Origin: Candidatus Heimdallarchaeota archaeon
GTDB lineage: Archaea; Asgardarchaeota; Heimdallarchaeia; Heimdallarchaeales; Heimdallarchaeaceae
NCBI GenBank assembly: GCA_016840095.1
Contig: JAEOSZ010000040.1
Coordinates: 1-64,000 of the forward strand
Length of the DNA stretch: 64,000 nucleotides
Reading direction: 5' to 3'
Below, in pieces: positions 1 to 64,000 of the stretch. The notes beneath the pieces were generated by a model, which was not told the DNA's origin, ran no database searches, and saw only the letters and a list, made by a program, of their open reading frames with translations. The position numbers were made by a program, and so were the translations under genes. The number at the start of each line of letters is the position of its first letter. Position 1 is the first letter of the stretch.

Positions 1-2
1 AT

Positions 3-977
3 GGAATTCTAGATAAGGAGAAAACAGGTGGTTTAGAACTTAATTGGGGAAATCAAGAAGCTGCCATGGAGTTGCTCCACCAAATGGCTAGAGGAGAAGG
101 TTTCGGTTTGATTGTAGGTCAAGGAGTAAAAAGAATGAAGAAGATTTTTGCTGAGAAATTTGGTGGAGATCCTAAACTTCTTGATGATATTGGAATGGAA
201 TCAAAGGGATTGGAATTCAGTGAATATATGACTAAAGAATCCCTCGCTCAACAGGGTGGATATGGTTTAGCCTTGAAAGGAGCACAACACGATGAAGCTT
301 GGTTAATCTTCGAGGATATGGTACGTGGTAATTTACCTACCTTCGAGAAAAAAGCAGAAGCACTACACTGGTTCCCAATGTGGAGAACTTCATTTGGTTT
401 GCTTGGTCTGTGTAAGTTACCTTGGAATGATATCGTTCCAGAAGATAACAGAGATTATGCAGCTGGAAAAGTTCGTAAAGATGGTGCTTTTGTTCCTGAT
501 GATTTAGCAGATCCTGCTAAGATACCAGAACATGTTCAAAATTATGTTACTTATTATACAGCTGTAACTGGCAACGAGATTGATTCAGTCGAATATATTA
601 GAATGAGTGAAAGAGTATATAATTTCCAAAGAACACTCAATTTGATGCTTTTACCACCAAGTGTTACATTCAAAGATATAGATTGTATTCCTTACAGAGC
701 AATGGGACCAGTGACTAAAGAAGAATTCATATCTCGAGAAGAACAATATTACAATAAACAGCTTAAAGATGAAATCAAAGTCAATCTAGAAGAGATGAGT
801 ATTTCAGAAAAGATGACTGCATTAAGAGAGTTCAGAGAAGCTAATTATGAGAAACTCAGGAAAACTGTTTATGAACGCAGAGGTTGGGATAAGAATGGAA
901 TTCCTACAATTAAGAAGTTGAAAGAACTTGGAATGGATTTCCCAGAATTAATCGAATTAATTCAACAAAACCAATAA
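3..977 (+). CDS. aor: Aldehyde:ferredoxin oxidoreductase (tungsten AOR family), C-terminal part; 5'-truncated by window edge
   Basis: Frame open from nt 3 (GILDKEKTGGLELNWGN..); AOR-like segments KGLEFSEY, GAQHDEAW, GLCKLPW and C-terminal YERRGWDKNGIPT..KLKELG. Confidence 0.9.
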   Translation, partial: GILDKEKTGGLELNWGNQEAAMELLHQMARGEGFGLIVGQGVKRMKKIFAEKFGGDPKLLDDIGMESKGLEFSEYMTKESLAQQGGYGLALKGAQHDEAWLIFEDMVRGNLPTFEKKAEALHWFPMWRTSFGLLGLCKLPWNDIVPEDNRDYAAGKVRKDGAFVPDDLADPAKIPEHVQNYVTYYTAVTGNEIDSVEYIRMSERVYNFQRTLNLMLLPPSVTFKDIDCIPYRAMGPVTKEEFISREEQYYNKQLKDEIKVNLEEMSISEKMTALREFREANYEKLRKTVYERRGWDKNGIPTIKKLKELGMDFPELIELIQQNQ

Positions 978-1134
978 ACTTCTCCTTTTTTTCTTATTTT
1001 TTATTCGCTTTTATAGTGGATTATTCTACTAGGAATATCCTAAAGATTAAATACTTCGTTTTAACATATATTTAAACTAGAAGTGTTAGTTGGGGTATTA
1101 TTTCTAGCATTTTTAGTAAAGGGGTATAGCTAAA

Positions 1135-1686
1135 ATGAGTTTCCTGGCAAATTTGTTCTCAAGGACTAAAACAGAGAAAAAAGCAAAAGTACTGATATTG
1201 GGGTTAGCGGCTGCAGGCAAGACCACATTAACCAAATATCTACGATATGGGGAGTATGTTAAGGACACAATACCAACTATCGGGCAAAACATTGATTCAC
1301 TAGAATACGAAGGGTGGAAAATTACCACAATAGATGTTGCAGGGCAACAAGATTTTAGATTCTTATGGGATGCACATTATCCTGGAACATCCGCTGTGAT
1401 ATTTGTAATAGATGCAGCTGATATTGAAACTCTTCCAGAAGCTAGGGATATCTTCAGAAAACATGTTTTCAATAACCCAGCACTTAGTAGCGTTCCAGTA
1501 TTAATATTAGCAAATAAACAAGATCTTGAAGGAGCAGTTGAAGCTCCCTTGTTAATACAATTGCTAGGGTTACATTTAGATATGCAAGACCGTACATTTG
1601 CTGTATTCGATTCAAGTATTCTTTATGGGAGAGGTGTAGTTGAAGCTTTCAGTTGGATAGTAAATCAACTAGAAGTAAATGATTAA
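1135..1686 (+). CDS. Arf-like small GTPase
   Basis: G1 GLAAAGKTT, switch I TIPTIG, G3 DVAGQ..FRFLW, G4 NKQD; N-terminal amphipathic extension MSFLANLFSR. Confidence 0.93.
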   Translation: MSFLANLFSRTKTEKKAKVLILGLAAAGKTTLTKYLRYGEYVKDTIPTIGQNIDSLEYEGWKITTIDVAGQQDFRFLWDAHYPGTSAVIFVIDAADIETLPEARDIFRKHVFNNPALSSVPVLILANKQDLEGAVEAPLLIQLLGLHLDMQDRTFAVFDSSILYGRGVVEAFSWIVNQLEVND

Positions 1687-1765
1687 ACCTACCCTCATAT
1701 TTTTCATTTAATCACATTTATTAATGCATATGATGATATTTTCTTAATTTCGCTAGAAATCTTGA

Positions 1766-3859
1766 GTGGGTTGTATATTGAAAAATAATATATTATCTAA
1801 GCACGGAATTAATTTTATTGCTTTTTTGTTTGTAGCTTTCATGTTCATTTCTCCAAGCTTCATTTCTCAAGCAAATAGCTATAATTTCAAAGATCTGAAT
1901 TCTAGTTATTTTACCAATATTGAAAATACTGCACCTTTTCAAACATCATTAAATGACTTGAATAACATTACTGAATTTGAAGAGTTTGTTGATTCGATAA
2001 TCACTCAACAGCTGTTGGATTACAATATTGTTGGAGCAACTTTCACCGCAGTTAATAATGGTAGTTTCTATCTTTCCAAGGGGTACGGCTATAGAAAAAA
2101 GTATCCCCATATTGGTGTAGATCCTAATTCCACTCTTTTCAGAATAGGCTCTGTTTCAAAAACCTTTACTGCTATAGCTGTCTTACAACTTGTTGAGGAT
2201 GGTTTATTGAATCTTGATGAAGATATTAATGAATATCTTACAGCTTTTCAAATTCCAGATACTTACATTGAACCAATTACTCTTAGACATATTCTTACTC
2301 ATACAGCAGGTTTTGAAGAATGGCGTGTAAGTATCGTAGTTCCTACATTCAGTGATGTTCCAGATGTAGAAACTCTCTTAAAAGACTATATCCCTGCACG
2401 GGTTCATCCTCCTGGAGAAATCAGTGCTTATTCAAACTATGGCTTAGGACTAGCAGCATATATTGTTGAAGAAATTTCTGGAAAAGCATTTGAGGATTAC
2501 ATCTATGATGAAATTGCTTCTCCTTTAGGTATGGACTATACTTCATTTGAACAACCTCTTCCAGTAGCTTTGGAAGCTAATATGTCTGATGCTTATGATG
2601 GTGATGGAAACATACAATTTTTTGAAAATGTAATTCTACCAGGTGCAGGTGCTGGATCTTCTTCATCTGGAGATATGGCTAGGTTAATGCTTGCTCTATT
2701 AAATAACGGAACATATGACGGAAGTAGAATCCTAAATAATGAAACTGTAGCTCTTATGTTTGAAAGTCACTTTCAACCTCCTCATCCTTCTTTTATTCCT
2801 GGAGTTGGATTAGGATTATATGAGATGGACGTTATTAATGAGAGTATTATAGGTCATGAAGGAGATACTATTTACTTCCACAGTGGAATGGTACTTTTTC
2901 CCGAGTATGATTTTGGGTATTTTGTTTCTTATAATAGTCAAACTGGTGGATATGCTAGATCTGAGCTGTTATTGGAATTCATTGACTATTTTCTTCCTAA
3001 AGAAAAAGAAGATTTCACTAATCATATAACTGAAAATCTTAGAGATTTTGATGGGATATATCTACTCTCAAGGAGATTGTACTATAAGTACTATACTGCT
3101 TCTCCTCATATATGGTTCGGCTATAGATTTACAATGAAAACAAATTCAACACATCTGATGATTGAAGGAATAAGTGCTCCTTTTACTCAGATTTCTGAAG
3201 ACTTTTTCTGGGCAAAAATTCCTGAATATCCTTATGACTTCTTTGTAGTTTTTATTAGAAATTTAAAAGGAGATGTGACTAATTTTTATGCAAACTTTTT
3301 CCGATCTTTAACTTCGTATGAGAAAATTAATTCAATTTATGCGAATAATCCAATGCAGTTAGTTTTTGCAATAATAATTGGAATTGTATACATCATCATT
3401 CTTGCTTTCTGGGGAATAGATAGAATGTTCAAAACAAAAAGAAAAGATGAGAAGAGATTAAGTATTAAAAGAATATTCAAATGGGGGACTTTTGGTGCAT
3501 CTATTTTTGGAGTCATACCAATGCTTTACTTTGCTATAAAATCACAAAATATCATATTTCTAGCAGCTGATACCAAGGAATACTTAGGATGGTTAATAGC
3601 ACTTCCTTATATAGGTACAGTTCTGTTTGGAGGATTAGTGTTACTTTCTGCTCTAAGCTGGTATGAATTCCGTTCAAAACCAAGTGAATCAAAACAAGAA
3701 GAAAAAACAACAATTAAAAATATTGAAATAGAAAAGACATTTGAGAACAGGAGTAAGAAAGAAAAACCTTTGATGACGAATATTCAATTTACAGTGATAG
3801 CACTGTTTGGAATCTTCGTTATTGTTCTATTCAGTGTTTGGAGAATGTATGGATTCTAA
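1766..3859 (+). CDS. Secreted, membrane-anchored serine hydrolase (beta-lactamase/AmpC-like, peptidase S12) with C-terminal TM helices
   Basis: FRIGSVSK (SxxK), LLTH-like ILTHTAG, YSN, HEG; N-terminal signal, 3-4 C-terminal hydrophobic helices. Confidence 0.9.
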   Translation: MGCILKNNILSKHGINFIAFLFVAFMFISPSFISQANSYNFKDLNSSYFTNIENTAPFQTSLNDLNNITEFEEFVDSIITQQLLDYNIVGATFTAVNNGSFYLSKGYGYRKKYPHIGVDPNSTLFRIGSVSKTFTAIAVLQLVEDGLLNLDEDINEYLTAFQIPDTYIEPITLRHILTHTAGFEEWRVSIVVPTFSDVPDVETLLKDYIPARVHPPGEISAYSNYGLGLAAYIVEEISGKAFEDYIYDEIASPLGMDYTSFEQPLPVALEANMSDAYDGDGNIQFFENVILPGAGAGSSSSGDMARLMLALLNNGTYDGSRILNNETVALMFESHFQPPHPSFIPGVGLGLYEMDVINESIIGHEGDTIYFHSGMVLFPEYDFGYFVSYNSQTGGYARSELLLEFIDYFLPKEKEDFTNHITENLRDFDGIYLLSRRLYYKYYTASPHIWFGYRFTMKTNSTHLMIEGISAPFTQISEDFFWAKIPEYPYDFFVVFIRNLKGDVTNFYANFFRSLTSYEKINSIYANNPMQLVFAIIIGIVYIIILAFWGIDRMFKTKRKDEKRLSIKRIFKWGTFGASIFGVIPMLYFAIKSQNIIFLAADTKEYLGWLIALPYIGTVLFGGLVLLSALSWYEFRSKPSESKQEEKTTIKNIEIEKTFENRSKKEKPLMTNIQFTVIALFGIFVIVLFSVWRMYGF

Positions 3860-4680
3860 GTTAACTTCAAATATTCTCTCTTCTTTCTTTCATAATAGTC
3901 AGCCATTTTTTCTGCTTCTTCTTTTGGAAAAACTCCCAATTCTTGAAATTTATTTTTAAGGAAAGTATCAAAATATAGATTAATAACATCCATTGCTCTG
4001 AATAACTCCTTTCGTGTAGTTTCCTTCACAAGAGTTTGTTCAAACAATTCAAGTCTGCTGGAGTCAAGCTTAATCTCTATTCTTCTATACCCCTCTCTTT
4101 TTCTCTGTGCAAGAATATCTTCAAACATTAAGAGATTTTTTCTATACCAATCTATACAATCCTCTCCATCCCACAATTCACCTCTACCAAACTTAGCAAC
4201 AGTATAGCTAAACCCTAGAAAATGATGAGCGACTCTGTTTTTCAGAAAATCCATATCTATTTCCCATTCTAGATTCTTACTCTTTTCTATCACTTCTTTC
4301 AAGTGACTAGCAGGATCGTAAAGTGCATCTATGAATGCTCTGTCGGGTCTTGCTTGTAATGGTAATTTTCCATAAGAAAAATCAACTTTGATTTCTTCTT
4401 CTTTGTAAAATACAACTAACATTCGATCACTTACAGGAGGAATTGCTGCACACAAATACTCTCCTACTTGTTCAGCTATTTTATATCTATCCTCTAGGAG
4501 GCTCTGTAGAGTATCTTCATCACACAAAATTGTTAAATCTACATCTGAGTACTCATCAGCACTCATTGAACCACTAAGATAAATAGCTTTAACTCTTGAA
4601 TCTTTGCTCAAAAATTCACAAGCTCTAGTTGTTAAAGATTGATGATTAGGAAGGTTTCTAAATCGCTCAACAGTGTACAT
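3856..4680 (-). CDS. Nucleotidyltransferase (Pol-beta fold; aminoglycoside/lincosamide adenylyltransferase-like)
   Basis: LSGS..ADEYSDVDL motif followed by helical C-terminal domain. Confidence 0.75.
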   Translation of the reverse strand: MYTVERFRNLPNHQSLTTRACEFLSKDSRVKAIYLSGSMSADEYSDVDLTILCDEDTLQSLLEDRYKIAEQVGEYLCAAIPPVSDRMLVVFYKEEEIKVDFSYGKLPLQARPDRAFIDALYDPASHLKEVIEKSKNLEWEIDMDFLKNRVAHHFLGFSYTVAKFGRGELWDGEDCIDWYRKNLLMFEDILAQRKREGYRRIEIKLDSSRLELFEQTLVKETTRKELFRAMDVINLYFDTFLKNKFQELGVFPKEEAEKMADYYERKKREYLKLT

Positions 4681-4749
4681 ATGATTGATTTAAATTCATG
4701 TTAAATAAATCTTTATACGAATTTTATTATTGAATTTAACATAATAGAG

Positions 4750-5167
4750 CTAGCAACACCACATACCTCCAGCAATAATAGCTGCAATTGCGGTTAGAAT
4801 TATTAGAGCAATTATTATTACTAATAGAACTATACCTGTAATAATAATCATTTTAGAAGCTGGTACTTATTTGTTGTTACCAATTGCAGCTTGAACAGAG
4901 CTAGAACCTACAATTATGGATGAAAGAGATATCATGAATAATATAATACCAATAACAATCAGGCCTGCAACTCCAGTATTCACTACTATTGCAATAGCTA
5001 ATAAAATTACAAAAACAACTAAACTAATTGTAAAGTAATATTGATTGAATTTCTGCAGTTTATCACTTACTAAAAGTGGAGTTTCAACAATTTCCTTTTT
5101 TGCTTGAAATTCATCTGAATCTGTAATAACATCGTACTTAAGAAATATTCTTCTTAAATTTTTGTTA
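4750..5167 (-). pseudogene. Interrupted small multi-TM membrane protein frame (in-frame TAA at 4867-4869, no canonical start)
   Basis: Manual translation: ..KYDVITDSDEFQAKKEIVETPLLVSDKLQKFNQYYFTISLVVFVILLAIAIVVNTGVAGLIVIGIILFMISLSSIIVGSSSVQAAIGNNK*VPASKMIIITGIVLLVIIALIILTAIAAIIAGGMWCC*. Confidence 0.5.
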
Positions 5168-5253
5168 AATCATGATCAAAAGAATTGAATGCAATGGATA
5201 ACTTTAGTTTTTTTGATATTAATATTTAATAAATATCATACACTCTTACACTC

Positions 5254-5769
5254 ATGAAGAAATCTGTGAAAATCATTCTAATCACTACAATACCAATATT
5301 ACTCGGAGTTGCTGCTTTTGGAGGAACAATACTTTATTCATACCTACAAGTAGATTATTTCATTGGAGATACTAATATAGCATTTGACATTACTCCAGAT
5401 TTTGTGGAAGGTTATATAGGTTTCATAACTTTGACCATACCTGCAGAAATCAGTAATAACGGAGTATATGCTATAAGAGAACTTAATATTACAATAGTCG
5501 TTGAGGGAGAAAATTTCACTCTCTCAACTCTAAATACAGAGTTACTGGCTAAAGGAGAGAACATTCTAGGTGATATTAAGACTGGAGATATTTGGTCAGA
5601 TGATATAGTAGTACAATTAACTTATTACATACCTTTACTTGCAGTTGATGATGGGGATTTTGTTATTAGTATATTCATTAGTCTGAAAGTTGATTTCGCT
5701 ATCTTTAAGGTTCCACTAAACATTGAAGTTGTTGAATTTGTTGGATGGGATTCCCCATTTGGCATCTAA
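5254..5769 (+). CDS. Hypothetical membrane-anchored protein (LEA2/WHy-like beta sandwich possible)
   Basis: N-terminal TM anchor, beta-rich body with ISNNG..I motif. Confidence 0.6.
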   Translation: MKKSVKIILITTIPILLGVAAFGGTILYSYLQVDYFIGDTNIAFDITPDFVEGYIGFITLTIPAEISNNGVYAIRELNITIVVEGENFTLSTLNTELLAKGENILGDIKTGDIWSDDIVVQLTYYIPLLAVDDGDFVISIFISLKVDFAIFKVPLNIEVVEFVGWDSPFGI

Positions 5770-5825
5770 TTCACTTTATTTAGAAATCTTAATAATAAGA
5801 ATCATATATTGCTATTTGAAGAATT

Positions 5826-6935
5826 ATGAGTGCTAATGAAAGTTATATTGATATTGATACTCTTCAAAACTTTATGAAAGATGTTTTTGTAGGTTTAGGT
5901 TATCCTGAAGAACAAGCTCAAATTAGTACAGATGTACTTATTGAGTCAGATCTTAGAGGAATTCGATCACATGGTGTTCAGAGATTGAAATATTATTATG
6001 TAAGAGTTAAAGCAGGACAACATTTGGTGAGTGATTACGAAATTGTAAAAGATGAGGGAGCAACAGCTGTTATAGATGGTAACCATGGAAATGGACACTA
6101 TATCTCCTACAAAGCAATGGAATTAGCTATAGTAAAAGCAAAGAAATTTGGCTTAGGAATGGTTGTTGTTAGAAATAGTACTCATTATGGAATAGCTGGT
6201 TATTATCCTCTAATGGCGATAAAAGAAGGATGTTTAGGTATGACAGGTACCAATGCAAGACCAGCAGTAGCACCAACGTTTGGGGGAGAACCTATGTTTG
6301 GAACAAATCCACTAACTTTCGGTTTTCCAACAGATGAGGAATTTCCGTTTGTTTTAGATTGTGCAACTTCTATCATTCAAAGAGGAAAAGTTGAGATTGC
6401 AGCAAGAGATGGAACTCCTTTACCTGAAGGAGTAGTAATTGATAGAGAAACAGGTCAGATTAGAACTGATGCTGAACAGCTGCTAAAAGATTTTGTAAAG
6501 AATAAAGCAGCTTTGTTAGCCTTAGGTGGTGCAGGAGAGAAACTATCGGGACACAAAGGATATGGATATGCTACAGTTGTAGAAATTCTTTCATCAGCTT
6601 TGCAGGATGGAGTCTTCCTGAAAGATTTATCTGGTCTTGATCAAAACGGAGAACAAACTCATTTCAGAGTAGGTCACTTTTTTATTGCAATTGATCCAGA
6701 ATTCTTCATGGGTTTGGATATTTTCAAAACAATTGCTGGAAATATTTGCAGAGGTCTTAGAAACTCTGACAAAGTTCCTGATGCTATCCGAATTTATACC
6801 GCAGGTGAAAAAGAGTTTGAAGCAGAAAATATTGTCAGAGAACAAGGTGTTCCAATTAGCAAAAGTATACAAGAAGATCTTATTTTCATGAGAGATGAAC
6901 TTAATTTATCTCAGTATCAATTTGATTTTGAATGA
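5826..6935 (+). CDS. Ldh_2-family malate/L-lactate/L-sulfolactate dehydrogenase (ComC/AllD-like)
   Basis: RGIRSHG, RNSTHYG, GTNPL, LDCATS, GHKGYG family motifs. Confidence 0.92.
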   Translation: MSANESYIDIDTLQNFMKDVFVGLGYPEEQAQISTDVLIESDLRGIRSHGVQRLKYYYVRVKAGQHLVSDYEIVKDEGATAVIDGNHGNGHYISYKAMELAIVKAKKFGLGMVVVRNSTHYGIAGYYPLMAIKEGCLGMTGTNARPAVAPTFGGEPMFGTNPLTFGFPTDEEFPFVLDCATSIIQRGKVEIAARDGTPLPEGVVIDRETGQIRTDAEQLLKDFVKNKAALLALGGAGEKLSGHKGYGYATVVEILSSALQDGVFLKDLSGLDQNGEQTHFRVGHFFIAIDPEFFMGLDIFKTIAGNICRGLRNSDKVPDAIRIYTAGEKEFEAENIVREQGVPISKSIQEDLIFMRDELNLSQYQFDFE

Positions 6936-7062
6936 TTCAAAATTACTTCTTCTTCTATCTTTTTTATATTTTTATATGCCTTTATAAATCAATACAAAAA
7001 CATTAAATATCTTCCGTTTTATCTTTATTAATTTCGCTTGAGGTTAAGATTTCAAGAGAAAG

Positions 7063-9276
7063 GTGAAAAATATGATTTTAAAGAAAAAAAAACTGCTACT
7101 ATCTCTTTTTCTCACTGTAACTACTTTACTTACATTCAATCTCTATAACGGAACTACTGTAGTAAAAGCTGCCTTGATACCTCATGGACCTATTGTAATT
7201 CAACAAGATGCTGACTTTGCTCTTTATGGGTTTCCAGGAACAGGAGATCCTTCTACTCCATACATAATTGAAAACTATGAGATTATTACTTCAAACTATG
7301 CAGGGATATTCATTACGCATACAACAAAGAGTTTCATTATTCGTAATTGCTATGTTGATGCCTTTAACAATGGTATTTACATTTATGAAACATATGGAGG
7401 AATTATTGAGGTTGTAAATAACACTTGTGAGTATAACAACCACGTTGGTGTCAGAATCGAATTTGTAGATTCGCCAATCATATCAGAAAACAAATGCTAC
7501 TTCAATCTAGAAAATGGTCTTCGATTTTGGGAAGTCTTATCACCAACAATTATTGATAATAGATGTCAATTCAACCAATACAGTGGTTTACTACTTCTTC
7601 ATTCTGAAAATTCCATTGTAAGGAATAATATTCTCAGTGATAATGGTGGTGATGCAATGGAAGTTAAATTTGCACCAAACTCTGTTTTTACTGATAATAT
7701 ATGTAACAATAACCAATGGCATGGAATCGATATTGCAGATTCTGAAATGTGTACTATAGTTGGAAACGAAGCAAATGGAAATTCAGCTGTAGGAATAATA
7801 CTTATCACATCACCATATGCTACATTAACAGATAATACCTGTAATATCAACCTTGGTGATGGAATAATATTACATGAATCTTCTAATTCTGTTCTTACTG
7901 ATAACACAGCTAATTTCAATCAATATTCAGGGATAGGTACTTCTCGATCATCAAGTATGATTATTCAAGGAAGTTTCTGCTCAAATAATGGATATCTAGG
8001 AATAAGTGTTTTCGATGGATCAAATTTTGAAATTCTAAATAATTATTGCACAGATAATGGCATTTGGGGAATAGAAACTGTCAAGATGGATTATCTAACT
8101 GTACTGAATAATTTCTGCTCGAATAATGGAGTCTGGGGATTTACAACTGATCTATCTAGCAATATTCTAGTAGCTGAAAACGAGTGTACATACAATGGTT
8201 ACAAAGGCATGTTCATAACAAGAGTCAATGAAGGAGATATAACTGATAATTATTGTAGTTATCAATATCGTGAAGATGGAATTTCTGTAGAACAATCATC
8301 TGATTTATACATTGCAGATAATCTCTGTGAATACAACATTGATTTAGGCATCACTATAGGAAGTTCTGATACAATAGTTGTTGAAAGCAATTCATTAGTT
8401 AACAATTACAACTGGGGACTATTTGTTCCTCACTCAACAAATATTGATATCTTCAATAATAATTGTAGCAACAATGCTAACAGAGGTATCTATACAGTTG
8501 AATCAAGATATTTAACAATAATAAACAATATTTGTAACGATAATACTGGAAATGGTGGTATTTTCATTGATGTCACAACCTATTCAACAATTGAAAACAA
8601 TATTGCCAACAATAATAGGTATGGTTTAGCAGCTGTTTACTCAAACTTTACAACTGTATCCAATAATGAATTCAGTTACAATATAATCAATGGAATTGCT
8701 ACTTTAGAATACAGAAATTCAACAATTTCGAATAATATCTGTAACTACAATGGAAATTCAGGTATAATGTTTTATTGGGATACCTATTTCGTTGATGTAA
8801 TTGAAAATGAGTGCAGTTACAACGCACTTTATGGAATTTATTTGAGATCATCCGATTACAACAATATTCTCTCTAATACCCTAGTAGAAAATGTTGGATA
8901 TGGTGTTGTGTTAAACGAATCCAGCGATAACAATTTCATACATCTGAACTACTTTATTGATAATAACTTAGGCTACACCTACTTACAATATTATGAGAGT
9001 CAGGGATATGATGGTTCAGGAACAAACCTTTGGTTTGATGAAGACACTAAAAAAGGAAACTATTACTCAGACTGGAAGAAAAGAGTATCATTCCCAATCC
9101 CTCCAGCTAATACACCACCCCCTCCACCTCCTCCCCCTCCGGCACCACCAACACAAATTCCACCTCCTGATATCCCTCCACCTCCACCTCCACCACCACC
9201 TGCAGCTGTAGGTTATCCAATAGATGGACCTTGGAATGTAGTAGACGAATATCCGTTGAAAATCAAAATTAAATAA
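7063..9276 (+). CDS. Secreted parallel beta-helix (NosD/pectin-lyase-like) protein with polyproline insert
   Basis: Signal peptide; GFPGTGDPSTPYIIENY N-cap; many N-x-C-x-x-N..GI repeats; GNYYSDW...DEYPL C-cap with Pro-rich insert. Confidence 0.88.
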   Translation: MKNMILKKKKLLLSLFLTVTTLLTFNLYNGTTVVKAALIPHGPIVIQQDADFALYGFPGTGDPSTPYIIENYEIITSNYAGIFITHTTKSFIIRNCYVDAFNNGIYIYETYGGIIEVVNNTCEYNNHVGVRIEFVDSPIISENKCYFNLENGLRFWEVLSPTIIDNRCQFNQYSGLLLLHSENSIVRNNILSDNGGDAMEVKFAPNSVFTDNICNNNQWHGIDIADSEMCTIVGNEANGNSAVGIILITSPYATLTDNTCNINLGDGIILHESSNSVLTDNTANFNQYSGIGTSRSSSMIIQGSFCSNNGYLGISVFDGSNFEILNNYCTDNGIWGIETVKMDYLTVLNNFCSNNGVWGFTTDLSSNILVAENECTYNGYKGMFITRVNEGDITDNYCSYQYREDGISVEQSSDLYIADNLCEYNIDLGITIGSSDTIVVESNSLVNNYNWGLFVPHSTNIDIFNNNCSNNANRGIYTVESRYLTIINNICNDNTGNGGIFIDVTTYSTIENNIANNNRYGLAAVYSNFTTVSNNEFSYNIINGIATLEYRNSTISNNICNYNGNSGIMFYWDTYFVDVIENECSYNALYGIYLRSSDYNNILSNTLVENVGYGVVLNESSDNNFIHLNYFIDNNLGYTYLQYYESQGYDGSGTNLWFDEDTKKGNYYSDWKKRVSFPIPPANTPPPPPPPPPAPPTQIPPPDIPPPPPPPPPAAVGYPIDGPWNVVDEYPLKIKIK
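9097..9202 (+). repeat. Polyproline-coding low-complexity tract (CCA/CCT/CCC)
   Basis: IPPANTPPPPPPPPPAPPTQIPPPDIPPPPPPPPP. Confidence 0.9.
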
Positions 9277-9311
9277 TTAATTGTGAAGCAATTTCACAAT
9301 TTTTCTTTTTT

Positions 9312-10451
9312 CTAATCATGTACAATTTCCTCTGGAGGAACGAAAGGAAATACTTGTCTTACAATATCGCTTGCTTTTTCAAACTGTGCGACATTTCCAT
9401 TGAATTCTCTGATTGCTTCTTGGAATTGCTCACAGAAACTTTCTGTGAAATGTTGAGCAGCCATTTGAAGGATCCATGCATCACTATCACTGATAATTAA
9501 AGTTGCCACATTTCTATCAGCATTCTCAACTACAATCATCTTTTTGTCTCTAAAACTTACCTTTCTCAGATCCGTTTGAGCTCCTGTAGTTTCAGAAATA
9601 AGTGATTTCAGAGCTGTAACTGTTCCAGTTACTAAGATATCTTGATGTGCTATAGTATCTTGTTCTCTTCCTATACTGACTGAATAAAGTAATAATCCAG
9701 AGTCATTAAAAATGAGGATTTTATTGATCTTTGCAGGTAAGAGATAGACATAGAATGGATTAAGTATAAAAGCCAGAGCTAGAATTCCAAAAGTTACGCT
9801 GAAAGGAATTGCTCCATAAACCCAGAACCCAAGATCTACTGTCCATCTTTCAAATATTTTTAGAAAAGCAGCACCAAACCCAATTCCTGTAGCTATAGAA
9901 ATTATTAAGCTCACACGTTTTAGCTTTTTGTATTCTGCTTTTATAGTGTCTTTAACATAGACATAGAAAGCTTCTCCTAGAACAAAAGCCTGAAAGATGT
10001 TTAGAATAACTCTTGAAACTCTGTATTCAGGATCAACTACACCTAGTTCAAGTTTAAATACAAGTTCTAGAATTAATACAATCAAATAACTTCCAAGAAG
10101 AGTTGATGATATAGCTAATAGGATTGTATTTGGTTTCTCATGACGCATGAATTCTAAATAAAGAAAGAGGACGAAAAGTGCAATTGCTGAGGGAATCATA
10201 TGAATCTCAAAAACTGAACTTGCATTAACTTCATTTCCTGTAGTATATTCCAGAATACCAAAAACATACCAAAGAATGAATATAATAATTTCGAATATTC
10301 CTTGTAAAATTACTAAGCCAAAAAGCCAAATAAACCATGTAAAACCAGTAATTTTATCTTTATATCTTCTATAGAGGAAATAACCCAAAATTAAACCTAA
10401 AATAACCATCTGGACTACTTTAATCCACAGTTCTGTCATACTTGATGCCAT
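9312..10451 (-). CDS. Seven-TM membrane protein with C-terminal longin/roadblock-like cytoplasmic domain (putative receptor)
   Basis: About 7 hydrophobic helices in the first ~240 aa; C-terminal KILIFNDSGLLLYS...LVTGTVTALKSLISE...F...F..QF pattern also seen in the 32915-34951 C-terminus and typical of Asgard longin-like domains. Confidence 0.75.
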   Translation of the reverse strand: MASSMTELWIKVVQMVILGLILGYFLYRRYKDKITGFTWFIWLFGLVILQGIFEIIIFILWYVFGILEYTTGNEVNASSVFEIHMIPSAIALFVLFLYLEFMRHEKPNTILLAISSTLLGSYLIVLILELVFKLELGVVDPEYRVSRVILNIFQAFVLGEAFYVYVKDTIKAEYKKLKRVSLIISIATGIGFGAAFLKIFERWTVDLGFWVYGAIPFSVTFGILALAFILNPFYVYLLPAKINKILIFNDSGLLLYSVSIGREQDTIAHQDILVTGTVTALKSLISETTGAQTDLRKVSFRDKKMIVVENADRNVATLIISDSDAWILQMAAQHFTESFCEQFQEAIREFNGNVAQFEKASDIVRQVFPFVPPEEIVHD

Positions 10452-10624
10452 TGGGTTTATATATCCAACTTCTCATATAAAAATAGTTGTAGTATTTAGG
10501 GAAAAGATACTAAACAAATATAGGGAAAGAAATGTTGGAAATTGAGTAAGTACTCCCATTAGTGAGTGTAATGGATACTCTAAAAAAACTCAAAAAAACC
10601 AAGTTTATGTCAAATGACTAAGGT

Positions 10625-10727
10625 TATGAGTTGGAAGGGTTGGGGTTCCCTTCCTAAAGCTCTGCTGGTGGTTAAAAAACTAGCGAGGATGCTAGTGATG
10701 ATATGTGGAGCATATCACTGATTCATA
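10625..10727 (+). other. Candidate structured intergenic element 1 (multibranch hairpins)
   Basis: Closing TATGAGT/ATTCATA; hairpins GGAAGGG/CCCTTCC, ACTAGC/GCTAGT, TGATATG/CATATCA. Confidence 0.45.
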
Positions 10728-10891
10728 TGAGAGAAAATACTATTTAAACACCAAGAAATTATGTGTATGATTAAAACTGACGATTTATCAGTTAAATCCT
10801 TCCTAAATTGCAGTTTGTGTAGATGTTGACACAATAACCCCTATATGTTTGTGATGGAAATTTTATATAGGTCGGTTCATAAGATATCCCG

Positions 10892-11260
10892 ATGGATTCT
10901 GAAGTAGAGAAACTGGACTATGAATTGTTACTATTGATGAGTACTTTAGGAGCAAACAAGATACGAGCAGTACTGATATTAGCTCATCTCTACCCAAAAG
11001 CCATAACCGCAACACAATTGTCCACACTACTTGGATATTCAATGAAGGCTAGAACAATCTATCGGGGAATATTAGATGATCTACAAGAAAGAGAACTCAT
11101 CTTTCTTGATAAATTAACTCCAAAAGTAGCAAGTATTAGGCTGAATCATGAAAATGTTTTGTTAAAACGTTTGATTGAGCTATCTAAATCTTATGGGACT
11201 GATTACCTGAAAGTGATAGATGAATTAATAGGGAAGCAAGATAGAAATGAAGACTATTGA
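10892..11260 (+). CDS. Winged helix-turn-helix protein (putative transcription regulator)
   Basis: IRAVLILAHLYPKAITATQLSTLLGYS...ILDDLQERELI wHTH pattern. Confidence 0.75.
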   Translation: MDSEVEKLDYELLLLMSTLGANKIRAVLILAHLYPKAITATQLSTLLGYSMKARTIYRGILDDLQERELIFLDKLTPKVASIRLNHENVLLKRLIELSKSYGTDYLKVIDELIGKQDRNEDY

Positions 11261-11867
11261 AATAAATGCAGCATTGAGAACAAACGAAAAACTGTCTAGA
11301 AATTGGGTGAAATTTTCTGCATATGTTTTGTTAGTTTTATCATCAGTTCTATTAATTATTTTCTTAGTATCAATGTTTGCAATTACTCCTGATCTATCCT
11401 ATATCGAATTATCAGGAGACTATATCTTCTTTGAATCAATTACTGAACTATATAGTCAGCATTTTCCAGATTTCTTTCAACCACCTATTATAGAGGGTTT
11501 AGCAAGCTTTTTATCAGAATGGATATATTTTCCCTTAATCTTTGCTGTAGTTGGATTCTTATCTTTTATAGCAGTAACTTATGTGGATGGGTCAATGATT
11601 CTGGAGAACAAATCATGGTTGGTAGATTTACAAGAACAGGGATTGATAGATAATTTTAGTACATACAAGAATCTTGTAATATTAACAGAAGTCGGTAAAA
11701 TTACTATCTCAAAAAATAATATGAAATATAAAGTTAAGCTGCCTAAGCTTGACAATTATGACTTGTCAAGATTTGGACTTGTTTCAGAAGACAATTTGAT
11801 AACTTGTTTGTGTTCAAAGAAAGAACTCACAGGCATTCTACATATTTTTCTTTCAAAGGTTAACTGA
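11247..11867 (+). CDS. Hypothetical 2-TM membrane protein, overlapping the upstream wHTH gene (probable translational coupling)
   Basis: Two long hydrophobic segments flanking a loop; 14-nt overlap with upstream ORF. Confidence 0.75.
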   Translation: MKTIEINAALRTNEKLSRNWVKFSAYVLLVLSSVLLIIFLVSMFAITPDLSYIELSGDYIFFESITELYSQHFPDFFQPPIIEGLASFLSEWIYFPLIFAVVGFLSFIAVTYVDGSMILENKSWLVDLQEQGLIDNFSTYKNLVILTEVGKITISKNNMKYKVKLPKLDNYDLSRFGLVSEDNLITCLCSKKELTGILHIFLSKVN

Positions 11868-11879
11868 ATCACTTATCTA

Positions 11880-11998
11880 AACACACTTTCTGTGTTAACC
11901 TACTTTCATTAGTGACATAAACTACCTGAATTAGCAGGTAGACTTACGTCTTTCCTATGAGGAGATTTCTCTCCGAATCGATCACTTGTGTTGTTACT
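11880..11998 (+). other. Candidate structured element 2 / bidirectional terminator region between convergent genes
   Basis: Hairpins AACACA/TGTGTT, CTACCTG/CAGGTAG, GAC-TTAC-GTC, GGAGA/TCTCC; possible closing AGTGACA/TGTTACT. Confidence 0.45.
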
Positions 11999-13386
11999 TA
12001 ATCTCCACTTGCGGGTATTTCAGCTGGTGGACTAGCTGCTGATGCGGATTTAGTTCCATTACCGTTTACGATGTGTTTTCGAAGGTATTTTGCATCTCTT
12101 AAATCTTCATCATCTTTAACCCTACCAAATTGACCATTGTTAAGTTTGTCATTGATTCTTTCAATAACACTTTCATACATCCACTGATCATCTGTTCTCC
12201 AACCGTTACTAGCGAAGTCATAGCTATCAAATTCGAAAGTCCAATAAACACCATGTTTGCCAAAGAAATCTAATGAATAGATGTCATAGTCCTTAAAAGT
12301 ACTCCAAATGAGATAATTCAACTTGGAATCATAGTAAGGTGGCAGTGAGATTCTAAAGAATATTCCCTTATTAAAGAGTTCAAAAGCTGTTTGGAAGGGT
12401 ATTTTTTCCTCATTTAGGAAGTGGAAGAATTGAGCTTTCTCTTGCTCAGGAATATTCTCAATAACGAATGCTCTTGTAACATATGGTTCAGATGTCTTTC
12501 TGCTTAAGTTCCATCGAGGATTGGTTATCAAATGATTAACTACAAGACTGTAGTATTTTCTACCAAATTCTACTTTGGCTGCGTCAGAGACCTTGAATTT
12601 ACCGTTTTCGTTTCGTGGCATATTCTTGGTATCGAAAAATGCACTTAAATTATAGAGACAGGCTTCTTCCCAATCTTCCAATTTAATTTTCTTTACCAAA
12701 CTATCGTAGTAGTGTTTGTAGTGTTCAATAAGCTTAGTCTGCTTAGTTCGGATATCGATAGTTATACCATTTCGAATGGATGTAGTTAGATCTCGTAGCA
12801 TAAGGAGATGTAATGGTTCAATAAGTTCAGAATCTATTGGAGAGGGAAGGCGTGGTAGTTTGGTGCTCTTACTGAGTCTCTTCTCCCAGAAGGAGATTAC
12901 ATCAAAGGATCCAGGGGTGGAAGAATAGGCTTTTAGTGGTTCTGGTTGAGAATCACGATAACCCATAGATTTCATGATAGAATAGCTATCACAATATTCC
13001 TGATCCAAGAGATATTCTAGATATTTTTTGAAAATTGCATCAGTATTCACTGGAAGATCAAAGTGGGCATATATGCCGAATTTTTCCCCATAGAAGCGAT
13101 TATACGCTCGGATATACTTGTGTTCAGATAAAGCGTTTTGTAACAATGTAAACTGGTGGAGAGATGAAATTGAAAACATCACACCATATCTGAAGAGGGA
13201 AATTCTTTCAGGAATGAAGGAAGCAATAGGAAATCGTAGAATACCTCTCTCTTTGAGAGAATCAACTCGACGAATCATAGTTTGAGGAGAAATGTTTAGC
13301 ATTTCAGCCTGTTTAGAATATGGTTCAAGTGTATAGTTCTGCAACACATTAATGATTTTTTGATCAAGTATGTTCAGTTGTTCCAT
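11998..13386 (-). CDS. Large tandem Lrp/AsnC-type transcription regulator (wHTH + RAM-like domain, duplicated)
   Basis: N-terminal LDQKIINVLQ..PYSKQAEMLNISPQTMIRRVDSLKERGIL HTH; ferredoxin-like ligand domain; degenerate second module starting IEPLHLLMLRDL. Confidence 0.78.
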   Translation of the reverse strand: MEQLNILDQKIINVLQNYTLEPYSKQAEMLNISPQTMIRRVDSLKERGILRFPIASFIPERISLFRYGVMFSISSLHQFTLLQNALSEHKYIRAYNRFYGEKFGIYAHFDLPVNTDAIFKKYLEYLLDQEYCDSYSIMKSMGYRDSQPEPLKAYSSTPGSFDVISFWEKRLSKSTKLPRLPSPIDSELIEPLHLLMLRDLTTSIRNGITIDIRTKQTKLIEHYKHYYDSLVKKIKLEDWEEACLYNLSAFFDTKNMPRNENGKFKVSDAAKVEFGRKYYSLVVNHLITNPRWNLSRKTSEPYVTRAFVIENIPEQEKAQFFHFLNEEKIPFQTAFELFNKGIFFRISLPPYYDSKLNYLIWSTFKDYDIYSLDFFGKHGVYWTFEFDSYDFASNGWRTDDQWMYESVIERINDKLNNGQFGRVKDDEDLRDAKYLRKHIVNGNGTKSASAASPPAEIPASGD

Positions 13387-13595
13387 TTATGTTCCTCTTG
13401 TTTTTGTTGTTCAAGAAACAACAGGGTAAGAGATTGAAGCCCGTACAAAGTATAGCTTGTAGTATAGTTTTTACATGCGATATCTTGTACGAAGTTCATC
13501 TCTTTTTCCCCATTTGAGAGAACCCATGTATAGACCTCTAAATTTTGTTTCTTATGGTTTGACCCCTTGCTATTTGAGTTCAGTTTAACTGGTGT

Positions 13596-13705
13596 GCCAG
13601 ATCCTTTCCAGAGGAAGAACCTGTGGGCGTCGTGACCTCGTGACGCCCCCAAGTTTCCCATTTTCTCGCCGAGAATTTGAGGAAAGGGGGTGGGGTTTTC
13701 TGGCG
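13596..13705. ncRNA. Candidate GC-rich structured RNA / cis-regulatory element 3
   Basis: GCCAGA/TCTGGC closing stem; GGGCGTC/GACGCCC hairpin; overlapping alternative long stem CGCCCCC-TTTCC-TTCTC/GAGAA-GGAAA-GGGGGTG; T-tract follows on + strand. Confidence 0.4.
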
Positions 13706-13752
13706 ATTATTATTTTTTGATTTTTATCAGCGTGATTGTGTCTTTTTTCCCC

Positions 13753-14037
13753 TTAATTGACACCGTTACCGATTGGTTCATCGGTTACTGGGCCTGCTCC
13801 GCCGGCCTGATCCATGCCATTACCGATTGGTTCATCAGTTACTGGACCTGCTCCGCCGGCTTGATCCATGCCATTACCGATTGGTTCGTCTGTCACTGGA
13901 CCTGCTCCGCCGGCCTGATCCATGCCATTACCGATTGGTTCGTCTGTCACTGGACCTGAAAAGACCAGGATTGTGCTTGCTGTTAAAGCAAACAATGATG
14001 CAACAAGTAATACCCCAATTATTTTCTTTGTTTTCAT
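13753..14037 (-). CDS. Secreted multi-copy peptide precursor: signal peptide + 4x GPVTDEPIGNG with MDQAGGA spacers
   Basis: MKTKK + hydrophobic core; identical peptide repeats whose DNA differs only at third codon positions; upstream GGTGG SD-like and TTTAAATA box. Confidence 0.9.
   Translation of the reverse strand: MKTKKIIGVLLVASLFALTASTILVFSGPVTDEPIGNGMDQAGGAGPVTDEPIGNGMDQAGGAGPVTDEPIGNGMDQAGGAGPVTDEPIGNGVN
13763..13956. repeat. 54-bp tandem repeat, about 3.6 copies (coding, 18 aa unit)
   Basis: Units start at 13763, 13817, 13871, 13925; GC-rich relative to background. Confidence 0.97.
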
Positions 14038-14091
14038 TTAACTCTTCCACCAGCTAAATTTTGAACTCAAGATTACAGTTTTCTAAACTCT

Positions 14092-14099
14092 TATTTAAA
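14092..14099 (-). promoter_or_regulatory. Putative TATA box of the peptide-precursor gene
   Basis: TTTAAATA on minus strand about 55 nt upstream of ATG; GGTGG just upstream of start. Confidence 0.5.
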
Positions 14100-14529
14100 T
14101 CTTGTTACGATTTTCCATTTACCTATTTTACTTTAAAATTTTAATGTTTAAGCCTGAATTAGCGTTTTTATGCTCTGAGAAATGCAGTTTTAGGCGAAAT
14201 TAAGCAATATGCAAAAATTGTCGGTGGAAAAAAGTAACATTGAACTTTTCATGTTGCATTACAATAAAGTTAGAAAAGTTTTGTTAGTATTTTTGTCGGG
14301 ACTTTACTTTACTTAGTTATTCTTCTAAGTGTAAGGCAGAGAATACATTTGGAATACTTTCGATTTAAAAAAGGAGAAAATACCTGGGTATATGTGCAAT
14401 ACTCTGCACACATATCTGTTTTGAGTCGAAAATACTTTCAATCATCTCTCCAACCGAATCATTTCTCATGAAGAAAATTCAATGTTTTCATTATGAAAGA
14501 TATAAATAATTGAAAACTAGATATTCTCC

Positions 14530-15072
14530 TTGATTATGCACGTAGCAAGATGTAAAAGATGTGGTAGCAGGGAGATTGATTCAAAGTATCTAAATACACA
14601 ACTATATATTGGTACAGCTTCACCATTAGGGAAGATTAGATATTATTATTGCTCTGAATACTGTTATACAATTGAAAATGCAGAAAAGAATCTAACTTAC
14701 AGTATTTTCTTGTTTTTTATTGGTTTAATTATTATAGCTTTTTGGATTTTTTATCTGAATTTGGCTATTAAAGGTTTCAAACATAGAAAAGCATTAGGAA
14801 ATTGGAAAGAAAAGAAATCTGAATATTGCTACTTTTGTCAAGCTGAAATAACTGAAATTCCAGAAGGTAAAGGAGTATGTATGAGCTGTGGAGAGATTAT
14901 ACACTATTGTGATATCTGTCAAGATCATATCTTCCTTGGTGATACCATTCTTCAACTTGAACCCTGTGGTCATATCTTCCATAAGAATGAATTACTAGAT
15001 TGGATTGATAGTAACAATGTTTGTCCTAAATGTGCTATAGAAGTAGAATTTGTAGATGTTAACCCTGATTAA
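14530..15072 (+). CDS. Membrane protein with zinc ribbons and C-terminal RING-H2-like finger (putative E3 ligase)
   Basis: CKRC..CSEYC, one TM, CYFC..CMSC, CDIC-x14-CGHIFHKNE..W..CPKC. Confidence 0.85.
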   Translation: MIMHVARCKRCGSREIDSKYLNTQLYIGTASPLGKIRYYYCSEYCYTIENAEKNLTYSIFLFFIGLIIIAFWIFYLNLAIKGFKHRKALGNWKEKKSEYCYFCQAEITEIPEGKGVCMSCGEIIHYCDICQDHIFLGDTILQLEPCGHIFHKNELLDWIDSNNVCPKCAIEVEFVDVNPD

Positions 15073-15084
15073 TTCTTCTTAAGA

Positions 15085-15912
15085 TTAAGGTATGTTTGAA
15101 GGATTCCAAGTACATCTATAATTCTCATTCAAGTTATCCAATCTTTGCATATCTTCTGATTTAATTTTAAAATCAAATACATTAGCATTCTCAATTATTC
15201 TTTCTCTGTTAGATGATTTTGGAATAACAACTACTTCTTGTTCAAGATTCCATCTAATTAACATCTGAGCAGGAGATCGATTGTATTCTTTAGCAATTAC
15301 TGCAAGTTTCTCATCGTTTATTCTGTTACCTTTTGTTAGAGGACTATATGATTCAAGAACAATATCCTTACTTCTACAGTAATCTCTCAATTCCTTTTGA
15401 TACAAGAATGGATGATATTCTACTTGATTAACAGTTGGAGGAATATTACATACTTTCAGTAATTCTTCTAGATGTCTAATTGTGTAATTACTTACTCCTA
15501 TAGCTCTAACTAAACCTTCATCATAGATTTTCTCTAATGCTTTCCAAGTCTCATTTCTAAGTTTTTCCACAGGCCAATGAATCAGATAAAGGTCAATATA
15601 TTCCAAATTTAATTTCTTGAAGCTTAAATCGAAAGCTTTGAGAGCACTATCATATCCATGATCTGAATTCCACAATTTGGTTGTTACAAAAAGATCTCTT
15701 CTATCAAAACCACTATCTCTGATGGCTCTTCCAACGCTCTCTTCATTGAAGTAGAAAGCTGCTGTATCAAAATGCCTGTAACCAGCTTCTAAAGCATAAT
15801 TAATAGCATCTACCGCCTGTTTTCCTTCTTCTGCTAGATATGTACCTAATCCGAAAATTGGAATGTCAATTCCATTATTGAGTTTAATAGTTGAATTAAT
15901 ATCTATTTTCAT
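15085..15912 (-). CDS. Aldo/keto reductase (2,5-DKG reductase/glyoxal reductase-like)
   Basis: GLGTY, GYRHFDTAAFY, TTKLW, LYLIHWP, IGVSN, IPKS. Confidence 0.95.
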   Translation of the reverse strand: MKIDINSTIKLNNGIDIPIFGLGTYLAEEGKQAVDAINYALEAGYRHFDTAAFYFNEESVGRAIRDSGFDRRDLFVTTKLWNSDHGYDSALKAFDLSFKKLNLEYIDLYLIHWPVEKLRNETWKALEKIYDEGLVRAIGVSNYTIRHLEELLKVCNIPPTVNQVEYHPFLYQKELRDYCRSKDIVLESYSPLTKGNRINDEKLAVIAKEYNRSPAQMLIRWNLEQEVVVIPKSSNRERIIENANVFDFKIKSEDMQRLDNLNENYRCTWNPSNIP

Positions 15913-16031
15913 CTTATTCTCCCCATCAATTCCAAATTATGAAGTAAACGGATAATAAAAAACCTTTCAGTTTCTCAAAATGCTGCTTCTAGTTTTTGTG
16001 GATACCTTACAAATAAATACTAAAACAATTA

Positions 16032-16715
16032 TTGTTGATTATGAATAAGAACAAGTTAATACTATTTTCAGTGACAGGTGTTATTATTCTTTCAGTTTCT
16101 ATTTCATTATTGGTTGTCTTTATACCAAGAGCTCCTCCAGGAGGAGCAGAATATGAAATATCATTTGCAGCTTTCTGGAGCGAATCTACTCACCCATATG
16201 ATTTTCCTCCAGCTCCTCATTGGTCAGGACTAATTGGTGCTACTCATGCAGCTAATATTACTTTTTGGGAGATAGGTGGATTGGCTTCTTTAGGAATTAA
16301 GAACGTAGCTGAAACAGGAAGTAAAACAGCTCTAATTGATGAGGTAAACATTGCTATTACAAACAATACTGCTTTCTCTTTGATCTCAGGTCCTGGAATT
16401 AATCCTTCTCCAGGAATTGCAAAAACTGAGTTTACAATTAGCAGAGATTTTCCATTAGTTACTATAGTATCTATGATTGCTCCTAGTCCAGATTGGTTTA
16501 TAGGCATCAACTCAGTCAACTTACTTGATGATGGTGAATGGGTGGATGAACTTGTTCTACTAGTATATCTTTATGATGCTGGAACTGACAGTGGTTTAAC
16601 TTATACTGCTTCTAATAATGCCACTATTCCACAAGTACCAATTGTTCTAATTACTGATTCTGATTTACCTGGTAGTAATTTAGCTTTCGGAACATTCACA
16701 TTCACAAAAATTTAA
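16032..16715 (+). CDS. Spondin_N (F-spondin/mindin N-terminal) domain protein, membrane-anchored
   Basis: W..STHP.DFP..PHWSGLIGATH, MIAPSPDWFIG, YDAGTDSG motifs; N-terminal TM. Confidence 0.88.
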   Translation: MLIMNKNKLILFSVTGVIILSVSISLLVVFIPRAPPGGAEYEISFAAFWSESTHPYDFPPAPHWSGLIGATHAANITFWEIGGLASLGIKNVAETGSKTALIDEVNIAITNNTAFSLISGPGINPSPGIAKTEFTISRDFPLVTIVSMIAPSPDWFIGINSVNLLDDGEWVDELVLLVYLYDAGTDSGLTYTASNNATIPQVPIVLITDSDLPGSNLAFGTFTFTKI

Positions 16716-16770
16716 GCCACTTTTTGTTGGCTTTTTATACTTTCATCAAACTCAGTATTGTGAAAGTAAT

Positions 16771-17034
16771 ATGATTTTAGAATCACCTAGAGCAGATGAG
16801 GAATATTCTGAATATACTTTAGACTATATTTTGGCTGAATCCTTCAAATCTTATTACGCTACAATTGATGGATTAACAATTGAACCTGTTTGGATTCCTA
16901 AATCATGTGTTGATAAAAAATATCGGATTAAGAACTGGTGGATTAACCAATTCAAGTCTGGTAAATCTACCTGGAAAAAACTAGAAACAAAGGTTGTTCA
17001 GAAAAAGCTAAAACATTTTCTGTTGAATAGATAG
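16771..17034 (+). CDS. Small hypothetical protein
   Basis: 87-aa ORF with ATG; VWIPKSC motif. Confidence 0.5.
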   Translation: MILESPRADEEYSEYTLDYILAESFKSYYATIDGLTIEPVWIPKSCVDKKYRIKNWWINQFKSGKSTWKKLETKVVQKKLKHFLLNR

Positions 17035-17114
17035 AAAATAAGATTCTCTAAGCAAGGCTAATGAAACCTATTTCTATAGAAATTTAGTTCTTATTTCCAA
17101 GTGTAAGTCAGTGT

Positions 17115-18029
17115 TTAACTTCCTTCTACAAGTATTCTCCGTTCTTCCTCTAGTAGCCGTATTTCTTCCTCTATCTCTCTGATATCCTCTTCAAGAGCTT
17201 CGTCTCTTGCAGCTTCTAACTCACTTTGTCTTTGTGATAATAGAACATCTGCTCTAACTTCAACTAAGGATCGTTGTTCTTCTGCTGGAATGAACATATT
17301 CGCATGGTGAAAGAACAATGTCTGATCATAATCCCTTTTCTTACCAGCTAAACGAAAAGTATAGGTTATGGTTTCTCTTTCATCTTTTGGTCTGTTAGGT
17401 CCTGCTGGAGGATGACTAAAATGCTGTTTCAAAATGTAGATTTTGATAGGTTCACCTGGAGGATCTATAACCTTTGTATAAAATCTTCGAATTCTTGTCA
17501 ATCTTTTTCTCTTTGAGGATTCTAACATCAAAGGTCTATGTTCTGGTTGATTTGTTTTCTTTTTTAGAACTCTAGTAACTCTCTTTGATGATTCCTCGAT
17601 TTCTTTTCCGGTTTCATCGTCTTTGTACCTAGTAACTATTGGTTCATAGGTTTTGAAAATCTGTACAAAAGGATATCTACGTTTACTTCTTCTCCTTCTG
17701 TCTCCTTGTCTGGCACTAAAAGCAATGATCAACTCCCATTCATGATCAATTTCCATATCATTGTTTGTGATTTCAATTTGTATGGTACATCGTTTACGAT
17801 TTTTCTTAGAGTTCAGTCTCTTTTTTCTCTTCCTAACTGGTCTTCCTCCTAAAGCTATGTAATCATATTTGTAATAATCTTGCAAAGATGCTTCAGCATC
17901 ATGTCTTACTATGGCTCCAGTAATGTTGAGTTTAGCATCACACAAACTCTTTAGCTTGTCAGTGTAACAGGATTTGACTGGGGATAAACTAAAAACTAAA
18001 TTTGGTTTTTGAGGGTCAAGTCCACTCAT
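17115..18029 (-). CDS. Hypothetical basic protein with acidic C-terminal coiled coil
   Basis: 304 aa; K/R-rich clusters (RKRKKRLNSKKNRKR, RRRRSKRR); C-terminal ELEAARDEALEEDIREIEEEIRLLEEE. Confidence 0.75.
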   Translation of the reverse strand: MSGLDPQKPNLVFSLSPVKSCYTDKLKSLCDAKLNITGAIVRHDAEASLQDYYKYDYIALGGRPVRKRKKRLNSKKNRKRCTIQIEITNNDMEIDHEWELIIAFSARQGDRRRRSKRRYPFVQIFKTYEPIVTRYKDDETGKEIEESSKRVTRVLKKKTNQPEHRPLMLESSKRKRLTRIRRFYTKVIDPPGEPIKIYILKQHFSHPPAGPNRPKDERETITYTFRLAGKKRDYDQTLFFHHANMFIPAEEQRSLVEVRADVLLSQRQSELEAARDEALEEDIREIEEEIRLLEEERRILVEGS

Positions 18030-18123
18030 AAATTCTAGCTATCTTTTGAGAATATAAAAGAGTTTTTGTCTTTAAGAGTAACTACATTAACTGCTTTCTT
18101 TTTGGATTATTCTTCCAGTAGTT

Positions 18124-19299
18124 TTAGTTATTATTCTTTTTACTTTTTCTCAGAACGAAACTAGAAGTTATTACGAAAGATAAAATGATTAAAGTAGATT
18201 CAAATGATGTCTCCTCAATATACCCTTCTGCTGCAGCTTGAATGATATAATCAACAATCAAAGTAACAAATGGCCATTGACTTTCTGAAAGGCTTGAAGT
18301 GAAAACTGCAACAATATCAAACTCAGGTATAATTTGTATAATCTGTCCTGCCCACCCTAAGGCAAGATAGGAATTAATCTGAGGATAAACCCACCACTGA
18401 TAACCATAACTTGACCAATCACTAACTGCTACTGAATCATTTGATGCATTGATTACCCATTCCTCTGGTACAAGCTGTGTTCCATTCCATGATCCATTAT
18501 TTAGAAAAAGAAATCCGAATTTCGCCATATCTTGAGGTAAAAGATGCAAATCACTTCCTCCAAAGTAAAGTCCTTGTGGATCTTGCTCCCAGAAGTATCT
18601 AGAAATCCCTAACGGATCGAAAATGTGATCCTTCAGATATTGAAGAGATGTATCTCCAGTTGCATTTTCTATAATTGCAGATAAAAGATGAGATGCTCCA
18701 GAGTTGTACTTAAAAGCTGTTCCTGGTTCATTAGCCATCTCCCTACTAAGAATAAATTCTATCCAATTGTCACTTTCTTTCATTTGTCTGAAACTATTTT
18801 CTGGTAATAAGTAAGATATGTCTTCTTCCCATTCTATTCCTGATGTCATTGTGAGTAAATGAGCTATAGTGATATTCTCTTTGGATTCTATATTAGGAAC
18901 TGTCACATTTTGAAAAAAATCCATTATCCTTTGATTGACACTATCTATATAGCCTTCTTCAATTGCAATTCCGATTAGAGTAGACATAAAACTCTTTGTT
19001 ACTGAATATACTATATGCATAGTATTAGAAGTATAATATCTAGGATATTCTTCAACAACTAGATATCCATTCTTAACAAGTAGAATACTATCTATATCAA
19101 AATCATTTGTAGCAATGTACTCTAACATGCTCTCAATTGTCTGTTGATTCAAGTCTACTTCACTGAATGTCGCATCTTGCCAGCTATTTGTAGGCCAATA
19201 ATCTCTTTCTATAGAAATACTACTTGCATTGTAGTTGTAACTGGAATGCAATAGGAAAATACAAATCACTAAAGCAAACACAGTCTTCTTCAGCTTCAT
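18124..19299 (-). CDS. Secreted serine hydrolase (beta-lactamase family, NylB-like) with C-terminal anchor
   Basis: YSVTKS (SxxK), LLTMTSG, FKYNS, YGYQWW, ALGWAGQ; signal peptide; TM + basic tail. Confidence 0.92.
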   Translation of the reverse strand: MKLKKTVFALVICIFLLHSSYNYNASSISIERDYWPTNSWQDATFSEVDLNQQTIESMLEYIATNDFDIDSILLVKNGYLVVEEYPRYYTSNTMHIVYSVTKSFMSTLIGIAIEEGYIDSVNQRIMDFFQNVTVPNIESKENITIAHLLTMTSGIEWEEDISYLLPENSFRQMKESDNWIEFILSREMANEPGTAFKYNSGASHLLSAIIENATGDTSLQYLKDHIFDPLGISRYFWEQDPQGLYFGGSDLHLLPQDMAKFGFLFLNNGSWNGTQLVPEEWVINASNDSVAVSDWSSYGYQWWVYPQINSYLALGWAGQIIQIIPEFDIVAVFTSSLSESQWPFVTLIVDYIIQAAAEGYIEETSFESTLIILSFVITSSFVLRKSKKNNN

Positions 19300-19400
19300 A
19301 GGTCATTCACTTCTAAAAATGGACTATATACATTAATAAATCTCATCAAATGACTGTAAATCCTTCTTTCATGTTTTTATAATCAATTCTAACTGATTCT

Positions 19401-19775
19401 TTGATTGACATGGCTCTAATATGGGGAAGTACGAAAGAAATCCAAGAAGCAGCAAAAAACTCTTTCGAGGAGAATATAGAGCGTATTTTGAAGGAGAAAG
19501 GAAAAATCAAACTCGATGATTTGATCAAACTAATTAGTCATGATAGTAATCTATTAACTGATTACCAAAGACTCATAAAAGGGATAGAACAGCTGCTAGA
19601 AGAAGGAAAGATAATTGTGGATGAGAAGAAAAACATTCGAATGACAACATTATCTGTTCTAGGATCTAATGGTGTCGACGAAATACCAGTTTGGGATCTT
19701 ATTCACAAGGAAGAAGATATAGAGCTAAAAAAGGAGATAATTAGAAGATATAATGAAATTAATCCATTGCTCTAA
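19401..19775 (+). CDS. Hypothetical protein (possible winged helix)
   Basis: IERILKEKGKIKLDDL...IEQLLEEGKI pattern. Confidence 0.6.
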   Translation: MIDMALIWGSTKEIQEAAKNSFEENIERILKEKGKIKLDDLIKLISHDSNLLTDYQRLIKGIEQLLEEGKIIVDEKKNIRMTTLSVLGSNGVDEIPVWDLIHKEEDIELKKEIIRRYNEINPLL

Positions 19776-19777
19776 CA

Positions 19778-20611
19778 TTATACTTTCCTTTTCCATTCTT
19801 TTGGTGATACTACTGGAGGGTGAATATATCTGATATTTCTTTCAAGAGCATCTATTTTCTTAATGTCCTCATCAGGAAGTTGTATGTTTAAAGCTTTAAA
19901 ATTATCAACCAAATGCTCTAAACTAGTTGCTTTTGGAATTGGGTAAGCTCCTTTACTAATCACCCAAGCTAGGCAAACTTGAGCAGGAGAAATCTTATTC
20001 TTTTCAGCTACTTCTTTGATAACTGGATCTTTCAAAACATGAGCTCTTCCTAAAGGAGAATAAGAAACTTGATGAATCTTATTTTTCTTATGGTATTCTA
20101 ATACTTCTGGCTGTTGAAGATATGGATGATGTTCGATTTGGTTGGCATAGATCTTCTTATCGATAACCTCATGTGCATCAGTAATCATTTTAGGAGTGAA
20201 ATTTGAAACTCCTATGTGCTTTATAATCCCTTCATCAACCAGAACACCTAAAGCACCAAGTGATTTTTCATGAGAATAACCTAATGCAAATGCTGGATAA
20301 TGAATATACATTATATCAATATAATCTAATTGAAGTTTAGTCAATGATTTGTAAGTTGACTTCACAGCACGTTTTGCTCTGACAGACAAAGGAAAAACTT
20401 TAGTTGCAACAATAACTTCATCTCTTTTTGTAATCCCTGTCTCGAAAACTTCTTTTAACCCATCTCCAACTCCTTCCTCGTTTCGATAAGCCTGAGCTGT
20501 ATCAATGAATCTATAACCCATTTTTAGAGCTTGAATAGTAGAATATCTTGCTTCGTAAGGTTTGAGAACCCAAGTACCTAGTCCAATTTTTGGGAGTTCC
20601 ACATCAGTCAT
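19778..20611 (-). CDS. Aldo/keto reductase
   Basis: GLGTW, GYRFIDTAQAY, ATKV, YIHYP, IGVSNF, IPKA. Confidence 0.95.
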   Translation of the reverse strand: MTDVELPKIGLGTWVLKPYEARYSTIQALKMGYRFIDTAQAYRNEEGVGDGLKEVFETGITKRDEVIVATKVFPLSVRAKRAVKSTYKSLTKLQLDYIDIMYIHYPAFALGYSHEKSLGALGVLVDEGIIKHIGVSNFTPKMITDAHEVIDKKIYANQIEHHPYLQQPEVLEYHKKNKIHQVSYSPLGRAHVLKDPVIKEVAEKNKISPAQVCLAWVISKGAYPIPKATSLEHLVDNFKALNIQLPDEDIKKIDALERNIRYIHPPVVSPKEWKRKV

Positions 20612-20709
20612 GAGTTCTTTAAAATTCAGTTCTAAATAAAATTTTAGTATTAGGTCTTAAAAGATAATTTCTACTAAATATTTAAAATCTTGATATCTAA
20701 AGAATTTCC

Positions 20710-22275
20710 ATGGAATATCGACTTGTTTTTGATGCAGGTTCAATAGCATTGAAGTGCGCTATTGCTGATGAGACCAATTCCATCATAGCCCTGGAAAGTA
20801 TTATACCTAATGTTATTCATGCTCAGGATGGTTTTGGTAGATCCTGGGAATCAACCAATTACTGGAAAAAGTTAATCCAACTAGCAGAAAAAACAATCAA
20901 GAAGGCTGGAATTGAATCACAGAAAATCAGATACATAACTTCCAGTACAATCAGACCAAGTTGTGTTTTCACTGACGAAGAACTGAATCCTTTGTATATC
21001 GGTTCCAGTTTTGATATCTTGGGAATTCATTATGGAGACGAGATAGAAGAGCAATTCTTAGAATTGTCAGGAGAAGAGATGTTTCCTACAACTGGTCACT
21101 TCCCAATTTTTCTCATGCCTCCAGCAAGACTAGAATGGTTGAGAAATAACACTGAAACTATTAATAATAAGATTATAACAAACTATCTTCCTTTAGATAG
21201 TTGGATACTAGTTAAATTTGGAGGAGAATTGCATACTAATTATACTAGTGCTATGGAATCAGGATTCCTTGACATAAGAAGTAAACTTTGGCATAATGAG
21301 TGGCATACAATATTTGATGTAGATGATGATTTCTTCCCTTTCCCAGTTCAGTCTGGAGAAATAATAGGGAACGTTTCTAAAGCAATTGCAGAGAAATTAG
21401 ATTTAAATACAGAAGTTGAAATTGTTGCAGGAATAACAGATACTCAAGCAGCTCTTTTAGCTTCTGACTCAATTAAGCCAGGAGATATTAGTATAGTTTT
21501 AGGGAGTACGACTCCTGTTCAAGCAGTAGCAGAAAAATTCCATCTAAGTGAGAAAGAGCGAACTTGGACCACTGGAATATCCGTCAAAAATCTGTGTGAT
21601 AATTACGTGATTGAATCGAATGCAGGGATTACTGGACAAGTTATCAAATGGGCAGTACATTTGTTTGGATCCAAAAGCTCTGCTGATTTTAAGGAACCAA
21701 AATCCAAACAATATGATTTACTTAAAGAAAAGTATATTGAATTTGATAATTTTGAAGAAAAGGAATCTTTAGAATCTATCTCATCACAAAGTGTTTATGC
21801 AAACCTTGGTCCTTCTACTTTGGAGGCTTCTAGTAGTGAAAGATCTGGGGGAGAATTTTATTTTCCAAGTCCAGGAGGAGTAAATGAATTTTATATTAAT
21901 CAGAATCAGATGATAGGGGCTGTCTTTGATAACATTATGTTTGCTTCTACAAGGAATGTAGAGATTGCAAAGGAAATAGCTCAAATTGAGAATTACTCTC
22001 TTTCAGTTTTGGGCGGACCTTCTAGATTCAATCTTTTGGTTCAGAGAACAGCTGATTTACACAATGTTCAAACAAAATATCTTACTAGTCATGAAGCATC
22101 GATTAAAGGAATGCTAGTCTTATGTGATGTTGCAAGTGGAGAGATAAAAAACAAAACAGATTTACAAAGAAAACTAAAAGATAAAGGTGAATTGAAACAT
22201 CTAATCCCAAGAACTTCAATGCATAAGAAATTAGTTGAGAAATATAAGAAATGGGTGAGTATCACAAAAATCTAG
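20710..22275 (+). CDS. FGGY-family carbohydrate kinase
   Basis: FDAGS N-terminal phosphate loop, ARLEWL, GITDTQAA, LGSTT, LGG..R. Confidence 0.85.
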   Translation: MEYRLVFDAGSIALKCAIADETNSIIALESIIPNVIHAQDGFGRSWESTNYWKKLIQLAEKTIKKAGIESQKIRYITSSTIRPSCVFTDEELNPLYIGSSFDILGIHYGDEIEEQFLELSGEEMFPTTGHFPIFLMPPARLEWLRNNTETINNKIITNYLPLDSWILVKFGGELHTNYTSAMESGFLDIRSKLWHNEWHTIFDVDDDFFPFPVQSGEIIGNVSKAIAEKLDLNTEVEIVAGITDTQAALLASDSIKPGDISIVLGSTTPVQAVAEKFHLSEKERTWTTGISVKNLCDNYVIESNAGITGQVIKWAVHLFGSKSSADFKEPKSKQYDLLKEKYIEFDNFEEKESLESISSQSVYANLGPSTLEASSSERSGGEFYFPSPGGVNEFYINQNQMIGAVFDNIMFASTRNVEIAKEIAQIENYSLSVLGGPSRFNLLVQRTADLHNVQTKYLTSHEASIKGMLVLCDVASGEIKNKTDLQRKLKDKGELKHLIPRTSMHKKLVEKYKKWVSITKI

Positions 22276-22279
22276 ATAC

Positions 22280-24016
22280 TCAAATATTCATATCTTTCAT
22301 TATATCATAAATCTCTCTTTCTTCTTCTTCAGCTTCTTCAGGTATTGCATAAATAGTTCCAAGTAGTGAAGCTTTGTATTGTATCATAGCAGCCATTTCT
22401 ACTTGCTGACATACAGTCCATGCTTGTTCAAGAGATGACCCACATGCAACATTTCCATGATTTGCAATAAATACAGAAAGATTATCACCTAATGCTTCTA
22501 CAGCATTGTTAGCTAAATCATCAGAACCTGCCATTCCGAATTCTGCAACTTCACATCCACCAATGAAAGGAATTACCTCATCAACTATAGGACCAATAGG
22601 CATTCGAGCAATAGATAAAGCAGTAGAATAAGGAGCATGTGAATGTACTATGGCTTTGATATTTTTTCTAGCTTTGTAGATAGCTAAATGCAATCGTCTT
22701 TCAGATGTAGGATTTCTATGACCAGCTATTACGTCACCTTTTGCATCTATCAAAACCATATCTTCAATTCCCATCTCCTCATAATTTACAGAACTAGGTG
22801 TAACTAAGAAAGCTTCATCCATATTAGGTAAAGTTACTCTAGCAGAAACATTACCTGCGGTTCCTATGATAAAGCCTTTTTCAATCATCTCTATACAGAT
22901 GTCTATTATCTTTTGAATTGTACTCTTGTATAAACCCAAAGTCGGAATAATATCTTCGAACTCATTGGGTTGATCAGTTGTTTTGGGAGGAGGGATACCT
23001 TCAAGAACTTCCGGATTTTTGATGTTCTCTGGAATCTTATTATTGATAATTTTTTCAATACCATCGACCATCATCATAGAGTGGCGGTGATTTGTATCAT
23101 GTGTATCTCCACCAATATGAGGTGTAACTATTACGTTTTCAAGCTCAAGAAATTCATTATCTTGGTCAACAGGTTCTACTGAAAAAACATCAAGTGCAGC
23201 TCCAGCTATTTTGTTTTCTTTTAGTGCATCAAGAAGTGCATACTCATCAGTAACAGAAGCTCTAGCTGTGTTAATGAAATAAGCACTTCTCTTCATCAAC
23301 GCAATTTGTTCTTCACCGATCAAATCATCAGTTTCATCTGTTGGAGGACAATGTATTGTTACAATATCTGAATTAGCCATGAGATAGTTTAGATCAACAG
23401 ATTCTCCTTGAATAGCATTTAATCTTGCAGGAAATACATAGGGATCATATACAAGAAAATTTACTCCAAATGGAAGTAACAATTTAGCAACATTGAAACC
23501 TATTCTTCCCAAACCTACAATTCCAACAGTTTTACCTTTAAGTTCAAAGCCTTCAAATTCATTATAATATTTGATGTAATCTTCAAATTCATTTACTTCA
23601 AACTCACCTTCAGAATGTAAAATTCTTTCAACTGAATGCAATTTTCTAGCAAGGCTCAAAATCAGCCCTACAGTAAGCTCAGCTACTGAAACGGTGTTTC
23701 TATTAGGTGCATAAAGAACAGGAATTTTCTTGGCTGTGGCTGTTTCTAAATCAATATTGTTTGGATCTCCTCTAGTAGAACCTATTATCTTCAGATCGGT
23801 TTGTTCAATAACAGATTTTTTTACGTTATCACCTTCACAAATGAGTATTTCTGCCCCGATTTCCTTGATTTTTTGAATTAGATCTTCATCATTGAAATAG
23901 AGATTGCTAGTATCTCTCCAACTCTCATATACTACTTCATCTTTGAGTAAATTCCTTAACTTTTCAAGAGCTTCTAGCGAGAATTCAGCAGTAACATACG
24001 CTTTCATTTTCTTCAC
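22280..24016 (-). CDS. Fusion: D-2-hydroxyacid dehydrogenase (PGDH-like) + class II aldolase (FucA-like)
   Basis: GIVGLGRIG, INTARA, LDVF..EP, TPHIGG; then GTAGNVS, TPSS, PTSE..LH, VHSH, NHG. Confidence 0.92.
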   Translation of the reverse strand: MKKMKAYVTAEFSLEALEKLRNLLKDEVVYESWRDTSNLYFNDEDLIQKIKEIGAEILICEGDNVKKSVIEQTDLKIIGSTRGDPNNIDLETATAKKIPVLYAPNRNTVSVAELTVGLILSLARKLHSVERILHSEGEFEVNEFEDYIKYYNEFEGFELKGKTVGIVGLGRIGFNVAKLLLPFGVNFLVYDPYVFPARLNAIQGESVDLNYLMANSDIVTIHCPPTDETDDLIGEEQIALMKRSAYFINTARASVTDEYALLDALKENKIAGAALDVFSVEPVDQDNEFLELENVIVTPHIGGDTHDTNHRHSMMMVDGIEKIINNKIPENIKNPEVLEGIPPPKTTDQPNEFEDIIPTLGLYKSTIQKIIDICIEMIEKGFIIGTAGNVSARVTLPNMDEAFLVTPSSVNYEEMGIEDMVLIDAKGDVIAGHRNPTSERRLHLAIYKARKNIKAIVHSHAPYSTALSIARMPIGPIVDEVIPFIGGCEVAEFGMAGSDDLANNAVEALGDNLSVFIANHGNVACGSSLEQAWTVCQQVEMAAMIQYKASLLGTIYAIPEEAEEEEREIYDIMKDMNI

Positions 24017-24022
24017 TTCAAT

Positions 24023-24832
24023 TTAGAACATTAATTTTCTCAACTTTAACATGTTTTTCATTTCACCTTTGACTTCAAGACTACCACTTGAATATGCTTT
24101 AATTGGGTTAATCTGTTTAGTCATCATTTTAACGAAAATTGTTGAATCCATTTTCACTTGAACAGCAGCTTCTTCATCAGTACCTTCTGAAAGATTTATT
24201 CCTTCATCACCATTTATAACAAACAAGTAGGATTTTGAGATATCAGGAAAAGTCATCATTAGCGTATTATACCAATTTCGAAATGCTTTCTTAACTTTTT
24301 CAGTATTATATCTGTCAACAATATTCTGAAGACCATCTTCATAGGAGAAATCTCCAATATCAATGTCTTCTTTTTTTGATACTTTTGCTGGCTCAGATTT
24401 CTCTGTAGGTTTTCCGACAGACTTTGTTACAGGTTTCTTTTCCTCTTTGACTGATGATTTCTTTACAACTCGTTCTTCTTGTACAGCTGTATCAGTAGTT
24501 CGAACAGTTCCTGGTCTAACAATTTGTAGACCTCCACGTCCTGCAGATGGGCTGAAATCTGTTAGTTCTTTTTCAATTTCATGACTCATTCCTTTCATCT
24601 GCAAGTTCTTAATTGCTCCATAACAACCTAACACTATTAGAAGGAAGCCTAATGATGCACTCACAAGAAGGAAGACAAAAAGTAGAGTAACATATTGAGG
24701 TACAGAAGCACCATATTCTAGTAATCGTGTAATTAGAACTACTGCTAACCCTATTAATCCCAAACCTGTGATCAAGAGACTAAAAACTGTCAACTGATTA
24801 TTGACAATTTTGTGTTTAATTCTTTGAACCAT
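24023..24832 (-). CDS. 2-TM membrane protein with C-terminal SCP2 (sterol carrier protein 2) lipid-binding domain
   Basis: C-terminal FVKMMTKQINPIKAYSSGSLEVKGEM..MLKL SCP2 signature; two N-terminal TMs and charged linker. Confidence 0.82.
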   Translation of the reverse strand: MVQRIKHKIVNNQLTVFSLLITGLGLIGLAVVLITRLLEYGASVPQYVTLLFVFLLVSASLGFLLIVLGCYGAIKNLQMKGMSHEIEKELTDFSPSAGRGGLQIVRPGTVRTTDTAVQEERVVKKSSVKEEKKPVTKSVGKPTEKSEPAKVSKKEDIDIGDFSYEDGLQNIVDRYNTEKVKKAFRNWYNTLMMTFPDISKSYLFVINGDEGINLSEGTDEEAAVQVKMDSTIFVKMMTKQINPIKAYSSGSLEVKGEMKNMLKLRKLMF

Positions 24833-25012
24833 AAGTTATTCTTGATTTTGAGTTTATAAAGTTTAATCCGAAACTACTATTTCCTATAATTGTGAGAAAT
24901 TTTTGCCGAGTTTATATTCTAAACTGATTAATATATATCAGAGGAAGCTAGTAAACTATCCTAATAGCTGCTTTATCCCCATCCTTTATTTCTTCTGCTA
25001 GCTTCTCTCCCC

Positions 25013-25303
25013 TTATCCCCCTGAGATAAAAGGAATAATAGAAATTACTTGATTGTGTTTGAGGATAAACCCGTCAAGATCTTCTTTGGCTAAGTTATCT
25101 TTATCGACTTGAATAAAATAAAATTCTCGAATCTTTCCATCTGTATAAAGCAACTTTTCCAGTTCAGGACCAAATTTAGTTACAAATATATCCAATGCTT
25201 CAGTAACAGTTGTAGATTCATCAACATCAAGTAGAACATATCTTTCTTTAGTTATTGACCTAACTTGACCAAAGCATTGAATAGAAATTTCCATAATTAA
25301 CAC
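25013..25303 (-). CDS. MoaD/ThiS/SAMP ubiquitin-like sulfur carrier
   Basis: Beta-grasp pattern, C-terminal IIPFISGG; true start likely the internal MEISIQCFG. Confidence 0.88.
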   Translation of the reverse strand: MLIMEISIQCFGQVRSITKERYVLLDVDESTTVTEALDIFVTKFGPELEKLLYTDGKIREFYFIQVDKDNLAKEDLDGFILKHNQVISIIPFISGG

Positions 25304-25331
25304 AGTATGTTGAATTATTTAAGAACTCTCA

Positions 25332-25895
25332 TCATTCAAAATTCTCAATAAACTTCTCTTTTATTTCTATAGGATGCCAAGGAATATTTTCTAAGTTTTC
25401 AATATCATCCTCAACAATAATATGGAGAACAGCTGTTTGCTTACTGGTTAGGAGAATCTCAAATGCTTCATTTAGAGATAAAGGGCTTGTAATTGAATTT
25501 AAACTCCCATAATGTTGAATGCCCAAACCTTCCAGAAGTTTAAGATAATCTAAAGATGATGAAACTGTTTCTTGTCCTCCTGTGGTTGCATAGGATTGGT
25601 TATCAATTATTATCATTTTGAGGTTTGATGGTAGAATATTTCCAATGGTTGTCATCGAACTTAAACCCATCAAGAAATTTCCATCTCCTGTAATTACTAA
25701 CGTTTGTTTTTTTGGTTGAGCTAAAGCTAAACCTAATCCAATAGACATAGGCAAACCCATCGACCCTCGGAGATACACTTGAGGTTGCGGGAGAAAATTA
25801 TAGACTTGTCTACTAACATTACCATTGGAACTAACAATAAGAATGTCATCAGTGATGAATTCTTTGAGAGATGAAATTACTTCTTCTCCTCTCAT
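25332..25895 (-). CDS. comE: Sulfopyruvate/phosphonopyruvate decarboxylase beta subunit (TPP-binding)
   Basis: GSMG, TGDG...IDN..YATTGGQ TPP motif. Confidence 0.8.
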   Translation of the reverse strand: MRGEEVISSLKEFITDDILIVSSNGNVSRQVYNFLPQPQVYLRGSMGLPMSIGLGLALAQPKKQTLVITGDGNFLMGLSSMTTIGNILPSNLKMIIIDNQSYATTGGQETVSSSLDYLKLLEGLGIQHYGSLNSITSPLSLNEAFEILLTSKQTAVLHIIVEDDIENLENIPWHPIEIKEKFIENFE

Positions 25896-26452
25896 CAGAT
25901 TATAACCTCCTTTTCAACAAGAATACAGACAACAGAAAAATCTTTGTTCATGCTTTCGATAGCTGCATCTAGAGTACTCTTCCAATCATCTCCTTTCAGA
26001 TACCAAAATGGAACTCCATAAGCATCAAGAACAGCTTCAGTTACATCACCCATGAGAATGTGTTCAGGAAAGGTTTTATCAGGTTCTAAACCTCGATAGC
26101 TAACAAACATAAGTAAAGGAATCCTATACAATTGAGCTAGAGATGTGAGTGCATCTCCAATAGTTGCAAGTCCAGAATTTTGCATGATTACGAAACAATT
26201 CTGTTTCCCCAAATAATACCCACAAGCTATTCCCACAGCTTCATCTTCTCGAGTTGCAGGGATATATCTGATTTCTCCATTGTCTTGAATTTCCAGTAGA
26301 AATTCTCTGAAATACGAGCAAGGAACTCCTGTTGAAAGAGTGAAATGTTTTGAAGCAAGATAATGAACTAAATCTGATGAATCTATCATTAGTTTAACTC
26401 CACACAAGTGAGAAGTTAACTGAGATATATATAAATTAGTATTAGAAAACAA
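25895..26452 (-). CDS. comD: Sulfopyruvate/phosphonopyruvate decarboxylase alpha subunit
   Basis: GVPCS, TREDEAVG, MQNSGL, SYRG; real start probably MIDSS at 26389. Confidence 0.8.
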   Translation of the reverse strand: MFSNTNLYISQLTSHLCGVKLMIDSSDLVHYLASKHFTLSTGVPCSYFREFLLEIQDNGEIRYIPATREDEAVGIACGYYLGKQNCFVIMQNSGLATIGDALTSLAQLYRIPLLMFVSYRGLEPDKTFPEHILMGDVTEAVLDAYGVPFWYLKGDDWKSTLDAAIESMNKDFSVVCILVEKEVII

Positions 26453-26469
26453 AAAAGATAGATGAAAAA

Positions 26470-27033
26470 TTACTGATTTTCAACAGTCATTTTTTCGAAA
26501 TACGCTGAAATATTGTCAGTTAAAACATTGAAAACTGTTTCAACATTCAAACCAGTTTTGGCAGAGGTTTCAATATAAGGAATGTAGAAACCTGACCATT
26601 CAGAAAGTTGATCAGCATACTCTTGAGCATATTCTTTAGGAACAGCATTAGGAGTACTATCACGAAGATCAGCTTTGTTACCAATCAATACCAGAGGAAC
26701 AATGCGATTCTTGTTATTTCGAATAAGCTCATGAAGCCAATTTGGAAGAATAGAATAAGTCTCAGGTCGAGAAATGTCAAAACATAACAAAGCTCCAGCA
26801 GTACCACGATAATAAACCTCACGAACAGCAGAAAATCTTTGCTGACCAGCTAAATCCCATATCTGGAGAGTATACTCAACGTTCTTATGGACCATCTTCT
26901 TAACGGCGAAATCAGCGCCTATAGTCATCATATAGCCTTCTTTGAAACTCTCTCCTAAATATGTACGACGAATGCTTGTCTTGCCTACTGCGCCTTCCCC
27001 TAATAATGAAATTTTGAAAATTCTCTGGCTCAC
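26470..27033 (-). CDS. Rab-like small GTPase
   Basis: GEGAVGKTS, TIGADF, LQIWDLAGQQRF, YYRG, GNKAD, ETSAK; no C-terminal prenylation Cys. Confidence 0.93.
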   Translation of the reverse strand: MSQRIFKISLLGEGAVGKTSIRRTYLGESFKEGYMMTIGADFAVKKMVHKNVEYTLQIWDLAGQQRFSAVREVYYRGTAGALLCFDISRPETYSILPNWLHELIRNNKNRIVPLVLIGNKADLRDSTPNAVPKEYAQEYADQLSEWSGFYIPYIETSAKTGLNVETVFNVLTDNISAYFEKMTVENQ

Positions 27034-27211
27034 TATAACACCACTTTCCTGTATTATTTTCTCTCTTCCATACTTTTAAATGATTTGTTAGAGGGAACTT
27101 AATAATTTTCTATTAATATAAATATTACTTACTCATTAGTTCTGAATATCAATCTAGAAAGAAGTTACTAAGGTGAAAAAAAGTAAGGATGGAAATTTAC
27201 CAGATGATATG

Positions 27212-28054
27212 TTATTTCCTTTTCTTTCTGTATAAATTGATAACTCCAGCTATGATCAGAACTGCAATTCCTCCAATCCATTCAAAGGGTGCGATCAAAA
27301 TGTCTTCATTTGTTATTTCAAGTAGTAGTTCTGCTTTTGCAATTTCTTCACCTTCATCCAGTTTGAAGTCAAGTTCGTAAGAGCTTAAAACTCCCCAAGC
27401 CTTATTGTAAGTTACTGTTGTAACTTGGTCTACTTTATAGGTTTCTCCAGGAAAGAATCCAGACAGTTTCACATGAACCTCTGTTTGGATTGTAAATTCA
27501 TCTCCTTTGTTTGTTATCTTATACTTTGCTTGTGGTATAGACATCTCATTTTGTTGTAAATCTGTATAAAGATAATCAAAAGTAGTCATGACTGTTCCAT
27601 TTGCCAAAACCATTTCTGGAAAAATGAATCTAACTGGAAAGACATCAAAGTCTACATTAGGTTGTATCATATTCCAAGAAATTTCACTTGCATCAGCAGT
27701 AAGCAGAACTGTATTAAGTCTGAACTCTCCCCAAGGATGAGTAGTTGTATATAAATCATCATAATGAGCTAGTGTTACATTATCTGGATCATCTGTAAAT
27801 TTTATTTTGAAAATATCTCCTTGACTCATGTTTGTAGATGGATTAATTTCCCAAATAAAATCCTCTGGACATGCATAATCTGTTACAGAACATTTCTTCA
27901 TTTCCCAAGATAGTTCTAATGGGGGAACGAGATTATCACTATATGTAAAATCTGTCATACCTGATAAAGCATAATTAGGCTTGATGTTAATTGCAGTTAG
28001 AACTAAAATTATAGAAAGTGATAGTATAATTATTTTCTTTTTGCTTATTTTCAA
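27212..28054 (-). CDS. Secreted protein with C-terminal TM + basic tail
   Basis: Signal peptide; ends APFEWIGGIAVLIIAGVINLYRKKRK. Confidence 0.8.
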   Translation of the reverse strand: MKISKKKIIILSLSIILVLTAINIKPNYALSGMTDFTYSDNLVPPLELSWEMKKCSVTDYACPEDFIWEINPSTNMSQGDIFKIKFTDDPDNVTLAHYDDLYTTTHPWGEFRLNTVLLTADASEISWNMIQPNVDFDVFPVRFIFPEMVLANGTVMTTFDYLYTDLQQNEMSIPQAKYKITNKGDEFTIQTEVHVKLSGFFPGETYKVDQVTTVTYNKAWGVLSSYELDFKLDEGEEIAKAELLLEITNEDILIAPFEWIGGIAVLIIAGVINLYRKKRK

Positions 28055-28152
28055 AACCTCCTAGGTTTCTAAATCGTACACTACATTTCGAGGCTATATA
28101 AACTGTTGGTAGGAGAATTAACAGCCACAAAAAAAATATAGTACAAAAATAA

Positions 28153-28623
28153 GTGCAATTCATGGAAATAACTATAAAGCCTATTGGATTCATTGAATCT
28201 CCATTTACTGACCAGGATGAAGTACCAATTCAACCTAGCTTCTCAGAAGCTTTTGGTACTGTAAACGTTGATGTTGATTTAATCGAGGGTCTTGAGGAAA
28301 TAGATGGTTTTTCTCATCTTATTTTGCTCTATTACTTTGATAGAGCAGAAGAAGTTGATATGAAGGTTGTTCCATATTTAGATGATAAACCTAAAGGAAT
28401 TTTTGCAATTCGTCATCCTAGAAGACCGAACAAAATAGGCTTATCTATAGTTCAATTAGTAAGTGTTGAGAAAAATAAACTTCTAGTTAAAGGTATAGAT
28501 GTCTTGAACAACACTCCATTGTTAGATATCAAACCTTTTGTACCTGAATTTGATATCCAAGGTATAGAAGATACTCGAATTGGTTGGTTAACTGAAAGAT
28601 TTCGTAAAGAAGAAGGTGAATGA
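28153..28623 (+). CDS. tsaA: tRNA t6A37 N6-methyltransferase TrmO/TsaA
   Basis: KPIGFI.SP, GLEEIDGFSH, GIFA.RHP.RPN.IGLS, GIDVLNNTPLLDIKP. Confidence 0.9.
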   Translation: MQFMEITIKPIGFIESPFTDQDEVPIQPSFSEAFGTVNVDVDLIEGLEEIDGFSHLILLYYFDRAEEVDMKVVPYLDDKPKGIFAIRHPRRPNKIGLSIVQLVSVEKNKLLVKGIDVLNNTPLLDIKPFVPEFDIQGIEDTRIGWLTERFRKEEGE

Positions 28624-29710
28624 CATTTCCAAAGTAGATTGTGCTATAATCCTTGCAGGTGGGAAAGGAACCAGATTGCAACCCTTAACTACAAACAAAC
28701 CTAAACCTTTAGTTCCTGTAGCTCTTACACCAATGATTGACTATGCAATTAAACAGATCACTGATGCAGGTATTTCTAAAATCGTTGTAGCAGTGAAATA
28801 CTTAGGGGAACAGATAATAGACTATCTTAATCATTCGTCTAAATTTTCTAATTTAGAGATCATTATTCCTGATATAGACCCCCTTGGAACAGCTGATGCG
28901 GTTAGAAGTGTTGCAGACATTATTGAAGGTGATTTCGTTGTTTCTATGGCTGATATTGTTTGTGACTTATCGATTACAAAAATGCAAAAATTCTTCTATT
29001 CTACCGATGCTTATGCCACTATAAGTTTGAAGAACATAGATTTTCCTACAAAGAAATTTGGAGTTATACTTCTAGATGAAGAACAAAATATAGAGATTTT
29101 TCTAGAGAAACCCAAACCAGAAGAGATGTTATTTACAACCATGGCTTTTGCTTATAGACCAGTTGCTGAATTCCACCTAAATCTAGTGAATACAGGAATT
29201 TATCTCTTTAAACATAAAGCTTTGGAAATACTAGATAACTTCAAGGATATAGTAGATTTTGGTCAAGATATGTTTCCATATTTATTACAAGAGAAGTTTA
29301 AACTCAATGGATTTGTCGATGAATATTATTGGATAGATGCTGGAAATGTTAGAAGTTACCTATGGGCAAATTACGATGTACTTCGAGGATTTGTTGATAG
29401 TTTTTCTCCACCAGGAAAGCAGAAAAATGGCAATTGGATAGGAGAAAATGTATCTATTGATGAAACAGCTGAAATCATCTCTCCTGTTGTTATAGGGGAC
29501 AATGTTGAGATATCAAAAAATTCTTCTGTTGGACCATTTTCAATTTTACATAATGATGTTAAGATAAAAGAAAATGTTAGAGTAGAGAGAAGTGTAATAT
29601 GGGAAAATTCTATTTTGAACTCAAACTCATTAGTTCAGAATTCTGTTATTTGTGATAATGTTGAAATTGAGGAAGACAGAAAAATAATTAAGTATTCAGC
29701 GATTAGCTGA
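28616..29710 (+). CDS. Sugar-1-phosphate nucleotidyltransferase with left-handed beta-helix (mannose-1-P guanylyltransferase-like)
   Basis: ILAGGKGTRL.PLT..KPKPL, PLGTA, FLEKP, VNTGIY, YWIDAG; hexapeptide C-terminus. Confidence 0.9.
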   Translation: MNDISKVDCAIILAGGKGTRLQPLTTNKPKPLVPVALTPMIDYAIKQITDAGISKIVVAVKYLGEQIIDYLNHSSKFSNLEIIIPDIDPLGTADAVRSVADIIEGDFVVSMADIVCDLSITKMQKFFYSTDAYATISLKNIDFPTKKFGVILLDEEQNIEIFLEKPKPEEMLFTTMAFAYRPVAEFHLNLVNTGIYLFKHKALEILDNFKDIVDFGQDMFPYLLQEKFKLNGFVDEYYWIDAGNVRSYLWANYDVLRGFVDSFSPPGKQKNGNWIGENVSIDETAEIISPVVIGDNVEISKNSSVGPFSILHNDVKIKENVRVERSVIWENSILNSNSLVQNSVICDNVEIEEDRKIIKYSAIS

Positions 29711-29728
29711 AGCAAGAGAATGATATAA

Positions 29729-30349
29729 ATGATCTCAAAAGATAGGACTTCTAAGATTGTTATTACTTTCTATTTAGCAATTTTACTTTGTTTTTCAATT
29801 TTAGGAGTCATGGCAGTGAGTGTTAATATTACATATTGGGATATGGAAGATGAACTTGCTGATGTGATAGATCATGATGGAATACGAGTAGTAGTATTCT
29901 TCCTACCTACATGTCCTCATTGTATAGATGAATTACCAGTACTCAAACAAATTGATTCCAATTACAATGTTTCTATATTTATGTTAGACATAACATATGA
30001 GTCAACAAACCAGACTCTCATTGATTTTAAAACAAATCATGTACTTTCAGATAACTGGACATTTGGATATACTACAGCAGATACAAATGCATATTTTGAT
30101 CTATTTTCAGTTCCAAGAATAGTAATTCTAGATAATATCAGCCGAGTAGTAGATTATATGAGAGGATTAAAAACCTATGAAACTCTAGAAATAAAAATAC
30201 TAGATGCTTTGAACTACAATACTGAGAATTATAATCCTGATTATAATGATGACTCTTCAAAATTGATTAGAAACCTTTTCATAATTATTGGAGTTGGAAT
30301 ATCAGCTGTTGTTGTTTACTTTCTTGTGAAAACATTTGTGAAAAAATAG
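29729..30349 (+). CDS. Exported thioredoxin-like (TlpA/ResA) protein
   Basis: TCPHC, cis-Pro SVP; N-terminal signal, C-terminal TM. Confidence 0.85.
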   Translation: MISKDRTSKIVITFYLAILLCFSILGVMAVSVNITYWDMEDELADVIDHDGIRVVVFFLPTCPHCIDELPVLKQIDSNYNVSIFMLDITYESTNQTLIDFKTNHVLSDNWTFGYTTADTNAYFDLFSVPRIVILDNISRVVDYMRGLKTYETLEIKILDALNYNTENYNPDYNDDSSKLIRNLFIIIGVGISAVVVYFLVKTFVKK

Positions 30350-30356
30350 AAGAGAT

Positions 30357-31265
30357 TCAACTCTCAGTTTTTTTCCTGCAGTTAACACAACCTAAAGAAG
30401 GTTCATGAATTACTACTCCACATTTTTCACAGAAAACTGACTTGGAGGTTGTGTAAGAGGTAATGATTGGATCTTCAGCACTATCAAAATAACTCAATGA
30501 TTCTCCTTCATAAGGCTTTGAAGTACCTTCTTTTTCTTCAAGACCAAGTAGAAGCTGCGCTCTTCTTATTCTGCGAATATCACCTAATAGAACAACGAAA
30601 AATCCAATGGCAATGACAGATGAAATATAAGTCATAACTACTTCAGAATATGCTATAAACAGATATGGACTGATAGTTAAGATAGGAACCATAAACAACA
30701 TAATGAATGAAGCTAAATATCTTATAGCTGGGTTCAAAGCAAACAGTGAGTAAAACAAATTTTCTCCAGCTGTTACTCGCTTATATCTACCAACAATTGT
30801 AATGATGTTTTTTACTGTGTTCATTCCATAAAAGTGTGCAAATATCATTAACATAAAAGGAACAGTAAGATCACTTTGATGACTATAGGCTAGATCTTTT
30901 TGAAGTACTAGTAATGCTTCATATAGACCTAAAGCTACAGCTGTTACAAGTAAAGCAAGAACAGCATTTCTTGCTTTCTTCTTATTTTCAAGACCTATGT
31001 TAAGCTGTCTCCATTGAAGAATTTGAATAGCAATCACAATGAACATTAGAGCATAAAAAACTGAATCAGCTATTCTCCAGAAATCCATAGCTTCTTCAGA
31101 AATGATTGGATTACCTGTCTGATCCTCCCAAAAAAATACAAAAATTATTCTGTTTATCATCTCGACTAAGTAGTAGATCATCATACCAAAAACAGCGACA
31201 AACATAAAGAAGAATGAAAACCTTTCATCCCCATAAACTTTGACAGGATATTTATCATTGACCAT
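30357..31265 (-). CDS. Multi-pass membrane protein with C-terminal zinc ribbon
   Basis: About 6 TM segments; CEKC..CVNC. Confidence 0.8.
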   Translation of the reverse strand: MVNDKYPVKVYGDERFSFFFMFVAVFGMMIYYLVEMINRIIFVFFWEDQTGNPIISEEAMDFWRIADSVFYALMFIVIAIQILQWRQLNIGLENKKKARNAVLALLVTAVALGLYEALLVLQKDLAYSHQSDLTVPFMLMIFAHFYGMNTVKNIITIVGRYKRVTAGENLFYSLFALNPAIRYLASFIMLFMVPILTISPYLFIAYSEVVMTYISSVIAIGFFVVLLGDIRRIRRAQLLLGLEEKEGTSKPYEGESLSYFDSAEDPIITSYTTSKSVFCEKCGVVIHEPSLGCVNCRKKTES

Positions 31266-31308
31266 TTGCTTCCAACAGAAGGAGAGTTGAGATATTTATT
31301 TACTTTAC

Positions 31309-32787
31309 TCATTCTGTCTTTTCTTCATCTTTCTTAAATTCTTTAACTGACTTCTTCTTGTCATCTGATTTCAGATCATCAGGCAATTCTTTTGGAACAG
31401 GTATTGTTTCTGTATCAGTAGGTTTACCTATGTATCCTTGTGCATCTTTAACTACACCTTCAGCTTTAGTTTTAATAGGCTCAACAAGTGGATCCATTTT
31501 TGGTTGAGTTTCTATTGCTTCAACAAGTGGATCCATTTTCGGTTGAGTTTCTATTGCTTCAATATCTGGTTTGACAGAATCCTCAGTAATTATAGAATCG
31601 AATTCGGGTTTTACTGAAGTAGATGATTCCATAGCTTTTGATTTTACTAATACACCAGTTGAATCATCTCCAACTGAATCAATTTCATCTCTGAATTTTA
31701 TACCTTCTTCATGTTGAAGCTGGATACCTTCTTCAATTTTCTTCTTCAGTTCTTCCTTATCAGTAATCTCTTCTGCTATAGGTCTACTGACTTGTATCTC
31801 CTCTCCAATATCATAGGAAAGTTGAAGTCTATTTGCAAACTGTGGTATCAGCTTCTGATAAAGCTTATTTGATCCTTCCTTCCAGTTAATAATCTCTTTT
31901 TCTGCATCATATGAAAAATTCATATCATTTTTGCTGAATTTCTGGAGTGTTGCAGAAATGGTACTCGATGTAGTTTTTATTGACCCTCTTTTTGGATTGT
32001 CCGTTAGTCCAAGTTCATAGATAAATTTAACATGTTTATCATCAAGATTAGAAATAAAAGCAAGTAAGGAAATTGCTGTTACGAATATTCCAATTGGAAG
32101 AACATAATCAGGAAAAATAGTTGTAGTAGGTATTGTTAAAGCAATAAGCACAATACCACTCAAAGCTCCAATTATTTTGAGGAAAAGAAAGATTATGCTC
32201 TCTTTTACATAAGTATTAGGACCATATAGTGAGTAAAAAGTCCAGTAGTTTAATGACTGAGGATTAATGTAAGGTTTTGACAACATGCCAAGAAAATTGC
32301 TTCTCTCTACTTGCTTTAGGTCTTCTATTTCTCTAATCTGAGAAAATTCAAAATTTGCAGTTAGATAAACTTCTTTCTTCTCATACACTAACAATTGGAA
32401 ATAATTCTTTCCTTGTTTTATCGAACTTACAAAGGATACATCTCTGAACCAAACCTCTTCAGGTTGAAGAGTTATGGTTTCAAGTTTCTTGGTTTTTTCA
32501 TGTTTCCTTAAGTCACTAAACCAGCCAACAATTGAATATTTTATAGTTAGAGTAATAGGTTGACTTTCATTATTGGTTAAGAAAATTCTTACAATACCTT
32601 TTTTGTTTTCTGGAATCTGATCAACTATGGGTAACATGACATAAGATAAAGCTTTAACCGATTCCATTTCGATATTATCTCTAAAATCTTTGTCTAATTC
32701 GGTATAATGTGTGAACTTAGAAATAAATTTTGAAGCAAAAATAGGATTTTCAAGAATCTCATTGGTCATGTTGTTCATGTAAAACAT
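31309..32787 (-). CDS. Hypothetical 2-TM protein with acidic disordered tail containing a 13-aa repeat
   Basis: Central TM pair; tail contains IETQPKMDPLVE twice. Confidence 0.8.
   Translation of the reverse strand: MFYMNNMTNEILENPIFASKFISKFTHYTELDKDFRDNIEMESVKALSYVMLPIVDQIPENKKGIVRIFLTNNESQPITLTIKYSIVGWFSDLRKHEKTKKLETITLQPEEVWFRDVSFVSSIKQGKNYFQLLVYEKKEVYLTANFEFSQIREIEDLKQVERSNFLGMLSKPYINPQSLNYWTFYSLYGPNTYVKESIIFLFLKIIGALSGIVLIALTIPTTTIFPDYVLPIGIFVTAISLLAFISNLDDKHVKFIYELGLTDNPKRGSIKTTSSTISATLQKFSKNDMNFSYDAEKEIINWKEGSNKLYQKLIPQFANRLQLSYDIGEEIQVSRPIAEEITDKEELKKKIEEGIQLQHEEGIKFRDEIDSVGDDSTGVLVKSKAMESSTSVKPEFDSIITEDSVKPDIEAIETQPKMDPLVEAIETQPKMDPLVEPIKTKAEGVVKDAQGYIGKPTDTETIPVPKELPDDLKSDDKKKSVKEFKKDEEKTE
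31481..31558. repeat. 39-bp tandem duplication (coding)
   Basis: TCAACAAGTGGATCCATTTT(T/C)GGTTGAGTTTCTATTGCT x2. Confidence 0.92.
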
Positions 32788-32914
32788 TTATTTTAACTAT
32801 AAAAAAACTTCGTCAATATGCAATGATAAATGCAATTTCTGGAGAAAGATAGTATTGCTAGTACTGTAAGAATCTTTAATAAATCTTTCAACTACTTCAA
32901 TAGTGTGAAATAGT

Positions 32915-34951
32915 TTGAGATCAGATAATTTTGATTTACCAAATGAATTTTCTAGATTCGAGAAATTCATTAAGTCTGATTTTGAACAATTTTACCCAGT
33001 TTTTCAAAAATACCAAGATATGGAATATAGTTTCTTTCAGTCTATAGTTTATGCTTCAGATGATCTTGCAAATACTCCTAAAATTCCTGAATTTACTAGG
33101 ATAAACTATACCCAGATTGCGATGATAGGTTACTTCCTTCTCTCACAGTTCAAGAAAGTGTTAACCTTTCCCATACCTGAAGATAACTTCGAGGCTATGT
33201 ATTTCCGAATGAAATCTGCGAAATTTACAGGAGATAGAGAAGTTGTGTCAGCTCTTCTAGCCAATACAATTGCATTAATGGTTGAATTGAAGAAATCAGA
33301 CCCATCAATGCACAAGGCTTTCTCGGTAATTTTATCAATGGAAATAGCATCAATGAACTCTGATGTTCAGACAGTTCAACAATATTCTAAGGTTTTTAGA
33401 ACCAATCTTTTCGACACTGTTCTGATTGAAAAATACCCTCTTCTTACTCTCCAAGTAGTTAGTGATCTAGCTTACAGAGAATTTCGAACAGGAGATGAAA
33501 CATATTCAGGTTGGTTAGAAATTTACAAAGAATTAGCTGAAGCTTTGAATATGGACACAAAGAGACTTGATTGTTATACTATGCTTGGAGGACTATATAG
33601 ATTCAAAGGTTATCTAGAAGAAGCTTCTGAATATTATAGTAAAGCAATTGTAATTGCAGAAAAAATTGGCAATAAAGAATTCATTGCATCACTAATAGCT
33701 AATATGGCAGATTTAGAACATACTAGAGGTAATTTAGAAAAAGCCCTTTCATTATGTTTAGAAGCTCTTAAGGATCCAGAAATCTCACAATCTAAACCAA
33801 CTATTTACGTTAATATTGCTGAAGTACTAATCAAGAAAGAAGAGTTCAAAGAAGCATTAGAATATTTAGATAAAGCTCAGAAATTAACCAATAGAAATTC
33901 ACCTATTGTCAATTTGCTCTATGGATATGCGCTTACAAAAATCCCAGGAAAAGGCAATCTTCAGGAAGGTATAAAGTATCTAGAAAAGGGTGGTAATCTT
34001 AGCGAAAAATCAAAAAATCAAAGGTGGTTAACTACTTACTACTATTACATGGGAAGAATATATCTAGATACTTACGATCTTTCATCTTCAATTGAATCTT
34101 TTGAAAAATGTTATGAAATGGCAATCATAAGTGAATTTCAGTACGTTGTTTTATCACAATTATATTTAGCAGAAGCTTATTTACATAGATATAAGATCTC
34201 ACAGTCAGAAGGTGACTTAACTAACTCAGAGCGGTATTTGGCAAATGTTATTTCTATTTGTCAAGAACAAGATTTACCTATCTTAGCGGAGGTCCTCTAC
34301 ATTAGTGGACAATTACTTGTTGCACTAAACGAATTAGTTGATGCTGAGTTTGTTTTTGATCAAGCAATGGATTTAGCAGAGAAAAATGTTAACGCTCCAT
34401 TAGTGAAGAAGTGTGAAAATAGTATCTTAATGATTCAAAGTAATGAAATTGAGAAACCAATGGTAATCATTCATGAAATAACTGATGTCATTAATGATCT
34501 TGCTAAGCATTCTTACATCAAGAAAACTAAACGAATGCCTCAAGTTTATTTCCTAAACATCTTTACTGATGAAGGATCATATATTTATTCTTATTACTTC
34601 AACAGACAATTTCCAATAAATGATGTATTGATTTCAGGTTTAATTTCTGCAATAAGAACAATGTCTTCAGAAGTTTTTGGAAGCGGACTAAGGGGAATAG
34701 ATTTCGAAGGTAAAAAGTTGCTCGTGGAGAGTTTTGGTAGATTTTGTGGAATTCTTGCTTGTGATAGAGACAGTTTCAATGCGCGAACAAAATTATACAA
34801 TTATGTTCAGAGATTCAACCAAAAATTTGAAGATGTATACCAAAACATTGCTGCTGGACAGACATTGGATCAACTTCAAAAGGAAGCCGACTTATTAATT
34901 GAAATTATTTTTGAGAAATCTGATAGAGCATTTGTTGCACCTCCAGAATAG
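32915..34951 (+). CDS. TPR protein with C-terminal longin/roadblock-like domain
   Basis: Multiple TPRs (LGGLYRFKGYLEEASEYYSKA etc.); C-terminal VYFLNIFTDEGSYIYS...LISGLISAIRTMSSEVFG. Confidence 0.85.
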   Translation: MRSDNFDLPNEFSRFEKFIKSDFEQFYPVFQKYQDMEYSFFQSIVYASDDLANTPKIPEFTRINYTQIAMIGYFLLSQFKKVLTFPIPEDNFEAMYFRMKSAKFTGDREVVSALLANTIALMVELKKSDPSMHKAFSVILSMEIASMNSDVQTVQQYSKVFRTNLFDTVLIEKYPLLTLQVVSDLAYREFRTGDETYSGWLEIYKELAEALNMDTKRLDCYTMLGGLYRFKGYLEEASEYYSKAIVIAEKIGNKEFIASLIANMADLEHTRGNLEKALSLCLEALKDPEISQSKPTIYVNIAEVLIKKEEFKEALEYLDKAQKLTNRNSPIVNLLYGYALTKIPGKGNLQEGIKYLEKGGNLSEKSKNQRWLTTYYYYMGRIYLDTYDLSSSIESFEKCYEMAIISEFQYVVLSQLYLAEAYLHRYKISQSEGDLTNSERYLANVISICQEQDLPILAEVLYISGQLLVALNELVDAEFVFDQAMDLAEKNVNAPLVKKCENSILMIQSNEIEKPMVIIHEITDVINDLAKHSYIKKTKRMPQVYFLNIFTDEGSYIYSYYFNRQFPINDVLISGLISAIRTMSSEVFGSGLRGIDFEGKKLLVESFGRFCGILACDRDSFNARTKLYNYVQRFNQKFEDVYQNIAAGQTLDQLQKEADLLIEIIFEKSDRAFVAPPE

Positions 34952-34990
34952 GAAACATTTTTTAGCTGTTCTTCGGAAGGAAAATTACTC

Positions 34991-36178
34991 ATGAGTAAAT
35001 TAGATTATGAAAATCTTACTTCAACTGCATTTCAATTAAGATGCACTGCTTGTGGAGACATTCACAATATTGACTCAAAGCATAGATTGTGTTCTTGTGG
35101 GAAGGTTTTATTCGCTGATTATGACTTGGAAAAAGCTAAAGAGACTCTGGATAAATCAACCTTTTACAACCGAAGATATGATATATGGAGAATGGCAGAA
35201 ATTATGCCTGTTTTTAAAAATAAATACCGTTTCACTCTTGGAGAAGGTTGGACACCCTTAGTGAAAATAGTCAATCTTGGGGAAAAACTTGGTTTGAAGA
35301 ATCTTTATTTGAAAGATGAAAGCTTCAATCCAACAGGCTCATTCAAAAGTAGAGGTTTATGTGCAGCAGTTTCAAGAGCTGTAGAGTTAGGAATAAAGGA
35401 ATTTGTCATACCAACAGCTGGAAATGCTGGAGCTGCTCTAGCTGCTTATGCTACAAGATCTAATTCGAAAGCTCATGTGTTCATGCCAGAGGATACACCT
35501 CCTTTTATTGTAAGAGAAATCAAAGCTCTCGGTGCTGATGCACGTCTGATTGAAGGATTAATAACAGATGCAGGCAAGATGGCTAGAAAGGAAGCAGAAG
35601 AAAATGATTGGTTCGACGTATCGACTTTAAAGGAACCTTACAGAGTTGAAGGAAAGAAGACTATGGGACTTGAACTAGCAGAGCAATTTGACTGGTCATT
35701 ACCAGATGTTATAGTTTATCCAACTGGTGGAGGAACAGGTATTATAGGCATGTGGAAAGCATTTGATGAACTTGAACAACTTGGATTTATTGATAGTCAT
35801 AGGCCTAGGATGATATCCGTTCAATCAAGTACTTGTGCACCTATTGTCAAAGCATTTGAGGAGGGAAAAGATTATGCTGAATTCTGGGAAAATGCACATA
35901 CAATTGCTGCAGGATTACGCGTTCCAGCAGCTATAGCTGACTATCTCATTCTGAAAACTATAAGAGATTCAAAAGGAACAGCTGTTGCAGTTGATGATTT
36001 AACTATCAAAATAGCTATGAATCAACTTGCCAAAGAAGAAGGCATAATGTTATCACCTGAAGCAGCAGCTACTGTAGCATCTTTGGACATACTAATAGAC
36101 AATAAAGATATCTCTAAAGATGAAACAATAGTTATATTCGGTACAGGTTCTGGATTAACTACTCCTGAAGAATGGTAG
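34991..36178 (+). CDS. thrC: Threonine synthase-like PLP enzyme
   Basis: N-terminal Zn ribbon, TLGEGWTPL, NPTGSFKSRG, TAGNAG, PTGGGTG, TGSG. Confidence 0.85.
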   Translation: MSKLDYENLTSTAFQLRCTACGDIHNIDSKHRLCSCGKVLFADYDLEKAKETLDKSTFYNRRYDIWRMAEIMPVFKNKYRFTLGEGWTPLVKIVNLGEKLGLKNLYLKDESFNPTGSFKSRGLCAAVSRAVELGIKEFVIPTAGNAGAALAAYATRSNSKAHVFMPEDTPPFIVREIKALGADARLIEGLITDAGKMARKEAEENDWFDVSTLKEPYRVEGKKTMGLELAEQFDWSLPDVIVYPTGGGTGIIGMWKAFDELEQLGFIDSHRPRMISVQSSTCAPIVKAFEEGKDYAEFWENAHTIAAGLRVPAAIADYLILKTIRDSKGTAVAVDDLTIKIAMNQLAKEEGIMLSPEAAATVASLDILIDNKDISKDETIVIFGTGSGLTTPEEW

Positions 36179-36180
36179 AA

Positions 36181-37128
36181 TTAAACATGTGGAAGAATTT
36201 CTTCTACTAATATCTTCATTTGTTCAATTTCCTTATCTTGAGGAAACATGAAAATAAACTGTTCAATTCCTAATTTTGAATAAGCTTTCAACCATTCACG
36301 AATTTCTTCTATTGTACCATGCATAGAACCCTTGTTTCTCTCTTCCATTTCTTCTAAAGTGAAACCTCTTTTTTCAGCTATCTCTTTCCAGATTCTTTTC
36401 TTCTCTTCATCTGATTCAAAAATTCTAGTCCAGACACCGTAGGTTCGTCTTAGAGAGCTAGGTTTTCTCTCATACTTCTCACATAGTTCATCTAATTGGT
36501 TCATCTTATCTTCAAAATCTTCTAGAGTATATGACCATGCTAAGTTGATACCATCAGCATATTTAGCTGCAATATTGAGCATTTTTGGTCGTCCATACAT
36601 AGTTCCAACAAAGATAGGTGGATAGGGTTTTTGTAAAGGTTTGGGAAATGATACTGCATTGTTTAATTGGTAATATTCTCCTTGATAATTAGCTCTCTCT
36701 TGAGTCCATAATTCTCTAATTACTTCAATACCTTCAACCATTTGTTTAAGTCTAATTCCTGTAGATGGAAACTCTATCCCATATTGTTTATATTCTACTT
36801 CTTTCCATCCTCCACCGTAACCAAATTCTATCCTTCCATTTGAATAGTGATCCAAGGATGCAATCTGCTTTGCAAGAACGGTTGGATGTCTATAATTATT
36901 ACAAAATACTAAGGAACCAATTCGTAGCTTCTCAGTGTAGGAAACTGCTGCCATCATTGCAGTAAAACACTCATATGCTAACGTTTCGGTTGAATCACCT
37001 GTTACCATAAAATGATCTGAAAACCAAGCATGACTAAAACCAATTTTTTCAGCATATTGAGTCATATCTTTTATCTGTTCGAAATCAAAACCAAATTGAG
37101 GTTCTACTTGTAACCCATATGAAACCAT
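36181..37128 (-). CDS. LLM-class (luciferase-like), probably F420-dependent oxidoreductase
   Basis: WFSDHF, YRHP.VLAKQIASLDH.SNGRIEFG.G.GW, PKPLQKP.PPI. Confidence 0.9.
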   Translation of the reverse strand: MVSYGLQVEPQFGFDFEQIKDMTQYAEKIGFSHAWFSDHFMVTGDSTETLAYECFTAMMAAVSYTEKLRIGSLVFCNNYRHPTVLAKQIASLDHYSNGRIEFGYGGGWKEVEYKQYGIEFPSTGIRLKQMVEGIEVIRELWTQERANYQGEYYQLNNAVSFPKPLQKPYPPIFVGTMYGRPKMLNIAAKYADGINLAWSYTLEDFEDKMNQLDELCEKYERKPSSLRRTYGVWTRIFESDEEKKRIWKEIAEKRGFTLEEMEERNKGSMHGTIEEIREWLKAYSKLGIEQFIFMFPQDKEIEQMKILVEEILPHV

Positions 37129-37173
37129 GAAAGAAGTTAGATTCTCTAATTAATAAATTGTTAGGTAAAAAAA

Positions 37174-38121
37174 TTAGATTTTTGGCATGATTTTATCCGC
37201 AAAAATCTTTATTTGTTGAACTTCTTCATTTTGAGGGAAAAACATTATGAAATGATCTACACCAATTTTCTTGTAATCCTTCAATTTAGCTACAATTTCA
37301 TCTGGAGTCCCATGAACAATGTTAGCCAAACGCTTCTCCAGCTCCTCAACAGAAACTTTTTGATGTTCAGCAGTTTCTTTCAGATGTTTCTTCTTCTCAT
37401 CTTCATCCTTGTAAATCTGCGACCAAGCTCCATAAGATTTTTTCATAATTTTTGGATCTCTTCCGTGTTCAACCATCATATTATCAAGTTTGTAGAATTT
37501 CTGTTCTAAATCATCAACAGATACTGCCCATGCAAAGTTTACTCCTTCCCCATATTTTGCTGTAAGATTGAGAATCTTATCTTTACCACTACCTACACCA
37601 ATCCAGATAGTAGGATGAGGTTTTTGTAAAGGTTTAGGTGCTGCTACTGCATCCTTAATTTTGTAGTATTTTCCATCAAAAGTTGTTCTTTCTTCAGTCC
37701 AAAGACTCTTAATAATCTGAAGAGCTTCTTCAAACATTGCTAAACGAACACCACCACTTGGGAATTCTATTCCATACTGATTGAATTCCACTTCTTTCCA
37801 TCCTGTTCCAAATCCAAACTCTATTCTCCCATTGCTGAAGTGATCAAGTGTTGCTATTTGTTTAGCTAATACAGCTGGATATCTATATAGATTGCAAAGA
37901 ACTAAAGGACCTATTCTTAGTTTCTCTGTTTTCGCAGCTGCTCCCATCATAGCTGCTATACATTCGAAGCAATTCTGGTCTACTGAATCAGCTCTAAGAA
38001 GAAAATGATCTGAAAACCAGGTATGAGTAAAGCTATTTTTCTCAGCTGCTTGAACTATATCGTAAATTTCTTTCCAATTATACCCCATCTGAGGTTCAAT
38101 TTGTACTCCGAAAGTAGTCAT
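37174..38121 (-). CDS. LLM-class, probably F420-dependent oxidoreductase (tandem paralog)
   Basis: Same motifs; highly similar to neighbour. Confidence 0.9.
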   Translation of the reverse strand: MTTFGVQIEPQMGYNWKEIYDIVQAAEKNSFTHTWFSDHFLLRADSVDQNCFECIAAMMGAAAKTEKLRIGPLVLCNLYRYPAVLAKQIATLDHFSNGRIEFGFGTGWKEVEFNQYGIEFPSGGVRLAMFEEALQIIKSLWTEERTTFDGKYYKIKDAVAAPKPLQKPHPTIWIGVGSGKDKILNLTAKYGEGVNFAWAVSVDDLEQKFYKLDNMMVEHGRDPKIMKKSYGAWSQIYKDEDEKKKHLKETAEHQKVSVEELEKRLANIVHGTPDEIVAKLKDYKKIGVDHFIMFFPQNEEVQQIKIFADKIMPKI

Positions 38122-38218
38122 AGTTTTTACTTTTATTGGATTTTAATAAGTTTTTAGTAAAATTTGATAGCTGGACAGTGAAAAGGAATAATTAAATAAT
38201 AGTACCCGTAAAATATTA

Positions 38219-38632
38219 TTGATGTCAGTTATAAAATTCTTTGATGACATGGAAGTAGATAACTTCCTATGGTTATCAGCAGCATTCGTAATCTTATTCG
38301 CTTCTGGTTTTGTCATAGGATTCATTAGAGACTATTTATGGATGGTAATTCTAGCAGCTGTAGTAGCAGGATTATTCCTTATTTGGTGTTCAATGTATGT
38401 GATTATCAACAGAAAAGAATGGAAAAAGGAAAAGGAAATTCTAGTAGAATTACCAAGCTTTCCTGAACCTGATTTCTGTGACATGTGCAGTAAAGAATTG
38501 GAGGGAGGAGAAAGAAGAACTGATGGAGAGTTCTTGATAATCATATGCCCTCATTGTAAAGCTGAAAATATTGTATCAAGTGAAGCTAAGATACAAGAAG
38601 TAGAGAAAACAATAGAGGGAGAAGAAGAGTAA
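38219..38632 (+). CDS. 2-TM membrane protein with zinc ribbon
   Basis: Two TMs; CDMC...CPHC. Confidence 0.8.
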   Translation: MMSVIKFFDDMEVDNFLWLSAAFVILFASGFVIGFIRDYLWMVILAAVVAGLFLIWCSMYVIINRKEWKKEKEILVELPSFPEPDFCDMCSKELEGGERRTDGEFLIIICPHCKAENIVSSEAKIQEVEKTIEGEEE

Positions 38633-38634
38633 AT

Positions 38635-39879
38635 ATGCCCAGAGAATTTCCAATAGTTAAACCTATGATTATAACTTATGCAGTTTCTATGCTAGTTCTT
38701 GTACTAACAGCAGGATATCATCATACTCAAGGATTTATTGAGATGTTTGCTGTTATTTTCATAACTCCAGTGTGTATAATAGCTCTAGTAGGTTTTGAAT
38801 GGACTTTCAAACCTATTAGCAGATGGTTTAAGAGGAATCGTTACAATTTTGACTATAGTATATTAGAATTAGTTTGGGTAATCATACTACAAGCAGCTTT
38901 TTGTTTTGGTTTACTGCTTTCCTGGAGCAATTTCTTTTCTATAGGTAGAATAGAAGTTTTAGTTTTTAGTCTTACTACTATATTTCCTTCATCTTTCTTT
39001 ATTTTCTATCTTATATCTTGGATAAGGTATAGAAGGAAAGATGTTGTTACCAGTGATTTAGATGTAATTATCAAGAAAACTTCCTGGTTAGAATCAAAAA
39101 AGAAAATCGAAACTGAATATGATTTCGAAAGCAAAATCTTAATTCCGGGGTTAACTTCTGAGAATATTATTGATCAAGATAAACTTAGTATCACATACGA
39201 AGTTCCCTCCAAGCACAGGTATTATGATGTATTTACTAAACTCAAAATTGATTATATAGATTATCTGAAAGCTTTACGTCTTACTATGAAATTAAAGTCA
39301 GATTCTTTGCTTTCACTTAGTATTAAAAGAAGAGACACTGCATTTTCACATTTAAAAGAGGAACTAGTGATTCCTCGTTTATCTAATGTATATGTACTAG
39401 ATAGTTCAACTCCAGAGGTGTGGGGTAATCTCTTTAATGATACTTTATTTAGACAAAGCTTACTCATGCTCAGACCACATTTGGATCAATTTTCATTGAA
39501 AGGAGAATATGTTGAAGTTGTAATTTATTCAGAGAAAGCAATTCTAAAAGTTCTTGATTGGGTGATGGATCTTAATCCTTCAATGGAAAAGTTAACTGGA
39601 GAACTAGAAGTAACAAGAGCAGAAAAAATGCTTTGTTATAGTTGTCAAGATCCGTTTGACCCATTTGAAGAAATTTGTGGTAAATGCGGAAGTCCTAGAC
39701 CTAGATGCATTATTTGCTTCCAAGATCTCAAACCTGAAGTTGATATTGATGTAGTCATCTTACCTTGCTGTAAGATTTATGCCCACAAAGATCATATGAC
39801 TCTTTGGTTTACTCGAAAAACAAATTGTCCTAATTGTCATGCTGATCTTAGCAGATGGGCAAATGAAATAAGAATATAA
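38635..39879 (+). CDS. 4-TM protein with zinc ribbon + variant RING finger (putative E3 ligase)
   Basis: CYSCQDPFDP..EICGKCG.PRPRCIIC...PCC.IYAHKDH...W....CPNC. Confidence 0.85.
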   Translation: MPREFPIVKPMIITYAVSMLVLVLTAGYHHTQGFIEMFAVIFITPVCIIALVGFEWTFKPISRWFKRNRYNFDYSILELVWVIILQAAFCFGLLLSWSNFFSIGRIEVLVFSLTTIFPSSFFIFYLISWIRYRRKDVVTSDLDVIIKKTSWLESKKKIETEYDFESKILIPGLTSENIIDQDKLSITYEVPSKHRYYDVFTKLKIDYIDYLKALRLTMKLKSDSLLSLSIKRRDTAFSHLKEELVIPRLSNVYVLDSSTPEVWGNLFNDTLFRQSLLMLRPHLDQFSLKGEYVEVVIYSEKAILKVLDWVMDLNPSMEKLTGELEVTRAEKMLCYSCQDPFDPFEEICGKCGSPRPRCIICFQDLKPEVDIDVVILPCCKIYAHKDHMTLWFTRKTNCPNCHADLSRWANEIRI

Positions 39880-39920
39880 AAAAAGGTGTATGTACATATA
39901 AGATTCAAGCAGAAAAGGAG

Positions 39921-40862
39921 TTGAATGTGGTGGTTGATGTTACAGATTTTCTATATTTGATTTTTTTAGTTGTTATTGCTTTTATTGCAATTCCTATAAG
40001 TAGATCGAGAAAGAAAAAAAGAGAACAAAGAGCAAGACAACATCAAACGTATAAAAGCTATACTCAACCTCAGCCAGGATATGCTGCTTATCAACAAAAA
40101 AAAGCGATAGATTTTGACAGTATTTTGCGTAATCTTAGGATTACTGATACTTCTTCTGTCGATAGAGCTCTTAACGGAATTCAATTAGTACTTCCAAAAG
40201 ACAATCCCTATTCATTATTTTCAGATATTAAAATCATTCAACATAGAAATAATGCCATCAAAATTTATGCAACTTTATCTAGAGTTATTCCTTCTGATTT
40301 GGAAGTGAGAAATAAGCAGAAAGTTTTTTCTTCGGGCGTAAATGAAATACGAGTACCTCAATTAGCTAGTACATACAATATCTCAACAGAAAAAGGAGAA
40401 ATGTGGGCAAGCATACTATCTATCGATAAGTCTGTAGATCACTTGTTATCCTTACAGTATGAACTAGAATATTTCTACCTAAGAGAAGATTATTTTGAAT
40501 CAGTAGTTTATTCTGAAGCTGGTGTTTTCAGTGTGCTCAATTTTATCAAATTTCTACATTTCAATATCAAGAATCTTTTTGTTGATGTGAAAGATTATGA
40601 CGTTGAGCAACTAAAATGTTACAATTGTGAAGATCCATTTGATCCATTGGAAGAAATATGCGATAAATGCGGAGCACCACGACCTCGTTGCTTGATCTGT
40701 TATCAAGATTTGAAACCTTCAGAAAAACAAGAAGTAGTTCAGGTACCTTGTTGTAGTATTTATACTCACAAAGACCATATGTTAGCTTGGTTAAAGAAAA
40801 ATAAAAAATGTCCAAATTGTCACCAAGATCTAAGTCATTGGGCAAATAAGCTAATGCTGTAA
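39921..40862 (+). CDS. 1-TM protein with zinc ribbon + variant RING finger (paralog 2)
   Basis: CYNCEDPFDPLEEICDKCG.PRPRCLIC...PCC.IYTHKDH..W....CPNC. Confidence 0.85.
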   Translation: MNVVVDVTDFLYLIFLVVIAFIAIPISRSRKKKREQRARQHQTYKSYTQPQPGYAAYQQKKAIDFDSILRNLRITDTSSVDRALNGIQLVLPKDNPYSLFSDIKIIQHRNNAIKIYATLSRVIPSDLEVRNKQKVFSSGVNEIRVPQLASTYNISTEKGEMWASILSIDKSVDHLLSLQYELEYFYLREDYFESVVYSEAGVFSVLNFIKFLHFNIKNLFVDVKDYDVEQLKCYNCEDPFDPLEEICDKCGAPRPRCLICYQDLKPSEKQEVVQVPCCSIYTHKDHMLAWLKKNKKCPNCHQDLSHWANKLML

Positions 40863-41001
40863 AAGCAAAATCATCTAAGAGAAATCTATTTGTTAAACAA
40901 TTTTTAAAATATGGTTTATCTCTTAAAGTAGAACTTATAATAACTTACAAAGCTTGTTAGGATTTATTAAGATAGTATTTTAAAGCTGGAAATACATATT
41001 T

Positions 41002-41946
41002 TTGGTGCAGATGAATTGGTTAGGGATATTTGCTTTAATTTTATGTTCAATATTGTTATTAGTTTTTATTGTGTTAATTCGGTTGAGGTTATTGGATAGA
41101 AGTTATGAAAAATCTCTTAGAAGTCGAAATGAATCAGAATTTTTGGGAATCGAAAAACAGACTTCAAAATCTCTAAAACCAATTATGAATCAACTTAGAA
41201 AATTGGAATTCTTTAATGTAATAATTAATAAGAACACTATAAGAATAGAAGTTGAGGAACATCATAAATTTTCCATTTTTAGGAGAATAAGAATTAAAAA
41301 GAATTTTCTAGGTAGTATAGATATTAATGCTACACTAAGTAAGAGTTTTCCTGATCGGTTAATAATTTTTGCTCGAGGTTACCCAATGTATCATGATCTT
41401 TCAAAATTTACTATAGGTGGATTAGAAAAACTATATGATTTTTATTCAAATGATCCATCTTTCTGGGAAGTGATTCTGAATAATACTGTTAGTCAAACAT
41501 GTTTGATGAATCTTGGTTTAAACATGAAGCAATTATACATAACAGAAGACATGATTGAAACAAGTTTAGTGAAAAAGACAGATTTTGAAAATTTTGCTAA
41601 ACTGATAATAAGTTTAGAAGTAAAAATACTAACTTCTCACAAGGTTTTTGAAGAGACCGTAATAGAAGATTTGGTTTGTTATTCCTGTGGAAATCCGTTT
41701 GATCCTTTGGAGGAAGTTTGTGAAGAGTGTGGAGCTCCAAGACCAAGATGTATAATTTGTTATCAGAAGCTAGACACGCTTGAAAAAGATATTGTAGAAC
41801 TAGCATGTTGTAACATTTATGCACACAAAGAACATCTGATTCAATGGTTAAATACTAGACCAAAATGTCCAAATTGCCAGAAAAACATTCAAAAGTGGTT
41901 TAACGAGTTCATTCGATTTGAAGATCTCAAACAACTTTCAATCTAG
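41002..41946 (+). CDS. 1-TM protein with zinc ribbon + variant RING finger (paralog 3)
   Basis: CYSCGNPFDPLEEVCEECG.PRPRCIIC...ACC.IYAHKEH..W....CPNC. Confidence 0.85.
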   Translation: MVQMNWLGIFALILCSILLLVFIVLIRLRLLDRSYEKSLRSRNESEFLGIEKQTSKSLKPIMNQLRKLEFFNVIINKNTIRIEVEEHHKFSIFRRIRIKKNFLGSIDINATLSKSFPDRLIIFARGYPMYHDLSKFTIGGLEKLYDFYSNDPSFWEVILNNTVSQTCLMNLGLNMKQLYITEDMIETSLVKKTDFENFAKLIISLEVKILTSHKVFEETVIEDLVCYSCGNPFDPLEEVCEECGAPRPRCIICYQKLDTLEKDIVELACCNIYAHKEHLIQWLNTRPKCPNCQKNIQKWFNEFIRFEDLKQLSI

Positions 41947-42110
41947 ATATGGAATTACACATAAAAATATGAAATTATCATTTCCAACATTTTTGTATCC
42001 ATGAGGTTTCAATAATAAAATATGCTTTCTCAATTTTTCAGAAGTAGTTTAAGGCAAAGGCTTATTTATTTCTGAATCAAAATTACGCTAGAAAATAATG
42101 GTGAATTTAA

Positions 42111-42899
42111 ATGAGTGAAGGATTTTGTCCAGACCATTCTCCTGAATATTATGAGGAATTCTTGCGTGAAATAGAGTATACTAAGGAATTTAGAAAGAAA
42201 ATCTACGAACAAGTAGGAATAAAAGGTGCTAGAAGAGTTCTAGAAGTTGGCTGTAGAAACGGAGTAATAAGTCAGGAATTACGAGATGCTACGAAGGCTC
42301 AGATTACAGCAATAGATGCTGATCATATAAGTATTGCAGATGCTTCTCAAAGAATAAAAGGAATAGAATTTTTTAGAGAAGTAGGAGACAAACTGTCAAT
42401 GCGAGATAATTCTTTTGATATAGTATTTTGTCATTATTTCTTTATCTGGAAACCCAAACCTTTTGGTGTTTTAATGGAATTAAAAAGAGTAGTTAAAGAG
42501 GGAGGTTATGTAGTTGCTCTTGCTGAACCTGATTATCGTGGATGGATAGAAAATCCAGATTTAGGTCTAGGTAAAAATCACATGAAGGCTCTTGAAGAAC
42601 AAGGTGGAAATCCAGGTGTTGGAAGAAGGCTGCTTTCTATATTCTCATCGGGTGGATTAGAAACTGAAATACACATTAACACAAGAATATGGACACAAGA
42701 TGAATTAGAAGGATGTATCGGGCATGAATGGCAAAATGTTTTCGAACAAGGCTTGATAACTGAAGATGAATACAAAGCTAAAGTTGAGGAAGAGAATAAA
42801 ATAATTGCAGAAAAACTACGAGTAGTAGCTCTACCAGTTTTCAGTGCTATAGGTAAGAAAGTAGTTCTTCCTGATGAAGTAATCGACCCATATGATTAA
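42111..42899 (+). CDS. Class I SAM-dependent methyltransferase
   Basis: VLEVGCRNG, DNSFDIV, LMELKRVVKEGG. Confidence 0.88.
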   Translation: MSEGFCPDHSPEYYEEFLREIEYTKEFRKKIYEQVGIKGARRVLEVGCRNGVISQELRDATKAQITAIDADHISIADASQRIKGIEFFREVGDKLSMRDNSFDIVFCHYFFIWKPKPFGVLMELKRVVKEGGYVVALAEPDYRGWIENPDLGLGKNHMKALEEQGGNPGVGRRLLSIFSSGGLETEIHINTRIWTQDELEGCIGHEWQNVFEQGLITEDEYKAKVEEENKIIAEKLRVVALPVFSAIGKKVVLPDEVIDPYD

Positions 42900-43688
42900 C
42901 TAATCTTTTTCAAAAATGACAACTAAGTCATTACTCTCTTTTTCTTTAAACTCGTTTTTTTCATAATCTCCATAAATGCTTAAATGAAGCCTATTTGATG
43001 TGAAATCAGAGAAATCACTATTAGAAGTAACAAAAAATTCAGTTCTTTTTTTATTCAGATCAAACTCTTCAGTTTCAAACCCTCTTTGAAGAATTTTATG
43101 AACATACATTGTTATTTTGTCATACTTATTTTTCCATTCCATCATTCTTACATGGAAGATTAAAGCTCCATCTGAATTTCTTTTTAGACTTGGATTGTAG
43201 AACCATTGTTCATCATCCCTGTGTGAAAGATAATTAACAATCTGAAGAAGCACTATTCCATTATCATTTAGAAGATTGAGCATCTGATTGACTATATTTC
43301 TCCTTTCATCTTTATCAAATATAGAAAGTGTATTTCCAATACAAAAAATAAAATCAAATTTTTCATTGGAGAAATTTTTTTCTAAGTCAAGGATATCTCC
43401 TAAAACGAAATCTATTTTCTCATTACAGTTATTATTTCGAGCAAGCAATCTAGCTTGTTCAACATTCTGTTCTGATATGTCAATGCCTTTACCTGTAAAT
43501 CCCCATTTCGCAAGCATGACCATATGATCTCCAGTTCCACAAGATACATCCAAAATTCTTGCATCTTTCTTTTGCAGTTTCGACAGAATTCCTTGAAAGA
43601 AAGGAGCTTCACGTTTTAATCTAGTATCCCAAGAAACAAGTTCTTTGTAGAGGATTTCATCTTTCCAATCAATATCCATTTCTAACAT
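42900..43688 (-). CDS. Class I SAM-dependent methyltransferase (glycine/sarcosine N-methyltransferase-like)
   Basis: ILDVSCGTG, GIDIS, FDFIFCIGNTL. Confidence 0.88.
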   Translation of the reverse strand: MLEMDIDWKDEILYKELVSWDTRLKREAPFFQGILSKLQKKDARILDVSCGTGDHMVMLAKWGFTGKGIDISEQNVEQARLLARNNNCNEKIDFVLGDILDLEKNFSNEKFDFIFCIGNTLSIFDKDERRNIVNQMLNLLNDNGIVLLQIVNYLSHRDDEQWFYNPSLKRNSDGALIFHVRMMEWKNKYDKITMYVHKILQRGFETEEFDLNKKRTEFFVTSNSDFSDFTSNRLHLSIYGDYEKNEFKEKESNDLVVIFEKD

Positions 43689-43748
43689 GAATCAAATCTC
43701 AAAGTAATTATTAATCTTATTCATAAAGCAAAAATGGGATGAGATTAA

Positions 43749-45143
43749 CTAAACTAGATCATTTAGCTTCTTAGTTATTTCATCCTTATTCAATCGGTCT
43801 GTTTGCTCAATAAAAGTTTCAACTTTTTCTGCATATTCAGAAGTTGTTTCATCATTATCTATGTTACAGATGAAAATCCTGCTATGCTGGGATAACTCTG
43901 GTTTTTCAAATTCATGGAATAATTCTTCAGTTAGTTTTTCACCTGGACGAACGCCAATTATCTCAATTTTTATATCCTCTTTGTCGTAACCATAAATTTG
44001 AAACAATCTATAAATAATATCAAGCATTTTGTAAGGTTTTCCCATATCCAGAACAAATAATTCTCCACCTTGACCTAAAATTGAAGCTTGAACAACTAAT
44101 TGAGCAGCTTCAGTGATAGTCATGAAGAACCTCTCCATCCTTTCATCTGTTAGGAGTACAGGACCGCCATTTTCGATCTGATTTTTGAAAATAGGAATAG
44201 CGCTCCCACTGCTTTCTAAAACATTGCCAAATCTCACTATCATGAATTTTGTAATAGTTGAAGTCTGAGCAAGAATATATTTCTCAATTATTCTCTTTGA
44301 AATCCCCATTACATTGATAGGATGAACTGCTTTATCTGTAGAAACGAAAACGAATTTCTTGATTTCTTCTTCTAGTGCTACTTTAATGAGATTGATTGAG
44401 CCCTGAATATTGTTTTTGACACATTCGTGAGGAAAAAGTTCCATCATACCAACATGTTTGAAAGCTGCGCAATGATAGATAATATCTGGTTTATATTTTC
44501 GAATAATCTTGCTTAATCGTTTCTCATCTCTAATATTGGTTAGAACTGGAATAAAGTTAATATCCTTATAGTTTTGAATCATAGAATTCTTAAGTTCAAA
44601 AAGTGGTGTTTCAGCAACATCTAATCCGATGATTTTTTTTGGAAAACATCCAGCTAATTGATAACAGATTTCAGATCCGATTGAACCTGCAGCACCTGTA
44701 ATTAAAATTGTATAATTTCCAATTTCTTTCATTGAATCTTCAGTTAGAACATTTTCAATAGGTGCTCGTATTAGATCATGCACACTAATTTCTCTTGGTG
44801 CTGAAATTGTATTTATTCTTAGGTTCTGGAATATTGGAGGAACAATCATGAAACTAGAATTTGTCTGATAAATGATGTCAACTATACGTGTTATGGTTTT
44901 TCCAGGAGCGGAAGGTATAGCAATAATTGATAAGTCTATATTGAACATTTTAATTATTTCTGGTATTTGCTCTGTATTTCCTAGAATATCCAGATTTTCT
45001 ATTTTTTCTCCCATCTTTTTTGGATCATCATCTATAAAACCAACAACTCGGTAATTCTTGTATCTGGGTTGGGTAAGTTCTGCTAAAAGCAATACACCAG
45101 CTTTTCCTGCACCAATAATTAAAACATTAGAAGATTGGCTCAT
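43749..45143 (-). CDS. UDP-GlcNAc 4,6-dehydratase-like polysaccharide biosynthesis protein (CapD/PglF type, no N-terminal TMs)
   Basis: IIGAGKAG..GFIDDD; ITGAAGSIGSE, AAFKHV, STDKAV.P.NVMG.SK, RFGNVL, RPGEKL.EEL. Confidence 0.92.
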   Translation of the reverse strand: MSQSSNVLIIGAGKAGVLLLAELTQPRYKNYRVVGFIDDDPKKMGEKIENLDILGNTEQIPEIIKMFNIDLSIIAIPSAPGKTITRIVDIIYQTNSSFMIVPPIFQNLRINTISAPREISVHDLIRAPIENVLTEDSMKEIGNYTILITGAAGSIGSEICYQLAGCFPKKIIGLDVAETPLFELKNSMIQNYKDINFIPVLTNIRDEKRLSKIIRKYKPDIIYHCAAFKHVGMMELFPHECVKNNIQGSINLIKVALEEEIKKFVFVSTDKAVHPINVMGISKRIIEKYILAQTSTITKFMIVRFGNVLESSGSAIPIFKNQIENGGPVLLTDERMERFFMTITEAAQLVVQASILGQGGELFVLDMGKPYKMLDIIYRLFQIYGYDKEDIKIEIIGVRPGEKLTEELFHEFEKPELSQHSRIFICNIDNDETTSEYAEKVETFIEQTDRLNKDEITKKLNDLV

Positions 45144-45194
45144 TGTAATTGAGTTTGTATTTGATGTTTTTTAAAGTTTTGAAAGCAATTGATG

Positions 45195-46196
45195 TTAGTC
45201 AAAAATCGATTTAATGGAATCCTCAATAGTATACTTGGGTTGATAACTGCAACATTTAGCCAGTTTTGTGTTATCTATCCAACTTTTTGTTGGAGCTCTT
45301 TCAGAATCGGTGTATGTGATTATTGAACGTTTTTCAAAGATTTGTTCATATTTATTTATTAGATCAATGTTTGAAATCGGTTGATTAGCAGAAATATTGA
45401 AAACTTCTCCTTCTATTCCAGTCATTTCTTGTAGTAAAATCAAAGCTGAACAAGTGTCCCTCACATCAATATAATCTCTTACATCTTCAGGATGGGATAT
45501 TTCAATTTTAAGTGTCTTTTCATGTTCATAGAATTTATCGTTCAAGTAGCCTGACAGTAGTTGGTTGGAAACACCTTTTCCGATGAATGAAGCAGGTCTT
45601 GTACAGATTACATCGATACCATATTTTTCGTGGAAGTTAAGAGCTAGATTCTCTTGTTCCTGTTTAGTTTTCCCATAGATGCTCATTGGGTTAATTCGAT
45701 CTTCTTCCCTAAGTGGTTTGTCTATTTCCTCAAAGGTTCCATATTGAGCAGAAGAACCTAAGATTAATAATCTACTCTCTATTTCAGCATCTCTAAATCC
45801 TTCTATGAATCTTTGAAAAGATTCAACATTGGTTGCGTACATTTCTTCTTTTGTTCCCCGGAATAAACCTATTAGATGAAAAACTAAATCTGGTTCTATC
45901 GATTTGATTTTCTCTTTCCAGCTGATTTCAGAGTTAAAGTTCAACGTCTCAAAATTATAATCAATTCCTTCAATTGCATTGAGATCAAAACCGTTTATTT
46001 CCCAATCAGGTCTCATGGATTTAATGTGACTTACTAAATTCTGTCCTAGAAATCCAGTTGAACCAGAGATTAATACTCTCATCAGAAGAGGATTAATTAC
46101 TTGCTTTAATAAATTTATCCAAAATGGAAGGTTATTTCTTCTTTGGATTATAAAGACTGAGACAAATCTCATCAAATTTCTTGAGAAATTTATCAT
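45195..46196 (-). CDS. NAD-dependent sugar epimerase/reductase (RMD-like SDR)
   Basis: ISGSTGFLG, GSSAQYG, YGKTK, RDYIDVRD; real start probably the internal MRVLIS. Confidence 0.88.
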   Translation of the reverse strand: MINFSRNLMRFVSVFIIQRRNNLPFWINLLKQVINPLLMRVLISGSTGFLGQNLVSHIKSMRPDWEINGFDLNAIEGIDYNFETLNFNSEISWKEKIKSIEPDLVFHLIGLFRGTKEEMYATNVESFQRFIEGFRDAEIESRLLILGSSAQYGTFEEIDKPLREEDRINPMSIYGKTKQEQENLALNFHEKYGIDVICTRPASFIGKGVSNQLLSGYLNDKFYEHEKTLKIEISHPEDVRDYIDVRDTCSALILLQEMTGIEGEVFNISANQPISNIDLINKYEQIFEKRSIITYTDSERAPTKSWIDNTKLAKCCSYQPKYTIEDSIKSIFD

Positions 46197-47061
46197 AGTG
46201 AAATTGCTTGTTGAATAGTTCTATTCCCTTTTTGTTCACTACATTATCATTTTGAATTTTGATTAATTCATATACTACATCTTCATTTGTTTCACAAAGA
46301 ATTACTCCAGGTAGAGGATAATTATGAATTACATACCTTCCTTTGGAATAAGCTTCAACAATTATTTTTGGAAAACCATCATGTTCTGTCATTCTTACAA
46401 TTACGCTTATTTTTGGCCATAATTCGTTCAAGTCTACATAGCCAAGAAAATGGAGATTGACTTTATCATACTTCTTCTTATACTTCTCTGGTTTGAAATG
46501 TCCAACAAAATAGAAATCTATATAATCGAGATTTTCGGAGATTTCAACAACTCTTTTAACGCCATAGAGTTTTTCTCGTCCTTCAATAAAATAGACTAAA
46601 GCTCCTACTCGTTTTGGCATTTGTATTTCCTCAGGTTCTATATCTGAACCATGAAAAAGTTCTATGCTTTCAATTCCTTTGTCCGTTAATTCATCCTTTA
46701 TCCTACTAGAAACTGCGATGTGCAAGTCTATAAATTTTGAAAAAATCTTTGTTTGTAATTTTCTTTTTAAACCTTGATTTGCTAGAACAGAGTCAGAACC
46801 AACCCAATGACATATCGTTTTTTTCCTCTTTAGTTTCCCAATAACAAACCAAGGCCAAGCTGATTGAAAGTATGCTCCTAAAATGATGTCAACATTTTTG
46901 ATTAATTTTCCTTTAGGTAAATGTGTAGTTGGTAAAAGAATTGTATTATATCCTCTCTTTGAAAGTGCTTGATTTAGTGATTCTGTATGTGCTCCAACTA
47001 GAGCTATTTTTACATCTTTAACTGAACTAGGAATAGTCACTAATTTCAACTCTTTTTGCAA
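46132..47061 (-). CDS. Glycosyltransferase (GT-B, family 4-like)
   Basis: HWVGSD, AVS, FLGYV, HDGFPKIIVEAYSKG. Confidence 0.8.
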   Translation of the reverse strand: MQKELKLVTIPSSVKDVKIALVGAHTESLNQALSKRGYNTILLPTTHLPKGKLIKNVDIILGAYFQSAWPWFVIGKLKRKKTICHWVGSDSVLANQGLKRKLQTKIFSKFIDLHIAVSSRIKDELTDKGIESIELFHGSDIEPEEIQMPKRVGALVYFIEGREKLYGVKRVVEISENLDYIDFYFVGHFKPEKYKKKYDKVNLHFLGYVDLNELWPKISVIVRMTEHDGFPKIIVEAYSKGRYVIHNYPLPGVILCETNEDVVYELIKIQNDNVVNKKGIELFNKQFHYDKFLKKFDEICLSLYNPKKK

Positions 47062-47132
47062 TCAGAGCTATCATAAACTAGCTTATTAAATTTATTGATA
47101 AACAGTGTTCATTATAGTAATTGAATCTAGTT

Positions 47133-47657
47133 CTATAGAGAATAACTCTTGAGTTTATTCATCTCCGAATTCATCAGATTCTTCGCTTCTGATAGTCCCT
47201 TATTCATTTTAAGTGCATTTTTATAGCAATTAATTGCTTCCTCTCCGGTGTGAATCTTTCCTAAATTCAACCAATCAACACTTGATTGAGGTTTCTTATC
47301 ATCAAGTACATATTTCAAACAATCACATGGTTCCCCAAATTCAACAAATACCATTTCTTGATCAATGAATTGTGTTGAACCAGGAGGTAAAACTGATGTA
47401 AAAAACTCATCTTTATACTGAGGATGTTGATGTTTTTTGGATACCAACCATATCCATCTTGGAGGATCCATGTATGTAAGTAAGACATGTGTCTTATGCT
47501 CAATTTTTGTCTTACATTTAGGACAATAAGAAAAGTTAATTTTCCCTTCAATAACATCATTAATGACTCTCGGATTTTCAGATAAATTGATAGCTTCCCC
47601 GATTCTCTTCTTTACTTTAGCACCACACTTATGACACCCAATCTCTTTTAACGGCAA
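47133..47657 (-). CDS. CpXC-type zinc-binding protein with C-terminal TPR-like helix pair
   Basis: CHKCG..IN...NP...CPKC..YMDP; W..LG...EAINCYKNAL. Confidence 0.75.
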   Translation of the reverse strand: MPLKEIGCHKCGAKVKKRIGEAINLSENPRVINDVIEGKINFSYCPKCKTKIEHKTHVLLTYMDPPRWIWLVSKKHQHPQYKDEFFTSVLPPGSTQFIDQEMVFVEFGEPCDCLKYVLDDKKPQSSVDWLNLGKIHTGEEAINCYKNALKMNKGLSEAKNLMNSEMNKLKSYSL

Positions 47658-47739
47658 TTTGAACCCCTACTTCTATTTTATTATCAATAATTACATAAGT
47701 TAACATCATTTATATAATTTATTATTCACTTCTACTAGA

Positions 47740-48231
47740 ATGGAAAACAAAAAACAAGGTAGACGACTACTACAAGCCTCTATAGTGGTTTCCTTGATAG
47801 GTTTCTTAGATGCACTTTATCTTTTCTATATGGAAATTACTGGAAAATTCCAATGTTTGATCAATAAGGGTGTTTTTCAATGTGAAACGGTGAATTCAAG
47901 TCCTTATGCTAAGTTTCTTGGTGTCCATGTAAGTCTGTGGGGAATGATCTTCTATATCTTGGTTATTGTTTTGCTATTTTTGTCACTGATTTCTAAGAAC
48001 GAATACTTCCTTAGTTTCTTTCTTCCAATTGCCTCTCTCTTCGGTTTGGGATTTTCTATTTATCTCACAATAGTAGAAATTTTCATAATTAAACTCGTTT
48101 GTGAATTTTGTCTACTCTCAGCAATTTGCTCAATAGTATTGATTGTTTTAATTATGCTTGCTAAATATATGAAACACTCTACAATTTTTGCTAAATTAGA
48201 TTTCTGGAACATTTTGAAAAAGAATCAGTAA
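47740..48231 (+). CDS. Vitamin K epoxide reductase (VKOR) family protein
   Basis: C....C..V.SSPYA.FLG, TM CEFC (CxxC). Confidence 0.9.
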   Translation: MENKKQGRRLLQASIVVSLIGFLDALYLFYMEITGKFQCLINKGVFQCETVNSSPYAKFLGVHVSLWGMIFYILVIVLLFLSLISKNEYFLSFFLPIASLFGLGFSIYLTIVEIFIIKLVCEFCLLSAICSIVLIVLIMLAKYMKHSTIFAKLDFWNILKKNQ

Positions 48232-48294
48232 AAATAAGTAATTAGACATGTATATAAATGACTGAACATTAAATATTTAAATCAGGAGTGTCAC

Positions 48295-50535
48295 TTGATG
48301 AGAACTAAATATAAAATCAGTTTTTTTATCGTCATAACACTTGTTTTTCTGACTCAGAATTTCAATTCAGAAATAGAAGCTTTGGATGAAGAAAACTTTA
48401 TCTTTGAAAAAGAATTTGAAGAAAGAATTTCAATGTTAGTTAATTCTCCTCCAATCAATATATTTTCAGATACAGACTTTGTTTCATTAGGTTTACCCGG
48501 AAATGGAAGTCAAGAAAATCCGTATAGAATAGAAAATTTACTTATTCAAGATTCATTTGGTTATGGAATTTATGTCAGTGGTGTATCTTCATACTTTGTT
48601 GTTCAAAACTGTGTAATTCGCAACTCTCTGTATGAAGGAATGATTATCAACAATATCCATTTTGGTAATGGAAATATCAGCAATAATCTTATTGAAGACT
48701 GTGGAAATGTTGGAATGTTAGTGATAAATACAGATGGAATTTTAGTTGAAGATAACATTTGTATCAACAATGAAATTGGAATTGAGATGCGTTACTCAGA
48801 CAATGGATATATTTTCAATAATACATGTGAAGAAAATAGAGAAAGTGGAATGTATTTGAGAAATGAGCTACAAACTTGTACATATGAGAATAACACCCTA
48901 ATTAACAATAACATTTATGGAATGGATTTTCTCCAGGCAAATGGCTCTTTTGTTTATAATAACTCATTCATCAACAATGGTCTTCATATCTCTGAACTTG
49001 TATTTGAGAATTATCTAAATTATGTAATTCTTGATAACACTTTAAATAATCAAAAAATCGGGTATTTCACAAATGATGATTCTGTTTCGCTTACTGATAC
49101 AGAATACGGTCAGATATTTTTATTCAATTGCTCAAATTTTCTGATTGAAAATCAAATATTCGAGAAATCATTATTCGGTATTTACTCATATGAAAGTAAT
49201 AATTGTACTTTCAGAAATAACACATTTGATAACAACTTAGCTCATGGAATTGATTTATATTACTCGAATGAAATTATAATTGACGCAAACACATTTTATA
49301 ACAATTCTAATGGACTGAATTTCATTGACACTTATGATATGATAATTTGTAATAACAGATTCTACAGTGATGGTTTGGTAATTGAGAGTGCAGATGTGGA
49401 GATGCTAGCTACTTTTGAGGTTACAAATAATACTGTGAATGATAAACCCTTAGGATTTTTCATTAATGAGCATAATCTAGATTTATCTAGTTCAGTTCAG
49501 TATGGAGAACTACTGATTCTAAACTCTACAAATATTCATGTTTCTAACCAAAATATATCTGATACACAAGCTGGTTTCATTATCGCTTTCTCCAATTCAT
49601 GTTCTCTTCAAGAATCAATATTTTCAAACATCATTACAGCTATTCTTGTTTATGGATGCAACGATATAACAATTTCAAATAATGTGATCGAAGAAAATTC
49701 CGATGGAATTATAGCACTATATGTTGACCACTTGGATATAAAGAACAATGTTATTTCAAATAACCTAGATGATGCTCTTGAAATACAGTATTGCACCCAA
49801 ATCCTTGTTGATAATAATACTTGTGAATATAATGCTCAGTGGGCTTTTATTTTCTTGTACAACTCTTTCTTGAATATAACCAATTCAATCATTCAGTATA
49901 ACACATTTGGGAATATCTTTGTGAGATTTACAGATAATTTACTGGTTTACAACACTACAAGTACTAATTCAGAATGGGGTATTTATCTTGCAGATATTAC
50001 AGATAGTGAGATTCGTGAATCAAAGATTAGAGATCATAACGTTGATGGGATTTATATGATAAATAGTTTGAATGTATATTTCTATGCAAACAATATCAGT
50101 GGTAGTTTCTTTGGAATAAAGGTAAAAATAACTGATTACTGTACTTTTACTCACAATACTATTCGAGATAATCACCAACGAGGAATCTCATTTGACGCTC
50201 AATGCGATCATAATCTTATTTATCAGAACTATTTCATTAATAATCAGCTAGATGATACAACAGGTAGATTGTCTTACGGATATGATGACGGCTATAATAA
50301 CACCTGGTACAATATAGCTACACAAACAGGAAATTGGTGGTCAAATATAGAAAGTTATGCTTACAGAATTGGCGGTTATGGATATTCAGTAGATATTTAT
50401 CCATTGAATCCAAAAGATCCCCCAACACCAACGAATACTCCAACTACAACAACTAATTTGACCTTTATTATTCCAACTATTTTTGGGTTTAGTATGATGG
50501 TCATTTTTAGATTAAGAAAACGATTGAGAATCTAA
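48295..50535 (+). CDS. Secreted parallel beta-helix (NosD-like) protein with C-terminal anchor
   Basis: GLPGNGSQENPYRIEN, PbH repeats, GNWWS...DIYPL, Thr/Pro linker, TM + RLRKRLR. Confidence 0.88.
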   Translation: MMRTKYKISFFIVITLVFLTQNFNSEIEALDEENFIFEKEFEERISMLVNSPPINIFSDTDFVSLGLPGNGSQENPYRIENLLIQDSFGYGIYVSGVSSYFVVQNCVIRNSLYEGMIINNIHFGNGNISNNLIEDCGNVGMLVINTDGILVEDNICINNEIGIEMRYSDNGYIFNNTCEENRESGMYLRNELQTCTYENNTLINNNIYGMDFLQANGSFVYNNSFINNGLHISELVFENYLNYVILDNTLNNQKIGYFTNDDSVSLTDTEYGQIFLFNCSNFLIENQIFEKSLFGIYSYESNNCTFRNNTFDNNLAHGIDLYYSNEIIIDANTFYNNSNGLNFIDTYDMIICNNRFYSDGLVIESADVEMLATFEVTNNTVNDKPLGFFINEHNLDLSSSVQYGELLILNSTNIHVSNQNISDTQAGFIIAFSNSCSLQESIFSNIITAILVYGCNDITISNNVIEENSDGIIALYVDHLDIKNNVISNNLDDALEIQYCTQILVDNNTCEYNAQWAFIFLYNSFLNITNSIIQYNTFGNIFVRFTDNLLVYNTTSTNSEWGIYLADITDSEIRESKIRDHNVDGIYMINSLNVYFYANNISGSFFGIKVKITDYCTFTHNTIRDNHQRGISFDAQCDHNLIYQNYFINNQLDDTTGRLSYGYDDGYNNTWYNIATQTGNWWSNIESYAYRIGGYGYSVDIYPLNPKDPPTPTNTPTTTTNLTFIIPTIFGFSMMVIFRLRKRLRI

Positions 50536-50601
50536 TAAAATTCTCTTTAATCCTCTTTTTTCTTAAACACATTTAAAAATATAAGATTTAATTTTACTTG
50601 A

Positions 50602-51993
50602 ATGACAGTCAATGATTCTGATTTTTCTGATTTAATTCGTAAAAACAGACTTGCTGGTTCAGCAAGTGAACTATCTCCAGAAAGAGCTGCAACACTTGGA
50701 GCAATCTTGGGAAGTTATCTTGGTGGAGAAGAAGCAGTTGTTGTCTCAGCAAGAGATTTCAGAAAAGATACAAGGATGATTAGCAGAGCTTTTAATGCAG
50801 GATTAATCAGTGTAGGAACTACTGTGTTTGAGCTTCATGCTTGTTCATTACCTGTCGTACAATTTGCAATAAGACGTTTCAGTGCTCATGCAGGAATCCA
50901 TCTTGCAGCAGCTCATAGAACATCAAATAAGATAAATGTAAGGATTTTTGATCAAACAGGAGTTGAAATTCCTTTCCATGACATTTTTTCAAAAAATAAG
51001 GTATCACAAATAAAAATCAGGAGATCTGAACCTCAGAAAATAGCTGATATTCTTTCAGTGAAACAAGCAAATGATCTTTATCGAGCAGCTATAGGTTCAG
51101 CTTTAGGAACAGAGATTCTCAAACAGCAGAATTATTCAGTAGTTGTTGACTGTGCTTTTGGACCAGTAGCAGAAGTTTTCCCAAATATACTTGCTGAGCA
51201 AGGGTGCAATGTTCTCACATTGAATTCGTTTAAACCTGAAGGAATACCTGAATCGTTACCCAGCCCTAATTCTCTGTCAATATTGTCTCGAACAACTGTA
51301 GCTGCTAATGCTGATTTAGGTATAGCATTTGATCCAAGTGGTTCAAGGGCAATTTACTTGGAAGAACATGGAAGAATAATTGATCCTTGTATAATAATCA
51401 AAATACTTTTGGAAAATAAAATGATAGGTAGACAGAAAGGAAAAGTTGTCCTATCTCATACTCTCTGGCCTCTAGAAGATTGGTTAAGTAAAAACAATAT
51501 TGAAGTAGTTTATTCTGGTGAATCTCCGGGAGAGCTCTCCAAAACTCTACAATTTAATAGAGCGATGTTTGGAGGTAATGAGCAAGGTAATTATATCCAT
51601 CCAACAATTTCGAATGAATCTGAACCCTTTGTTTCTACTTTGTTACTTCTTTCTTCCTTTGCCAGGGATGAGAAACATAAGTACTTCTCAACATTCGCAG
51701 AAGCTCATGATATTTGTAATAAAGAGATATTTGAGGAAAAATCGTATTCTCTTGTAGCTAACCCAGAATTGTTCTTAAAAAAGATTTATGAAATGGATGA
51801 GCAAAATAAAATTATAAACACTTTGAACGGTGTGAAAATCATTCACGAAGATAGACAATGGAGTCATATCTTTAGCACAATAATTCCAAGTAGAATAACA
51901 ATTCGAGTTTGTGCTGAGAACAGTGATGATAGAGAAAGAATAGTGAATGAAACTTATCAAATGGTCGAAACACTAGATGGTGAGCTGTCTTGA
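50602..51993 (+). CDS. Phosphohexomutase (PMM/PGM)-like protein with degenerate active site
   Basis: Overall PMM layout (ARDFR, VVVDCAFG, ADLGIAFD) but AAAHRT in place of TASHNP and FDPSGSR in place of FDGDxDR. Confidence 0.82.
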   Translation: MTVNDSDFSDLIRKNRLAGSASELSPERAATLGAILGSYLGGEEAVVVSARDFRKDTRMISRAFNAGLISVGTTVFELHACSLPVVQFAIRRFSAHAGIHLAAAHRTSNKINVRIFDQTGVEIPFHDIFSKNKVSQIKIRRSEPQKIADILSVKQANDLYRAAIGSALGTEILKQQNYSVVVDCAFGPVAEVFPNILAEQGCNVLTLNSFKPEGIPESLPSPNSLSILSRTTVAANADLGIAFDPSGSRAIYLEEHGRIIDPCIIIKILLENKMIGRQKGKVVLSHTLWPLEDWLSKNNIEVVYSGESPGELSKTLQFNRAMFGGNEQGNYIHPTISNESEPFVSTLLLLSSFARDEKHKYFSTFAEAHDICNKEIFEEKSYSLVANPELFLKKIYEMDEQNKIINTLNGVKIIHEDRQWSHIFSTIIPSRITIRVCAENSDDRERIVNETYQMVETLDGELS

Positions 51994-52142
51994 AGAGAAC
52001 TGTGGATGAAAAAAAGGATGAAGCTGATAAATTCAATGTCTGTTTGAAATGTGCTAGACCTATAGCAAAAAAAGAAAAATTTTGTATGAGCTGTGGAATT
52101 GTGCTCAATATCCGTCAGCATTATCCACATAATCTTTTGTGA
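51990..52142 (+). CDS. Small zinc-ribbon protein (50 aa; not in ORF track)
   Basis: TTG start overlapping upstream TGA; ..NVCLKCARPIAKKEKFCMSCG.. Confidence 0.65.
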   Translation: MKRTVDEKKDEADKFNVCLKCARPIAKKEKFCMSCGIVLNIRQHYPHNLL

Positions 52143-52203
52143 GCTACTAAAAATTAGTCGAGATTCAAAAAAATTAAAGAATGAGTAATATTAGCATCTC
52201 TTA

Positions 52204-53928
52204 ATGACCAAAGGATATCTCAATTTCGTTTTGCATGGACATTTACCATGGGTATTGGAAGCAGGAACATGGCCTCATGGAGAAGTCTGGTTACATGAAG
52301 CTGCAGCTGAAACATACACTCCTACTCTATCTATGTTAACTGACCTTTCTGAAAAAGAAGGTTTTACTAACATGTTAACTGTTGGTTTGACACCAGTTTT
52401 AAGTGAACAACTCGCTCATCCAAGTTTTAAAGCAGGTTTTGTTGAGTATCTTGATAACAGAATAGATGCTAGTTATAAAGATAAAGATCACTTTAACTGG
52501 GTTGGAGAAACAGACACTGCACATCTTGCAGAAAGATGGGCTAATTTTTATTCTTCGATTAAACAGCAATTTAATGAGAGATTTAATCAAGATCTTTTAG
52601 AAGGTTATAAAAATCTCCAAGATAAAGGAGCAATTGAGATTATTACTTGCGGACTAACTCATGGATATCTTCCTTTACTCGGAAAAGAAGAAACTGTAAG
52701 TGCTCAAATAAAAGGTGGTCAAAGTATCTATAAGCACAGATTTGGAGGAAATGATTCTCAAGGAATTTGGTTACCTGAATTAGCTTATAGACCAGGGTAT
52801 AAATGGAAAAATCCAGTTACTGGAGAGGAAATAGATAGAAAAGGTGTAGATTATTATCTACAGAAAAACAATATTGAATATTTCATTGTTGATACACCTT
52901 TGTTGAAAGGTGGGAAAGGTATAGGAGCTTATCTAGATAGGTTTGATGCTTTGAAACTACTATGGAATCAATTTGAAAAAGAAAAACCAGAGATAGAAGG
53001 TTCAGATCTCACTCCTTACAGACCTTACAAAGTTAAAGATTCAAAAGATTATGATAAAGAAGTAACCTTTTTCACAAGAGATAGCAAAACAGGAATTTTA
53101 GTCTGGTCTGGTGACATTGGTTTTCCAGGTGATGAATACTATCTTGAGTTTCATAAGAAGCATTTTCCAAGTGGAAACAGGTATTGGAGATTAACAGGAA
53201 AAGATGTAGATTTAGGAGAAAAAGAACTCTATAATGATCTAAAAACAATTGAAAGACTAGATGAAAACTCTGAATACTTCTTCAAAATTGTAAAAGAATC
53301 TTTGCTAGAAAATTATTCAAATAACAAGAAGCCAGGTATAGTACTAAGTCCATATGATTTCGAATTACTAGGACACTGGTGGTTTGAAGGTATTGGTTTT
53401 CTAGAAAGAGTTATCAAGCATGTAAAGAATGATGATGAAATTGAAACTACTACTAGCAAGAAATATCTTGAAATGTATCCTCCAGACAAGAAAACATATG
53501 TTTCTTTACCAGAAGGATCTTGGGGTGAAGGTAATTTCCATTGGATATGGTTAAATGACAATACAACTTGGTGCTGGAAGTATATCTATGAAACTGAAAA
53601 ATTATATTTAGAAGCAATTGAAGAATTTAAAGCTACAAATTACAAGGATTTTGGAACAGCTAAGAGGTTGATCAATCAACTTGGTAGAGAACTCTTCTTA
53701 CTGTCTTCTTCTGACTGGGAATTTCTAATATCCACTTGGGCAGCTAGAGATTATGCTGAGCATAGAGTAACAACTCACTATGAAAATTTCAAGAAGTTAC
53801 TTGTTTTGTTCAAAAAATGCAATATTGAATCAATTTCAGATTCTGAATATAAATTGTTAGAAAAGATAGAAAAGGAAGATAGTATCGCTTGGGAACAAGA
53901 TGTTTACAAGTGGTTCGAACTACCTTAA
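52204..53928 (+). CDS. GH57 1,4-alpha-glucan branching enzyme (with DUF1957-type C-terminus)
   Basis: HGHLPWV, THGYLPL, WLPELAY, PYDFELLGHWWFEG, SSDWEF. Confidence 0.92.
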   Translation: MTKGYLNFVLHGHLPWVLEAGTWPHGEVWLHEAAAETYTPTLSMLTDLSEKEGFTNMLTVGLTPVLSEQLAHPSFKAGFVEYLDNRIDASYKDKDHFNWVGETDTAHLAERWANFYSSIKQQFNERFNQDLLEGYKNLQDKGAIEIITCGLTHGYLPLLGKEETVSAQIKGGQSIYKHRFGGNDSQGIWLPELAYRPGYKWKNPVTGEEIDRKGVDYYLQKNNIEYFIVDTPLLKGGKGIGAYLDRFDALKLLWNQFEKEKPEIEGSDLTPYRPYKVKDSKDYDKEVTFFTRDSKTGILVWSGDIGFPGDEYYLEFHKKHFPSGNRYWRLTGKDVDLGEKELYNDLKTIERLDENSEYFFKIVKESLLENYSNNKKPGIVLSPYDFELLGHWWFEGIGFLERVIKHVKNDDEIETTTSKKYLEMYPPDKKTYVSLPEGSWGEGNFHWIWLNDNTTWCWKYIYETEKLYLEAIEEFKATNYKDFGTAKRLINQLGRELFLLSSSDWEFLISTWAARDYAEHRVTTHYENFKKLLVLFKKCNIESISDSEYKLLEKIEKEDSIAWEQDVYKWFELP

Positions 53929-54156
53929 TACTCTTTCTTTCTCATTCTTAGTGTAAACCTTGTTAGTTTGTTTGAAATTCAAGAAAATCCGACTAATTGA
54001 TCAATAGATTACATATTTTTTAATGCTTTCTAGTTAGAAAGAGAATACATATTAATTAAGAATAGACAGATTAAAGATGAATTTAAGCTACTAAAAAGAC
54101 CAATAAAATTGCGAATACCAATACCGTTATTATGATGTTTCTCTAATCAGTTTATT

Positions 54157-54783
54157 ATGTCTCGCAAGAAGAAAATCTTCGTCATTGTATTCAGTATATT
54201 CTTTGCAATTGCTGCAAGTTTTGGAGGTTTTGTTCTATACAAATTATGGCCTGCTACTTTGGAAAGAGGTCCTCCCAGTATGGATTTTCCAATTCAAGAT
54301 CCAGATGTCATACACATTCTTGGAGGTTATGGTTATGTTCCGTGGGGTATAGATACTCACAATGGCATTGATTATGGGTGTAATGCTTCTGTTTACATTG
54401 TTGCTTGGTGTGACTTACGTGTAACTGGATTGAAAACTTGGTTTAATGATGGTGGAGGGCACTGGCAGACAAATGTTGGTCTTTCATATAATTGGAAATA
54501 CACTTTCGATTGTGTCTTTGAATCATGGGCACTAAACGAGACTTATGGAAATCTCCAACGAGCTGATATTTATGTAAAAGTTGGTCAAAAAATTTCAAGA
54601 GGAGACATCATTGGTAAACTACTTTATCATGGTGAAGGTACTCATATTCATTTTGGAATGAAAGAAAGTGGAAATGATGTTTGCCCGTACTTATTCCTCT
54701 CTCCATCTGCTAAGCTTCAATTCGATTCCTTGTGGATTAATTATGGTTCATGTCCAATTGTATGTAATACCACACTTAGCTAA
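54157..54783 (+). CDS. M23-family metallopeptidase-like protein, N-terminal membrane anchor
   Basis: THNGIDY (HxxxD), VKVGQKISRGD.IG, THIHF (HxH), CP..FL. Confidence 0.75.
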   Translation: MSRKKKIFVIVFSIFFAIAASFGGFVLYKLWPATLERGPPSMDFPIQDPDVIHILGGYGYVPWGIDTHNGIDYGCNASVYIVAWCDLRVTGLKTWFNDGGGHWQTNVGLSYNWKYTFDCVFESWALNETYGNLQRADIYVKVGQKISRGDIIGKLLYHGEGTHIHFGMKESGNDVCPYLFLSPSAKLQFDSLWINYGSCPIVCNTTLS

Positions 54784-54994
54784 CATTAAATGTAATTTAT
54801 ACTATTAAACTGGGAATTGATTTTATTCTTATTAAAACCATCCTTAAACACCTTTAACATCTAAAGACAACCCTAGTTTAGATAACTTATATATTGTCGA
54901 AACTTTTCCTTATATCCTTCATCAGTACGAAAAAGGAAGATAGTATTGCTTGGGAGCAAGATGTCTATAAATGGTTCGAGCACTAATTTTAAAC

Positions 54995-56461
54995 TTACAT
55001 CTTGATCTTCTTTATTTTTGCTTTTAGATAGACCTTTTGCCATTGTTTAGCTGCATTGTTCCAAGAGAAATCTTTGTTCATAATATTTTTCTGAAGTTTA
55101 ACAAATTTAGCTTTATCTTTTTTGTAAAGATTAACTGCTCTTTCAATTGCATCAAACATATCATCAGCATTTATCCTATCAAACACAAACCCAGAACCTT
55201 CTCCTGTTTCCTCATTATAATTCTGAACTGTATCTGATAAACCACCTGTATTTCTTACAATTGGTACAGTTCCATAAAGCATTGAATAAAGTTGGTTTAA
55301 ACCACAAGGTTCGTATCTACTTGGCATTAGGAAGAAGTCTGCTCCTGCTTCGATTTGGTGAGCTAATCTATTATCAAATTCAATGTTGATTGAACAATCT
55401 TGACTATATTTCTTTTCTCTGTTTTTGAAATTCTTTTCGATTTTGGAATCACCAGTACCTAAAAGAACAAACTGCACACCTAAATCCATAATTTTCTTGA
55501 ATTTCTTCGAAACTAAATCCAATCCTTTTTGAGTAGCTAATCTAGAAATTATTCCTATCATTGGTTTATCTGAAACATCTAGATTGAGTTTATCTTGTAA
55601 ATAGTTTTTACATTCTTCTTTTCCTTTCAAACTCCTTGAATCATAATTTTTTGGAATTAACTCATCTGTTTTAGGATTCCACTCAGTTAGGTCTATTCCA
55701 TGAACAATACCATAAAGATCATCCTTTCTTGTCTTAATTACCTTCTCTAATCCATAGCCAAATTGCTTGGTTTGAATTTCTTCTGCATATTTAGAACTTA
55801 CTGTAGTCAGAACATCTGTATAAACTATTCCAGCTTTCATGAAATTAAAGACACCATGAAATCCTAGAAGATCATCATTAAGATAGATTTCTGGAATATT
55901 TGCGTCTTTAATTGTTTCAAATCCATACACGCCTTGGTAACCAATGTTGTGAATAGTGAAAACTGACTTTGCATCCTTGAATAATTCATGTTCTTTGTAA
56001 TCAGTTTTTAGGAAGAATGGAAGTAATCCTGAATGCCAATCATTTACATGAAATATGTCAACAGGTGCTTCAATAAGTTCTAAAGCTGTGAAAATTGATT
56101 TCACAAAACTAATGAATCTAATTGGGCTATCTGGGTAATCTTCACCATCTTCTCCAACATAAATGCCTTTTCTATACAAGTAAGCATTTTTGATGAAATA
56201 AACAGGAATTGTACTATCTGGGTGAATAGTTTCGTACAAATCAAAAATAACTTCTGATTCATTTCCTATCGGTGCTAAAAGATCTTTTTTTACCAGTTTG
56301 ATATCATGTTTTTTAACATCTACACTTTTGTAGAGAGGTGTAAATATGATTACTTTGTGCCCTAATTTTTCCATTGCTTTTGGAATAGCAGATGAAACAT
56401 CTCCTAAACCACCAGTTTTTGAGTAAGGTACAACTTCAGCAGATACAAATACTATCTTCAT
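54995..56461 (-). CDS. glgA: Glycogen synthase (GT5)
   Basis: KTGGLGDV, HVNDWH, TIHNIGYQG, ISRLATQKG, PSRYEPCGL. Confidence 0.95.
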   Translation of the reverse strand: MKIVFVSAEVVPYSKTGGLGDVSSAIPKAMEKLGHKVIIFTPLYKSVDVKKHDIKLVKKDLLAPIGNESEVIFDLYETIHPDSTIPVYFIKNAYLYRKGIYVGEDGEDYPDSPIRFISFVKSIFTALELIEAPVDIFHVNDWHSGLLPFFLKTDYKEHELFKDAKSVFTIHNIGYQGVYGFETIKDANIPEIYLNDDLLGFHGVFNFMKAGIVYTDVLTTVSSKYAEEIQTKQFGYGLEKVIKTRKDDLYGIVHGIDLTEWNPKTDELIPKNYDSRSLKGKEECKNYLQDKLNLDVSDKPMIGIISRLATQKGLDLVSKKFKKIMDLGVQFVLLGTGDSKIEKNFKNREKKYSQDCSINIEFDNRLAHQIEAGADFFLMPSRYEPCGLNQLYSMLYGTVPIVRNTGGLSDTVQNYNEETGEGSGFVFDRINADDMFDAIERAVNLYKKDKAKFVKLQKNIMNKDFSWNNAAKQWQKVYLKAKIKKIKM

Positions 56462-57606
56462 TTCTGTTCCTCTATTTTAGATACTATATCTATTATCCTT
56501 TTAATTATGTCGTTTGATAGATTAAAAATTATTTGTTGCGAATCTTCAGATAAATCTTCTATCATCTTACCTAAAGCATTTCGTTGGTATTTCAAACCTG
56601 TATGAATTAACTCTTGACTCCAGCTGTATCTAGAAGCCCACCAAAATTGACAAGAATACTGAGCAGCATGATATTCATCCAGCCAGTCTCCAGTGGTCAA
56701 ATATTGTTTTATCTGGTCTAATAACCGGATATGAGTGTGTTGTAGCTGATGTATTGGGTTTCTAGAATCATCCCAAAGAGGATATGGAATACTCTCTTTA
56801 AGATCTTCCTCGGAAGTTGACCAGGATGTAGGAGTTATATCTGTTATCACTCTAGTTATAGGATAATTTGCTGCACATTTGGATAATGTGAGTGTATCAA
56901 CCACAGCTGCTAATCCAAAGAAAAATTCAAAATAGTCTTCATGGTGTTCTCCGAAAGTTTCTAAATCCATAGCTAAAACTATAGGGTAATTCCTCATCTT
57001 AAATTTAATCTGAAGTTCTCTAAGACCTAATGATACATCTCTTTTGAAGTGATCAAATGAAATTTTGTTACTAATTTCTTTATCTCGTTTGATTGTTAGA
57101 ATGGACTTTCCATTTTCTAGAAAATAATTTCCGCCAACTAATTGGTAATAACTATTATCTGGGACAACCATAATTTCATACTTTTTCTCTATAATTTGAG
57201 GAATAATATCTTTTGAGATTGCTAGTTCTGGGGGAAAGAAAACTCTGGTATTTAATCCTAATATATTCTGAATGAATTCTTTCTGTTTTCCTATTTGGTA
57301 TTTCTGATTATCAATAGAAATCAAAGGTAAAAGAGGATGATAAAATGCTGATCCCATCAACTCAATTTGTCCAGTCAAAATCGCTTTTTCAATTAATGTT
57401 AAAACATCTGGGTAATCAACAGCTAATTTCTCTAATAAGCAACCTGAGATGTTCAGTGTGATTCTAATATTTTTATTGTTTAACAAGTTTTCAAAAAATG
57501 GAATGTAACAATTAGTAATGATTCTTTCAAGAATCTCTCTTTTCTGAGTTATAGGTTGGTAAGCATGTAGAATAAAGACTACTGGAACAGATCCTCTGAT
57601 TGCCAT
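56458..57606 (-). CDS. GH57 glycoside hydrolase (alpha-amylase/amylopullulanase-like)
   Basis: HAYQP, YHPLLPL, FFPPELA, MDLETFGEH. Confidence 0.88.
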   Translation of the reverse strand: MAIRGSVPVVFILHAYQPITQKREILERIITNCYIPFFENLLNNKNIRITLNISGCLLEKLAVDYPDVLTLIEKAILTGQIELMGSAFYHPLLPLISIDNQKYQIGKQKEFIQNILGLNTRVFFPPELAISKDIIPQIIEKKYEIMVVPDNSYYQLVGGNYFLENGKSILTIKRDKEISNKISFDHFKRDVSLGLRELQIKFKMRNYPIVLAMDLETFGEHHEDYFEFFFGLAAVVDTLTLSKCAANYPITRVITDITPTSWSTSEEDLKESIPYPLWDDSRNPIHQLQHTHIRLLDQIKQYLTTGDWLDEYHAAQYSCQFWWASRYSWSQELIHTGLKYQRNALGKMIEDLSEDSQQIIFNLSNDIIKRIIDIVSKIEEQK

Positions 57607-57627
57607 TACTATTCCCCAATATTTGGC

Positions 57628-58830
57628 TTATTTAGTCTCTTTTAAGCTTTCTCTCATAATTTCTGCAACATCTTCAGGAAACATTGTAGCTATTCTATAG
57701 GTTTCCATAATCTCAGCACCACCAATTCTCTGAATTGGTATGATGTCAATTATCATGTGCATTCCAGAATCATAACCAATATTATCCTGTCTAAACAAGA
57801 TGTTTCTATCTTGTAAGAGATGCATACTTGGGCTAGTTCCTTTAATGAAATTATCAAGAGCTTTGTTTGCATAAACTAGTGCTTCTGCTAAATCAGTTAT
57901 TTGCTTATCATCAAGATAAATAAATTGAGATACATGTCTTTTGGGAAAAATTCTAAGTTGACCATCTCTTTCTGGTGAAAAAGCTGTAACTACTAACCAT
58001 TCTCCATTTTCAAACACTTTTCTTTCTTTAACAAGTAAATCCTGACCAATTGGATCTATTACCTTTTTATCAGCTTTTGATAATTCACAAGCTAAGCAAT
58101 AGTTGAGATTGTTTTTCAGCTTCTTATGGAAACCTGGAACACTTAGGAAACCTAATGAAGTCCACCCATGTCCGATTTCATTAGCGTAGATGTATGTCTG
58201 TGAATGTAGATGGCATATACTCGCTCCTGCTTCTTCTCCTATATTAAAGAAGTGCAAAATAGTTAACTTATCTGTATCATATTTTGCTTTTAGTTCAGAA
58301 ATAGAATTCTTTTGAGCTAAACGTGTTGTTAAAAGAAGCTGTTCTACCTCAGAAATTGGTACTTCAGATAGAGTATCATAATGATTTACAAGAAGATGAA
58401 CTAAACCGACTCCAACACTCTTATCTCTAACTGAAGTTATTTGCTGAACATTGTCATAAAGAACCCTAGCCATTGGTGTGAATAAGTTAACTATGGAAAT
58501 GGCGTTAAATTCACTTAAAATAGCTTTTGAAGAGTTTATACTTAGAGCATCTTCCTCCTTAGAAGTGTCTTTAGAAATGATAACAGCTGGAAGTTTTCCT
58601 TCCACAACTTTGCAGAAAGAATCATCTCGTGGAGAATGGATGATTTCCTCTTTGTCATTATTATGTTCAAATGGTCGTTTTCCTCTAACAGGAGAAAATT
58701 GTGTAATATGCCCTACCTTTGTGCTAAATTCGTTAATTATTGTTCTGAAAGAATCGAACCTTTCCAAAGGCATGTTTTCTATGTTTTTGTAAATACCCCA
58801 GTGACCTTCCTCTACCAAATAGTTCACCAT
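57628..58830 (-). CDS. GalT-like HIT-fold nucleotidyltransferase (Gal-1-P uridylyltransferase / ADP-glucose phosphorylase-like)
   Basis: FFNIGEEAGASICHLHSQ (HxHxQ), R.KRP, CLAC, PKRH, FPE..A. Confidence 0.8.
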   Translation of the reverse strand: MVNYLVEEGHWGIYKNIENMPLERFDSFRTIINEFSTKVGHITQFSPVRGKRPFEHNNDKEEIIHSPRDDSFCKVVEGKLPAVIISKDTSKEEDALSINSSKAILSEFNAISIVNLFTPMARVLYDNVQQITSVRDKSVGVGLVHLLVNHYDTLSEVPISEVEQLLLTTRLAQKNSISELKAKYDTDKLTILHFFNIGEEAGASICHLHSQTYIYANEIGHGWTSLGFLSVPGFHKKLKNNLNYCLACELSKADKKVIDPIGQDLLVKERKVFENGEWLVVTAFSPERDGQLRIFPKRHVSQFIYLDDKQITDLAEALVYANKALDNFIKGTSPSMHLLQDRNILFRQDNIGYDSGMHMIIDIIPIQRIGGAEIMETYRIATMFPEDVAEIMRESLKETK

Positions 58831-58885
58831 TAACTAGACACATTGCCAAAAGTATGGTTCTTAAAATTGGCGATAGGACTCCTTT

Positions 58886-59587
58886 TTGTTATCTCTTCGT
58901 AAAATAAGATTTTTAAACTCAAATGATGAACTAGACATGAAATGTTGTGAGGTTATGCTAGGAAAGACTCATACTATTAATCCAATTCTCTTCAAAGATA
59001 TGATGATAAAAAGTGAAGAACAAATCTTGAAAGAAAAAGAAAACATCAATGCAATCAATGTTTTTCCAATACCTGATGGTGATACTGGATCCAATATCTA
59101 TTACACTCTACGAGCAATTGTAGAAGAAGTAAAATCGATTGATGAAGGAAGTGTGGACAAAGTCTTCCAAGCAATTAGCAAGGGGAGTTTTATTGGAGCT
59201 AAAGGAAACTCAGGAGTAATTTACTCACAATTTCTGATAGGTGTAGTTGATTACCTTGATACCGTCGATAGTGTCACTCCAACATCTTTTACACATGCTC
59301 TTAAGGATGGAACAGAGTTTGCCTATGAATCTGTTCTAAACCCAACTGAAGGAACTATACTAACTGTAATGAAAGAGGTAACTACAAAAGCAGCTGAACT
59401 TATTGCAGATAATCCTGAGATTGGATGGGCTGATTTTATCAATGGTCTAGTTGAGATAAGCTGGGATTGTCTCGAACGAACCAAAGAAATGCTGGATGTT
59501 CTAAAAGAAGCAAATGTTGTGGATGCAGGAGCAAAAGGTTTTGTACATATACTAGAATCATGGCGAGACATCATTGTCAGAGAATAA
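58886..59587 (+). CDS. DAK2/DhaL domain protein (fatty-acid kinase FakA N-domain-like)
   Basis: INVFPIPDGDTGSN, GAKGNSGVI.SQF, PTEGTILTV, VVDAGAKG; true start likely later than the TTG. Confidence 0.88.
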   Translation: MLSLRKIRFLNSNDELDMKCCEVMLGKTHTINPILFKDMMIKSEEQILKEKENINAINVFPIPDGDTGSNIYYTLRAIVEEVKSIDEGSVDKVFQAISKGSFIGAKGNSGVIYSQFLIGVVDYLDTVDSVTPTSFTHALKDGTEFAYESVLNPTEGTILTVMKEVTTKAAELIADNPEIGWADFINGLVEISWDCLERTKEMLDVLKEANVVDAGAKGFVHILESWRDIIVRE

Positions 59588-59605
59588 TCTATAAAAGCTG
59601 ATTCG

Positions 59606-60121
59606 ATGCGTTTTTTCATTATTACAGGTAGAAGACATATAGGAAAAACAACTTTTGTCAAACAATTAATAGAAGAACTCAAGGAATTTTACACTATTGG
59701 AGGATTGCTTACAGTAGGTGTGAAAGAAAAAATGTTTTTGAACCTGAAGAATGACAAAAGTTTCCCTTATTACCAATCAAATGAGATAATTAAAGATCAG
59801 ATTGGAGATTATAAAATATCTGAAAAAGCAATTATGTTTGCAGAAGAAGCATTAAAGAAAGCTTCAGATGTAAAACTAGCAATCATAGATGAATTTGGAA
59901 GACTAGAGAGAGAGAAAAGAGGGCTGTATGAGGGTGTAAAAAAACTAGTAGAACTTATTCGAGACAAGCAAGAGACAGTACTGTTAATGATAGTCCAAAT
60001 TGATGTAATAGAAGATGCGAAAGTTTTACTTGAGTTAGAACCTGAAAAGATTTGGGAACTAAAAAAAGATTCCAGTAATGAGAAAGTAAAATTTGAGATT
60101 AAAAAAATGATAGAAAATTAA
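59606..60121 (+). CDS. Nucleoside-triphosphatase THEP1/NTPase_1-like
   Basis: ITGRRHIGKTT, IIDEFGRLE. Confidence 0.8.
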   Translation: MRFFIITGRRHIGKTTFVKQLIEELKEFYTIGGLLTVGVKEKMFLNLKNDKSFPYYQSNEIIKDQIGDYKISEKAIMFAEEALKKASDVKLAIIDEFGRLEREKRGLYEGVKKLVELIRDKQETVLLMIVQIDVIEDAKVLLELEPEKIWELKKDSSNEKVKFEIKKMIEN

Positions 60122-60308
60122 GCTAATGAGGGAGGGAGGGTTGTGAGAAATAAAACAAATTACTCACAACCAATCCATTAGTATCTTGGACTTATATAAA
60201 TTGATTCATTCTTATTATTTTCTAATAATAAATCTCACTCGTCTTTGTGATATTGTAGTTTTATTAAAAGGAGAAATATTTATTAGATATTGATTCTTCC
60301 AATGGAAT

Positions 60309-61607
60309 ATGAAGAGAGCAAAAACATATTTTATTATACTAATTATAGTCTTTCCACTGATTCTTAGCAAAATCAGTATAAATATAGGAACAGCAATATC
60401 TGTTGACAATCCAAATAATTCTCAAGAACTTGATTATATTCCTGTAGGAACACCAGCTCCTGATTTCAATATCACTGATGTTACCACTCATGTTTCATAT
60501 AATTTATCAGATTTTGTTGGCAAAATTGTAGTTGTATTCTTCTTTACAACTTGGTGTCCATACTGTAAATATGAGTACCCATATCTTCAAGAGTTATATA
60601 AAATGTACACACCAGATTTGATGGAAATTATTTTTGTTGATCCCGATGAAAGCGAAACCCAAAGTCAGGTTTCAAGTTTCAGAAACAATTGGGATATGGA
60701 TTGGATAGTTGGTTTAGATGATAACGACACAATTGCTAATGCATATGATGTTGGGGGATATCCTACAATGTTTATCTTGGATCAAACTCAAGAAGTTGTT
60801 CATGTTGAATATGGATGGGGTGAAGACAATTGGCCAGGACTTGTTTATTCAGTTTTTGCTTCACTAATGCCTGATGACGTTACTACACCATCTTTCAATT
60901 CAGTAACAATTTACAACGAAACTGAATTATCAATTTTCAATCCAACAATACGAGTTATTGCTAACATATCTGAAGACAGAACATTAGATTATGCTACATT
61001 ACGAGTTGATACTACTGAAGGATTAGATGAATTTTCTCTATATTTCACTAAAGAAGAAGGTTACTATTTAGTAAACCGAATCATAGAATTTGAACCTGAA
61101 TTTATCTATCTCATAGATGAAATGACGGTATCAATCAAAGTTGGAGATTTTTGGTCACATACTAATACTTCAGTAACCTCGTTACTCCCTATAACACAAT
61201 ATGTAGATGCTGCGGTACCAACATATTCAGATGTTTCAGTAGGTTATGTGCAAACTAGTTCAACTATATACAATGTAACAGTTTATGCAAGAATAGAAGA
61301 TGACTTAATGCTAACAAGAGCTGATTTACAATTGAAGAAAGGAACATCAACAGTAAGAGCAGTCTCTTTCGAGGATTATAATGGGACACATATGGTTGCA
61401 TCAGGAACTTTAATGAATAGTCTTGCAGAACCTTATGAATTAGTAGCTAGACTTGTACTTGAAGATGTTGCAGGAAATGAAGTGATTGGTGAATTTACGG
61501 TAGCTGATGCTCCTGAAACAGAAGAATCTAGTATGGAGCTTGCTCTAGTCTTTATAGGATTCATTTTCTCAGTTGTGGTGTTGAGAGAATTTAGAAAAAG
61601 AAAGTAA
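60309..61607 (+). CDS. Exported TlpA/AhpC-type thioredoxin-fold protein with Ig-like domains and C-terminal anchor
   Basis: GTPAPDF, TWCPYC, YDVGGYPT; TM + RKRK. Confidence 0.85.
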   Translation: MKRAKTYFIILIIVFPLILSKISINIGTAISVDNPNNSQELDYIPVGTPAPDFNITDVTTHVSYNLSDFVGKIVVVFFFTTWCPYCKYEYPYLQELYKMYTPDLMEIIFVDPDESETQSQVSSFRNNWDMDWIVGLDDNDTIANAYDVGGYPTMFILDQTQEVVHVEYGWGEDNWPGLVYSVFASLMPDDVTTPSFNSVTIYNETELSIFNPTIRVIANISEDRTLDYATLRVDTTEGLDEFSLYFTKEEGYYLVNRIIEFEPEFIYLIDEMTVSIKVGDFWSHTNTSVTSLLPITQYVDAAVPTYSDVSVGYVQTSSTIYNVTVYARIEDDLMLTRADLQLKKGTSTVRAVSFEDYNGTHMVASGTLMNSLAEPYELVARLVLEDVAGNEVIGEFTVADAPETEESSMELALVFIGFIFSVVVLREFRKRK

Positions 61608-61677
61608 CACATTACTTTTCTTCTTTATTTTTTAGTAAACCAGATATTTTTTAAATGACCTTACTTCTTCCTTTTTC

Positions 61678-63132
61678 GTGAAGAGAGGACAAATAGCTTT
61701 AATCATAACTTTTGTAGTTATTATTGGTGGAGGTGTAGGAGTATATTTTCTCATTGAGTCCTTAGGGACCAAGACAACGATTGCACCAGATTATCAGCTT
61801 CAGAGTCTTAATGGTACAGATTTTACTATCTCTTCTCTCCAACCAAAAACAATTTTGTTGGATTTCATGAGCATTCCTTGCATTCCTTGCAAGGAGATGA
61901 ATCAGAGAATGATTGATTTACAAGCTGACACTGATCTTCAAGGAAAATTCACTGTTATTTCAATTGAAACATATACAAATACCTCTCTTATTGACCTTCA
62001 AAATCATGCAACTACTGAAAACATGACTTGGGCAGTTGCTATTGCTCCTGAAGGTATGCAAGCTGAGTACGGTGTTACTTTAATCCCAACTTTTGTAATA
62101 ATTAATGATGAAGGAAAAATAACCTATTTTCAAGAAGGATTAATAGCTTATGATACTCTTAAACAAGAACTACTGGATACTATTGAAGGTAGAAGTCAAG
62201 GTATAGAAATAACAAGCTATCAAGGCTTCATCATAGGTTTTGCAATTATAACAGCTTTTTCATCCTTTTTCTCTCCATGTTCTTTTCCATTGCTTCCAGG
62301 ATATGTAGCACATATCATGGGTATGGATATTAAGAAGAAAAAAGAAACAGAAGAAGAAATTGAGAAAAAACGTAATAAAGGTCGTATATTGGTCTATCCT
62401 CTGTTGGGTTTAAGCAGTGGAATAGGTATTCTTGTTAGTTATCTAATTCTTGGAGTGGTTGTCAGCTCAGTTGGAAATACAGTTCTTCCTTATGTTACAT
62501 ATTTTATGCCAATAATCGGTGGAATTTTTATAGTTCTAGGAATTCTGATGTTTACTCCATTGCAGTTTTCATTTTCTAGATTATTAGGATGGATTAGAAA
62601 AAGACAAATTTCTGCTGAAGACAAAAAAGAAGGTTCAAACTTCACAAACTTCTCAAGTACTTTTCTTTATGGACTAGGGTATGGAATTGCTTCCTTAGGT
62701 TGTAATGCTCCAATTTTTCTAGCTTTCAGTTTACAAGTTTCTTCCCAAGAGAAAGCAATTCAAATGGTATTTGCTTATGTAGCTTTTTCAGTAACAATCA
62801 TAGCTTTAATGGTAGGAGCTACAATCCTTATTAGCACCTCTAAAGATGCTTTTCTCCAAAAACTCAAAGCAAGCACAGAAACAATAAAGAAAATAAGTGG
62901 AGTGGTAATCGTAGCTGTTGGTATTTACCTCATCTTAGAATTCACTGTAGGGTCTTTATTTGGTATCGGAGTAGCATTAATGTTTGTAGGTTTAGCAGCA
63001 TTTACAGATCTCATATTCAGAGTGATTAAAAGAAAGTTTGAGCTATATTTAGGATTAGTAGAATTCATTTTAGGAGGGACTCTATTAGGGTTAGGAATAA
63101 CCTTATTATTAAGACATATACTAGGTGGATAG
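61678..63132 (+). CDS. Fusion: TlpA-like thioredoxin + CcdA/DsbD-beta membrane domain
   Basis: APDY.L, CIPC, YGV..IPT; FFSPCSFPLLPGY ... SLGCNAP. Confidence 0.9.
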   Translation: MKRGQIALIITFVVIIGGGVGVYFLIESLGTKTTIAPDYQLQSLNGTDFTISSLQPKTILLDFMSIPCIPCKEMNQRMIDLQADTDLQGKFTVISIETYTNTSLIDLQNHATTENMTWAVAIAPEGMQAEYGVTLIPTFVIINDEGKITYFQEGLIAYDTLKQELLDTIEGRSQGIEITSYQGFIIGFAIITAFSSFFSPCSFPLLPGYVAHIMGMDIKKKKETEEEIEKKRNKGRILVYPLLGLSSGIGILVSYLILGVVVSSVGNTVLPYVTYFMPIIGGIFIVLGILMFTPLQFSFSRLLGWIRKRQISAEDKKEGSNFTNFSSTFLYGLGYGIASLGCNAPIFLAFSLQVSSQEKAIQMVFAYVAFSVTIIALMVGATILISTSKDAFLQKLKASTETIKKISGVVIVAVGIYLILEFTVGSLFGIGVALMFVGLAAFTDLIFRVIKRKFELYLGLVEFILGGTLLGLGITLLLRHILGG

Positions 63133-63682
63133 AATAATGAAAATTAAGTATAAATCTTTGGTATTATTGGTTATTGGCTTACTAGCTTTAGCAACTATTA
63201 CTAATGTAGAAGTAAGTGCATCAATTGATTACGGAATTAGTGAAATCACACATTCTCCTGAAACTTTGCAGAAAGGTCAAAACATGACTGTTGAAGTAAT
63301 TTTTGACAATACTACAGATGTAGATATTGTAAGACTTTTGATTTGTACTCTTAGTCCTAGTTTTGTTTGTGAACCTCAACCAATAGTCATGGATAATATT
63401 TCTGCTATAACCTATTCTGCTGATTTTCTTATTGAATATGATGAAGGCACTGAAGTGGGATACCATATCCAAATAATCTATCTAAATGCTACATCAATAT
63501 TGATCCCAGATACATCAGATTTCCTTGGTAAGGAGATAGTTGAACCAATAACAGATGAATTCTTTTTTAGTGCTGGAGTAGTTGGTGGAATAAATAAAAC
63601 TGGTTGTTGTGGAATATTTAGTACTGTTCTAGCAGTAGTAGCTTCAACAATTATACTCAAAAAGAAAAAGAAACACAACTAG
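63125..63682 (+). CDS. Secreted protein with C-terminal TM + poly-Lys tail
   Basis: Signal peptide; ends GCCGIFSTVLAVVASTIILKKKKKHN. Confidence 0.8.
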   Translation: MDRIMKIKYKSLVLLVIGLLALATITNVEVSASIDYGISEITHSPETLQKGQNMTVEVIFDNTTDVDIVRLLICTLSPSFVCEPQPIVMDNISAITYSADFLIEYDEGTEVGYHIQIIYLNATSILIPDTSDFLGKEIVEPITDEFFFSAGVVGGINKTGCCGIFSTVLAVVASTIILKKKKKHN

Positions 63683-63714
63683 ATATTTAATGATCATTTG
63701 AGAATTGATGATAT

Positions 63715-64000
63715 ATGAGCAATCCTGAAGAAATTTTTTCTCACACCTCTGAACAAAAGGAAATTATTCAGAATTTCTTGAAACAAGGTAGAAGAGATGT
63801 TCCAACATATTTAGAAGGAGGAGCTGAAGCTAAATATGTGGAAATTGATGATGGAGAACTAAGATATTTCCATCATAAACCTGATAACATTCAAACAAAA
63901 AGACCTGTTGTTTTCATTCCTGGTTATGTGGCTGCACCAATTAGTTGGGTAGACTTTTCACTTCCACTACATGGTATTGGAGAATACTACTATCTGGAAA
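63715..64000 (+). CDS. Alpha/beta hydrolase, N-terminal part (3'-truncated)
   Basis: Manual translation MSNPEEIF...GELRYFHH...RPVVFIPGYVAAPISW..; open to window end. Confidence 0.7.
   Translation, partial: MSNPEEIFSHTSEQKEIIQNFLKQGRRDVPTYLEGGAEAKYVEIDDGELRYFHHKPDNIQTKRPVVFIPGYVAAPISWVDFSLPLHGIGEYYYLE

Follow-up and report, generated by a model that had tools for sequence, protein, structure and literature searches.

A conserved pair of exported-protein and tandem Lrp/AsnC-like genes at a Heimdallarchaeaceae locus

The genes and their order

The locus lies in a window of 64,000 nt (the whole stretch of Candidatus Heimdallarchaeota DNA that was analysed) and holds genes for a membrane protein of seven TM helices (7TM) with a longin domain, a small putative wHTH protein, a 2-TM protein, a tandem Lrp/AsnC-like protein and an exported repeat peptide, together with a structured non-coding element and candidate promoter sites (Table 1). 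An earlier note on this DNA had described five genes within about 4.8 kb, separated by long, hairpin-rich gaps, and had read them as one peptide-signalling cassette. All five open reading frames are present where it had placed them, and its description of the gaps holds: those of 492, 440 and 366 nt are the second to fourth longest among the 59 gaps of the window (median 60 nt), and each reaches a folding z-score between -3.8 and -4.6 on one strand or both. No Rfam family or tRNA was found in positions 9000-15200, and scans for sigma-70-type promoters and intrinsic terminators, models that do not suit archaea, stayed at chance level.

Every congeneric genome examined has an orthologue of each of the five genes, in identical order. 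Within-genus synteny says little, because the flanking Ldh_2, Arf-like GTPase (a few genes from the 7TM/peptide block) and AFOR housekeeping genes are equally collinear; gene order inside a Heimdallarchaeaceae genus is too conserved to argue function. In sister genera the block splits into the 7TM-longin gene, the wHTH/2-TM operon and the peptide gene with the Lrp-like gene, and of these three units only the last is widely conserved. A single five-gene signalling cassette is not supported, and the stretch probably consists of three separable units that simply lie side by side in this genus.

Table 1. Positions of genes and sequence elements at the locus, in window coordinates
Feature	Position	Strand	Remarks
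7TM membrane protein with C-terminal cytoplasmic longin domain	9312..10451	-	379 aa; neighbour, not part of the pair core
Palindrome TTGTGTA-N6-ACACAA	10815..10834	+	upstream of the TATA-like box of the wHTH gene
Small putative wHTH protein	10892..11260	+	122 aa; leads an operon of two genes
Fast-evolving 2-TM protein	11247..11867	+	206 aa; 14-nt overlap with the wHTH gene
Tandem Lrp/AsnC-like protein, single chain	11998..13386	-	462 aa; disordered tail (residue 423 onward) after two HTH+RAM-like halves
Conserved structured non-coding element	13529..13718	+	alignments A1, A7, A11; ends in a T-run
Exported repeat peptide	13753..14037	-	94 aa; ORF; Sec-type signal peptide, then 3.6 copies of GPVTDEPIGNGMDQAGGA
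Tandem DNA repeat encoding the peptide units	13766..13958	-	54 bp x 3.6; TRF score 330; 94% matches
Inverted repeat, proximal arm TGGAAAATCGTAACA	14103..14117	-	adjoins TATA-like TTTAAATA at 14092-14099
Inverted repeat, distal arm TGGAAAAAAGTAACA (+ strand)	14225..14239	+	about 107 nt from the proximal arm

The exported product and its Lrp-like partner

The 462-aa protein scored above the Pfam cut-off with NirdL-like_HTH (29.8 bits, cut-off 27) and just under it with HTH_AsnC (24.0 bits, 27) and HTH_24 (21.4 bits, 21.9), and gave no match to the RAM family AsnC_trans_reg. Its AF2 model (pLDDT 82) has two HTH+RAM-like halves, in keeping with the tandem Lrp/AsnC fold that had been claimed for it: helices 6-46 superpose on Lrp/AsnC structures as an N-terminal AsnC-type HTH, and residues 50-147 and 287-372 form two beta-alpha-beta-beta-alpha-beta units that are RAM-like by fold only. 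Foldseek agrees, with probability 1.0 against many Lrp/AsnC chains; over the full length the top match is 4ch7 (E 2.5e-9), the fused siroheme decarboxylase NirDL, and numerous Lrp/AsnC regulators come next. Conservation is highest in the N-terminal HTH, where S33, T36 and L44 are invariant. That the best structural match is an enzyme is a counter-point to reading the protein as a regulator. We considered membership among the siroheme decarboxylases and rejected it, the NCBIfam scores being 15.7 bits for AhbA (cut-off 140) and 13.7 for AhbB (cut-off 125), and the neighbours of the gene being exported proteins and not Ahb genes.

The Lrp-like family is present in 120 of 301 Asgard genomes; a genome carries 4-7 copies, and every copy has its exported partner. 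It shares with E. coli Lrp/AsnC, Pyrococcus FL11 and Sulfolobus LysM the order of an AsnC-type HTH at the N terminus and a RAM-like alpha/beta domain behind it, and also the location beside a likely target gene and a palindromic promoter site, here a candidate one. It differs from these regulators in fusing two HTH+RAM halves in one chain of 370-460 aa, in giving no AsnC_trans_reg match, in being tied to an exported partner and in its restriction, as far as searched, to Asgard archaea. With NirDL and AhbA-AhbB it shares the tandem architecture, and differs from them in the features that led to the rejection above, as well as in its copy number and its partners.

Twenty-eight loci were sampled from seven Asgard families (f1, f3, f5, f6, f7, f11 and f28), and in 27 of them a co-oriented gene for an exported protein with an FDPPGG tail stands directly upstream of the tandem Lrp-like gene, at intergenic gaps of -3 to about 100 nt; some of these pairs overlap or abut (-3, 1 and 8 nt). 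The same upstream pairing is found at the three other copies that the genome of the window has and at eight loci of paralogues in the genus, and the paralogues keep it although their other neighbours differ. Pairs of an exported protein and an Lrp-like protein are present in over 100 genomes, and distances among the Lrp-like proteins track those among their partners (Mantel r 0.88, reached in 0 of 2000 permutations). Together, the peptide gene and its tandem Lrp-like neighbour make up a genuine and ancient unit; of the proposed cassette, this link and the placing of the Lrp gene just downstream of the precursor stand, and the tie to the separable 7TM and wHTH/2-TM genes is not supported. Literature searches found no description of the pair, and no name for either protein family was found in Pfam, in NCBIfam or in the papers searched. 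The pair is an undescribed two-gene module across Asgard archaea.

The exported family, as defined here (alignment A6), has a signal peptide, the motifs DAYY..D.DGDG..DD and ESGWY, and a C-terminal FDPPGG-x8-14 tail. A typical member is an exported protein of about 160 aa ending in this tail, and most members export a folded domain of about 130 aa rather than a peptide. The family comprises 354 clusters at 50% identity; it has no Pfam family and no name, and sequence searches found no solved relative. The window's peptide keeps only the signal peptide and the tail motif, which is multiplied as DP.GG..DEPIGG. Its unit resembles the C-terminal tail of full-length partners (e.g. ...FDPPGGSGDEPIGGGVSP in genus g11; compare the g11 tail DPPGGSGDEPIGG with the repeat DPTGGFPDEPIGG of genome G005), an EYTFD strand remnant also persists as a link to the partner family, and intermediates of 86-103 aa with this remnant and a 172-aa g11 orthologue join the peptide to the family. 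Every genome of the genus that was examined has an orthologue at this position, with 2-7 repeats, and units 1-3 of the DNA repeat, as read from the sequence, differ only synonymously. The peptide is probably a reduced member of the family that appears to have lost its beta domain, the exported protein in this genus having seemingly been cut to a signal peptide and 2-7 tandem copies of the tail motif. This genus-specific change from a folded protein to a multi-copy tail peptide would show which portion of the partner selection retains.

The peptide has no dibasic or other evident cleavage sites. A modifying enzyme or dedicated protease, either of which would adjoin the precursor in a RiPP cluster, was found neither in 7063-15912 nor in the orthologous loci, in line with the earlier note, which had seen none adjacent. 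The yeast alpha-factor precursors likewise have a signal peptide followed by identical tandem units with spacers; unlike them, the peptide lacks dibasic processing sites, its units would go back to the tail at the C terminus of a folded exported protein, and there is no support for tying it to the 7TM protein.

The perfect 15-mer of the inverted repeat at the peptide promoter occurs twice in the 3.44-Mb assembly, both times at this promoter. Its arms (TGTTACnnTTTTCCA / TGGAAAAnnGTAACA) are found in 8 of 8 orthologous promoters of the genus, against 0.2 expected in shuffles, at a spacing of 14-17 nt in the other genomes as against about 107 nt in this one. In paralogous modules with a similar recognition helix, TTCCA-N17-TGGAA flanks the TATA box. 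The putative operator is subfamily-specific, since the strict TTCCA...TGGAA pattern is present in none of nine Thor-type promoters and in 5 of 23 other Heimdall-class promoters; it is absent from the 7TM and wHTH promoters. It could belong to another factor, and its conservation within one genus is partly inherited.

The non-coding element between the two genes was found in 16 of 16 genus genomes checked. It is single-copy by blastn and has no match in Rfam, and a 14-mer from it gave only chance matches in genera g10-g12. Its invariant helices include G-U pairs, which can form on the + strand alone, and transcription is probably from that strand. One hairpin appears with four sequences that differ and are each self-complementary. 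RNAalifold on MAFFT alignments recovered the invariant helices only; the variable hairpins were misaligned, so that their covariation was judged by eye and left out of any count. A 366-nt spacer holding this conserved element makes it less likely that the peptide and Lrp-like genes are simply co-transcribed in this genus.

The neighbouring membrane-protein genes

The 379-aa protein was modelled (pLDDT 75) with seven TM helices and a C-terminal beta-beta-alpha-beta-beta-beta-alpha domain, the longin topology by DSSP (E242-249, E254-260, H267-289, E295-299, E304-310, E315-321, H326-342). VIA-align of this domain gave Z 11-12.1 at an rmsd of 2.5-3.2 Å with VAMP7, synbindin, Sec22 and sedlin, and also with AP sigma, and Foldseek gave probability 1.0 (best E 1.7e-3), which bears out the claim of a 7TM protein with a longin-like domain. 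For the seven-helix bundle the best matches were GPCRs, TAS2R (Z 14.7) and Ste2 (Z 13.0), to be read against the Z of about 14 that helical models typically reach by arrangement alone, and Foldseek gave no GPCR match at E<=0.001. With its longin topology the domain is part of the large expansion of the longin/Roadblock superfamily in Asgard archaea (Liu et al. preprint, 10.1101/2020.10.19.343400; Tran et al., PMC10933270), and it stands apart there in its fusion to seven TM helices; passages of these two papers do not describe such an architecture, and our literature searches found no description of the fusion.

Across the family the 7TM orthologue always adjoins an Ldh_2 gene. In three of the four family genera (g1, g11 and g12) it adjoins the pair, lying directly downstream and co-oriented in g11 and g12, so that a lineage-specific link is possible. 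Genus g10 retains the 7TM (50-52% identity) and wHTH/2-TM genes with neither an Lrp-like gene nor a precursor beside them, and the Lrp pairs closest to these in g10 are located elsewhere, away from any 7TM gene. In other families the nearest 7TM homologues sit among unrelated genes, and among the 28 sampled pair loci a 7TM gene is adjacent only in the two from g11. The earlier note had itself proposed co-occurrence across genomes as the check on its cassette, and in these contexts the 7TM gene fails it. The gene seems rather to be one of a large Asgard family of paralogues, placed here by inherited order beside Ldh_2.

The wHTH gene does overlap the 2-TM gene, as had been proposed, and is coupled to a gene of 2-3 TM helices at 5 of 5 loci outside the genus; outside the family this pair travels alone. 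The wHTH label itself is weakly supported: Pfam gave no match for the 122-aa protein, its best PDB sequence match was a weak one to PH1932 (E 0.074), and hhalign against the Lrp HTH was also weak (E 0.074), in the right register. The 2-TM protein is 44-47% identical in the same genomes in which the wHTH and 7TM proteins are 89% and 82% identical. The palindrome TTGTGTA-N6-ACACAA is unique in the window (0.06 expected by chance) and lies in the same place in the genus loci; it is likely the operator of the wHTH unit. On balance we regard these genes as a separate small regulator/membrane-protein operon with its own palindrome.

Regulation of the exported product and other readings

We favour, with some confidence, a reading in which the Lrp-like protein is a dedicated local regulator of the exported product at a locus of three neighbouring units. 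The functional core would be the exported product followed by its single-chain Lrp/AsnC-type DNA-binding protein, a putative pseudo-dimeric regulator of the feast/famine type. This protein would bind the 15-nt inverted repeat bracketing the TATA box of the peptide gene and tune transcription of that gene, and probably of its own, in response to a small ligand at the RAM-like domains. The pair offers a regulatory unit that is concrete and open to testing, with a candidate operator and a defined product, in those archaea that are most closely related to eukaryotes. The change of the partner into a multi-copy tail peptide in this genus is the best available lead toward archaeal peptide signalling.

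A self-sensing system like the RRNPP systems of Firmicutes (Rap-Phr, PlcR-PapR, AimR-AimP) is improbable. There the precursor would be cut to tail peptides that re-enter the cell, bind the RAM-like domains and signal cell density. As in RRNPP systems, the gene for a secreted pro-peptide adjoins that for a cytoplasmic HTH protein, the candidate receptor, and this adjacency is conserved, the two being obligately paired throughout the phylum; what this genus keeps, and multiplies, is the tail alone, with synonymous differences between units, and in one paralogous module a CheY-type receiver lies directly downstream (Pfam Response_reg, 1.4e-19). Against this, the candidate receptor has an Lrp/AsnC and not a TPR fold, most family members export a folded domain, the peptide lacks evident cleavage sites, and neither a protease nor an importer is adjacent, no Opp-type importer being linked. 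The known ligands of RAM domains are amino acids and not peptides. A complex predicted for residues 1-425 of the Lrp-like protein and residues 28-94 of the peptide had an ipSAE of 0.00; it was run without controls and counted neither way. It is similarly doubtful that Asgard archaea hold tail-signalling modules at large, in which the FDPPGG tail would be released outside and sensed by the adjacent Lrp-like regulator, with the tail multiplied here into a poly-peptide precursor; if true, archaea would gain their first described system of peptide-based communication between cells.

We consider very unlikely the model of the earlier note, in which the peptide acts through the 7TM-longin protein as receptor on a small GTPase, with the Lrp-like and wHTH proteins as transcriptional output. 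The GPCR-like N-out/C-in arrangement with a longin domain, the adjacency to the pair in three genera and the nearby Arf-like GTPase gene speak for it. It is already weakened by the gene contexts in g10 and among the more distant homologues, and furthermore synteny is just as strong for the Ldh_2, Arf and AFOR genes and the 7TM and wHTH promoters carry no peptide operator.

Less likely again is that the Lrp-like protein is an enzyme of the NirDL/AhbAB type or a chaperone, working on the exported partner or escorting it ahead of secretion. The NirDL match would fit, as would the overlapping or abutting pairs, expected if the two proteins are made together; the AhbA and AhbB scores, the lack of haem-pathway genes nearby, the recognition helix as the best-conserved segment of the HTH protein and the palindromic site at the promoter all argue against it. 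Least probable of all is adjacency by descent with no functional link, which the collinearity of all neighbouring genes within the genus would allow, but which is at odds with pairing across seven families and among paralogues in differing surroundings, and with the co-divergence of the two proteins.

The peptide and Lrp-like gene pair

Five neighbouring genes of the window had been read in the earlier note as one peptide-signalling cassette, comprising a peptide precursor, an Lrp regulator, a wHTH/2-TM pair and a 7TM-longin receptor. The window, contig C11, comes from a Heimdallarchaeaceae genome bin of 3.44 Mb (completeness 89%), and an ORF check found all five genes in place. The peptide-plus-Lrp core of that reading is a real, apparently undescribed Asgard module; the signalling system as a whole was unsupported. 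Searching with the profile of the tandem Lrp-like family gave matches in 120 of 301 Asgard genomes, mostly in several copies. A sample of 28 loci was taken from families f1, f3, f5, f6, f7, f11 and f28, and in 27 of them an upstream co-oriented gene encodes a protein of 155-227 aa that ends in FDPPGG (or FDPPT/K) followed by 8-14 residues. Each of the three other Lrp-like copies in the window's genome has an exported protein upstream, and genus paralogues are preceded by a co-oriented signal-peptide protein (152-183 aa) and followed by a CheY-type receiver. The pairwise distances of Lrp-like proteins and partners are correlated (Mantel r 0.88, reached by 0 of 2000 permutations, a figure inflated by relatedness), which shows that the two duplicate and diverge as one unit. 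No description of the pair was found in the searched literature. At L035:2600-4733 and seven like loci (genus genomes G001, G004, G007, G008, G009, G011, G013 and G017) there is a paralogous three-gene operon encoding, in this order, an exported protein with a FDPPEGDPDYPPGGG tail, a tandem Lrp-like protein of 407-415 aa and a CheY-type receiver of 130 aa.

The exported partners form a clear family (alignment A6) with the motifs I.DAYY.D.DGDG.EDDV, LPSG, FYNHATESGWY and FDPPGG, for which there is no Pfam family and no solved relative by sequence. A word-index search returned 222 matches in Thor-, Loki- and Heimdallarchaeota, all named merely 'hypothetical' or 'conserved exported protein', and an exhaustive search gave 354 clusters (50% identity), almost all of them stand-alone proteins of ~160 aa. 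The window's peptide appears to be a reduced member of this family. At the orthologous position the sister genus g11 encodes a 172-aa partner with the C-terminus FDPPGGSGDEPIGGGVSP, and sister genus g12 a 102-aa form. One clade of the window's genus has forms of 86-103 aa, which retain a remnant strand (EYTFD) and after it two to three DP.GG.PDEPIGG-like units, and the window's clade has a signal peptide plus 2-7 units and nothing else. In the window there are 3.6 copies of a 54-bp unit, units 1-3 differing at synonymous sites only; units are homogenised inside each genome and differ between genomes. A GGTGG ribosome-binding motif lies 10 nt ahead of the ATG. In P0216, a protein of 4885 aa, 18 stretches match the core of the partner profile (positions 66-125), suggesting that giant surface proteins use the partner fold as a repeat unit. 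The 291-aa partner of another Lrp-like copy in the window's genome (L043:5824-6699, contig C14) lacks FDPPGG and finishes with a Pro/Thr-rich stretch, a C-terminal TM helix and an RRRRK motif, which makes it an anchored variant.

Gene order within and beyond the genus

Congeneric genomes keep the order of all five genes, and equally that of the flanking AFOR, Arf-like GTPase, beta-lactamase-like and Ldh_2 genes; synteny inside the genus is therefore uninformative. In this genome only, a gene for an exported NosD/beta-helix protein bearing a long poly-proline tail (7063-9276, + strand) is inserted between the Ldh_2 and 7TM genes, which abut in other genomes. Outside the genus the five-gene block breaks up. 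Sister genus g10 has the order Ldh_2, 7TM, wHTH, 2TM, without Lrp-like gene or precursor, and its nearest Lrp-like genes (38-40% identity) lie on other contigs, each with an exported partner and without 7TM or wHTH genes. The order in g11 and g12 is exported protein, Lrp-like, 7TM, second 7TM paralogue, Ldh_2, without wHTH/2TM. The closest 7TM homologues from other families (25-30% identity) are surrounded by unrelated genes, and there the wHTH homologues always have a 2-3-TM gene directly after them, while 7TM and Lrp-like genes are absent from their vicinity. Thus, the constant neighbour of the 7TM gene is Ldh_2, the wHTH and 2TM genes are one pair, and the peptide and Lrp-like genes are another. 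As for the 122-aa wHTH protein, its ORF exists and its HTH assignment is tentative.

Predicted folds of the Lrp-like and 7TM proteins

The tandem Lrp/AsnC architecture proposed for the 462-aa protein was recovered in a model built on alignment A3 (23 members of the family); the model has two HTH+RAM-like halves (pLDDT 82); by sequence the protein matches HTH models only. Its top Foldseek match is the fused siroheme decarboxylase NirDL (E 2.5e-9, full length), followed by about 30 Lrp/AsnC regulators. Scores for NCBIfam AhbA/AhbB are far under the cut-offs, and we therefore read it as a tandem Lrp/AsnC-type protein and not a siroheme decarboxylase.

In agreement with its 7TM-longin description, the model of the 379-aa protein has seven TM helices and a domain of beta-beta-alpha-beta-beta-beta-alpha topology, which resembles longins with Z 11-12. 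The helical bundle best matches GPCRs, at Z up to 14.7, a value within the tool's reported range for helical models generally. Since the loops after TM1, TM3 and TM5 are rich in K/R, the protein is probably oriented N-out, C-in. Its ESM-Atlas look-alike clusters come from Promethearchaeota only. Many Asgard longin/Roadblock architectures are described in the literature, and the parts of it covered by our search hold no description of a 7TM-longin fusion. Next after the orthologue in g11 and g12 comes another 7TM-longin paralogue, which has diverged to ~24-26% identity (L101:6786-9233, L100:5334-7772). In genera g1 (the window's own), g10 and g11 an Arf-family small GTPase gene (1135-1686, + strand; Pfam Arf, 4e-42) stays close to the 7TM-longin gene, at a distance of a few genes; it is possibly a partner of the longin domain, or merely inherited gene order.

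Intergenic elements and candidate operators

The gaps described earlier as long and hairpin-rich are so: at 492, 440 and 366 nt they are the second to fourth longest in the window (59 gaps, median 60 nt), and they fold more stably than shuffles, with z of -3.8 to -4.6 on at least one strand. The 7TM-wHTH spacer holds a GC-rich block of three hairpins (10633-10717; GGAAGGG..CCCTTCC, CTAGC..GCTAG, TGATATG..CATATCA) that is kept only in the closest clade (G000, the window's genome, with G008, G010 and G001).

Coordinates of non-coding features around the five genes
Feature	Position	Strand	Remark
Structured non-coding element	13529-13718	+	~190 nt, between peptide and Lrp-like genes
TATA-like box of peptide gene	14092-14099		TTTAAATA
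Inverted-repeat arms	14225-14239 and 14103-14117		candidate operator
Palindrome of wHTH gene	10815-10834		different from the peptide-promoter arms, equally unique

The structured element is single-copy and was found in all 16 genus genomes checked. Its invariant helices include G-U pairs that are possible on the + strand alone; it also has one hairpin with four different complementary sequences, and a T-run at its end. It has no Rfam family, and no copy of it turned up in sister genera.

Inverted arms of 15 nt (TGTTACnnTTTTCCA and TGGAAAAnnGTAACA) are present in 8 of 8 genus promoters examined, the proximal one abutting the TATA-like box. Outside the window's peptide promoter the assembly has no perfect copy, and copies with one mismatch are no more frequent than in controls. 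Where the recognition helix of a paralogous module is similar (S.QT.IRR/KV), the TATA box is surrounded by TTCCA-N17-TGGAA; promoters of more distant subfamilies lack this pattern. The tandem Lrp-like protein probably binds the 15-nt repeat and, responding to a ligand, would control the exported product. Neither this repeat nor the wHTH palindrome recurs at the 7TM promoter; the two distinct candidate sites fit two separate regulatory units.

Divergent from the peptide gene is a gene for a membrane-anchored RING-finger protein (14530-15072, + strand; zf-RING_2, 4e-9). An exported protein encoded at 16032-16715 (+ strand) has a strong match (3e-49) to Spondin_N, a domain best known from extracellular matrix proteins of animals.

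Follow-up and report, generated by a model that had tools for sequence, protein, structure and literature searches.

A multi-copy propeptide gene paired with a tandem-Lrp regulator gene in a heimdallarchaeon: a probable peptide-signalling precursor

The ORF of 94 aa studied here is located in a 64-kb window from Candidatus Heimdallarchaeota archaeon (the window being the whole stretch of 64,000 nucleotides analyzed). It is a real feature and part of an undescribed Asgard-wide gene pair, its partner being the neighbouring gene for a tandem Lrp/AsnC protein (Table 1). Its product is probably a peptide-signalling precursor, and on balance the evidence tips towards the ORF being the propeptide of a two-gene cassette in which the released core would be the ligand of the neighbouring tandem-Lrp regulator. 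The fixed pairing with the tandem-Lrp gene is the main feature of the system and was absent from the initial annotation. No published description of the precursor/tandem-Lrp pair was found in the literature, coverage of which was incomplete.

Table 1 Coordinates of the gene pair, its intergenic region and its promoter elements in the window
Feature	Position	Strand	Basis
Tandem Lrp/AsnC protein, 462 aa, HTH-RAM-HTH-RAM, putative cognate regulator	11998..13386	-	profiles, fold, adjacency
Structured, conserved region between the genes, putative leader RNA for the regulator	13387..13752	-	z = -4.4; homologue folding; no Rfam family
Hairpin with compensatory stem changes and conserved AGGUC loop	13625..13648	-	per-sequence folding
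Multi-copy propeptide gene, predicted exported, 94 aa	13753..14037	-	ORF list, repeat search, homologues
Core 4, followed by 4-residue tail	13768..13794	-	
Three 9-residue linkers (13903-13929, 13849-13875, 13795-13821)	span 13795..13929	-	species-variable, ending GGA
Core 3	13822..13848	-	
Core 2	13876..13902	-	
Core 1, 9 aa, starts X-Pro, abuts the signal	13930..13956	-	
Predicted Sec-type signal peptide (residues 1-27; cut site Ser27/Gly28)	13957..14037	-	hydropathy; small residues at -3/-1 in homologues
Shine-Dalgarno-like element GCTGGTGGA, 8 nt before ATG	14046..14054	-	invariant in 16/16 loci
TATA box TTTAAATA	14092..14099	-	same position in 13/14 loci listed
Candidate proximal 15-bp operator site, lies over the BRE position, its end 3 nt from the TATA box	14103..14117	-	promoter alignment, matrix scan
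Candidate distal 15-bp operator site, inverted	14225..14239	+	promoter alignment, matrix scan

The 94-residue product consists of a basic start (three Lys), a 21-residue hydrophobic stretch (peak Kyte-Doolittle value 2.2), four identical cores and three identical linkers; the ORF and its repeat, with four copies in the assembly, proved real as originally written. Tandem Repeats Finder recovered a 54-bp unit present 3.6 times at 13766-13958 (94 % matches, no indels, score 330), which is the strongest tandem repeat within the window. The repeat units differ at exactly seven positions, all seven of them third-codon and synonymous; since only ~25 % of the possible single changes in the unit are synonymous, this corresponds to p ~6e-5 and bears out the proposed purifying selection. 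The same seven changes alter residues in two open frames of the + strand, and the other frames contain stops. The gene is single-copy in the genome, and its product has no Pfam or NCBIfam match and only ESM Atlas matches below 0.9. The predicted signal peptide has a very short c-region, and small residues occupy positions -3 and -1 of the predicted cut in every homologue inspected. Two other identities of the ORF were considered and rejected: (i) a class III (pilin) signal or a lipoprotein, no such motif being present, and (ii) a SecM-like arrest peptide, the AGP here standing without a preceding Arg and missing from the intermediate and long forms described below.

Direct searches with the ORF yielded six database proteins and matches in 12 of the 24 other genomes of the genus, with no direct match in other genera; the close relatives of the source genome are Ca. 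Heimdallarchaeota MAGs. Five homologues that are more diverged came from inspection of the region in front of the neighbouring gene, bringing short or intermediate precursors to 18 of the 25 genomes of this Heimdallarchaeia genus (source genome included), and a multi-copy profile detected nothing outside the genus among 201 Asgard genomes. The homologues carry two to seven copies of the core. The variable copy number anticipated by the initial annotation was thus found, and these independent homologues exclude an assembly artefact as the origin of the repeat. Together with the signal-like N-terminus, the genus homologues uphold a multi-copy, predicted exported peptide precursor in an Asgard archaeon.

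The same comparison redefines the core. An 11-residue core, GPVTDEPIGNG, had been proposed, and had to be shortened to the nine residues GPVTDEPIG because conservation across homologues stops at the Gly of DEPIG; the following NG belongs to the variable linker. Within the subclade of the window, the core reads X-P-V-[TEQ]-D-E-P-I-G with invariant Pro2, Asp5, Pro7, Ile8 and Gly9, while other species have 12-residue cores with a three-residue insert. Linkers vary in sequence and in length (3 to 9 residues), only their last three residues (GGA) being invariant in the subclade of the window. Every core starts with X-Pro, and in minimal forms core 1 directly follows the predicted signal-peptidase site. 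Within-gene differences counted over 19 genes amount to 64 synonymous versus 10 non-synonymous in cores and 13 versus 6 in linkers; cores are more conserved than linkers, as the distinction of core and spacer implied. The argument originally given for this distinction, i.e., four cores but only three spacers, is invalid alone, because the recognition sequences of cyanobactin precursors likewise occur n+1 times; the core assignment stands on comparative grounds.

In all 18 genomes of the genus in which the flank is assembled, the precursor gene lies directly upstream of the regulator gene, with 350-400 nt between it and the gene for a 446-479-aa protein on the same strand (366 nt here). The predicted structure of the 462-aa protein comprises two Lrp/AsnC units (pLDDT 81), i.e., wHTH plus RAM twice in one chain, albeit with scores near or under the Pfam cut-offs. 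In sequence-profile searches it matches LrpA and PH1519 best, by way of its N-terminal HTH, and the recognition helix of the HTH is conserved. The top Foldseek match is fused NirDL (E 1e-9, 14 % identity), followed by Lrp regulators.

This fold match bears on the RiPP-like reading put forward initially. In an extension of that reading, the cores would be cyclised or carry other modifications, and the tandem-Lrp protein might be the enzyme responsible, by analogy with NirDL/AhbAB. The fused double-Lrp architecture is indeed shared with the siroheme decarboxylases NirDL/AhbAB (4CH7, 4CZD), the repeat layout resembles that of cyanobactin and dikaritin precursors, and two unlinked prolyl oligopeptidases are encoded in the genome. 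Unlike these decarboxylases, however, the protein is associated with a candidate operator, has no haem genes nearby, and neither it nor any other protein of the genome matches the NirDL-type RAM family PF17805 (AsnC_trans_reg2); its best solved relatives by sequence are Lrp regulators such as LrpA, and the conserved recognition helix likewise speaks for a DNA-binding protein. Moreover, Sec export would part the substrate from a cytoplasmic enzyme. No tailoring enzyme, dedicated protease or transporter of the kind clustered with RiPP genes (cyanobactin, dikaritin and double-glycine types) is conserved in the flanks, and no C39 peptidase is encoded in the 89 %-complete source genome. In the lack of a linked enzyme, we regard RiPP formation as the least probable of the readings considered.

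Tandem peptide copies within one precursor are also known from fungal alpha-factor and other Kex2-processed repeat proteins (PMC7329392), which share a signal peptide with the present case, and from cyanobactin precursors. In contrast to these systems, the 94-aa ORF contains no dibasic KR, RR or KK sites (single Lys or Arg residues occur only in intermediate forms), tailoring enzymes or PatA/PatG are not linked, and the fixed partner is an intracellular regulator. The alpha-factor/KEP analogy preferred in the initial annotation therefore does not hold as the closest one, the constant neighbour being a cytoplasmic regulator rather than a surface receptor.

The surroundings of the gene pair include several further genes. 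In 10-12 loci of the genus, the regulator has as neighbours a multi-pass membrane gene and a convergent two-gene unit for which Pfam gave no hits (window 9312-11867). A gene for a membrane-anchored RING-finger protein (window 14530-15072) is oriented divergently to the peptide gene, and five loci have a relative of it nearby. The window also contains genes for a Spondin_N domain protein (16032-16715; E 3e-49) with an N-terminal membrane anchor, this domain being best known from animal extracellular proteins, and for a NosD-like exported beta-helix protein in which a poly-Pro stretch lies close to the C-terminus (7063-9276).

Beyond the genus, tandem-Lrp genes are paired with a long form of the precursor, a predicted exported Ig-like protein of about 150-170 aa with a disordered C-terminal DPP-Gly-x-DxP tail. 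Of 301 Asgard genomes, 96 encode this long form, in as many as nine copies. They are spread across the class of the window and a Thorarchaeia-like family, whereas none of the 68 genomes of another large family has it. Enriched Ca. Heimdallarchaeum is among the carriers of long-form pairs. The long forms fall into 335 clusters at 50 % identity and belong to no Pfam or NCBIfam family. A tandem-Lrp gene is located immediately downstream in 80 of 81 distinct loci, and in 56 of 57 when loci are selected solely by their precursor, the single exception lying at a contig end. In the AlphaFold2 model, seven strands form an Ig-like sandwich whose last residue is the Phe of an invariant FDP motif, and the ~18 tail residues behind it are disordered; fold searches yielded generic Ig-like matches only (Z up to 11.9, many ties). 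The source genome itself harbours four tandem-Lrp genes: two in long-form pairs (Ig domain plus tail) with nearly abutting genes (G000:C58:4688-6421 and G000:C51:543-2150), that of the short pair in the window, and a fourth without such a partner (G000:C14:76639-78716), which is preceded by a membrane-anchored 291-aa protein that is not a precursor. Elsewhere, two tandem-Lrp genes are arranged in tandem with a long-form precursor between them (G025:C39:81700-85200), suggesting local cassette duplication.

Long and short forms are connected by intermediate forms in five genomes of the window's genus, composed of a signal, a 24-residue remnant of the last strand and two to three cores, each with Lys or Arg right before it or one residue before it. 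The long-form tail of complete-genome relatives contains DEPIG, like the core in the window. The long-tail profile detects an intermediate form (E 4e-4) and not the window ORF, so that homology of the latter to the long form is transitive and positional. A tree of 87 regulators (quick IQ-TREE search, midpoint root) unites the partners of short and intermediate precursors in a single clade (SH-aLRT 100), nested within a long-form group with DxP-type tails. Judged from these sequence relationships, the short form would most simply have arisen when the Ig domain was lost and the tail behind it multiplied. In another genus of the family, the Ig domain seems to have been reduced a second time, independently, leaving a 102-aa precursor with a single tail (L054:1000-1305, G028).

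Conservation of the long forms follows the regulators. Inside regulator clades, tail residues 4-12 are more conserved than the Ig domain (0.95 vs 0.60, 0.84 vs 0.59 and 0.72 vs 0.42); the first of these values are from a 13-member clade, in which the rest of the tail reaches 0.56. Compared between clades, the same residues score 0.41. A tail conserved inside and divergent between clades is the pattern of a specificity determinant, though kinship alone also clusters labels.

Another reading is that the protein stays intact, as a reduced surface Ig protein. Its Pro/Gly/Asp-rich repeat would then be secreted or tethered to the membrane, serving as a spacer or as a strand for metal binding or adhesion. 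The generic Ig-like sandwich of the long form, as in many surface domains, would suit such a role, as would the linker function of similar motifs in other exported proteins; moreover, cleavage is a prediction and the c-region of the signal is very short. Nevertheless, this appears decidedly unlikely, since the domain was lost while the tail was retained and multiplied, an invariant core alternates with linkers of 3 to 9 residues, Lys or Arg marks each core of the intermediates, a C-terminal anchor is missing from the 94-aa protein, and the fixed regulator is left unexplained.

The promoter of the precursor gene provides a candidate target of the regulator. Two inverted 15-bp sites are common to 16 promoters, with 3-4 nt between the proximal site and the TATA box. 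Their length and a spacing of about 30 bp match the habit of the Lrp/AsnC family, and the regulator would bind both sites. The two sites are separated by 14-17 nt in 15 of 15 relatives and by 107 nt in the source genome, owing to a unique insertion. The ~92 extra nt (window 14118-14224) are confined to the source genome, without another copy in this genome or in the compared loci, and may alter or break cooperative binding. Neither this insertion nor the repeat was spanned by the DNA sequencing run inspected. The two-site pattern occurs exactly once in 15 of 24 relatives (reversed control 0) and is located at the precursor promoter in the 14 of these 15 in which its position was checked. With a matrix trained without the source genome, the two sites of the window rank first and second genome-wide, the proximal one being the best. 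Secondary operator sites showed no genome-wide excess over shuffled matrices, and therefore no output beyond the cassette itself is visible. Long-form groups possess their own conserved boxes near the TATA box.

Restriction of the operator to the peptide promoter would also be expected if the peptide were the output, i.e., a secreted effector or pheromone for a surface receptor or other cells in line with the hormone reading of the initial annotation, with the tandem-Lrp protein providing metabolite-responsive control of its expression. Amplification of copies suits a dose-limited product, and a gene for a 379-aa multi-pass membrane protein is present 3.3 kb downstream in 10 loci; the latter, however, sits in a block of genus-wide conserved order anyway. 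Furthermore, each precursor paralogue retains its own regulator and the type of tail tracks the regulator clade, which is unnecessary for a simple metabolite sensor. We therefore hold an output role to be unlikely, though not negligible.

Between the two genes lies a region that folds better than shuffled sequences (z -4.4 here; -2.5 to -9.2 in 19 homologues, sense strand), and the G-U pairs that its hairpin shows in some relatives speak for the mRNA strand. AGGUC elements are repeated in this intergenic RNA, one of them occupying the ribosome-binding position in several species. The region has no credible Rfam match, and a passing likeness to c-di-GMP-I/c-di-AMP riboswitch words was dropped as no Rfam hit was obtained. 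RNAalifold on a MAFFT alignment revealed no covarying pairs because the stems are misaligned; they are visible by per-sequence folding. In a sister genus, the gap between precursor and regulator contains three copies of a small hairpin with a conserved tail, ~100 nt apart (L049:1162-1503, L050:1152-1503), and is strongly structured (z -9.2 and -5.3). In one wetland metatranscriptome, the precursor, leader and regulator of a relative are partly covered by contigs; these are small-share contigs without strand or level and were not counted as expression.

The structured RNA with its repeated AGGUC elements would fit a monitor of export that requires no re-import: an unexported precursor would show its tail to the cytoplasmic regulator, or its translation would remodel the RNA leader, the pair thereby sensing secretion capacity. 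Such a device would have the same genetic layout, and the cassette as the only visible target of the regulator agrees with it. However, it has no need for up to nine paralogues with different tails, and Sec genes are not linked, rendering it very improbable.

The favoured reading, a peptide/regulator loop, would comprise four steps: (i) Sec export and signal-peptidase cleavage, which would free core 1; (ii) cutting of the linkers by unlinked extracellular proteases, with aminopeptidase trimming halting at X-Pro, to yield four copies of an acidic peptide of roughly 9-12 residues; (iii) re-uptake by an oligopeptide ABC transporter; and (iv) binding of the peptide to the tandem-Lrp protein sitting on the two 15-bp sites beside the TATA box, which would alter transcription of the peptide-RNA-regulator unit. 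In the simplest case, the latter would mean relief of repression and thus positive feedback, and repetition of the core would raise the peptide dose per transcript. The genome encodes 15 oligopeptide-binding proteins, eight subtilases, seven M24 and two prolyl oligopeptidases, all of them unlinked; neither a protease nor a transporter is linked to the cassette.

Structure prediction of the regulator with two cores gave a score of 0.43 (runs 0.43, 0.77 and 0.01) against 0.02 for the best control, contact agreement being 11 % or more and partner pLDDT 30 or more, a mark reached by 58 of 80 solved and by 2 of 110 mismatched pairs, of which only seven solved ones and both mismatches lie at or below 0.60. 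The complex model lends weak support to binding of the core by the regulator. We know of no Lrp/AsnC protein that binds a peptide. Two further observations stand against the loop, namely that one of the four tandem-Lrp paralogues of the source genome lacks a precursor partner, and that the operator halves in this genome are split by 92 extra nt. In addition, a DP-Gly-rich-DP motif like the core is present in three other exported proteins of the genome without a regulator beside them, and may therefore be a general cleavage or linker motif. In these three proteins (G000:C155:26010-28710, C76:15497-17446), it takes the form [FL]DP-Gly/Pro-rich-DP, located right after the signal peptide in two cases and before a hydrophobic C-terminal domain in one, and is possibly a shared Asp-Pro cleavage site.

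In its organization, the pair resembles the RRNPP(A) systems (Rap-Phr, NprR-NprX, PlcR-PapR, AimR-AimP; PMC10075063, PMC5199041), in which a small Sec-exported propeptide (export being predicted here) is encoded beside a cytoplasmic regulator of 250-500 aa, many paralogous pairs with different peptides exist per genome, and the peptide is duplicated intragenically. RRNPP systems are defined by a propeptide of 10-100 aa, a receptor of 250-500 aa with peptide-binding TPRs, adjacency within -60 to 400 bp, Sec export with maturation by peptidases, and re-import of the peptide for binding by the receptor (PMC10075063). The propeptide (94 aa) and the regulator (462 aa) are within these size ranges, although the long relatives of about 150-170 aa exceed the former, and the 366-nt gap agrees with the required adjacency, which is conserved. 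With a signal-like N-terminus recognized by inspection, the pair plausibly conforms to Sec export as well. The receptor candidate, in contrast, consists of alpha/beta Lrp units (HTH-RAM twice) without TPRs, which places the pair outside RRNPP; by analogy, it may work like an RRNPP cassette without being a member. Further differences are the archaeal host, the Ig domain of the ancestral precursor, and the structured RNA between the genes. The repeat layout can be understood without recourse to fungi, since phr and nprX provide known cases of intragenic autoinducer duplication (PMC5199041).

With archaeal Lrp/AsnC proteins (LrpA, 1I1G; FL11/PH1519; Ss-LrpB; PMC4046817), the regulator shares the HTH and RAM folds, and thereby family membership twice per chain, as well as, putatively, several boxes at its own promoter. 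Ss-LrpB autoregulates through such boxes (PMC4046817), whereas autoregulation is a proposal in the present case. Unlike in these proteins, two units are fused in one chain and the site is asymmetric, and the proposed ligand is a gene-encoded peptide instead of an amino acid.

On a wider scale, it is quite conceivable, with doubt slightly prevailing, that Asgard archaea own an independently evolved peptide-signalling family, in which exported precursors, either with the Ig domain or reduced and tandemly amplified like the present one, would give rise to short DP-type peptides. Each peptide would be recognized by its cognate tandem-Lrp transcription factor, and a genome would run several channels in parallel. 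If true, this would to our knowledge be without precedent in two respects, as a defined peptide system of cell-cell signalling in archaea and as an Lrp that senses a peptide. Cell-cell communication of archaea is poorly known, and the signal of Haloferax was described as a small molecule and not a large peptide (PMC12240190). With a defined peptide, a receptor candidate and an operator at hand, the question is directly testable in vitro (a 9-mer, one protein and 45-bp DNA). The subject is an archaeal class close to eukaryotes, in which multi-copy peptide precursors can apparently arise once a carrier domain is lost and its tail amplified; should binding of the core prove true, the Lrp proteins would gain a new class of ligand.
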